The notes under the pieces: model-generated
Databases searched by the model: none
Told to the model about the DNA's origin: nothing
What the model saw: the letters and a program-made list of their open reading frames with translations, nothing else
NCBI GenBank assembly: GCA_964016885.1
Contig: OZ024740.1
Span: 252,588,001 to 252,652,000 of the forward strand
Length of the DNA stretch: 64,000 nucleotides
DNA from: Eledone cirrhosa
Lineage: Eukaryota
Direction: 5' to 3'
Part shown: piece by piece, positions 1-64,000 of the stretch
Layout: every line of letters starts with the position of its first letter
Numbering within the stretch: the stretch's first letter is position 1
Made by a program: the position numbers and the translations under genes

Positions 1-1360
1 AAAAAGAGAAAAGAGAAGGTTATCTCAAATTCAAGTTGATAAATATAGACGCACATGTGAACCTACGTGATACGCTGCACTGATTCTTATATTTTATGAA
101 AAACTTCAATGCGTTAGAAAAGATTCCACCCTACATACATTTACATACATATATACATATATATAGACACAAAACATATAAGATATACATTAACATCTAA
201 AATAACATTCCAGCCTCACTTGCATGATCATCGATCAAGCATAGAGTAGACAACAGATATCAATATTAAAATTAAAAACGCCAAGAATATCTTCGTCACT
301 CCACAGAGTATCTAGGGACGCAAGAGAACATAGTATGCCATGCATATCGGTCATAGAATCAGAGTCAAAAGCAAACAAAACCAAAATTGTTCATCAAGCC
401 TTATTTAGCAGAAATCATTCAAAACTTATTCTACAAATGCTCTTATATTTATTATAGAAGTTTATCCAGCTTAAAAATGTATTCAAAAGATTGGGGACAA
501 CGCCAATTATAGGGTAGTTTATTTAATCTCATTAATTTCATGCAGAAAGGTTTTTAAAAAAAAAAAATTTAAGGAATCGAAAGATTTATCGCCAAGTATC
601 ACAAATAGTCAAATACCTTAAGTAAATATACTACATTTTATATTACATTTTAAATTTATATTTATATTTAAATGTTGAGTTCAATCTATGTCTGCAACAG
701 CTGAATAAATTGGTTCGTAAATTAAGGGAATTTTTAGATTTTAATATAAAGAATATCTCCTCCGCGCAGAGGTCACAAGTCTCAGAAGAGGAATTAAAAG
801 GAATCCCTTTTGAGACTATATTCCAAATCATCGAATATCCAACTTTATCATGCTTAAGTTGCCAGAGTAACCCTGACAGCAATGTTGAGGATTTTTTATT
901 TGGATCCGTGAAAGAGTTTTTGTGATTATTATAGCGAAGTTTAAATTCTGTCGAGGTGGAACCAACATAATTAAAAGAATTTAAATCAGTTCTAACATTA
1001 CAGTTGTATATTATATTTTTAACTAAGCAATTGTTATTTAGCGGACATTTAGATCTATCTCTACAGTTACAGTTTTTTAGTTGAATATTGTTTAGGCTAT
1101 TTTCGGTATTTTGGCTAGGTTTTAGATTCCTATTATTTATTCTATTAATATTTTGTGCTAAATTTTTGGTGGACGAGTACGTTAATTTTATAGTATGTCT
1201 ATTAAAAATTGAGTGATACTTATGTGTTCTAGGGAAGCGTTTGTCAAGAGCATTAAAAAATAGTTTAGCGATGTGGGTTTTAATGTTTAGTGAGAAAGGG
1301 GGGGGCAAACCATATTATATTTCTAGTTCTATTTCTTTTCTGGTTTTTGAAATTATTGTA
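1..1360 (-). mobile_element. Hydra-like Penelope-like element, 3' part (GIY-YIG end plus 3' UTR running off the window)
   Basis: ORF 643-1308 has CNC..CPL..CL, IIY...YVGST..FKLRY.NH, CDLC..E and LN.R....C.H; near-identical to the C-terminus of the 28644 ORF; 5'-truncated into (TA)n. Confidence 0.85.
643..1308 (-). pseudogene. GIY-YIG endonuclease C-terminal fragment of a PLE ORF
   Basis: IIY/YVG motifs with conserved R, H, E and N residues; no real start codon. Confidence 0.85.
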
Positions 1361-1391
1361 TATATATATATATAAATATATATATATATGA

Positions 1392-1424
<33 letters not shown>

Positions 1425-1454
1425 AATATATATATATATAAATATATATATATA

Positions 1455-1531
<77 letters not shown>

Positions 1532-1534
1532 TAT

Positions 1535-2308
1535 CTGGTCGTTATTATTTGGCTGTACGGGTGATTTTAGGCATAATCTTTGTGTGTTGGTATCTTAACG
1601 ATAGTTATAGCTCTGATTTATCTGAATTATTGAGCCCCTCTGCCACTCATGTCGGATTATGTTTATCGTAAATTCGTGAGCTGATTTTCCGATACTCGAT
1701 TATTCTATTATATTTAGCTCTAGACATAGCTATTGACCAGTTAATTTTATTGTTCATTTTTTGTCGATTCTATTGAATGATGAATAGCTCCTGTTTATTT
1801 TAACATGTCTATCGAGCACTCTTTTTTCGATATGTGTATTCCACATTACCGATTATCTTTCGCGAATATAGAGGTTATCTCCCTTGCTGGACTCCATGTG
1901 CGTCTAGCTATAGTTAATTTCTTCATTCGCCGGACATGGCCCGTTGATAAAGTTATTCCGGTCCCTCCTCTCCCTAGAAGTCTTATATATTTTTATGTGG
2001 GCTGATAGGGGGTGGATTAAGGAATAGCAGAAACCCAAGAAGCTAGATTTACCACCTTTCTAGTGGGTCCGGGTAAGTTTTTACGCTCATATCATTATTG
2101 ATTTATTGTTATTTTATCTGTGTGACCCGAATCTTCCTGGTAGTTATTTTTCGGCTGTACGGGTGATTTTAGGCATAATCTTTGTGTGTTGGTATCTTAA
2201 CGATAGTTATAGCTCTGATTTATCTGAATTATTGAGCCCTCTACCACTCATGTCGGATTTTGTTTATCGTAAATTCGTGAGCTGATTTTCCGATACGCTC
2301 GATTATTC

Positions 2309-2312
<4 letters not shown>
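1535..2312. repeat. Unidentified element with a ~175-bp direct repeat (1536-1710 and 2138-2312), period ~600 bp, flanked by (TA)n
   Basis: GGCTGTACGGGTGATTTTAGGC...GATTATTCTATTAT occurs twice. Confidence 0.75.
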
Positions 2313-2353
<41 letters not shown>

Positions 2354-2438
2354 GAATATATATATATATATATATATATATGAATATATATATATATGAA
2401 TACATATATATATATATATGAATATATATATATATATA

Positions 2439-5400
2439 TCATCATCATCAACGTTTAACGTCCGTGTTCCACGCTTGCATGGGTTTGGACGGGGTTATTC
2501 CCACTTGAGGCAAGAGTGATTGTCTTGCTCGCATACGACTGTCTGGCAGGTTTTCTACAGTTGGATGCCGTTCCTAACACCAACCACATTTACAGTGCGG
2601 GTCTGGGAAGTTTTTACCGTGTTGCCTACACGGCCACATTACAGCATGGACTGTGTTGTTTTGTCGTGACACCTACACGATCTCATTTGTTTTGGCCTGG
2701 ATGGCGCGGTACCAACATAATGGCGCGGCACCAACATAACTTTACATAGAACGGGGTGGTGTGGATGGGGTGGGGGTGGTGGGACGGGGGTGTATTTTGT
2801 TAGAGATGCCTACTGGCTGTAGTGGGTTTTACTATGTATTTAGGTAAGGTGGGTCTTCTCTGTTACTGAGTACCGCCAAAGGTCTCGGTCCAGTGACATT
2901 GTCTTGGAGACGTGTAAGTGTGTGAGGTCGGAGTTTATCAGCTCGTCCCAGGTTTTTCTAGGTCCGCCTATTCCGTGGCTACCGTCTATCTTTATTGCCC
3001 TGCAGTTTGTTATACAGCTATCGACTTTCATGCGCATCATGTGTCCATACCAACGTAGCCTTCTCTCGAGTAAACAACATCTGATCCCTCTTATTTCTAA
3101 TTTTTTCCTTAGTTCGGTTATGCTTTGCCATTCACGTATATTACTGTTACACATCCAGCGGAGCATGCAAGCTTCGTTCCTCTCTAGTCTGCGTAAATCC
3201 TCTGCACACAATGCCCAGGTCTCACTGCCATGCAACATTGCTGTTCGTATGCAGGCATCATACAACCTGCCTTTCATTTTTAGGGAGAACCCTTTAGCAG
3301 CTAATAGTGGTATAAGCTCTCTGAACTTTTTCCAACCAGTTCTGACTCTAGCTACTCTACTTTCAGAGCACCCTTCATCCACTGCTGATTTTGTCGCCCA
3401 GGTAAGGAAGCTGTCCACTATTTCTATAGAACCCTCTGCGCAATTGAATGAGCTAGTATTTGTGGGCACTTGCTGCTACTTATTGCACCAGAGCACCGGC
3501 CACATGTAAAATCTATGTTCTTAGTTAGCTTACCTGTGATCCCACTACATCTTTTATGCACCCATACTTTGCATTTGGGACATAAAATGGAGTTTCTACC
3601 TACGCCTTTCCTACACACTGAGCATGGCCATTTCCCAGAAGGGACCGCCGCCTTATTTTATTTCCTACAAACTAGAACTTTAGTCTTAACCAGGTTAATT
3701 TTAAGTCCTTTTGATTCTAGGCCGTGCTTCCATGTTTGGAATTTCTTCTCTAGCTCGGCAATTGATTCAGCTATGAGTGTCAGGTCGTCTGCGTATAGGA
3801 GTTCCCATGGGCAGCCGGTCTTGAACTCCTCTGTTATAGCCTGAAGGGCAATAATAAATAGTAGGGGGCTGAGAACAGAGCCCTGATGGACGCCAACTTT
3901 TACGCTAAACTCTTCACTATATTCGTTGTTAATTCTAACCTTGCTGACTGTTTCTTTATACATGGCTTGTATAGCTCTCACAAGCCATTCGTCAACCCCT
4001 AGTTTTCTAAGAGCCCACCAGATAATGGAGCGGGGGACTCTGTCGAAGGCTTTCTCCAAGTCGACAAAAGCTAAGTATAGGGGTTTACTTTTAGCTAGGT
4101 ACTTCTCCTGTAGTTGTCGTACAATGAAAAGAGCGTCTGTGGTACTTTTGCCTGACACAAACCCGAACTGAATTTCATCTAGATCAATTCTGTCTCTGAT
4201 TAGTTGCGCTATTACTTTTTCCGTGACCTTCATGACCTGGTCGATTAATTTAATGCCTCTATAGTTACTCCTATCTAGGGCATCTCCTTTACCCTTATAA
4301 TAGTTAACGAATATCACGGTTTTCCTTGACGCATTGCCTAGCAATCCGGAACACCTCACGTTTTTGGTCCTCGCGTTGTAGAACATGCTTGAACTTTCTT
4401 TTCTCTGCTTCCCTTCTTGCGAAATACACTTGTCTCCTAGCTTCCCTCCTGGCCACTTGATAGTCTTCTCTACTTCCCCCATCCCGCCATACTTTCCAAG
4501 CCTGCTTTTTGGCTTTAATTGACCCCTCCACCTTACTATTCCACCACCATGTTACTCTCCTCCTGCCTACAGGCCTGCTCCAGCCACAGACTTCGTCTGT
4601 CGCCATCAGCAGGTTTGCTTTCAGAAATTCCCACTGTCCCTCTATATTGTCCGACTCTAATTGCTCTTCCTTACTGTCGAAAGCATCAAGTAATATGCTT
4701 TGAAATTTATTTCTGGCTGTGGGGTCCTTTAGCTTCCATATTTTTCTCCTGAGGATAGTCCTCTTCTGCTGTCGAGTACGTCTCGTCCTGACTATGAGGT
4801 CGCTAATTATCAGTCTATGTTGGGAGGTGCATTCTTCATGGGGGAGGGATTTAGTGTTTACAACAGACACTCTGTCACGTCTTCTGGTAAGGATATAATC
4901 TACCTGGCTTGTGTGTTCCCCGGATCTATAGGTGATCATGTGATTGTCACGTTTTTTTAAGTTAGTGTTACAGATAGTTAGGTTATTTGCGTCGCAGAAT
5001 TCCAGGATTCTGGAGCCTTCCTCATTTCTAGTACCAAACCCATAGCCTCCATGGATTTGGTCGTAGCCGCCACAATGTTGTCCAACGTGACCATTTAGGT
5101 CACCTGCAATAATTATATAGTCATTGTCGGTTATTTGGGAGGTAGTGAGCATCAGTGCCTCATAGAATCTGTCTTTTATAGTGCCGGGCAGTCCGGATTG
5201 GGGTGCGTACGCAGATATTACTGTCACCGTAGTTCTATTGAGGACAAGTCGTATTTTAATTATTCTGTCGTTCACTCTATTTACGTCTATTATCTTATCT
5301 GCCCACTTTTCTGCTACCATGATTCCTACTCCACCCAGCCCATCGTCCTTTCCCACCCAGAAAAGCTTATAGCATCGTTTTTTACCCTCAATGAATCTAG

Positions 5401-5617
5401 CAGACCCACCCCTCCACCTGGTCTCTTGAATACAACACACATCGACCTCCTTACGTTCAAGCATTTCTACAACCTCGTTAGCGCGACCCTTTAGGGTGCC
5501 TACATTTATGGTACCAACTCTGAAGTTTTGGATTGCGTTTGGAGGGTGGGGCGCTGGGTGGCGGGGGGAGAGATGGGGTTTTGTTAGCCGTCCGCGGTCG
5601 AAACAAAGAGGAGTGCT

Positions 5618-5620
<3 letters not shown>
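2439..5620 (-). mobile_element. RTE-clade LINE family 1, degenerate copy with an internal deletion near 4310 and frameshifts
   Basis: ORFs 4304-5464 (APE: [20 protein letters not shown]), 3658-4482 (RT: QGSVLSP, YADD) and 2840-3469; (GAT)n tail at 2439-2450. Confidence 0.95.
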
Positions 5621-5661
<41 letters not shown>

Positions 5662-5959
5662 TATATATATATATATATGAATATATATATATATATATGA
5701 ATATATATATATATATGAATATATATATATATATATGAATATATATATATATATATGAATATATATATATATATGAATATATATATATATATGAATATAT
5801 ATATATATATATATGTGAATATATATATATATATGAATATATATATATATGAATATATATATAAATGAATATATGAATATATATATATATGAATATATAT
5901 ATATATATATATATATATGAATATATATATATGAATATATATATATATATATATAAATA

Positions 5960-6013
5960 TGTAAGTATGTATGTATACGTACATACATATATGTATACAG
6001 ACGTACAGTAGCA

Positions 6014-6069
<56 letters not shown>

Positions 6070-6655
6070 TACATACAGGTACACATACATATATGTACGC
6101 ATCAGTTTAGCGGACGCTTATTATAGCGCCCGCTTTGTTCGTTTGTAAACAAACTGAACAGCCTGAATTTATGCCGCACGGTGTTAAGGCAACCACGTCA
6201 CCTTTTTGTTCAACACTGACACAGGAACGATGTACTAGTTTCAAGCTTGTTAGCTATCATCAGCAGTATACCCATCTGCCAGATAGTTGAATGTTCGAAA
6301 GTATATACTTTCCTTATGAAAATTAACGGCTGAGCAGCCTAATTTGCATATCGAGTGAGTTAAATCGGTCAGGCGCACCGAAAACGATGAGTTGTAATAA
6401 AATGAAAACGAAATTTCATTTCTCACTCTTAGTATGGCACTTACTTAAATGTAAGTATGTATGTATACGTACATACATATATGTATACAGACGTACAGTA
6501 GCATGCATATATATATATATATATACATATATACACCGTGCGGCATAAATTCAGGCTGTTCAGTTTGTTTACAAACGAACAAAGCGGGCGCTATAATAAG
6601 CGTCCGCTAAACTGATGCGTACATATATGTATGTGTACCTGTATGTATATATGTA
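5960..6655 (-). mobile_element. Dispersed copy (~1.15 units plus inverted arm 6535-6655) of the 501-bp hammerhead repeat
   Basis: Aligns by eye to the 52667-54900 units; hammerhead core at 6226-6270 has a weakened stem I. Confidence 0.85.
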
Positions 6656-6740
6656 TATATATATATGAATATATATATATATATATGAATATATATATAT
6701 ATATATATATATGAATATATATATATATATGAATATATAT

Positions 6741-6996
6741 ATCATCATCATCATCATCAACGTTTAACGTCCGTGTTCCACGCTTGCATGGGTTTGGACG
6801 GGGGTAGTCCCACTTGAGGCAAGAGTGATTGTCTTGCTCGCATAGGACTGTCTGGCATGTTTTCTACAGTTGGATGCCCTTCCTAACACCAACCACATTT
6901 ACAGTGTGGGTCTGGGAGGTTTTTACCGTGTTGCCTACACGGCCACATTACAGCGTGGACTGTGTGTTTTTTTGTCGTGACACCTACACGATCTCA

Positions 6997-6997
<1 letters not shown>
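6741..6997 (-). mobile_element. RTE family 1, 3' UTR fragment
   Basis: Matches 48320-48575; (GAT)n tail. Confidence 0.9.
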
Positions 6998-7934
<937 letters not shown>

Positions 7935-8271
7935 GAAACAATATTTGTCATAATATTATCCAGGATTTAAAGAAACATTATTTCAAAATCGGGGTGTTCA
8001 ACTAAACAGAATATCTTGATGTCTAGCAACAGTATAAAATAAAGTACCAGTAATATAAAATAAAGTACCAGTAATACACTGGGATAATTGCTGGCCTTGT
8101 GCCAAAAGTAGAAACAATTATGACAAATATTGAAATAGCATTTTTTTAAAACCACTTCACTCCATTTTCAAAGAGACAGGGAGTAACGATATATCCATTT
8201 TTTAATTAATGTTCCTTTGAATCCTCGATAATGCTCTGTTGAGTGTTGAAATAACATTTTTTTAAACCACT

Positions 8272-8818
8272 TTGGCGGTACTCAGTAACAGAGAAGACCA
8301 GCCTTACCTAAATACATAGTAAAACCTACTACATCCAGTAGGCATCTCTAACAAAATACCCCCCCCCCCCCGTCCCATCCACACCACCCCCGTTCTATGT
8401 AAAGTTATGTTGGTGCCACACCATCCAGGCCGAAACAAATGAGATCGTGTAGGTGTCACGACAAAAAAAAAAAAAAACACACAGTCCACGCTGTAATGTG
8501 GCCGTGTAGGCAACACGGTAAAAACCTCCCAGACCCACACTGTAAATGTGGTTGGTGTTAGGAAGGGCATCCAGCTGTAGAAAACCTGCCAGACAGTCCA
8601 CGCTGTAATATGGCCGTGTAGGCAACACGGTAAAAACCTCCCAGACCCACACTGTAAATGTGGTTGGTGTTAGGAAGGGCATCCAACTGTGGAAAACCTG
8701 CCAGACAGTCCTATGCGAGCAAGACAATCACTCTTGCCTCAAGTGGGACTACCCCCGTCCAAACCCATGCAAGCGTGGAACACGGACGTTAAACGTTGAT
8801 GATGATGATGATGATGAT
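8272..8818 (+). mobile_element. RTE family 1, 3' end with two 112-bp UTR repeats
   Basis: TTTGGCGGTACTCAG...CACGGACGTTAAACG(TGA)n. Confidence 0.92.
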
Positions 8819-8821
8819 TTG

Positions 8822-8923
<102 letters not shown>

Positions 8924-9165
8924 AGTATATATATATATATATATATATATAAGTATATATAGTATTAGTTATACTATTTATGGTTATGTAAACACAAAAC
9001 CTTAAGCAGTTGTAAGTATTTTACACACACCCTAAATAGTGGTAGGCAGTAATGTATTACTACCTTATTACCAGTAAGTTAAGTAGCTCAATGTAAAAAC
9101 ATCAGATGATTTACAGAGCAGTTATATGAAATATAAGAATCAAAGAACTGTTCAAAACATTATTG

Positions 9166-9212
9166 TGCTTACAGCTGTTTCCTCCAAACCGAGGTTTGGA
9201 TTCTTCGGAGCA
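9166..9212 (-). ncRNA. Degenerate minimal hammerhead (CCGAAGA in place of CUGANGA)
   Basis: TGCT-CCGAAGA-ATCCAAA..TTTGGAG-GAAA-CAGCTG-TA-AGCA. Confidence 0.6.
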
Positions 9213-10647
9213 ATTTATTAATGCATGGACAGTTATATGACCTCCTTTTCAGCCGAGAGACATACCAATACATATTCAAACATTGATACATATTCAAACA
9301 TTGTGGGTCAACATTCATTACAAAATTTAGAGTGGCAGTACACACTTCGAGATTACATTTATATTAATAGGTACAATCAAAAATCAAAGATATAGGTTAA
9401 AGTACAACATGAAGATAAGTGGTTATATGGTGCAAATGTTATATGTGTGGCACGCATGTGCGTCTTGTTTATATAGTGTGGCAGAGAGATATGTGTGGTA
9501 GAGGCACTTAGGTAGGTAAATAAGAGTGTTAGGTTGGTAGATCTGGTGGCAAAGTCTTTATATGATTGATGTAGTCTGTGTGTGGAGAAATATTATAAGT
9601 ATTAAAGATAGTGCAAGCATTAAAAGTGTTATAAGTATTGGAGATGCACAACGCAGGGATGTCAAGTAATTCATGTACTTCGGCATTTTCATGGTCAAGG
9701 GAGTGTATATTTCGATTATATGCCTTTCACATAATCCACGACAATCCAGTTAGAGATCGTAGTCTGGTGTTCTTTAGTTCGATACAGGAGGTTGTTACGT
9801 TTCGAGAGACGCCATTGAATACCGGAAGTGTGTGTGTGGCTAAGGGGAGTTAATGCATGCGGGGAGGTAACTCTGGGGTTTCTATATCTAGCCATTAAAA
9901 TGTGTCCCAATATGGACCCTAAATTCTATGGTGAGGTGCACCTTCCAAGAGAGACTTTTAAAGCATAAAGTGCACTAACTATAGAGTAGTTTAACTAAAT
10001 TATGCTGAAGGTGATCATATTATTATTAAGGTGGATTAACCCATCTTAAGGTGCTACAAATGGAAATTATAGATGATGAGCGAGGATTCTAAATTAATGA
10101 TCTCTGTGGTTGTAGTCTGCTCATATGACCAGGCGCGGTGATTGCAGGATTGCTTCAGGACCCAATGATCTCTGGTAAGATCTGGGTCATCGCTTGCTAC
10201 ATTGGATGTCGAAAGATAATCGTCCCCAGGCAGGCCAAAGGTCAATCCGCAGTCCTCGCGACCCCTCTCTGACCGTCAGATCATCCATATACGTACAACC
10301 CGCACGGCAGTTGCATTGCATTCACTCACTGCGCTCAGCAGCCCGGTCCTACTGGTCAACAGCGCTACTCGATTAAATCATTTTACATCTGTCTAAGGAA
10401 GGTGTTTCCTCTGCCCAACACCATCCAACCGATCAATTCATGCTCAAATTACCCTTAGAGCGGTGTAGTGCCGTCCAGGTGGGTGGATGTTGTCACACCT
10501 GCCGTAGAGGTATAAATGGGTATTTTCCCTGCGAAGGGTTCCAGAGGGATGTCGTTGTTTGTGTTATAATGGATCAGCTAGTGTTGGGTATGTAGTATAG
10601 GGTGTGTCTCTGGTGTTTGATGCTAGATGTGGTGTTAGGTTCCATAA

Positions 10648-10680
<33 letters not shown>

Positions 10681-10691
10681 TATATATATAA

Positions 10692-10724
<33 letters not shown>

Positions 10725-10933
10725 TATATATATAAGTATATATATATGTATATATATAAGTATATATATATGTATATTATATATATATATATATAAGTAT
10801 ACATATATGTATATATATATATATATAAGTATATATATAAGTATATATATATGTATATATATAAGTATATATATATGTATATTATATATATATATATATA
10901 AGTATATATATATGTATATTATATATATATAGG

Positions 10934-10979
<46 letters not shown>

Positions 10980-11014
10980 AGTATATATATATATGTATGT
11001 ATATATATATATAT

Positions 11015-11160
11015 GTAAAATATTAAACAAATAATGAATAAAACAATGAAACAGTTCCTTATATTAAACAAAAAAAGTTCATTATTTAACGATCGTTTCT
11101 AGGATATATATGTGTTAGAATTGGCATGCATATTCATAGGATATATATGTGTTAGAATTG
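11015..11160. repeat. Fragment of the repeat family found at 38040-38440
   Basis: ATAATGAATAAAACAATGAAACAG...GGCATGCATATTCA is shared. Confidence 0.8.
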
Positions 11161-11198
11161 GTAAACTCTTGGTAGATTTATCTACATATATATATATG

Positions 11199-11413
<215 letters not shown>

Positions 11414-11432
11414 ATGTATATATATATATATG

Positions 11433-11472
<40 letters not shown>

Positions 11473-11486
11473 TGTATATATATATG

Positions 11487-11553
<67 letters not shown>

Positions 11554-12172
11554 ATGTATATATATATACATATATATATATATATGTATATATATATACA
11601 TATATATATATCATAAAACATGTCTATAGAATCACAAGATAAAATATATACCATTTCCTCTCCCAATTAGCAAAATTAACTATATAAAAAATCGAATAGA
11701 CCAGGCTATAAGAATGAGGCTTCTATGAAGAAATCTCCAACAAATAACCGAAACTAGCGCTTCGCGTCGGCCGCAACGGAATATTTATCGAATATTTCGA
11801 CAGCGTAATAGCCCAGATACAGTCAACTAAACAGAATTAGGTGTAAAATAAACTAAGAGAAAATAGAATACATTTAAATACCTCTACCATGGTTTCATCC
11901 GCATTTTGAGATTTCCAATAATTATGTAGTAATTATATAACTCGAGCGCCGGATTCATCCGGAGATTTGCTTTGATCTAGACACTAAATTTTCCAAGGTG
12001 ATCGCGCCAAGAATTAATTCAAAATGACTAAGAATCATGACGTAGTCGCGGTCAGGTTGTAAGGGGTGTGGTAGATGCTTACGACTGGTGGCTTTTTTGC
12101 TAGAAAGCACAGCACAATACAGCTAAATTTTGTATATATATATATATATGTATATATATGTATATATGTATA

Positions 12173-12223
<51 letters not shown>

Positions 12224-12250
12224 GTATATATATGTATATATATATGTATA

Positions 12251-12315
<65 letters not shown>

Positions 12316-12360
12316 GTATATATATGTATATATATATGTATATATATGTATATATATGTA

Positions 12361-12391
<31 letters not shown>

Positions 12392-12452
12392 ATATATGTA
12401 TATATATGTATATATATGTATATATATATATATATATGTATATATATGTATA

Positions 12453-12493
<41 letters not shown>

Positions 12494-12528
12494 GTATATA
12501 TATGTATATATATATATGTATATATATG

Positions 12529-12561
<33 letters not shown>

Positions 12562-12574
12562 GTATATATATATG

Positions 12575-12657
<83 letters not shown>

Positions 12658-12691
12658 GTATATGTATATATATATGTATATGTATATATAT

Positions 12692-13673
12692 ATCATCATC
12701 ATCATCATCACCGTTTTACGTCCGTTCTTCCACGCCAGCATGGGTTAGATGGGTTGTCCTGTTGTGGGCAGTGTCTGGTCGGCTGACCATGCCTTGCTCA
12801 TACAGGAACTGATCTGGCTTGATTTCCACAGCCGGATGCCCTTCCCAACACCAACCTCATTTACAGTGAGTGCTGGGTGCTTTTTCGTGGCGCCTACACG
12901 TCCACTTTACAGTGTGGGCTGGGTGCTTTTTTGCCGTGGCACCTCCACGACCACCTTGCGGTGGGGGGGGGGGGGGCTATTATATATTTGCTTCAGCATG
13001 TATCCATGGGAGGTCGGGTACCCTGTATTACTGCGTGACGCCAGAAGTCACGGTCGTGTGTCATTGACTTTGAGAGGTGTAGTTGGGTAAGGTCGGCTTT
13101 TATCACCTCATCCCACCCTCATCCCACCTCATCCCACCCTCATTACGCTGGTATGGACATGTGATGCGTATGAAGGATGACAGCTGAATAAAAAGGTGCA
13201 GAGCACTAGAAGTTGATGGAAACCGCGGAGTGGGGAGACCCAAGATGACTTGGGATGAGGTGATAAAAGCCGACCTTACCCAACTACACCTATCAAAGTC
13301 AATGACACACGACCGTGACTTCTGGCGTCACGCAGTAATACAGGATACCCGACCTCCCATGGGTACATGCTGAAGCATATAAACAATATGCCCCCCCCCC
13401 CACCGCAAGCTGGTCGTGGAGGTGCCACGGCAAAAAAGCACCCAGCCCACACTGTAAAGTGGACGTGTAGGCGCCACGAAAAAGCACCCAGCACTCACTG
13501 TAAATGAGGTTGGTGTTAGGAAGGGCATCCAGCTGTAGAAATCAAGCCAGATCAGTTCCTGTATTAGCAAGGCATGGTCAGCCGACCAGACACTGCCCAC
13601 AACAGGACAACCCGTCTAACCCATGCTAGCGTGGAAGAACGGACGTAAAACGGTGATGATGATGATGATGATG
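12692..13673. mobile_element. RTE family 2: two 3' ends in inverted, back-to-back arrangement (12692-13115 minus; 13141-13673 plus)
   Basis: The plus arm encodes LRWYGHVMRMKDDS...GVGRP; both arms end GGACGTAAAACGG(TGA)n and run into (TA)n. Confidence 0.9.
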
Positions 13674-13737
13674 ATATATATATGAATATATATATATATA
13701 TATATATGAATATATATATATATATATATATGAATAT

Positions 13738-13789
<52 letters not shown>

Positions 13790-13838
13790 GAATATATATA
13801 AATATATATATATGAATACATATGTATATATATATATA

Positions 13839-13902
<64 letters not shown>

Positions 13903-14159
13903 TATATATGTATATATATATATATGAATATATATATATATATATATATGAATATATATATATATATGATATATATATATATATGAATATATATATATAT
14001 ATGAATATATATATATATGAATATATATATATATGAATATATATATATATGAATATATATATATATATGAATATATATAAATATATGAATATATATATAT
14101 ATATGAATATATATATATATGAATATATATATATATGAATATATATATATATATGAATA

Positions 14160-14504
14160 CAATATTAAATAAATGGAAAACTATATTTATAAAACCATAT
14201 TTATTTCATTATATATATTTCGGGGATATCATGTTAACAATATGCTATGCCTTCATCAGACAAAATACAATATAAACAGTTTTATAGACAAATAGGTTTG
14301 ACATACCGTTATAACACCGACTTCATTTGAAGAGGTTTACTCTGGCTGTGAAAAAATTTTACACAGAGAGAAAGAAAAAGAGAGAAAACAGAAAGAAAGA
14401 CAGAAAACGAAGAAAAGGAAGAAAAAGAAGAGAAAGAGGAAATGCATGGAACAAAATAGAGAGAAGGAAAGATAGATAAAGCGAAGAACTTCATGTAAAG
14501 AAAC

Positions 14505-14505
<1 letters not shown>
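14160..14505 (-). mobile_element. Hydra-like PLE terminal repeat fragment
   Basis: Homologous to 32030-32185 and 22170-22640. Confidence 0.8.
14202..14267 (-). ncRNA. Minimal type I hammerhead ribozyme
   Basis: TATTTTGT-CTGATGA-AGG...CCCC-GAAA-TATATA-TA-ATGAAATA. Confidence 0.85.
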
Positions 14506-19198
<4,693 letters not shown>

Positions 19199-19663
19199 TA
19201 TATATATATATATGAGAGACGTAAAATAAGAAAATTATAAAATTAACTTACTTACTAAAATATAACTTCCAACTAATTAGTTTCTGAAATGGAATAAATA
19301 TACTTTCCGAAGAAAGCATAGAGAGTCATTTCGTCGTCAGGGAAGACTATTCTCATCTAAGTATCCAGGCAAAGCGTGGACTCTGGAAACTTATTCAAAA
19401 ATAAATCAGTGGATAGAAAATAGCAAAACGTGGACTGAATTCCTAGCCATTTAGAAAATCACTGCCTCTGCGTCGGTGGCAAATTCAAAAAGAATCAATC
19501 ACGTGACATCGAGGTCAATCAGTGGAAAGTGGTTTGCTAATAACACAGCGGCCTGTCTGCTACCATAGCAGCAGTCTTGGCCAATATTGCTCGACAAATA
19601 ATTTGGAGATATATGTTACTAGATATTAATTCTTTATAATATGAATATATATATATATATATA

Positions 19664-19701
<38 letters not shown>

Positions 19702-20269
19702 TATATATATATATAAATATATATATGTATATATATATGAACATATATATATATATATATGAATATATATATATATATGAATATATATATGTATATATAT
19801 ATGAATATATATATGTATATATATATGAATATATATATATATATATATGAATATATATATGTATATATATATGAATATATATATATATATATATGAATAT
19901 ATATATGTATATATATATATGAATATATATATGAATATATATATGTATATATATATGAATATATATATATATATGAATATATATATGTATATATATGAAT
20001 ATATATATATATATATGAATATATATATGTATATATATGAATATATATATGTATATATATGAATATATATATATATATATGAATATATATATGTATATAT
20101 ATATATATATATGAATATATATATGAATATATATATATATATATGAATATATATATATATATATTCATATATATATATATATATGAATATATATATATAT
20201 ATAAATATATATATGAATATATAAATATATGAATATATATATGAATATATATATATATGAATATATATA

Positions 20270-20303
<34 letters not shown>

Positions 20304-20529
20304 TATATATATGAATATATAAATGAATATATATATGAATATATATATGAATATATATGTATATATATGAATATATATATGAATATATATATGAATATAT
20401 ATATGAATATATATATGAATATATATATGTATATATATATGAATATATATATATATATATATATATGAATATATATATATATATATATAAATATATATGA
20501 ATATATATATATATATATATGAATATAAT

Positions 20530-21402
20530 ATATAAGGGAGAGAATTGGGAGTGTGTAACACTCAACTTATCAAATAGGCAGTATATGGTTAGCTCAATGT
20601 CAGAGGACAGAGCCGTAATACAATTAACAACAAAGAGCGCTTAGAACATAGGTATATCTTTAATTGCTAACAGTGTTTCGTCCACACTAGAAGTGGGACT
20701 CATCAGAGCATAAAGAGTAAATACATAGTATACAAGCATTGACAAAGCCAAAACAGAAGAATAAATGTGGGGATACCATAAGTTGGGAGGAGTTTAAAGA
20801 GTAAAGTAAAAGGAGTAAAATAAAATTAAAAAAAATTAAAAAATAAAAATAAAAATAAAAATGAAAAAATAAGAAATGTTATCACTCACAGTTGGGCAGG
20901 GTTCCGTTAACATACAGCTACATACAAGTATACGCATAAGCATGAGCACCCGCATGCACCTACACACAAGCACCCGTATGCAACACATACAGTATACACT
21001 AATACAAATAACATATAGACGGATGGGCACAAGTTAAGAGATAGAGATAGATAAAAAATAGATAAGAGGTAGATAAAAAATAGATAAAAAATAGATAAAA
21101 AATAGATAAAAAAATAGATAAAAAATAGATAAAAAATAGATAAAAAATAGATAAAAGATAAAAAATAAAAAATAAAATAAAATAAAGTAAAGTAAAATAT
21201 ACACCAGAAGATAAATAAAACAATACACCAAAAAAAATGGAGTAAAATATACACCATAAAGGAAGGTGTGGGTGAAGACTGGCAAATGCATAAGCTATCA
21301 AGCTATGTTCAACAAGTGATATACGTACAACATATAAAATACACAAAAATATATACAAAAATATATATATAAAAAATATATATAAAAGAGACGTATATAT
21401 AA

Positions 21403-21442
<40 letters not shown>

Positions 21443-21620
21443 CAGTCCAAGTAATGCATATTTATAAAAATGTAACTGGGGGTAAAAAGATGTAATAAGG
21501 GTAATCAAGATGGTAATTATTAGGGCATGTAATAATAATATTATAGAAATCCTAAGGTGACACTAGTGTTGACTCATGGTGATATATGGAATATATCAGG
21601 AGCACACGAACGCCTTAGGT
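20530..21620 (-). mobile_element. Probable PLE-derived non-coding segment with a hammerhead and an (AAAAATAGAT)n minisatellite (~21045-21160)
   Basis: TA-flanked; hammerhead near its minus-strand 3' end; no ORF. Confidence 0.55.
20665..20710 (-). ncRNA. Minimal type I hammerhead ribozyme
   Basis: TGCT-CTGATGA-GTC..GAC-GAAA-CACTG-TT-AGCA. Confidence 0.8.
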
Positions 21621-21709
21621 GTTGCAGTTAGCCGCAGTTCAACAATAGAGTGTTCGAATGAGATTTTTTATGAACATATGAATATATATATATATATGAA
21701 TATATATAA

Positions 21710-21816
<107 letters not shown>

Positions 21817-21821
21817 AATAT

Positions 21822-22000
21822 AGCGAGGGAAAAGTGGTAAGGAACGAGGTGGACCATAACGCACCAAAGTACTCAATACTTAGGGTAGTAGAGTGGGTAA
21901 TAGGAGTAAGTAAGACCCCGACGGCTGAGCTCAAGCCGTTTCGACGGCTAATTCTGTCGAAACGGCTTGAGCTCAGCCGTCGGGGTCGTACTTACTCCTA
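21822..22000 (-). mobile_element. Short PLE-like terminal fragment with the 3' half of a hammerhead and an inverted arm
   Basis: GAC..GTC-GAAA-CGGCT..AGCCG-TC-GGGGTC; homologue at 38455-38592 (+). Confidence 0.7.
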
Positions 22001-22017
22001 TATATAAATAAATATAT

Positions 22018-22106
<89 letters not shown>

Positions 22107-22135
22107 AATATATATATATAAATATATATGAATAT

Positions 22136-22169
<34 letters not shown>

Positions 22170-22640
22170 GATATTAAATAAATGGAAACTATATTTATAA
22201 AACCATATTTATTTCGTTATATATATTTCAGGGATATCATATTAACAATATGTTATGCCTTCTTCAGACAAAATACAATATAAACAGTCTTATAAATAAA
22301 TAGATACGACATACCTTTCAATCATCTTGCATTTGGGAGGTTGATTTGGCAGTTACGCCAAATACTGCCAAATCAACCTCCCAAATGCAAGGTGATTGAA
22401 AGGTATGTCGTATCTATTTATTTATAAGACTGTTTATATTGTATTTTGTCTGAAGAAGGCATAACATATTGTTAATATGATATCCCTGAAATATATATAA
22501 CGAAATAAATATGATTTTATAAATATAGTTTCCATTTATTTAATATCATAAATATACTCCAAATACTTGTTGAGTGCTTTTATATCAGTTATAAATATTT
22601 ACTCGTTGTTAACCCAACAATTTAAATATAACTTTCCATA
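22170..22640. mobile_element. Hydra-like PLE termini as an inverted pair, with hammerheads at 22210-22275 (-) and 22442-22507 (+)
   Basis: Arms are reverse complements; TATTTTGT-CTGAAGA...GAAA-TATATA-TA-ACGAAATA. Confidence 0.88.
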
Positions 22641-22658
22641 TATATATATATATATATA

Positions 22659-22698
<40 letters not shown>

Positions 22699-22729
22699 TA
22701 TATATAAATATATATGAATATATATATAT

Positions 22730-22760
<31 letters not shown>

Positions 22761-22761
22761 A

Positions 22762-22816
<55 letters not shown>

Positions 22817-22883
22817 AATATATATATAAATATATATATGAATATATATAAATATATATATAAATATATATATGAATATATAT

Positions 22884-22916
<33 letters not shown>

Positions 22917-22919
22917 AAT

Positions 22920-22950
<31 letters not shown>

Positions 22951-22974
22951 AATATATATATAAATATATATATG

Positions 22975-23060
<86 letters not shown>

Positions 23061-23063
23061 AAT

Positions 23064-23130
<67 letters not shown>

Positions 23131-23152
23131 AATATATATATAAATATATATA

Positions 23153-23554
<402 letters not shown>

Positions 23555-23567
23555 TATATATAAATAT

Positions 23568-23614
<47 letters not shown>

Positions 23615-23683
23615 TATATATAAATATATATATATATATAAATATATATATAAATATATATATATATATAAATATATAAATAT

Positions 23684-23718
<35 letters not shown>

Positions 23719-23761
23719 AATATATAAATATATATATATATATATAAATATATATAAATAT

Positions 23762-23792
<31 letters not shown>

Positions 23793-23802
23793 AATATATA
23801 TA

Positions 23803-23850
<48 letters not shown>

Positions 23851-23856
23851 TATATA

Positions 23857-23892
<36 letters not shown>

Positions 23893-23898
23893 TATATA

Positions 23899-24013
<115 letters not shown>

Positions 24014-24112
24014 ATATATGAATATATATATATATATATATATATATGAATATATATATATATATATGAATATATATATATGAATATATATATATATATG
24101 AATATATATATA

Positions 24113-25454
24113 GTAAAGTTCTAGTTTGTAGGAAAGAAAATAAGGCGGCGGTCCCTTCTGGGAAATGGTCATGCTCAGTGTGTAGGAAAGGCGTAGGTAG
24201 AAACTCCATTTTATGTCCCAAATGCAAAGTATGGGTGCATAAAAGATGTAGTGGGATCACAGGTAAGCTAACTAAGAACATAGATTTTTACATGTGGCCG
24301 GTGCTCTGATGCAATAAGTAGCAGCAAGTGCCCACAAAATACTAGCTCATTCAATTGCGCAGAGGGTTCTATAGAAATAGTGGACAGCTTCCGTTACCTG
24401 GGCGACAAAATCAGCAGTGGGGGAGGGTGCTCTGAAAGTACAGTAGCTAGAGTCAGAACTGGTTGGAAAAAGTTCAGAGAGCTTATACCACTATTAGCTG
24501 CTAAAGGGTTCTCCCTAAAAATGAAAGGCAGGTTGTATGATGCCTGCATACGAACAGCAATGTTGCATGGCAGTGAGACCTGGGCATTGTGTTCAGAGGA
24601 TTTACGCAGACTAGAGAGGAACGAAGCTTGCATGCTCCGCTGGATGTGTAACAGTAATATACGTGAATGGCAAAGCATAACCGAACTAAGGAAAAAATTA
24701 GAAATAAGAGGGATCAGATGTTGTTTACTCGAGAGACGGCTACGTTGGTATGGACACGTGATGCGCATGAAAGACGACAGCTGTATAACAAAGTGCAGGG
24801 CAATAAAGATAGACGGTAGCCACGGAGTAGGCAGACCCAGAAAAACATGGGACGAGCTGATAAATTCCGACCTCACACCTCTCCAAGACAATGTCACTGG
24901 ACCAAGACCTTTGGCGGTACTCAGTAATAGAGAAGACCTGCCTTACCTAAATACAAAGTAAAAACCTACTACAGTCAGTAGGCATCTCTATCAAAACACA
25001 CCCCCGTCCCACCACCTCCACCCCATCCACACCGCCCCTTTCAATATAAAGTTATGTTGGTCCCACAACATCCAGGCCGAAACAAATGAGATCGTGTAGG
25101 TGTCACGACAAAAAAACACACAGTCCACGCTGTAAATGTGGCCGTGTAGGCAACACGGTAAAAACCTCCCAGCCCCACACTGTAAATGTGGTTGGTGTTA
25201 GGAAGGGCATCCAGCTGTAGAAAACCCGCCAGACAGTCCACGCTGTAATGTGGCCGTGTAGGCAACACGGTAAAAACCTCCCAGCCCCACACTGTAAATG
25301 TGGTTGGTGTTAGGAAGGGCATCCAACTGTAGAAAACCCGCCAGACAGTCCTATGCGAGCAAGACAACCACTCTTGCCTCAAGTGGGAAAACCCCCGTCC
25401 AAACCCATGCAAGCGTGGAACACGAACGCTAAACCTGATGCTGATGATGATGAT
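24113..25454 (+). mobile_element. RTE family 1, 3' fragment
   Basis: PHD region, ORF 24380-24961, two UTR repeats, GAT tail. Confidence 0.94.
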
Positions 25455-25457
25455 ATA

Positions 25458-25525
<68 letters not shown>

Positions 25526-25563
25526 TATATATATATATATATATATAAATATATATATATATA

Positions 25564-25594
<31 letters not shown>

Positions 25595-25600
<6 letters not shown>

Positions 25601-28515
25601 ATATTTGGGGAGGGTCATATTTGCGTAATATTGCCAGAATTAATAACAGAACACACTCACTGTTTGGTTGGTTTTCGCTTCTCGCTGTCTTTTATATATA
25701 TATATCTGCGATCTAACTTACTCGGTCCTCAATGTTGCCATTGACTGACCGGCGGTCAAAAATAATACAGATACAATATAGACAAACACATATATATATA
25801 GTTTACATAATTTACATAAATCTTTCGTTGCACATCTGCAACATCGTCAGTGGTGTTATATTCATTGTTCCTCCTGTTGTGTTGTATGTCTACGCCATTT
25901 TTTGAGAAAAAATCCTCAACGCTCACATGATGATGTGGACTGACATCCTAAAGCCAAGCAGACGCACTGCCAACAACTTCCAGGCGTCTAACAATGGCAT
26001 ACCACCCTTGTATGGGCTCCGCAAAGACCACAAGACAGTCGACGACCCGACAACAGGACCACCAACAAGACCCGTATGCGGAGCTAATATAGCTAGCAAC
26101 TACAGGATCTCCTACTTCCTCTCAATGGTTATACGCCCCATAATCAAGATGTCCCCAGATGTATGTGAAAGTACAGAGGACCTCCTCAGCAGAATCAGTG
26201 AGTGCAACAAAAACAGGAGCCTATCCAACTGCATAATAGGCAGCATGGATGTGGTGTCACTGTACCCATCCATTAACATTGATTTTGCTGTGAAAAGATG
26301 TGTGGAGATGATCATTGAGAGTGAGGTGGAGTTCTGCGACGTCGACACAGACGAACTGGGCCTCCAACTTAGACTTACCTACGACACTGACTACCTAGAC
26401 AGCCATGACCTTAGATGTTTCTGCCCTAGTAGACCTATAAGAGGTAGACCCCCCACCATAACCTCAATGGCTAAAAAGACTCCCATAGGAAGGTGGATTG
26501 GGTGGACCAAAGCTATACGGACCCCCCAAAACACTGATCAGGTAAGAAAAATGGTCGCACATGCAATAGGGGCTAGTATCAAAACTACCCTAAAGGGCCA
26601 CATATTTAAGTTCAATGAGAAAATCTACACCCAAAATGAGGGAGCAGCCATCGGCGCCAGCATAGCTGGTGATGTTGCCAACCTTTTCATGGTATGGTGG
26701 GAAAGGAGACTTAAAGATCTCCTCCTTAATGAAAGCTCCATAGACCTCATCATGTACTCTCGTTATGTAGACGATATCAATATAGTTATAAGAACACCCC
26801 CACTAGAGAGCACTAACAAGTTTGATTTAGAACGTAGCACGATGGAAAGCATCCAGCAGATAGCTAATTCCATACACCAGAGTATAACTGTAACTATAGA
26901 CTTCCCTTCCAAACACCCTAACAATAGACTACCTGTATTAGACACAGAACTCTGGATTAACACTATAGACGAGAGAGCCCAAATTCTCCACTCACACTAT
27001 GCTAAACCCATGGCCTCCAAATACCTGATACTCAAAAACTCAGCAATGTCCAGTAGTGCTAAGTTTAATATTCTGATCGCAGATTTGGTACGAGTGATGA
27101 AGAATGTGTCCAGCATGTGCGACCCAACAGAAATGGAAGGACACATCCAACACTTCATCAACCGCATGCAGTTCTCTGGCTACAACCAAAGAGACAGAGT
27201 CAGAGTATACGAAGGAGCCATGGAAAAGTATAAGACCCTCATAGAACTGGACATGAAAGGAATTTGCCCACTATACAGGAGCAAATCATGGAATAGCTTA
27301 GATAGGGGTAGACATAAGATAGGGAAGGCCACATCATGGTACGACAACCAGAGATATCAGAGTGTCATGTTTGTGGACGCCACCCCTGGAGGGAAATTAG
27401 CTAACCAGTGTAGAAAGGCCCTGAGAAAGACCCACTTAAAAATAAAGGTGGTAGAAAAGCCAGGAACCACCATAAAATCCCTGATCAGCAAAACCTACCC
27501 TTTTAAGAAAACCCACTGTACCAATAGGAAATGTATCATATGTAAGGTGAACCCCCGGATAAACTGTAAAACTAGAAACGTAGTCTATAGCATAAGATGT
27601 ACAGAGGGTACTTGCAGAAACACGACAACAACATACATAGGTGAGACAGCTCGTAGCATAGGTGAAAGGATAGACCAACACTGGGGGGAACTAAAAGGAC
27701 GAAAAAACGGGTCAGTACTATACGAACATGCTAGACAACAACATGACGGTAACATAGACAACATAGAAATTAGAATAATATCTAAACATAGGAATGACCC
27801 AGCAAATAGGCAAATCAGAGAGGCCAGTGAAATAGAAATTAGAAGACCAAAGCTAAACAGAAAGAATGAGTGGAACAACAACAACACCCAAACAAACAAC
27901 ACTGACCTAAGAGAAGTATAAATAAATAAGTAAATTAAATTAAGTAAATAAAATAAGATAAATAAATACATACACAAGCACATAAACACACACTAGTCAC
28001 CCAGCAGACACAACACTATACACACTAGTCACACATCACACATAACACTATACACACACGCAAACGCATGCGCAAAGAAGACAAAATAAAATAAGATAAA
28101 CAAACAAGCAAATAAATAAATAAATATATAGACAGACTGAACAAAAAAAAAAATGGCGTAGACATACAACACAACAGGAGGAACAATGAATATAACACCA
28201 CTGACGATGTTGCAGATGTGCAACGAAAGATTTATGTAAATTATGTAAACTATATATATATGTGTTTGTCTATATTGTATCTGTATTATTTTTGACCGCC
28301 GGTCAGTCAATGGCAACATTGAGGACCGAGTAAGTTAGATCGCAGATATATATATATAAAAGACAGCGAGAAGCGAAAACCAACCAAACAGTGAGTGTGT
28401 TCTGTTATTAATTCTGGCAATATTACGCAAATATGACCCTCCCCAAATATAACAATATCTGTTTCGACACACGATTTCATATAAAAAACCTCGCAAAACT
28501 AATTCATCGCCGCTA
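25595..28515 (+). mobile_element. Neptune-like PLE, 5'-truncated, with inverted terminal arm (25595-25903)
   Basis: Arm is the reverse complement of 28150-28457; flanked by (TA)n. Confidence 0.92.
25927..27921 (+). CDS. PLE reverse transcriptase + Cys linker + GIY-YIG endonuclease (uninterrupted 664-aa frame, N-terminally truncated)
   Basis: SMDVVSLYPSI, QNEGAAIG, RYVDD; HCTNRKCIIC linker; VVY...YIGETAR..R..QH, REA, LNRK.E. Confidence 0.92.
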   Translation: MMMWTDILKPSRRTANNFQASNNGIPPLYGLRKDHKTVDDPTTGPPTRPVCGANIASNYRISYFLSMVIRPIIKMSPDVCESTEDLLSRISECNKNRSLSNCIIGSMDVVSLYPSINIDFAVKRCVEMIIESEVEFCDVDTDELGLQLRLTYDTDYLDSHDLRCFCPSRPIRGRPPTITSMAKKTPIGRWIGWTKAIRTPQNTDQVRKMVAHAIGASIKTTLKGHIFKFNEKIYTQNEGAAIGASIAGDVANLFMVWWERRLKDLLLNESSIDLIMYSRYVDDINIVIRTPPLESTNKFDLERSTMESIQQIANSIHQSITVTIDFPSKHPNNRLPVLDTELWINTIDERAQILHSHYAKPMASKYLILKNSAMSSSAKFNILIADLVRVMKNVSSMCDPTEMEGHIQHFINRMQFSGYNQRDRVRVYEGAMEKYKTLIELDMKGICPLYRSKSWNSLDRGRHKIGKATSWYDNQRYQSVMFVDATPGGKLANQCRKALRKTHLKIKVVEKPGTTIKSLISKTYPFKKTHCTNRKCIICKVNPRINCKTRNVVYSIRCTEGTCRNTTTTYIGETARSIGERIDQHWGELKGRKNGSVLYEHARQQHDGNIDNIEIRIISKHRNDPANRQIREASEIEIRRPKLNRKNEWNNNNTQTNNTDLREV

Positions 28516-28643
28516 TATATATATATATATATATATATGCACAAGTTCTATTTAAAATTGTTGGGATACCACAATTAAATATTTTTATAACTGATATAAA
28601 GCACTCGACAAGTATTTGGAGTATTAAGGATAATATTGAAAAC

Positions 28644-30395
28644 TTGGAGAAAACAGAGAAAATTCTAGTGAAGTCGGACAAAACTAATAATCTTTATGGA
28701 ATACAAAAGGACATGTATAACGACCTTATATTGAAAGAACTAAGGAAAAAGTACAAGGTAGCAAATAAGGACGAACTTGAAAAACTGAATACAGATGCAT
28801 CTTGTATAATGCATGAATTAGACATTGAGAATAAAACACAACTTTTCATGCCTAGGAAACCAAAGATCAATATGAAGGATGACAAAAGAAACTTTGAAAA
28901 TGATTTACCAGTCAGATTAATTGCACCATCTAAATCTGACCTGGTCAAACTTAGCAAAAATATTCTAGACAGGGTAATACAACAAATTAAAAACTTACCT
29001 AATTTATCTTACTTAAAATTATGGAAAGGGACTAGTGAGGTTATCGATTGGTTTAAAGAAATTAAATATAACTATAATAATAAGTTTATTCAGCTGGATA
29101 TTGCTAACTACTATTCATCTATCACTCCTCATCTACTGAATAAGGCACTAAATTACGCATTTAAACATACAGACCTAACTAGAAATGAAATGCACATTAT
29201 ATTATCGGCAAGGAAAACATTGATAGAATTTAATAACCAACTCTGGACTAGGGCAGATAGAAATAATAATTTCGACATAACTATGGGTTCATCAGACTCA
29301 GCTCAGGTAACGGACCTTGTGGGCCTATTCATAATTAATTCGCTACATAGAAAAATACCAGGTGTAACCGGAGGCTTATATCGTGATGACATGCTTTTAC
29401 TTATACAAAATAATAGCTGTGAACTAAATAGGAAAAGAAAAATTATACAATTTTTTAATTACCATAATCTAAAAGTAGAAATAGAGAATAACCATAAAAT
29501 AGTCAATTTTCTTGACGTAACACTAAATTATCCATTTCACAAACTAAATGAGAACTTGAATTATGTTAATTTTAACTCTAATCACCCCAGATCTGTTAAA
29601 AATACTATAGTGAACTCTGTTCAAGAAAGAATTTCAAGAATTTCATCTAATAAAAATATATTTGATGAAAAAGCGCAGTATTACAACGAAGCGTTAGGTA
29701 GAGCTGGATATAGAAATGAAATTAAATACATTGTTAATAATAATAATAAGCAAACTATCCAAAATAATAACAATTTTAGTTATGGTAACAACTTTAGCAA
29801 CTATAATAGAAAACATTACAATAATTCCAAAAGCCGAAAAAGAAATAGAACTAGAAACATATTATGGTTTGCTTCCCCTTTCTCACTAAATATTAAAACC
29901 CCTATTGCTAAACTATTCTTTAAAGCTCTTGACAAACGCTTCCCTAGAACACATAGATATTACTCAATTTTTAATAGACACACTATAAAATTAACTTACT
30001 CGTCCACCAAAAATTTAGCACAAAATATTAATAGAATTAATAATAGAAATTTAAAACCTAACCAAAATACCAATAATAACCCAAGCAATATTCAATTGAA
30101 TAACTGTAACTGTAGAAATAAATCTAACTGTCCATTAAATAACAACTGCTCAACTTCGCTATCTAGCCTACTATGGGACCTAAAACGAGATAATGTTAAA
30201 TATTCGATGACTTGGAATATTATTTCATAAGCTACTCCTTTTAATTCCTCTTCAGAAAATTGTGATCTTTGTATTGAAGAAATATTCTTTATATTAAAGT
30301 CCAAAAATTCCCTTAATTTAAGGAACAATTTATTCAGTTGCTGCAGACATAGATTGAACTCAACGTTTAAATATAAATATAAATTTAAAATGTAG
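28644..30395 (+). pseudogene. Hydra-like PLE RT with deleted GIY-YIG core and a premature stop at 30228
   Basis: QLDIANYYSSI, ITMGSSDS, LYRDD, VNFLDVTL; lacks the IIY...YVG block present in the 643-1308 copy. Confidence 0.88.
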
Positions 30396-32075
30396 TATAA
30401 TTAATTAAGTAATTTAGTTAATATATAAAACCTGTCGATAAATCATTAGATTCCTTCACCTTTTTCTTTTTAAACTTTCTTCCTAAATATAAACATAGAT
30501 ATAATAAACTACTTTAAAATGTCTATACTTACAATATCTTAAATAAAATATACATAGGATAAATTTCTATACTAAATATAAGGATATCTGTAGAATCCTT
30601 GGGTTTTTTAAATCTTTTAAGTTTTTTAATTTTAAACATTTTTTAAGTGTTTTTTTTTTTTTTTTAAATTTTTTGAAATTTTTAGATTTTTTAATTTTTT
30701 AATTTTTAAATTATATTGATATAATATTTATTTAACTTTTATTTTATTTTATTTTTACTTATTTTTATTAGTTTTGCTTTGATTCTGATAGCTTCTCATA
30801 ATTCTCATAAGTCTACCCTTTCAATATCTTGATTGAAATATACGTAGGATAAATTTCTATACTTAATATATGAAACATATTTTAACTTAAGATACTCTAT
30901 AGTGTTTTAAAGATATTTAATGCTTTGACATTTCTAGAATTCGTTTGTCTTTTGACTATATTGATATAGTTGTATTTCCAAAATATAATCCTTTGGTATT
31001 TTAAATTTATATTGGTATAATTATATTTCCAAAGTATAATCCTTAGTAATATATTGATATTTGATTATCTCTATACAAATGTATATGTGTATTAACATGC
31101 ATATAAAAGTGTTATAGGTTTTTTATGATTGTATATATATCTGTATGTATACATGAGCGATGCGTGATGACGCACGCAGATATTCATTTATACATATATA
31201 GGTGTATATGTATGTGTGTGTGTATGTATATGTGTGGGTAAGAGTTATGTTGCATAACCATGCAGTTTGGATCGCAGATATGAATAATTTCAACAAAATG
31301 TTAAATGCATGAATGGTAATCATATATATGAAGTCATGAATGTTAATCGTATATATTTATATGTATATATACTGTGAACTTTTTATAACACAAGGAATGT
31401 ATAGCAGTGATTAAGAGAAATCGTCTGCGTTTTATATGTCTATATTGTTGACTTGAGTAAATATAATTTCTATTTTCAGGACGTGCGTGTATATATATAT
31501 ATATTTGTGTGTCTTTGCCTGAGATACTGACTTCTCTAGCAATGTGTACATTTTGGAGATTAAAACCAAATTTTGGTATATTGATCTCAAGGTTTAAACT
31601 AAACATATAGTCATTATTAAACAATGTTTAATTTCTCATATTATATATCTATGTCTCATTCATGAATATTGATATTTATATTTTTATTATTCATTTCATA
31701 TGAATTGTTAACTCAACTTAATATGACATGACGTAAAGTTTTCATAATCTCCCTCTCTCTATATATAATATTTTTCTATCTGTCTGTTGACTTAATATCT
31801 CTCTGTTGCTTTCCTCTGTTTTTCTTATTTCTTCCTTTTTTTTCTTTTTTTCTTCTTTCTTCCTTTCCTCCTGTCTTTACTTATCTCTTTCTTTTTTTCT
31901 CCATGCATCTCTCTCTCTCCGCGTTTTTTCTTTCTCTCCGTCTTTTTATAATTGTCCTTAACACTATGACTTATTAAAGTAATATAAACAAATCACTATC
32001 CGGATGACTTCCAAAAACAATGGTTGTATTTTAATAGGGTACGTCAAAGCTTATTTGTAAAACTGTTATATATTG

Positions 32076-32140
32076 TATTTTGTCTGATGAAGGCATACCA
32101 TAATATAATTTGGTATCCCTGAAATATGTATAATGAAATA
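32076..32140 (+). ncRNA. Minimal type I hammerhead ribozyme
   Basis: TATTTTGT-CTGATGA-AGG.ATACCA..TGGTAT.CCT-GAAA-TATGTA-TA-ATGAAATA. Confidence 0.88.
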
Positions 32141-32341
32141 AATATGGTTTTATAAATAAAGTTTCCATTTATTAATATCGTATATTATATATATATATGA
32201 ATATATATATATATATATATATATGAATATATATATATATATATATGAATATATATATATATATATGAATGTATATATATATATATGAATGTATATATAT
32301 ATATATATATATATATGAATGTATATATATATATATATATA

Positions 32342-32947
32342 TATGAATGTATATATAATGTATTTTTCAATACACTTTATGCTTAATTAAAAGCATTTTG
32401 AAGACCGTATGCTATTGTTTTAGAGTAGTGACAGACTCACTTACTTTAATTTCAGCAAACAGGGGGAGATAAAGCCGACAAGGCCTTGTTTCTGCATTTT
32501 TTTATGCTTATCAAGGCTAACTACTCCCTCCCGTCTACTGAGATTGCTGATGTTATATTCTTATAGAATTCTAGTAAATAATCAGGAACTGATTATACAG
32601 AGCGGTTGCCGGTCAGGCAGAAATTAAAAATTAGAATTGGAGCTCTGAAATAGCCATATAATCAGTTCCTGATTATTTACTAGAATTCTATAAGAATATA
32701 ACATCAGCGATCTCAGTAGACGGGAGTAGTTAGCCTTGATAAGCATTAAAAAAATGCAGAAACAAGGCCTTGTCAGCTTTATCTCCCCCTGTTTGCTGAG
32801 ATTAAAGTAAGTGAGTCTGTCACTACTTTAAAACAATAGCATACGGTCTTCAAAATGCTTTTAATTGAGCATAAAGTGTATTGCAAAATACATTATATAT
32901 ACATTCATATCTATATGGCTATTTCAGAGCTCCAATTCTAATTTTTA
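32342..32947. repeat. Non-coding inverted repeat with ~260-300-bp arms
   Basis: 32342-32596 is the reverse complement of ~32655-32910. Confidence 0.85.
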
Positions 32948-33058
32948 ATATATATATATATGAATATATATATATATATGAATATATATATATATGAATA
33001 TATATATATATATATGAATATATGAATATATATATATGAATGTATATATATATATATA

Positions 33059-33094
<36 letters not shown>

Positions 33095-33150
33095 TATATA
33101 TATGTATATATGAATATATATATATATGTATATATGAATATATATATATA

Positions 33151-33194
<44 letters not shown>

Positions 33195-33241
33195 TATATA
33201 TATATATATATATAAATATATATATATATATGAATATATAT

Positions 33242-33273
<32 letters not shown>

Positions 33274-33277
33274 GAAT

Positions 33278-33348
<71 letters not shown>

Positions 33349-33364
33349 TATATATATATATATA

Positions 33365-33416
<52 letters not shown>

Positions 33417-33526
33417 TATATATATATGAATATATATATATGAATATATATATATGAATATATATATATGAATATATATATGAATATATATATGAATATA
33501 TATATGAATATATATATATATATATA

Positions 33527-33572
<46 letters not shown>

Positions 33573-33624
33573 TATATATATATATGAATATATATATATA
33601 TATATATATATGAATATATATATA

Positions 33625-34702
33625 TTTCGTTTCTGAATTTGTTTAGCAAGATTCTTTATCTGAAATCGTGTGTTGAAACCGATATTGTTATACTTTGGGA
33701 GGGTCATGTTGCCAATAAGAAACACACGCACCAGTTGCTTTCACTTCAATTTATTATAATAAATTTATAATACATTTATAAATTTATAAATTTCTGGTTG
33801 GTTTGTTGGTTCCACAACCAGATAGTTGTTTATACATAGTCATAGTTCTTTCATCACACACTCTGTGACCTCTTCAGTGACTGAGGATTCCTTTCTTTGT
33901 TTCTGTGACTCTCCTTTGTTCTGTGTGTGTGTTGTGTGCTCAGTCTGCGCATGCGCCACATCCGGGTGTCTGTGTGTGTTTATGTTCATTTATTTATTTG
34001 TTTATTTACATGTTACTGGTTGGTTGTTTGTTCTATGTGTGTGTGTGTTTTCATTTTGTCCTTAATTGTAAGCTGTGATGTTACTGTTCCACTCATATTT
34101 TCTATTTCATTTTGTTTGTAATTCTTTTATGTTTATTGCCTCTGTAATTTGTCTAAACATTGCGTCTTTTCTGTGTGTAGATTCTATTTTTATTTCTATG
34201 TTCTCTAATTTACCCTTGTGTTCTATTTTAGCATGTTGGTAGAGTACAGATGATTCTTTACTATCTTGAAGGTGGAACAGCAACATCACAACTTACAATT
34301 AAGGACAAAATGAAAACACACACACACATAGAACAAACAACCAACCAGTAACATGTAAATAAACAAATAAATAAATGAACATAAACACACACAGACACCC
34401 GGATGTGGCGCATGCGCAGACTGAGCACACAACACACACACACAGAAACAAAATGGCGTAGGACAGAACAAAAGAGAGGCACAGAAACAAAGAAAGGAAT
34501 CCCCAGTCACTGAAGAAGTCACAGAGTGTGTGACAAAAGAACTATGACTATCTATAAACAACTATCTGGTTGTGGAACCAACCAACCAGAAATTTATAAA
34601 TTTATTATAAATTTATTATAAATTTATTATAATAAATTGAAGTGAAAGCAACTGGTGCGTGTGTTTCTTATTGGCAACATGACCCTCCCAAAGTATAACA
34701 AT
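33625..34702 (-). mobile_element. Neptune-like PLE family 2: 3' end with GIY-YIG remnant and inverted arm (34275-34702)
   Basis: Minus frame SSVLYQHAKIEH...FRQITEAINIKELQTK matches the 25927 ORF end; terminal CCCAAAGTATAACAAT. Confidence 0.88.
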
Positions 34703-34723
34703 ATATATATATATATATATATA

Positions 34724-34765
<42 letters not shown>

Positions 34766-34804
34766 TATATATATATATATGAATATATATATATATATAT
34801 GAAT

Positions 34805-34836
<32 letters not shown>

Positions 34837-34840
34837 GAAT

Positions 34841-34892
<52 letters not shown>

Positions 34893-34902
34893 GAATATAT
34901 AT

Positions 34903-34956
<54 letters not shown>

Positions 34957-34966
34957 GAATATATAT

Positions 34967-35022
<56 letters not shown>

Positions 35023-35032
35023 GAATATATAT

Positions 35033-35077
<45 letters not shown>

Positions 35078-35086
35078 TATATATAT

Positions 35087-35143
<57 letters not shown>

Positions 35144-35228
35144 TATATATATGAATATATATGAATATATATATATATATATATATGAATATATATATAT
35201 ATATATATATATTTTATTTTATAGAAGG

Positions 35229-35279
35229 AGCTTCTACAGGACTAGTACTGTTTCATTCAGATGAAATCTTCAGGAAGCT
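35229..35279 (-). ncRNA. Type I hammerhead ribozyme with a closed stem III
   Basis: AGCTTC-CTGAAGA-TTTC ATCT GAAT-GAAA-CAG..CTG-TA-GAAGCT; degenerate relative at 39696-39745 (+). Confidence 0.85.
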
Positions 35280-35719
35280 GGGTGTCATATTAAGTTCTGG
35301 TAGTGGTAAGGGAGGGGTGGTGGAAGGGGGGGGTGTATTTAGATACACAGGACCACTTCATGGCACAGGCCGTTTTTTCTTTGGGGAGTGGTCAATTAGC
35401 CAGAGTGCTTTTTTGAAATAAGTAAATGAGTAAATAAATGAATAAATAGATAAAAGAATAGATAGATAAAATAAATAAAAGGATAAATTAAAAAAAAAAT
35501 TAAAAAAAAAAATAAATAAAGACCCCAAGAATAGTAATTCAACAGATATATAGTAGGGAAAATTTAGGTGGGTTGGTAATAGAAATTAAACATTTAACAA
35601 GACTGAATCATGGCACAGGCTGGGGTGAGTGGTCAAGTTAACATACAAGCCACAATATTGTAGGATGGAAAGAATAAAATTATTTTACATACTCACAACC
35701 ACATACAAAAACACTTACA

Positions 35720-35728
35720 CACGCGCAC

Positions 35729-35759
<31 letters not shown>

Positions 35760-35840
35760 TATATTTAAACACTCACACACACATATTTAAACACTCACAC
35801 ACACATATACATACCTATACATATATATATATATATTTAT

Positions 35841-35881
<41 letters not shown>

Positions 35882-36309
35882 CACATATATATACATACAC
35901 ATGTGTGTGTGTGTGTGCACACCTACACATTCACACACATATACATACACATACATACATACATATATATATACACACACACACATATGTGTGCGTATAC
36001 ACATACACACACACACACATGCATACATACACATATATACATATATACACAAGAAAAACACAAACACACAAATATACACACATACATACACATACACACA
36101 CATATATCTACACATACACGCGATATATACATATATATGTGTATACACATATATATATATACACACCTACATGTACGTATGTCTCTCTTGAGTAAACTAT
36201 ACTATACATACAAATGCATAGACATACATACACACACAAACACATACATTCACACATATATATACATATATACACATACACACACACATACATACATATA
36301 AAAAATCTC

Positions 36310-36348
<39 letters not shown>

Positions 36349-36353
36349 CCCAT

Positions 36354-36422
<69 letters not shown>

Positions 36423-36560
36423 TATATATATACATACACACATGTATATATATACATATATACATACACACACATACACATTTACAAGCAAACACGCATA
36501 CATACACATACATACATACAAATAAACGCATATGCACAAACACGCACTCGTTCGCACTCA
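35720..36560. repeat. Mixed (CA)/(TA) low-complexity tract; the complementary (TG)/(TA) type is at 38590-39240
   Basis: Read directly. Confidence 0.95.
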
Positions 36561-36699
36561 TGCATGTGTCTATAGTATAAAGGTAGTGGGACAAATTTTA
36601 ATTTTAAAAATTTTAAATTTTAAACTGAATATATATATATATATTCATATATATATATATATATATATGAATATATATAAATATATATATATATATATA

Positions 36700-37998
<1,299 letters not shown>

Positions 37999-38039
37999 GT
38001 TAACAGCTTTCTCAGTAGAATGTTAAAATATATATATAT

Positions 38040-38440
38040 GAATATAAAATATTAAAAAAATAATGAATAAAACAATGAAACAGTTCCTTATATTAAACAA
38101 AAAAAGTTCATTATTTAACGATCGTTTCTAGGATATATATGTGTTAGAATTGGCATGCATATTCAACAGATCTATGTACAAAATTATACAAAATTATACA
38201 AACTATCAAAATTAAATATACATACCAAACACATATATATGCCGTCTTCAGAAGACTTTGGTATGTATATTTAATTTTGATAGTTTGTATAATTTTGTAT
38301 AATTTTGTACATAGATCTGTTGAATATGCATGCCAATTCTAACACATATATATCCTAGAAACGATCGTTAAATAATGAACTTTTTTTGTTTAATATAAGG
38401 AACTGTTTCATTGTTTTATTCATTATTTTTTTAATATTAT
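38040..38440. repeat. Inverted repeat with ~190-bp arms, centred near 38250
   Basis: 38050-38228 is the reverse complement of 38257-38438. Confidence 0.88.
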
Positions 38441-38591
38441 ATCTTGACTCTGTATTCCAGAATTAGCCGTCGAAACGGCTTGAGCTCAGCTGTCGGGGTC
38501 TTACTGGTTCCTATTACCCACTCTACTACCTCAAGTATTGAGTACTTTGGTGCGTTATGGTCCACCTGGTTCCTTACCACATTTCCTTCGT

Positions 38592-38622
<31 letters not shown>

Positions 38623-38897
38623 ATGTATGTGTATGTATTTGTGTATGTATGTATATATGTGTGTGTATGTATGTGTGTATATATATGTATATATATATAT
38701 ATGTATATATGAATATATGTATGAATGGTGTATCTCTCTCTCTCTCTATATATATATATATGTATATGTATATGTATGTATATATATATATATATATGTA
38801 TGTATGGTGCTTTTTCCTTATATATGTGTATATGTGCGTGTGTGTGTGTATATATATATATGTATATATATATGTATATGTGTGTATATATGTGTAT

Positions 38898-38935
<38 letters not shown>

Positions 38936-39030
38936 ATATATATATATATATATATGTATGTGTATATATGTGTATATGTATACACATGTATATTTGTGTG
39001 TATGTATGTATGTGTGTGAGTGTATATATA

Positions 39031-39073
<43 letters not shown>

Positions 39074-39098
39074 GTGTGTGTGTGTGTATATATATATA

Positions 39099-39129
<31 letters not shown>

Positions 39130-39777
39130 GTGTATATATATGTATATAAATATATTTATATATGTGTGTGTGTTCTTATATGTGTATATGTGTATGTGTA
39201 TGTGTGTTTATGGTTGCGCGCGAGTGTGTGAGTGAGTGTGTTTTTTTGTGAATGTGTCTGTTGATTTTTGGCATATAGTTGATTAGTTTAAGAGAAGTTC
39301 CAAGATAATTGTAAGATATGCACTCAGTATTTTGAATCTGTCTACAGAATTCTCTAAAGCTTTGTCACTTAGTAGAACCTTAATGAATTTAGCTTTTAAA
39401 GAACCTCCCTTTCCTTTAATTCCATCTACCATGACTGACCCCCCACTGATCTTATAGACATCTGTTAGCTTAAGAGAAACTTAATGACAAGGAATGGTAT
39501 GCCATCCAGAACCTGTTTATAGAATTCTGTCTGCCTTTGTTACTCTAAAAACAAAAATAAATAAAAATAAACTATAGCTTTGTAGAATTAGCTTTTAATG
39601 AATTCCCTTTTCTATCAACCAATGACCTACACCCATCCCACTCCCCACCCTCTCCTACCACTTGTAGAGACCTATAAATACCATATTTATTTTTTGATAC
39701 CCTGATTTCTAAAGAATGAAACAGTTCTAGTCCTGTAGAATCTCATCTATATTAAAACTATATATATATATATATAA

Positions 39778-41640
39778 TAATGAAATGACAGGAGGCTGGA
39801 TTTGTGTAAATCCAATTAAATACAATTAACGTTTCTTCATAAAAGACTATTTAATTAAACCCCGCAACCCAAAACCTCATAGAAGTTATTTGAATGTTTA
39901 ATCTTCAATTTTCTGTTTGTTCAATTCTCAATCCTCTTACTCCTTAGTTTTATAATGTTATTCTGAATTCTTTCAACTTCATCCGATAGAGTTAAGCAAA
40001 ATTCTAAAGTTCCAACTTTCTGTCGGACCGTTGGGTGGGTTTTGGCAGCGGCGCGACCAGCTCCCTGGCGAACGGGCTCACCTGGAGTGCTTGGAAAAAT
40101 AAATTTCCCCTTCTTTCGGTAAATGAAAATACTCGGCGTGGCTTAATTCGCCATGGGGCCCGGGGCGCGGCCGGTGTTTTAACCGCCAAATAGTACCTTT
40201 AAATTACAGAACAAATCGGAACTATTAGATATATCAACCTGAAACTGTTGAGCTTTAAATTTTCTAACCTCTTTAATATGGAATATTGATTATTAATTTA
40301 TTAATTTTTTAACTTCATCCTATAAGTCTAAACATTGTAACACACTGACCCACCTCTGCTAAGATGCGAGTCCCTGTGAAAATTTTGTCGCGCCACTCCT
40401 GGCCCGACTGTGGTGTGACATTAATATCGACCTTCCTTCCTCTCTCTTTCTATCTTCCTTCTTGTAGCTATCAACCATTACTCTTTTACTTCTCTAAGCA
40501 AAATTTTAAAGTTCCAACTTTCTGTCGGACTGTTGGGTGGGTTTTAATGGCGGCGCGACCGGCTCCCTGGCGAACGAGCTCACCTGGAGTGCTTGGAAAA
40601 ATAAATTTCCCCTTCTTTCAGTAAATGAAAATACTCGGCGTGGCTTAATTCGCCATGGGGCCCGGGGCGCGGCCGGTGTTTTAACCGCCAAATAGTACCT
40701 TTAAATTACAGAACAAATCGGAACTATTATATAATTAAATGTTAAACTGTTGAACTTTAAATTTTCTAACCTCTTTAATATTGAATATTGATTATTAATT
40801 TTTTTAACTTCATCCTAGAAGTCTAAACACTGTAAAACACTGACTCCCAATATATTCATCTCTGCTAAGATGCGGGTCCCTGTGAAAATTTTCTCGCGCC
40901 ACTCCTGGCTTGACTGTGGTCTGACATTAATATCGACCTTTCTTCCTCTTTCTTTCTATCTTCCTTCTTGTAGCCATCAACCCTTACTTTTCTACTTCTC
41001 TCTTCCCTTCCTTCTCTTCTCCCCTCCCCCTGTCTTCCTCCCGCAGACTTATCTTCCTTCCCCCTCTTGCTTGCCTATATCTGACCAGTAGTAGTTGCCT
41101 TCCTCTTTTAGCTGACATTAACCCTGGCTTCTCTTATTCTTTCTTCCCCCTTCTTCTCTCTCCTTCCTTTCTTTCTTTCTTTTACCTTGTGTCATGGGAT
41201 CGACGTTAACCTATGCTCCCATCCCTTTCTGTTTTCGTTCATCTGACCGGTAGTAGCATACTGTAAAATTTATCCACGTCACTCCAGGGCGACCGGCTGA
41301 GGTTGAAGGAACAGAATAGCGGTCGCCCTCGGGTCTCGATTTTCAGCCCCATGGATTTTACCTATTACATTCACGTATTATATTTTGAATACCTGATGAT
41401 ATCACCGGATTCATACGGAACCCGGTCATTGAAATGATCATAGTATAATAAACCTTTCAAGGATTTACACAAATCCAGCCTCCTGTCATTTCATTATAAT
41501 ATTTAACTCCGTAATAGCACCACCAACTACAAAAACAAAGACGGTTGAACTGCTTTACGTTGAGTACTCTCTATATTATTGCATTACGATTGACCATACG
41601 GAATAGACCAGCTCTATACAGTGGTGAACCTCAAACCTGA
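39778..41640 (+). mobile_element. Non-coding element with a 36-bp inverted end, internal ~502-bp tandem repeat and hammerhead
   Basis: 39778-39813 is the reverse complement of 41461-41496; units at ~39995-40495 and ~40496-41000; TA-flanked. Confidence 0.75.
41389..41446 (+). ncRNA. Minimal type I hammerhead ribozyme
   Basis: ATAC-CTGATGA-..ACCGG..CCGGT..-GAAA-TGATCA-TA-GTAT. Confidence 0.8.
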
Positions 41641-41674
41641 ATAAATATATATATATATATATATATATGAATAT

Positions 41675-41741
<67 letters not shown>

Positions 41742-41804
41742 TATATATATATATGAATATATATATATATATATATATATGAATATATATATATATATAT
41801 GAAT

Positions 41805-41834
<30 letters not shown>

Positions 41835-41836
<2 letters not shown>

Positions 41837-41889
41837 GTAAGTATGTATGTATACGTACATACATATATGTATACAGACGTACAGTAGCA

Positions 41890-41943
<54 letters not shown>

Positions 41944-42380
41944 TACATACAGGTACACATACATATATGCACGCATCAGTTTAGCGGACGCTTATTATAA
42001 CGCCGCTTTGTTTGTTTGTCAACAAACTGAACAGCCTGAATTTATGCCATACGGTGTTAAGGCAACCACGTCACCTTTTTGTTCAACACTGACACAGGAA
42101 TGATGTACTAGTTTCAAGCTTGTTAGCTATCATCAGCACCGTTTACCCATCTGCCAGATAGTTGAACGTTCGAAAGTATATACTTTCCTTATGAAAATTA
42201 ACGGCTGAGCAGCCTAATTTGCATATTGAGTGAGTTAAATCGGTCAGGCATACCGAAAACGATAAGTTGAAAAAAATGAAAACGAAATTTCATTTCTCAC
42301 TCTTAGTATGGCACTTACTTAAATGTAAGTATGTATGTATACGTACATACATATATGTATACAGACGTACAGTAGCATGC

Positions 42381-42413
<33 letters not shown>

Positions 42414-42496
42414 TACATACAGGTACACATACATATATGCACGCATCAGTTTAGCGGACGCTTATTATAACGCCACTTTGTTCGTTTGTCAACAAA
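41835..42496 (-). mobile_element. Dispersed copy (~1.3 units) of the 501-bp hammerhead repeat; hammerhead at 42099-42143
   Basis: Aligns to the 52667-54900 units. Confidence 0.88.
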
Positions 42497-43084
42497 GGAG
42501 GCTGTCTGGATAGTGAGATGTTTATAATTATTTTATTAGTTATAGTGTTAAGCTCAGTTAGAACAAGACGGAGAAAAAAAAAAAAAGAAAAAAAAAACGG
42601 AGAGAAAGAAAAAACGGAGAGAGAGAAATAAGGAGAGAGAGAAAAAAGGAAGATATATATAAATAGATAGCAAGAGATGAGAAAGAGAAAGAAATTAGAA
42701 AGGCAAAAGAAAGCAACAGAGATAATAATAATAATTTTTTTTTTTTTTTTTCTCTCCGTCTTTTTCTAACAGTGCTTAACACTATAACTAATAAAATAAT
42801 TATAAACATCTCACTATCCAGACAGCCTCCAAAAATAATGGTCGCTTCTAATATGGTACGTCTAAATTATTTATAAAACTGTTTATATATTGTATTTTAT
42901 CTGACGAAGGCATGCCATATTTTAATTTGGTATCCCTGAAATATCTATAATAAAATAAATATGGTTTTATAAATATAGTTTCCATTTATTTAATATCGTA
43001 TATCTATTCCAAAAACTTGTCGAGTGCTTTATATCGGTTACAAAATATTTATTGTTGTATCCCAACAATTTTAAATAAAACTTT

Positions 43085-43157
<73 letters not shown>

Positions 43158-43248
43158 GAATATATATATATATGAATATATATATATGAATATATATATA
43201 TGAATATATATATATATATGAATATATATATATGAATATATATATATA

Positions 43249-43288
<40 letters not shown>

Positions 43289-43460
43289 AAAGTTTTATTT
43301 AAAATTGTTGGGATACAACAATAAATATTTTATAACTGATATAAAGCACTCGACAAGTTTTTGGAATAGATATACGATATTAAATAAATGGAAACTATAT
43401 TTATAAAACCATATTTATTTTATTATAGATATTTCAGGGATATATTATAGATATTTCATA
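42497..43460. mobile_element. Hydra-like PLE terminal fragments: short inverted arm, plus-strand end to 43089, inverted end 43285-43442
   Basis: Homologous to 31900-32185 and 28539-28623. Confidence 0.82.
42893..42957 (+). ncRNA. Minimal type I hammerhead ribozyme
   Basis: TATTTTAT-CTGACGA-AGG..CCT-GAAA-TATCTA-TA-ATAAAATA. Confidence 0.88.
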
Positions 43461-43877
43461 TATATATATATATATGAATATATATATATGAATAAATATA
43501 TATATATATGAATATATATATATGAACATGTATATATGAATATATATATATATATATGAATATATATATATATGAATAAATATATATATATATGAATATA
43601 TATGAATATATATATATGAATAAATATATATATATATGAATATATATATATGAACATGTATATATGAATATATATATATATATATGAATTTATATATATA
43701 CATATATATATATATATGAATATATATATATACATATATATATATATATGAATATATATATATGAACATGTATATATGAATATATATATATATATATGAA
43801 TATATATATATATACATATATATATATGAATATATATATATGAATATATATATATATATATGAATATATATATATAC

Positions 43878-43909
<32 letters not shown>

Positions 43910-43911
43910 GA

Positions 43912-43944
<33 letters not shown>

Positions 43945-43957
43945 AATATATATATGA

Positions 43958-43988
<31 letters not shown>

Positions 43989-43989
43989 A

Positions 43990-44025
<36 letters not shown>

Positions 44026-44027
44026 GA

Positions 44028-44059
<32 letters not shown>

Positions 44060-44256
44060 GAATATATATATATACATATGAATATATATATATGAATATA
44101 TATATATGAATATATATATGAATATATATGAATATATATATATATATATATATGAATATATATATATATATATGAATATATATATATATATATATGAATA
44201 TATATATATATATGAATATATATATATATATATATATATGAATATATATATATATA

Positions 44257-44304
<48 letters not shown>

Positions 44305-44425
44305 TATATATATATATATATCCACCCCTTCACCCTCCTTGCTACCTCACGAGGGGCTGCGGTCAGCCACACTATCTCTCCCCCTCCCCCCCCCCTCTCT
44401 TTCTTCCCCTCTATCTCTCTCTTAG

Positions 44426-44478
<53 letters not shown>

Positions 44479-44929
44479 AGATAAGTTCTCCTTCATGTTT
44501 ATTCACTTTCGCCAATCCACCGCTGCTTCAATTATTTCTATGATGGACTCATGTAAATCGTAAAGTACAATTCTTCTCTCCATTTCCACGCTCAATTTCG
44601 TACATAGTCCAAACAAACATCCAATCTCGCAAAATCCGAAATCTGTATTTTTGTTATCTATTTAAGGTTTAAATACGGTGTTTTTGTCGTATTGAACAGA
44701 ACAAATCTTGCAGTTTTGCTTTTTGTTAAATCGCTTGTTAAACATTCATAACCTTCCAGCTAGCTACCCCACACCCCTCCCTCCCGCCCCCACACGCCAC
44801 CATACTTAATACGTGGACCAATCATAAGCCAGAGCCCCCCCCCCGCATCACCACCATTATTATAAGCCAGAGCCCCCCACCCCCACCCCACGCATCACCA
44901 TTATTATTATTACGCGGACCAAATCATAA

Positions 44930-47900
44930 GCCAGAGGCCTATACTATCGCTTGCCCGGTTGCCTTCGATATATGATGGATGGATGGATGGACGGACGGAC
45001 TGCGGAATCCCGGAGAGTGGAAGGGAGAGAAAAATCTGGACGCCCAGAGCGAAAATGCCAAAGTTAAAGTCAAATTCACCTCATGGACGAGAATGCGAGC
45101 ACTCCTCTTTGTTTCGTCCGCGGATGGCTAACATAACCCTATCTCCTCCCGCCCCCCACCACCCCCACCCTCCAAACGCAACCCAAAACTTCAGAGTTGG
45201 TACCATAAATGTAGGCACCCTAAAGGGTCGCGCTAACGAGGTTGTAGAAATGCTTGAACGTAAGGAGGTCGATGTTTGTTGTATTCAAGAGACCAGGTGG
45301 AGGGGTGGGTCTGCTAGATTCATTGAGGGTAAAAAACGATGTTATAAGCTTTTCTGGGTGGGAAACGACGATGGGCTGGGTGGAGTAGGAATCATGGTAG
45401 CAGAAAAGTGGGCAGATAAGATAATAGACGTAAATAGAGTGAACGACAGAATAATTAAAATAAGACTTGTCCTCAATAGAACTACGGTGACAGTAATATC
45501 TGCGTACGCACCCCAATCCGGACTGCCCGGCACTATAAAAGACAGATTCTATGAGACACTGTTGCTAACTACCTCCCAAATATCTGACAGTGACTATATA
45601 ATTATTGCAGGCGACCTAAATGGTCATGTTGGACAACATTGTGACGGCTACGACGAAATCCATGGAGGCTATGGGTTTGGTACTAGAAATGAGGAAGGCT
45701 CCAGAATTCTGGAATACTGTGATGCAAATAACCTAACTATCTGTAACACTAACTTCAAAAAACGTGACAATCACCTGATTACCTATAGATCCGGGGAACA
45801 CACAAGCCAGGTAGATTATATCCTTACCAGAAGACGTGACAGAGTGTCTGTTGTAAACACTAAATCCCTCCCCCATGAAGAATGCACCTCCCAACATAGA
45901 CTGATAATTAGCGACCTCACAGTCAGGACGAGACGTACCCGACAGCAGAAGAGGACTATCCTCAGGAGGAAAATATGGAAACTAAAGGACCCCACAGCCA
46001 GAAATAAATTTCAAAGCATATTACTTGATGCTTTCGACAGTAAGGAAGAGCATCTAGAATCGGACAATATAGAGGGACAGTGGAAATTTCTGAAAGCAAA
46101 CCTGCTGTTGGCGACAGACGAAGTCTGTGGCTGGAGCAGGCCTGTAGGCAGGAGGAGAGTAACATGGGTGGAGGGGTCAATTAAGGCCAAAAAGCAGGCT
46201 TGGAAAGTATGGCGGGATGGGGGAAGTAGAGTAGACTATCAAGTGGCCAGGAGGGAAGCTAGGAGAGAAGTGTACTTAGCAAGAAGGGAAGCTGAGGAAA
46301 GAAAGTTCAAGCATGTTCTACAACGCGATGACCAAAAACGTGAGGTGTTCAGGATTGCCAGGCAATGCGTCAAGGAAAACCGTGATATTGTCGGGGAGAA
46401 GTGTGTACTTAACGATGATGGCATACTTGCCATCACCGACACTGATAAGAAGGTAGCTTGGAAGTGTCACTATGAAAGGCTACTAAATGAGGAGAATAAA
46501 TGGGAGAAAGACAGTCTCCCCCATATCGACCCGATAGAGGGACCAGCAGTGTTAGTCGAGGGGAGTATAATAAGTAAGGCAATCAAGGATATGAAGACTG
46601 GTAAGGCGGCTGGGCCTTCGGAAATAGTTGCTGAGATGCTGAAGGCATCTGGCACGGTGGGACACACCATGGTCACCCGCATAGTTAACCAAGTCGTACA
46701 GAATGGGGTTGTTCCGAAGGACTGGCATAGCAGCATCATCGTTAACTGTTATAAGGGTAAAGGAGACGCCCTAGATAGGAGTAACTATAGAGGCATTAAA
46801 TTAATCGACCAGGTCATGAAGGTCACGGAAAAAGTAATAGCGCAACTAATCAGAGAGAGAATTGATCTAGATGAAATGCAGTTCGGGTTTGTGTCAGGCA
46901 AAAGCACCACAGACGCTCTTTTCATAGTACGACAACTACAGGAGAAGTACCTAGCTAAAGGTAAACCCCTCTACTTAGCTTTTGTCGACCTGGAGAAAGC
47001 CTTCGACAGAGTCCCCCGCTCCATTATCTGGTGGGCTCTTAGAAAACTAGGCGTTGACGAATGGCTTGTGAGGGCTATACAAGCCATGTATAAAGAAACA
47101 GTCAGCAAGGTTAGAATTAACAACGAATATAGTGAAGAGTTTAGCGTAAAAGTTGGCGTCCATCAGGGCTCTGTTCTCAGCCCCCTACTATTTATTATTG
47201 CCCTTCAGGCTATAACAGAGGAGTTCAAGACAGGCTGCCCATGGGAACTCCTATACGCAGACGACCTGACACTCATAGCGGAATCAATGGCCGAGCTAGA
47301 GAAGAAATTCCAAACATGGAAGCACGGCCTAGAGTCAAAAGGACTTAAAATTAACCTGGCTAAGACCAAAGTTCTAGTTTGTAGGAAAGAAAACAAGGCG
47401 GCGGTCCCTTCTGGGAAATGGTCGTGCTCGGTATGTAGGAAAGGCGTAGGTAGAAACTCCATCTTATGTCCTAAATGCAAAGTATGGGTGCATAAAAGAT
47501 GTAGTGGGATCACAGGTAAGCTAACTAAGAACATAGACTTTACATGTGGCCGGTGTTCTGGTGCAATAAGTAGCAGCAAGTGCCCACAAAATACTAGCTC
47601 TTTCAATTGCGCAGAGGGTTCTATAGAAATAGTGGACAGCTTCCGTTACCTGGGCGATAAAATCAGCAGTGGGGGAGGGTGCTCTGAAAGTACTGTAGCT
47701 AGAGTCAGAACTGGTTGGAAAAAGTTCAGAGAGCTTATACCACTATTAGCTGCTAAAGGGTTCTCCCTAAAAATGTAAGGCAGGTTGTACGATGCCTGCA
47801 TACGAACAACAATGTTGCATGGTAGTGAGACCTGGGCATTGTGTGCAGAGGATATACGCAGACTAGAGAGGAACGAAGCTTGCATGCTCCGCTGGATGTG

Positions 47901-48574
47901 TAACAGTAATATACGTGAACGGCAAAGCATAAACGAACTAAGGAAAAAATTAGAGATAAGAGGGATCAGATGTTGTTTACTCGAGAGAAGGCTGCGTTGG
48001 TATGGACACGTGATGCGCATGAAAGTCGATAGCTGTATTACAAAGTGCAGGGCAATAAAGATAGACGGTAGCCACGGAATAGGCAGACCTAGAAAAACAT
48101 GGGATGAGCTGATAAACTCCGACCTCACACACTTACACCTCTCCAAGACAATGTCACTGGACCGTGACCTTTGGCGGTACTCAGTAACAGAGAAGACCCG
48201 CCTTGCCAGTAGCCATCTCTAACAAACTACACCCCGTCCCGCCACCACCCCCACCCCATCCACACCACCCCGTTCTATGTAAAGTTATGTTGGTGCCGCG
48301 CCATCCAGGCCGAAACAAATGAGATCGTGTAGGTGTCACGACAAAAAAACACACAGTCCACGCTGTAATGTGGCCGTGTAGGCAACACGGTAAAAACCTC
48401 CCAGACCCACACTGTAAATGTGGTTGGTGTTAGGAAGGGCATCCAACTGTAGAAAACCTGCCAGACAGTCCTATGCGAGCAAGACAATCACTCTTGCCTC
48501 AAGCAAGTGGGACTACCCCCGTCCAAACCCATGCAAGCGTGGAACACGGACGTTAAACGTTGATGATGATGATG

Positions 48575-48575
<1 letters not shown>
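44930..48575 (+). mobile_element. RTE family 1, near full-length copy (5' boundary uncertain)
   Basis: Single ORF APE-RT-PHD-C-terminus; one UTR repeat unit; (GAT)n tail. Confidence 0.95.
45055..48222 (+). pseudogene. RTE ORF (APE endonuclease + RT with PHD finger) broken by an AAA>TAA stop at 47776
   Basis: [36 protein letters not shown]; sister copies read ATGAAAGGC where this copy reads ATGTAAGGC; 15-bp in-frame deletion in WWWNSK. Confidence 0.93.
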
Positions 48576-48640
<65 letters not shown>

Positions 48641-48648
48641 GAATATAT

Positions 48649-48682
<34 letters not shown>

Positions 48683-48683
48683 G

Positions 48684-48718
<35 letters not shown>

Positions 48719-48794
48719 GAATATATATATATATATATAAATATATATATCTATATATATATATATATGAATATATATATATGAATATATATAT

Positions 48795-48823
48795 ATTGTT
48801 ATACTTTGGGAGGGTCATGTTGC

Positions 48824-48879
<56 letters not shown>

Positions 48880-48892
48880 TATATATATGAAT

Positions 48893-48951
<59 letters not shown>

Positions 48952-49137
48952 TATATACATATATATATATATATATATGAATATATATATATATATATGA
49001 ATATATATATGAATATATATATGAATATATATATGAATATATATATATATATATATATATGAATGTATATATATATATATGAATATATATATGAATATAT
49101 ATATATATATATGAATATATATATATATATATATATA

Positions 49138-49213
<76 letters not shown>

Positions 49214-49480
49214 TATATATATATATATATGTATATGAATATATATAAATATATATATATTTTCATATATATATATGAATATATATATATATATATGAAT
49301 ATATACATGAATATATATATATATATATATATGAATATATATATTTATATGAATATATATATATATGAATATATATATACATGAATATATATATACATTA
49401 ATATATATATACATGAATATATATATATATATATATATATGAATATATATATATTGTTATACTTTGGGAGGGTCATGTTG

Positions 49481-49488
<8 letters not shown>
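48795..49488 (-). mobile_element. Two ~34-bp remnants of the Neptune-like family 2 terminus (48795-48828 and 49454-49487) inside (TA)n
   Basis: ATTGTTATACTTTGGGAGGGTCATGTTG(C/A)CAATAA. Confidence 0.8.
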
Positions 49489-52209
<2,721 letters not shown>

Positions 52210-52212
52210 TAT

Positions 52213-52285
<73 letters not shown>

Positions 52286-52353
52286 TATATATATATATGA
52301 ATATATATATATATGAATATATATATATATATATGAATATATATATATATATA

Positions 52354-52420
<67 letters not shown>

Positions 52421-52421
52421 C

Positions 52422-52475
<54 letters not shown>

Positions 52476-52493
52476 TATATATATATATATATA

Positions 52494-52667
<174 letters not shown>

Positions 52668-52715
52668 TATGTATGTATACGTACATACATATATGTATAC
52701 AGACGTACAGTAGCA

Positions 52716-52767
<52 letters not shown>

Positions 52768-52940
52768 TATACACATATGCATACAGGTACACATACATAT
52801 ATGCACGCATCAGTTTAGCCGGCGTTTATTATAACGCCGGCCGCTTTGTTCGTTTGTTTGTCAACAAAGCGAACAGCCTGAATTTATGCCATACGGTGTT
52901 AAGGCAACCACGTCACCTTTTTGTTCAACACTGACACAGG

Positions 52941-52985
52941 AACGATGTACTAGTTTCAAGCTTGTTAGCTATCATCAGCACCGTT
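52941..52985 (-). ncRNA. Minimal type I hammerhead ribozyme (representative unit)
   Basis: AACGGTG-CTGATGA-TAGC TAACAA GCTT-GAAA-CTAG-TA^CATCGTT; 7-bp stem I; palindromic ACTAGT stem III. Confidence 0.92.
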
Positions 52986-53013
52986 TACCCATCTGCCAGA
53001 TAGTTGAACGTTC

Positions 53014-53066
53014 GAAAGTATATACTTTCCTTATGAAAATTAACGGCTGAGCAGCCTAATTTGCAT
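53014..53066 (-). promoter_or_regulatory. Candidate snRNA-type promoter in each unit: octamer ATGCAAAT (53059-53066) and TATATA (53019-53024)
   Basis: Motifs lie directly upstream of the hammerhead on the same strand and are conserved in all six hammerhead-bearing units; function is inferred. Confidence 0.4.
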
Positions 53067-53220
53067 ATTGAGTGAGTTAAATCGGTCAGGCATACCGAAA
53101 ACGATAAGTTGAAAAAAAATGAAAACGAAATTTCATTTCTCACTCTTAGTATGGCACTTACTTAAATGTAAGTATGTATGTATACGTACATACATATATG
53201 TATACAGACGTACAGTAGCA

Positions 53221-53268
<48 letters not shown>

Positions 53269-53721
53269 TATACACATATGCATACAGGTACACATACATA
53301 TATGCACGCATCAGTTTAGCCGGCGTTTATTATAACGCCGGCCGCTTTGTTCGTTTGTTTGTCAACAAAGCGAACAGCCTGAATTTATGCCATACGGTGT
53401 TAAGGCAACCACGTCACCTTTTTGTTCAACACTGACACAGGAACGATGTACTAGTTTCAAGCTTGTTAGCTATCATCAGCACCGTTTACCCATCTGCCAG
53501 ATAGTTGAACGTTCGAAAGTATATACTTTCCTTATGAAAATTAACGGCTGAGCAGCCTAATTTGCATATTGAGTGAGTTAAATCGGTCAGGCATACCGAA
53601 AACGATAAGTTGAAAAAAAATGAAAACGAAATTTCATTTCTCACTCTTAGTATGGCACTTACTTAAATGTAAGTATGTATGTATACGTACATACATATAT
53701 GTATACAGACGTACAGTAGCA

Positions 53722-53769
<48 letters not shown>

Positions 53770-54222
53770 TATACACATATGCATACAGGTACACATACAT
53801 ATATGCACGCATCAGTTTAGCCGGCGTTTATTATAACGCCGGCCGCTTTGTTCGTTTGTTTGTCAACAAAGCGAACAGCCTGAATTTATGCCATACGGTG
53901 TTAAGGCAACCACGTCACCTTTTTGTTCAACACTGACACAGGAACGATGTACTAGTTTCAAGCTTGTTAGCTATCATCAGCACCGTTTACCCATCTGCCA
54001 GATAGTTGAACGTTCGAAAGTATATACTTTCCTTATGAAAATTAACGGCTGAGCAGCCTAATTTGCATATTGAGTGAGTTAAATCGGTCAGGCATACCGA
54101 AAACGATAAGTTGAAAAAAAATGAAAACGAAATTTCATTTCTGACTCTTAGTATGGCACTTACTTAAATGTAAGTATGTATGTATACGTACATACATATA
54201 TGTATACAGACGTACAGTAGCA

Positions 54223-54270
<48 letters not shown>

Positions 54271-54717
54271 TATACACATATGCATACAGGTACACATACA
54301 TATATGCACGCATCAGCGGCGTTTATTATAACGCCGGCCGCTTTGTTCGTTTGTTTGTCAACAAAGCGAACAGCCTGAATTTATGCCATACGGTGTTAAG
54401 GCAACCACGTCACCTTTTTGTTCAACACTGACACAGGAACGATGTACTAGTTTCAAGCTTGTTAGCTATCATCAGCACCGTTTACCCATCTGCCAGATAG
54501 TTGAACGTTCGAAAGTATATACTTTCCTTATGAAAATTAACGGCTGAGCAGCCTAATTTGCATATTGAGTGAGTTAAATCGGTCAGGCATACCGAAAACG
54601 ATAAGTTGAAAAAAAATGAAAACGAAATTTCATTTCTCACTCTTAGTATGGCACTTACTTAAATGTAAGTATGTATGTATACGTACATACATATATGTAT
54701 ACAGACGTACAGTAGCA

Positions 54718-54757
<40 letters not shown>

Positions 54758-54958
54758 TATACACATATGCATACAGGTACACATACATATATGCACGCAT
54801 CAGTTTAGCCGGCGTTTATTATAACGCCGGCCGCTTTGTTCGTTTGTTTGTCAACAAAGCGAACAGCCTGAATTTATGCCATACGGTGTTAAGGCAACCA
54901 CGTTATAATAAACGCCGGCTAAACTGATGCGTGCATATATGTATGTGTACCTGTATGC

Positions 54959-54996
<38 letters not shown>

Positions 54997-55137
54997 TATA
55001 TATATATGCATGCTACTGTACGTCTGTATACATATATGTATGTACGTATACATACATACTTACATTTAAGTAAGTGCCATACTAAGAGTGAGAAATGAAA
55101 TTTCGTTTTCATTTTTTTTCAACCTATATATATATAT

Positions 55138-55200
<63 letters not shown>

Positions 55201-55219
55201 AATATATATATATATAAAT

Positions 55220-55250
<31 letters not shown>

Positions 55251-55253
55251 AAT

Positions 55254-55510
<257 letters not shown>

Positions 55511-55516
55511 TATATA

Positions 55517-55599
<83 letters not shown>

Positions 55600-55718
55600 A
55601 TATATGAATATATATATATATATATATATGAATATATATATATATATGAATATATTTATATATATATATATATATGAATATATATATATATATATATATA
55701 TGAATATATATATATATA

Positions 55719-55758
<40 letters not shown>

Positions 55759-55779
55759 TATATATATATATATATATAT

Positions 55780-56595
55780 GAATAGAGGGTGTTAAAGTTT
55801 GCTTGAAGCATTGTGAAATGTGTAAAATATGTAGTTTAGAAAGCCACAACAATGCAGATGGGAAATCTCGAGGTAAGAAGTGAGTGAGAAATAGGAGAAA
55901 AGTGAAAATGAAAACAAAACAAAGGTAGAAGGGTTACCGTAGGGGAGATTTAATCCCAATATTTCGGGCTCACACCCATCAACGGGGGAAAAGTTCCAAA
56001 AGGGGGGGGAACAGGCTAAGCCGGAGAAAGTTGTATTGTCGTTAAAACTTAAGAATGCCGTTATGGGGAAAATTCAAATGAGGGAAAGAATGCGCGTGCG
56101 CGTGATAGGCTCTGGCAAAAGCTACTGACCAATTGGGTTAAATCAATAGGGTGCGCTAGCGTGTGGAAGCCGTAAAATATGTGTGTGTAAATATATGTGT
56201 GTGTGTAACTGTGTGTGTATATGTGTATGTATGTGAGTGTGTGTGTGTGTGAAAGATAGGGGGCCGTAGAAGCTGGAAAACAAAGAGTGAGAAAGGTGGT
56301 AGGTTGTATAAACATGTGTGCGCGTATAAATATAGATGTTTGTGTGTATGTGTATGGGTATACATATAAGTGTGTGTGTGTGAAGGATAGTAGGCCGTAG
56401 GGGCTGTTACTAGTCAATATGGTTAAATTAGCCATGTCAGCTCATTTCTCTCAGCCCGGTTGTTAAGTGGGGGTCTGAGGTTCTTAATAACAAGTGCTTC
56501 CTTTATCCTTAAGGATCCGATGCTGCGTTCAGTCGCTAGGACTGTGACCAAGGGTCTGCCCTGTGGGTTTCCGCATTTAAGGATGTGTTTACGGT
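55780..56595 (-). mobile_element. PLE 3' fragment (GIY-YIG C-terminus plus UTR), a further family
   Basis: RKHILKC...[20 protein letters not shown] ending at 56423; possible decayed hammerhead at 55955-55987. Confidence 0.7.
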
Positions 56596-56608
56596 ATATA
56601 TAAATATA

Positions 56609-56648
<40 letters not shown>

Positions 56649-56718
56649 TATATATATATATGAATATATATATATATATATATATATATGAATATATATA
56701 TATATATATATATATATG

Positions 56719-56750
<32 letters not shown>

Positions 56751-56824
56751 TATATATGAATATATATATATATAAATATATATATGAATATATATATATA
56801 TATATATATATAAATATATATATA

Positions 56825-56880
<56 letters not shown>

Positions 56881-56924
56881 TATATATGAATATATATATA
56901 TATATATATATAAATATATATATG

Positions 56925-56983
<59 letters not shown>

Positions 56984-57039
56984 TATATATGAATATATAT
57001 ATATATAAATATATATATGAATATATATAAATATATATA

Positions 57040-57090
<51 letters not shown>

Positions 57091-57131
57091 TCATATATAT
57101 ATATTCATATATATATATATATATATATATA

Positions 57132-57169
<38 letters not shown>

Positions 57170-57185
57170 TATATATATATATATA

Positions 57186-57225
<40 letters not shown>

Positions 57226-57249
57226 TATATATATATATATATATATATA

Positions 57250-57283
<34 letters not shown>

Positions 57284-57299
57284 TATATATATATATATA

Positions 57300-57385
<86 letters not shown>

Positions 57386-57490
57386 TATATATTTATATAT
57401 ATATATATAAATATATATATATATGAATATATATATATATATATAAATATATATGAATATATATATATATAAATATATATGAATATATAT

Positions 57491-57526
<36 letters not shown>

Positions 57527-57534
57527 GAATATAT

Positions 57535-57571
<37 letters not shown>

Positions 57572-57585
57572 AATATATATATATA

Positions 57586-57771
<186 letters not shown>

Positions 57772-57781
57772 TATATATATA

Positions 57782-57835
<54 letters not shown>

Positions 57836-57936
57836 TATATATATATATATATGAATATATATGAAGATATATATATATATATATATATATGACTATATAT
57901 ATATATATATATCTATATATATGTATATATATATGA

Positions 57937-57968
<32 letters not shown>

Positions 57969-57985
57969 GAATATATATATATGAA

Positions 57986-58022
<37 letters not shown>

Positions 58023-58114
58023 GAATATATATGAATATATATATGAATATGAATATATATATATATGAATATATATATATATATATATGATATATATATA
58101 TATATGAATATATA

Positions 58115-59622
58115 TAGAAGGAATAGATAACACTAGGTCACTTGTTAATAACTCTGCTAATCTCTCTAATCGCAATTGCCCTCTTAAAAATAAATGTCCT
58201 CTCAACAACCATTGTCTTGAAAAAAACTAAATCTACGAATGTAAAGTTATAACTGACACCAATTGGTTCACCTATTTTGGCTCCTTCCACCTACTTTAAA
58301 GCTCGTCTTTATAATCCTCATTCGTCTTTTAAATACCAACTTAAGAGAACCAACACGGCACTCTCAGAACTCATATGGTCCTTGAAATATATTAAATATA
58401 ACATCTCTTGGAAAAAGGTTTCTTCTGCTTATCTATACTTGAACAGTTCTCTATCCAAGACTTGCAATCTCTGTTTAAATGAAAAATTTACCATTATATC
58501 TAATTTAGATTCTATAATAAATAGACGCACTGACTTGTTTTCTCTCTGCTTGCATAAATTCCACAGAACATTCCATAAAGTATACAGCTAATATCTAATA
58601 CTTTATCAATTTTAAATCCTTTTTTCAAAGGCACATATATATATATATACTTCTTTAAAAATATACCCATCTTTCTACCTTATTTCAAAGTTATTTATTA
58701 TACATTATATAATACTAGTTACTCATTCTATATCACTCCTATTTATCACTTCCCTTTCCTTTTCTTTTCTTTTTCTTTTAATTTCTAACCCCTAATCTGT
58801 ACCTTTTCTCATTGTGCCTAACATAGAAACAATTATTACACAGTACAATATATTCTTACTTTATATCACCTTGAAAAAATCCTTCGTAAACATAAACATT
58901 TTTTTTTGACGTTAGATTATTCATCCTCAATTCATTATTTTTTTCTCCCTTTCATGCTCATCTGACTTATTCATACTATCTTCTACTTCTTTCACAATAT
59001 ATCCTTACATACATTACTATTGCTATATTTTTACATTTTTTTAATAATACATATCAACATTTTCTTTCCTCCATCGCAGATATTATTAAACCCTTAAATA
59101 TTATTCTTAATACATATTAACAATTTCTTTTCATCGCACATATTATTAAACCCTTCAATATACAAACCTTAAGTTAACATCATTTTTCTCTTCGTTAATT
59201 TTCAAATTCTTTTAATTTATACATTATCTTCCAACGGTTTTTCAACCTCTCTATGTAAAACAATATATTTTTCTCAGTTATAAAAGCTATCTCTCTCTCT
59301 CTATCAATCACCTCTCCTCCTATCTCATCCTAACTCATTATTCTCCTGCCCCTCCACTTTTTACTCTCATCATCTCCTCTTTTTCATCCTTTCCACCCCC
59401 CACCCCTCAAATTTTTTTTCCCCAATATCACACATCAATCTAAATCTACTTTTCATATGTTGATTTAAAACTGCACTATTCACAAGTGTATTTTAACCTT
59501 CATATCATGTCTTCCTATTTTATCTGATGAAAATACAAATGTTATTGCATGATGATATTTGTTTTTGAAATGCGCATAATAAAATACATGGAACTCTTTT
59601 AACCATCTTTTGATCTTATATA
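58115..59622 (+). mobile_element. Second Hydra-like PLE family, 3' fragment with frameshifted GIY-YIG
   Basis: [45 protein letters not shown]...C.H. Confidence 0.82.
59516..59586 (+). ncRNA. Minimal type I hammerhead ribozyme
   Basis: TATTTTAT-CTGATGA-long stem II-GAAA-TGCGCA-TA-ATAAAATA. Confidence 0.9.
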
Positions 59623-59647
59623 TTTTATATATATATATGTATGTATG

Positions 59648-59710
<63 letters not shown>

Positions 59711-59725
59711 ATATATATATATATG

Positions 59726-59778
<53 letters not shown>

Positions 59779-59789
59779 GTATATATATG

Positions 59790-59820
<31 letters not shown>

Positions 59821-59823
<3 letters not shown>

Positions 59824-62020
59824 TCGATCCAATAGAGGGACCAGCAGTGTTAGTTGAAGGTAGTATAATAAGTAAGGCAATCAAAGATATGAAGACGGGT
59901 AAGGCGGCTGGGCCTTCGGAAATAGTTGCTGAGATGCTGAAGGCATCTGGTTCGGTGGGACACAACATGGTCACCCGGATAGTTAACCAAGTCGTACAGA
60001 ATGGGGTTGTTCCGAAGGAATGGCGTAGCAGCATCATCGTTAACTGCTATAAGGGAAAAGGAGATGCCCTAGATAGGAGTAACTATAGAGGCATTAAATT
60101 AATCGACCAGGTCATGAAGGTCACGGAAAAAGTAATAGCGCAACTAATCAGAGAGAGAATTGATCTAGATGAAATGCAGTTCGGGTTTGTGTCAGGCAAA
60201 AGTACCACAGACGCTCTTTTCATTGTACGACAACTACAGGAGAAGTACCTAGCTAAAAGTAAATCCCTATACTTAGCTTTCGTCGACTTGGAGAAAGCCT
60301 TCGACAGAGTCCCCCGTTCCATTATCTGGTGGTCTCTTAGAAAACTAGGTGTTGACGAATGGCTTGTGAGAGCTATACAAGCCATGTATAAAGAAACAGT
60401 CAGTAAGGTTAGAATTAACAACGAATATAGTGAAGAGTTTAGCGTAAAAGTTAGTGTCCATCAGGGCTCTGTTCTTAGCCCCCTACTATTTATTATTGCC
60501 CTTCAGGCTATAACAGAGGAGTTCAAGACCGGCTGCCCATGGGAACTCCTATACGCAGATGATCTAACGCTCATAGCTGAATCAATGACCGAACTAGAGA
60601 AGAAATTCCAAACATGGAAGCACGGCCTAGAATCAAAAGGCCTTAAAATTAACCTGCTAAGACTAAAGTTCTAGTTTGTAGGAAAGAAAATAAGGCGGCG
60701 GTCCCATCTGGGAAATGGCCATGCTCAGTGTGTAGGAAAGGCGTAGGTAGAAACTCCATTTTATGTCCCAAATGCAAAGTATGGGTGCATAAAAGATGTA
60801 GTGGGATCACAGGTAAGCTAACTAAGAACATAGATTTTACATGTGGCCGGTGCTCTGGTGCAATAAGTAGCAGCAAGTGCCCACAAAATACTAGCTCCTT
60901 CAACTGCGCAGAGGGTTCTATAGAAATAGTGGACAGCTTCCGTTATCTGGGTGACAAAATCAGCAGTGGGGGAGGGTGCTCTGAAAGTACAGTAGCTAGA
61001 GTCAGAACTGGATGGAAAAAGTTCAGAGAGCTTATACCACTATTAGCCGCTAGAGGGTTCTCCCTAAAAATGAAAGGCAGGTTATACGATGCCTGCATAC
61101 GAACAGCAATGCTGCATGGCAGTGAGACCTGGGCATTGTGTGCAGAGGATATACGCAGACTAGAGAGGAACGAAGCTTGCATGCTCCGCTGGATGTGCAA
61201 TAGTAATATACGTGAACGGCAAAGCATAAACGAACTAAGGAAAAAATTAGAAATAAGAGGGATCAGATGTTGTTTACTCGAGAGAAGGCTACGTTGGTAC
61301 GGTCACGTGATGCGCATGAAAGACGACAGCTGTATAACATAGTGCAGGGCAATAAAGATAGACGGTAGCCACGGAGTAGGCAGACCCAGAAAAACATGGG
61401 ACGAGCTGATAAATTCCGACCTCACACGCTTACACCTCTCCAAGACAATGTCACTGGACCGAGACCTTTGGCGGTAGTCAGTAATAGAGAAGACCCGCCT
61501 TACCTAAATACAAAGTAAAAACCTACTACAGTCAGTAGGCATCTCTATCAAAACACACCCCCGTCCCACCACCTCCACCCCACCCACACCGCCCCTTTCA
61601 ATGTAAAGTTATGTTGGTCCCACAACATCCAGGCCGAAACAAATGAGATCGTGTAGGTGTCACGACAAAAAACACACAGTCCACGCTGTAAATGTGGCCG
61701 TGTAGGCAACACGGTAAAAACCTCCCAGCCCCACACTGTAAATGTGGTTGGTGTTAGGAAGGGCATCCAGCTGTAGAAAACCCGCCAGACAGTCCACGCT
61801 GTAATGTGGCCGTGTAGGCAACACGGTAAAAACCTCCCAGCCCCACACTGTAAATGTGGTTGGTGTTAGGAAGGGCATCCAACTGTAGAAAACCCGCCAG
61901 ACAGTCCTATGCGAGTAAGACAACCACTCTTGCCTCAAGTGGGAAAACCCCCGTCCAAACCCATGCAAGCGTGGAACACGGACGCTAAACCTGATGATGA
62001 TGATGATGATGATGATGATG
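59821..62020 (+). mobile_element. RTE family 1, 5'-truncated, with frameshift near 60655
   Basis: ORFs 59847-60674 and 60728-61342; two UTR repeats; long (GAT)n tail. Confidence 0.95.
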
Positions 62021-62049
62021 TATGTATATATCTATATATCTATATATAT

Positions 62050-62323
<274 letters not shown>

Positions 62324-62367
62324 CGTATGTATGTATGTATGTATGTATGTATGTATGTGTGTGTGTG

Positions 62368-62399
<32 letters not shown>

Positions 62400-62417
62400 T
62401 ATATGTATGTATGTATG

Positions 62418-62450
<33 letters not shown>

Positions 62451-62507
62451 GTATGTATGTATATATGTATGTATGTATGTATACATATATATATATATAT
62501 ATATATG

Positions 62508-62746
62508 TAGCGGCGATGAATTAGTTTTGCGAGGTTTTTTATATGAAATCGTGTGTCGAAATATTGTATCTGTATTATTTTTGACCGCCGGTCAGTCAAT
62601 GGCAACATTGAGGACCGAGTAAGCTAGATCGCAGATATATATATATAAAAGACAGCGAGAAGCGAAAACCAACCAAACAGTGAGTGTGTTCTGTTATTAA
62701 TTCTGGCAATATTACGCAAATATGACCCTCCCCAAATATAACAATA
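62508..62746 (+). mobile_element. Mini-insertion of Neptune-like family 1: inverted tail plus terminal repeat
   Basis: 62508-62560 is the reverse complement of 28462-28515; the rest matches 28273-28457. Confidence 0.88.
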
Positions 62747-62840
62747 TATATATGTATATATATATATATGTATGTATATGTATATATATATATGTATGTA
62801 TATATATATATATATGTATGTATATATATATGTATGTATG

Positions 62841-62945
<105 letters not shown>

Positions 62946-62956
62946 GTATATATATG

Positions 62957-62991
<35 letters not shown>

Positions 62992-62996
62992 GTATG

Positions 62997-63045
<49 letters not shown>

Positions 63046-63068
63046 GTATGTATATATATATACATACA

Positions 63069-64000
63069 TTAGCTTTCGTCGACTTGGAGAAAGCCTTCGA
63101 CAGAGTCCCCCGTTCCATTATCTGGTGGTCTCTTAGAAAACTAGGTGTTGACGAATGGCTTGTGAGAGCTATACAAGCCATGTATAAAGAAACAGTCAGT
63201 AACGTTAGAATTAACAACGAATATAGTGAAGAGTTTAGCGTAAAAGTTGGTGTCCATCAGGGCTCTGTTCTTAGCCCCCTACTATTTATTATTGCCCTTC
63301 AGGCTATAACAGAGGAGTTCAAGACCGGCTGCCCATGGGAACTCCTATACGCAGATGATCTAACGCTCATAGCTGAATCAATGACCGAACTAGAGAAGAA
63401 ATTCCAAACATGGAAGCACGGCCTAGAATCAAAAGGCCTTAAAATTAACCTGGCTAAGACAAAAGTTCTAGTTTGTAGGAAAGAAAATATGGCGGCAGTC
63501 CCATCTGGGAAATGGCCATGCTCAGTGTGTAGGAAAGGCGTAGGTAGAAACTCCATTTTATGTCCCAAATGCAAAGTATGGGTGCATAAAAGATGTAGTG
63601 GGATCACAGGTAAGCTAACTAAGAACATAGATTTTACATGTGGCCGGTGCTCTGGTGCAATAAGTAGCAGCAAGTGCCCACAAAATACTAGCTCCTTCAA
63701 CTGCGCAGAGGGTTCTATAGAAATAGTGGACAGCTTCCATTACCTGGGTGACAAAATCAGCAGTGGGGGAGGGTGCTCTGTAAGTACAGTAGCTAGAGTC
63801 AGAACTGGATGGAAAACGTTCAGAGAGCTTATACCACTATTAGCCGCTAGAGGGTTCTCCCTAAAAATGAAAGGCAGGTTATACGATGCCTGCATACGAA
63901 CAGCAATGCTGCATGGCAGTGAGACCTGGGCATTGTGTGCAGAGGATATACGCAGACTAGAGAGGAACGAAGCTTGCATGCTCCGCTGGATGTGCAATAG
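63069..64000 (+). mobile_element. RTE family 1 fragment running off the window
   Basis: [18 protein letters not shown] region. Confidence 0.94.

What the first reader, a model, noticed from the sequence alone, without database searches (positions are those of the whole stretch)
52985..53130. snRNA-type promoter and oligo-T layout inside the ribozyme repeat
Seen on the minus strand: ATGCAAAT octamer, then TCAGCCGTTAATT (loosely PSE-like), then TATATA inside a 16-bp palindrome, with the hammerhead starting ~35 nt later. No T4 run follows for ~360 nt until TTTTCATTTTTTTT, just before the next unit's octamer region. Known: U6-type Pol III promoters use octamer/PSE/TATA and stop at oligo-T, and newt satellite 2 is reported to use an snRNA-type promoter. 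Inferred: each unit is a transcription cassette, and read-through plus ribozyme cutting would carry the upstream promoter into new copies. The spacing is more compact than vertebrate U6, so this is tentative.
Basis: partly seen in the sequence, partly recalled or inferred. Interest (0 to 1): 0.75.

Follow-up and report, generated by a model that had tools for sequence, protein, structure and literature searches.

The report
Ribozyme repeat with hybrid snRNA promoter
Each unit of this abundant repeat, which holds a predicted self-cutting RNA, carries an exact copy of the signal box in front of the host's U6-type genes plus a weaker match to a U1/U2-type element; it likely switches itself on, and the T-run likely does not stop the RNA that makes new copies.

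Summary
The motifs are there. The 12-base box around the octamer equals the box at -78 of this genome's U6, U6atac, MRP and tRNA-Sec genes (7 of 8 type-3 promoters; RNase P lacks it; 0 of 13 U1/U2/U5). Box plus TATA: 0 of 10,000 shuffles. Seven diverged hammerhead-repeat consensuses keep box, TATA and a YCAS tetramer 26-27 nt before TATA, where host U1/U2/U4/U5/U12 genes carry YCAG and the seven box-bearing host genes do not. About 30,000 copies carry box plus YCAS. The terminator reading fails: 71 of 100 listed family copies have the T-run broken, insertion ends lie just beyond it (834 against at most 56), and 95% of copies run across the ribozyme cut. The copied RNA therefore passed the T-run; polymerase II (as reported for newt satellite 2) on a hybrid promoter is the likeliest source. 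It is a non-LTR retrozyme with Penelope-type ends. No RNA reads were available, so transcription is untested. This scan noted the same repeats and a U6-like box before on other DNA of this genome.

The parts
52667..54903 (-). Main arm of the insertion: about 4.5 tandem units of 495-501 bp, 5'-truncated, 3' end joined to (TA)n at unit position about 328
54901..55124 (+). Inverted partial unit at the 5' side, ending 5 nt beyond the T8 run on (TA)n (Penelope-type inverted arm)
53112..53125 (-). T4+T8 run of the preceding unit; right arm of a hairpin and neighbour of the main insertion end point; also at 53626, 54127, 54622
53056..53067 (-). Host U6-type upstream box TATGCAAATTAG (contains the octamer); also at 53568, 54069, 54564
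53047..53050 (-). TCAG, 26 nt before TATA, at the position of the host U1/U2/U4/U5/U12 YCAG element (weak matrix score)
53014..53029 (-). 16-bp palindrome holding the TATA box (53024-53019)
52994..52994 (-). Predicted transcription start (C|A step 30 nt after the start of TATA, by the host spacing); untested
52941..52985 (-). Minimal type I hammerhead: stem I 7 of 7 pairs, core, stem II, palindromic stem III ACTAGT, predicted cut between 52948 and 52947
   Evidence: Rfam HH9 only 18.5 bits, below cut-off
41946..42297 (-). Separate copy of the same family with box, TATA and hammerhead (96% identical)
6072..6423 (-). Separate, older copy (93%); its T-run is broken

Best explanation
This is one unit of a tandem hammerhead repeat (non-LTR retrozyme) that carries the host's U6-type upstream box, a U1/U2-positioned TCAG and a TATA box, and it likely uses them as its own promoter, likely with polymerase II reading through the T-run. 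Shown: the motifs, their match to host genes, their retention across families, and insertion ends that cross the T-run, the promoter and the cut site. Inferred: transcription starts near 52994; with no 3' box and no effective terminator it runs into the next unit; paired hammerheads cut at unit length; the monomer, which holds the promoter of the next unit at its 3' end, is circularised (or multimers stay uncut); a Penelope-type reverse transcriptase starts at one of two internal sites (unit positions about 330 and 390), copies round the template and joins the DNA to (TA)n tracts. A promoter that would lie outside the transcript in a normal snRNA gene is thereby inherited.
For: Box identical to host type-3 box: 22 of 30 U6 loci, best U6atac copy, MRP, 2 of 2 tRNA-Sec; absent from 13 of 13 U1/U2/U5 and from U12, U3, U4. 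0 of 10,000 shuffles. Box 11-12 of 12 in all 21 pairs of seven family consensuses while flanks of distant pairs align at 44-63%; the one position that varies (T/G) also varies among host genes. Its pairing partner differs between families (downstream in A and B, upstream in D), so sequence rather than fold is kept. YCAS 26-27 nt before TATA in 7 of 7 consensuses (chance 0.6-3.6% each), YCAG at -55 to -58 in 13 of 13 U1/U2/U5 plus U12 and 3 of 3 U4 shown, 0 of 7 box-bearing host genes; in family D the box moves 5 nt but TCAG keeps its distance to TATA. Pyrimidine-purine step 30 nt after TATA in 5 of 7. Read-through: 89 of 114 T-run sites continue into the promoter, 25 end a few bases after the run, none inside it (recounted by eye); genome-wide 1,973 continue, 834 end after the run, at most 56 end within or at it; 71 of the first 100 listed copies have no T5 or longer there; 14,862 of 15,565 post-cut sequences are joined to the core. 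No host-type 3' box (best -3.6 bits). Literature: newt satellite 2 is reported as polymerase II from an snRNA promoter (passages in PMC2220036, PMC6765202); human type-3 promoters also recruit polymerase II and T6 or longer stops polymerase III fully (abstracts PMC6023835, PMC5725217); a Penelope enzyme starts at two internal sites and homes to AT-rich DNA (passages PMC11167929).
Against: No RNA evidence: the single RNA run found held 4% of words and nothing laid. Box-to-TATA spacing is 41 against 45-47 in the host, a half turn short, and matches no host gene seen. TCAGCC scores 3.5 bits on the U1/U2/U5 matrix (host 9.5-15.2), another site in the unit scores higher, and the AATTA element at -89 of those genes is missing; the YCAS pattern was noticed after looking. 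Among 108 young-copy alignments the box is not better kept than the rest (2 of 12 sites vary, 0.010 differences per base against 0.007). Families D, E, G, H were first found with the box as query, so their having it is partly built in. Five of seven consensuses keep a T4-T8 before the box and D and E one after the start, and family D has full U6 geometry with T6 78 nt after the start, which fits polymerase III. 19 of 29 hammerhead matches in 644 kb belong to types without the box. No excess of A-to-G changes (10 against 10 T-to-C). The partner Penelope family is not identified. Tandem arrays can also grow by DNA recombination.
Confidence: 0.55

Rival explanations
1. The promoter is real but works with polymerase III; most transcripts stop at the T-run and rare read-through supplies the unit-length RNA that is copied.
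For: The box is specific to the host's type-3 genes. Family D has exact U6 geometry (spacing 46, T|G start, T6 soon after the hammerhead). T-rich runs persist in all consensuses. Schistosome hammerhead repeats are reported as polymerase III (passage, PMC6765202).
Against: T6 or longer terminates fully in human cells (abstract PMC5725217), yet the youngest copies with T7-T8 have multiplied. The long run is broken in 71 of 100 listed copies. Insertions do not end in the run. Terminated RNA would lack the promoter. Spacing is 4-6 nt short in six of seven consensuses.
Confidence: 0.25
2. The motifs are kept for RNA folding or for binding by the reverse transcriptase, or are a dead relic of a once-captured promoter; the repeat is transcribed passively from neighbouring genes.
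For: Box and TATA both sit in hairpins of a strongly self-paired circle (-182 against -109 kcal/mol for shuffles). Non-canonical spacing. No better conservation among young copies. No expression data.
Against: The pairing partner of the box differs between families while the box stays fixed and varies only where host promoters vary. TATA, YCAS and the start step keep promoter-like distances in seven consensuses.
Confidence: 0.15
3. The unit is an ordinary satellite spread by DNA recombination, and the promoter and ribozyme matches are incidental.
For: Tandem arrays; AT-rich sequence makes TATA matches cheap; no Rfam match at cut-off.
Against: Shuffle test; 23,739 hammerhead cores against 9 in the control; compensatory stems across families; dispersed insertions with fixed 3' ends and inverted arms.
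Confidence: 0.05

Closest known systems
Metazoan non-LTR retrozymes (coral, mussel, axolotl; PMC7229834, passages; survey 10.64898/2026.07.22.740005, part 1 of 5)
   Same: Non-coding tandem units with one type I hammerhead each, thousands of copies, low GC, self-paired predicted circle, coexistence with Penelope-like elements.
   Different: Unit is 500 bp against 170-400 reported; no promoter is described for them in the text searched (the word occurs only for T7 clones in PMC7229834; 0 times in the preprint).
Newt satellite 2 (Coats, Zhang and Epstein 1994; Cremisi 1992; neither held, known from citing passages in PMC2220036 and PMC6765202)
   Same: Hammerhead tandem repeat with palindromic short stem III and an internal snRNA-type promoter, reported as polymerase II.
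   Different: Different phylum; here the upstream box comes from the host's polymerase III class and sits with a TATA box and an element at the polymerase II position; seen in several diverged families.
Schistosome Sm-alpha hammerhead repeats (passage in PMC6765202)
   Same: Promoter inside the unit, lying at the 3' end of the cut monomer, so that tandem copies are needed.
   Different: Reported as polymerase III and SINE-like; here the elements are of the gene-external snRNA type.
Host type-3 promoters (U6, U6atac, MRP, tRNA-Sec of this genome)
   Same: Same 12-base box, same TATA, start 30 nt after TATA.
   Different: Spacing 41 against 45-47; extra YCAS at -56; no terminator kept in the family.
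Penelope-like elements (PMC8557442, PMC11167929, passages)
   Same: Partial tandems, inverted 5'-truncated arm, two fixed 3' ends about 60 nt apart, (TA)n targets.
   Different: No reading frame; the one full-length Penelope-type family checked has neither box nor hammerhead match.

Membership tests
Non-LTR retrozyme | Type I hammerhead in each tandem unit | tested here: met
   Core, stems I-III and GUA site in all four units; compensatory stems across families; below Rfam cut-off
Non-LTR retrozyme | Short non-coding tandem units, dispersed, high copy | tested here: met
   501-bp units; about 15,500 copies of this family, 23,739 cores with family B
Non-LTR retrozyme | Highly self-paired monomer | tested here: met
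   Predicted circle -182 kcal/mol against -109 (sd 4.6) for 30 shuffles; part is due to the TA tract
Non-LTR retrozyme | Self-cleavage and circular RNA in tissue | not testable with these tools
   No usable RNA run
Host type-3 polymerase III promoter | Upstream box | tested here: met
   12 of 12, maximum matrix score
Host type-3 polymerase III promoter | TATA at host spacing from the box (45-47) | tested here: not met
   41 in this family; 46 only in family D
Host type-3 polymerase III promoter | Conserved oligo-T terminator that ends the functional RNA | tested here: not met
   Run broken in 71 of 100 listed copies; insertions cross it
Host polymerase II snRNA promoter | YCAG at -55 to -58 | tested here: inconclusive
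   Position met in 7 of 7 consensuses; matrix score weak, 3.5 against 9.5-15.2
Host polymerase II snRNA promoter | AATTA element at -88 to -91 | tested here: not met
   Best 4.9 bits one base off, not kept in the older subfamily
Host polymerase II snRNA promoter | 3' box downstream | tested here: not met
   Best -3.6 bits in the unit; 12 of 13 host genes score 3.8-22.6 left out in turn, 3 of them aligned out of register
Either promoter class | Factor binding, start site, polymerase | not testable with these tools
   Needs RNA-end mapping, inhibitors, ChIP
Penelope-mobilised element | Fixed 3' ends at two sites, random 5' ends, inverted arm, microsatellite target | tested here: met
   Ends near unit positions 330 and 390, scattered 5' ends, (TA)n junctions
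Penelope-mobilised element | Shared end sequence with an autonomous partner | tested here: inconclusive
   One Penelope-type family examined; no box, no hammerhead match

The most novel reading that the evidence does not exclude
A clade of protein-free circular-RNA elements has built a chimeric promoter that no host gene has, the polymerase III-class box joined to the polymerase II snRNA core, so as to fire like an snRNA gene but read through terminators; at about 30,000 copies it far outnumbers the host's own snRNA promoters and could compete for their factors and seed small-RNA transcription across the genome.
Probability: 0.3. Interest if true: 0.8.

Novelty: new variant of a known kind. 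Interest (0 to 1): 0.58.

Why it matters
How animal retrozymes are transcribed is not addressed in the papers searched, apart from the newt and schistosome cases. Here a promoter can be read directly against the host's own snRNA genes, which gives an exact predicted start, three elements to mutate and a clear choice between polymerases. It shows how a gene-external promoter can be inherited through an RNA copy. The comparison also lays out two promoter classes of this animal's small-RNA genes, of use for guide-RNA expression; no description turned up in two paper searches.

Tried and rejected
Rfam: no match at cut-off in the window; HH9 at E 0.13 only. Monomer fold of the ribozyme alone does not give the active shape (z -1.2), as expected for a minimal hammerhead that needs a partner; not used as evidence. 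Sequencing runs: 7 listed, one RNA run with a 4% share, 0 contigs laid; two other organisms gave 1 and 2 contigs, too little for a cross-species test. Within-family conservation test: uninformative to negative. A-to-G scars: not seen. The 13-mer as a PSE: rejected. Ten single-looking box-plus-TATA loci scanned with Rfam for further host genes: only microsatellite noise; several proved to be decayed repeat families. RNase P as held-out type-3 gene: no box, TCAGT instead. U3: third layout, no box. U6atac: 7 of 8 fetched copies lack the box, as do U6 loci L044 and L045; read as processed copies, not proven. Only the 2 full-score tRNA-Sec loci of 10 fetched, and 3 of 6 U4 and 4 of 6 U3 loci, were examined. 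The adjacent Penelope-type element as promoter donor: rejected for that family. The original newt and schistosome papers are not held. Supplements were not read; those of PMC7229834 and of the 2026 preprint list retrozyme sequences that may include cephalopods.

Full report
What is there. The window lies in a 3.0-Gb animal genome; that it is an octopus-like cephalopod is my inference from recall of its repeats and from earlier notes, and comes from no tool. The finding covers the promoter end of the last unit of an array of about 4.5 units of 495-501 bp on the minus strand (54903 to about 52667), with an inverted partial unit at 54901-55124 and (TA)n tracts on both sides; two more copies lie near 42,200 and 6,300. 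All named motifs are present at the stated places. The T-run inside the coordinates belongs to the unit before; this unit ends before reaching its own. Each unit has a minimal type I hammerhead with a palindromic stem III; stems I and II differ in sequence but keep pairing across related families. Rfam does not call it at cut-off. The core pattern occurs 23,739 times against 9 in the control; this family has about 15,500 copies.

Host promoters. I fetched the genome's own small-RNA genes. U6 (22 of 30 loci; 6 array copies have an insertion between box and TATA, 2 lack upstream conservation), the best of 8 U6atac copies, MRP and both full-score tRNA-Sec genes share a 12-base box at -77 to -80 and TATA at -31/-32, spacing 45-47. 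U1, U2 and U5 (13 promoter types) have no octamer within 300 nt; they have AATTA at -88 to -91, YCAGT at -55 to -58 and mostly a TATA-like run near -30. Held-out genes: U12 and the 3 U4 loci shown follow the second pattern (two read CCAGC); U3 has a third layout; RNase P has no box. So TATA does not separate the two classes here; the upstream elements do.

The repeat against the host. Its box is the host's box, 12 of 12, at the matrix maximum; 1 of 10,000 shuffles reaches the box score and 0 of 10,000 the box-plus-TATA score. The spacing is 41, four to six short. The 13-mer called PSE-like has no host counterpart, but its first bases, TCAG, lie 26 nt before TATA, where the U1/U2/U5 element lies; the score is weak (3.5 against 9.5-15.2) and AATTA at -89 is missing. 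Host spacing puts the start at 52994, a C|A step nine bases before the ribozyme.

Conservation. Among young copies the box is no better kept than the rest; they are too alike and decay neutrally, so this says little. The useful test is between families. A ribozyme pattern gave this family (A), an older subfamily and a 466-bp family B; box patterns gave four more families, D, E, G, H, all with hammerheads or decayed ones behind the TATA. In all 21 pairs of consensuses the box agrees at 11-12 of 12, A against B 12 of 12 with 62% around it; distant pairs align at noise level. The one variable position is T/G, as in the host. The strand that pairs with the box lies downstream in A and B and upstream in D. 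YCAS lies 26-27 nt before TATA in 7 of 7 consensuses (E rests on 3 copies) and in 0 of 7 box-bearing host genes; in D the box is 5 nt further off, at U6 spacing, yet TCAG keeps its distance to TATA. The families share ancestry and the pattern was noticed after looking, so this is a lead with support, not proof. Against built-in bias: D copies picked by ribozyme alone show the box in 13 of 30 at 14 bits or more, 16 of 30 at 9.7 or more, and most others have lost the upstream part. In 644 kb taken without regard to the box, the window included, 9 of 29 hammerhead matches have it (4 of 21 outside the window), 19 belong to other types without it, and 9 of 10 boxes are followed by a core. Box plus YCAS occurs 30,059 times against 4 in the control.

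The T-run. If polymerase III stopped at T8, the RNA would be about 380 nt and would lack the promoter. The insertions show otherwise. In fetched loci 89 of 114 T-run sites continue into the promoter and 25 end a few bases after the run, none inside (three sites that the script listed as ends continue and were moved by eye). Genome-wide, 1,973 intact runs continue, 834 end after the run on (TA)n, and at most 56 matches end within or at it. A second end site lies near unit position 330; 5' ends are scattered. Of 12,466 read-on sites in the family, the first 100 listed have T6 or longer in 29 and a broken run in 71 (that pattern itself requires a later T4, so a weak terminator is not excluded). 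14,862 of 15,565 post-cut sequences are joined to the core, so cut linear monomers are not the usual template; circles or uncut multimers are. No host-type 3' box is present. Array growth by DNA recombination can inflate the read-on counts but not the position of ends.

Mechanism. Most likely the unit is transcribed from its own snRNA-type promoter by a polymerase that ignores the T-run, cut and circularised at unit length, and copied by a Penelope-type enzyme from two internal start sites into (TA)n. Two internal start sites, AT-rich targets and use of uncut RNA are reported for a lizard Penelope enzyme (PMC11167929, passages); inverted arms, tails and microsatellite bias for the class (PMC8557442, passages). 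Polymerase II fits the YCAS position, the read-through and the newt precedent (PMC2220036 and PMC6765202, passages); human type-3 promoters can recruit it and T6 or longer stops polymerase III (PMC6023835, PMC5725217, abstracts); in insects small differences within the upstream element set the polymerase (PMC1761439, passages). Polymerase III with leak remains possible, most of all for family D. My odds: retrozyme 0.95; working promoter 0.8; polymerase II for the copied RNA 0.55 overall. No RNA data were available. A Penelope-type family with an 887-residue RT and GIY-YIG frame has a fragment 1.3 kb from the array, but neither box nor hammerhead match in its ends; the partner is unknown.

Novelty. 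The element class is known (PMC7229834, passages; 10.64898/2026.07.22.740005, part 1 of 5) and so is an internal snRNA-type promoter in one member, newt satellite 2, whose papers are not held. Searches for a retrozyme promoter of this kind, for cephalopod hammerhead repeats and for cephalopod U6 promoters found no description (listings only unless named above); an octopus repeat annotation has no mention of ribozymes (PMC13282606, term counts). PMC10886601 (passages) describes other elements with captured small-RNA promoters, of the internal type. Earlier notes of this scan on other DNA of the same genome report the repeats, a U6-like box and Penelope-type ends; they are not independent support. 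Verdict: new variant of a known kind, interest 0.58.

Noticed in passing
window 56423-56593, minus strand; full-length relatives L326:1538-4198 and L327:1560-4220: 3' part of a Penelope-type element; full copies have an 887-residue frame with RT and GIY-YIG domains, in 3.45-kb tandems, at least 150 near-identical matches. No hammerhead match in its ends.
   Followed up: partly
window 32084 and 42901 (plus), about 33877 (minus); also L319, L339, L355, L312, L329, L321, L333, L360: Further hammerhead types without the box, at least five kinds by stem III; whether they belong to Penelope ends or other retrozymes was not checked.
   Followed up: no
L373 (RNase P RNA gene), upstream 130 nt: Lacks the type-3 box and has a TCAGTG like the U1/U2 class, yet ends in T10; possibly a polymerase II or dual promoter.
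   Followed up: no
L367-L372 (U3 genes): A third promoter layout with neither box nor the U1/U2 spacing.
   Followed up: no
U1, U2, U4, U5, U12 loci L061-L115, L366, L374-L378: Polymerase II snRNA genes here mostly carry a TATA-like run at -30, unlike the vertebrate rule (rule recalled).
   Followed up: partly
family D loci L166-L194, L231-L260: Old hammerhead family of about 345 bp with exact U6 promoter geometry and a T6 run 15 nt after the cut site; the bases around that run resemble those around the T-run of family A, at a different place in the unit.
   Followed up: partly
L037, L038, L040-L043 (U6 array on C19): Six of the U6 array copies have an insertion of about 150 nt between box and TATA.
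   Followed up: no
window 8481-8711, 18474-18817, 25120-25351, 61676-61907: A 112-bp tandem unit recurs four times in 2-3 copies; looks like a dispersed SINE-type repeat (label recalled).
   Followed up: no
window 51500-52030: Sequence flanking the array looks like the 3' end of a CR1/L2-type LINE frame (by eye and recall).
   Followed up: no
L175 and L355: A box followed by unrelated sequence and no hammerhead core occurs at two places; a further repeat type or a rearranged copy.
   Followed up: no
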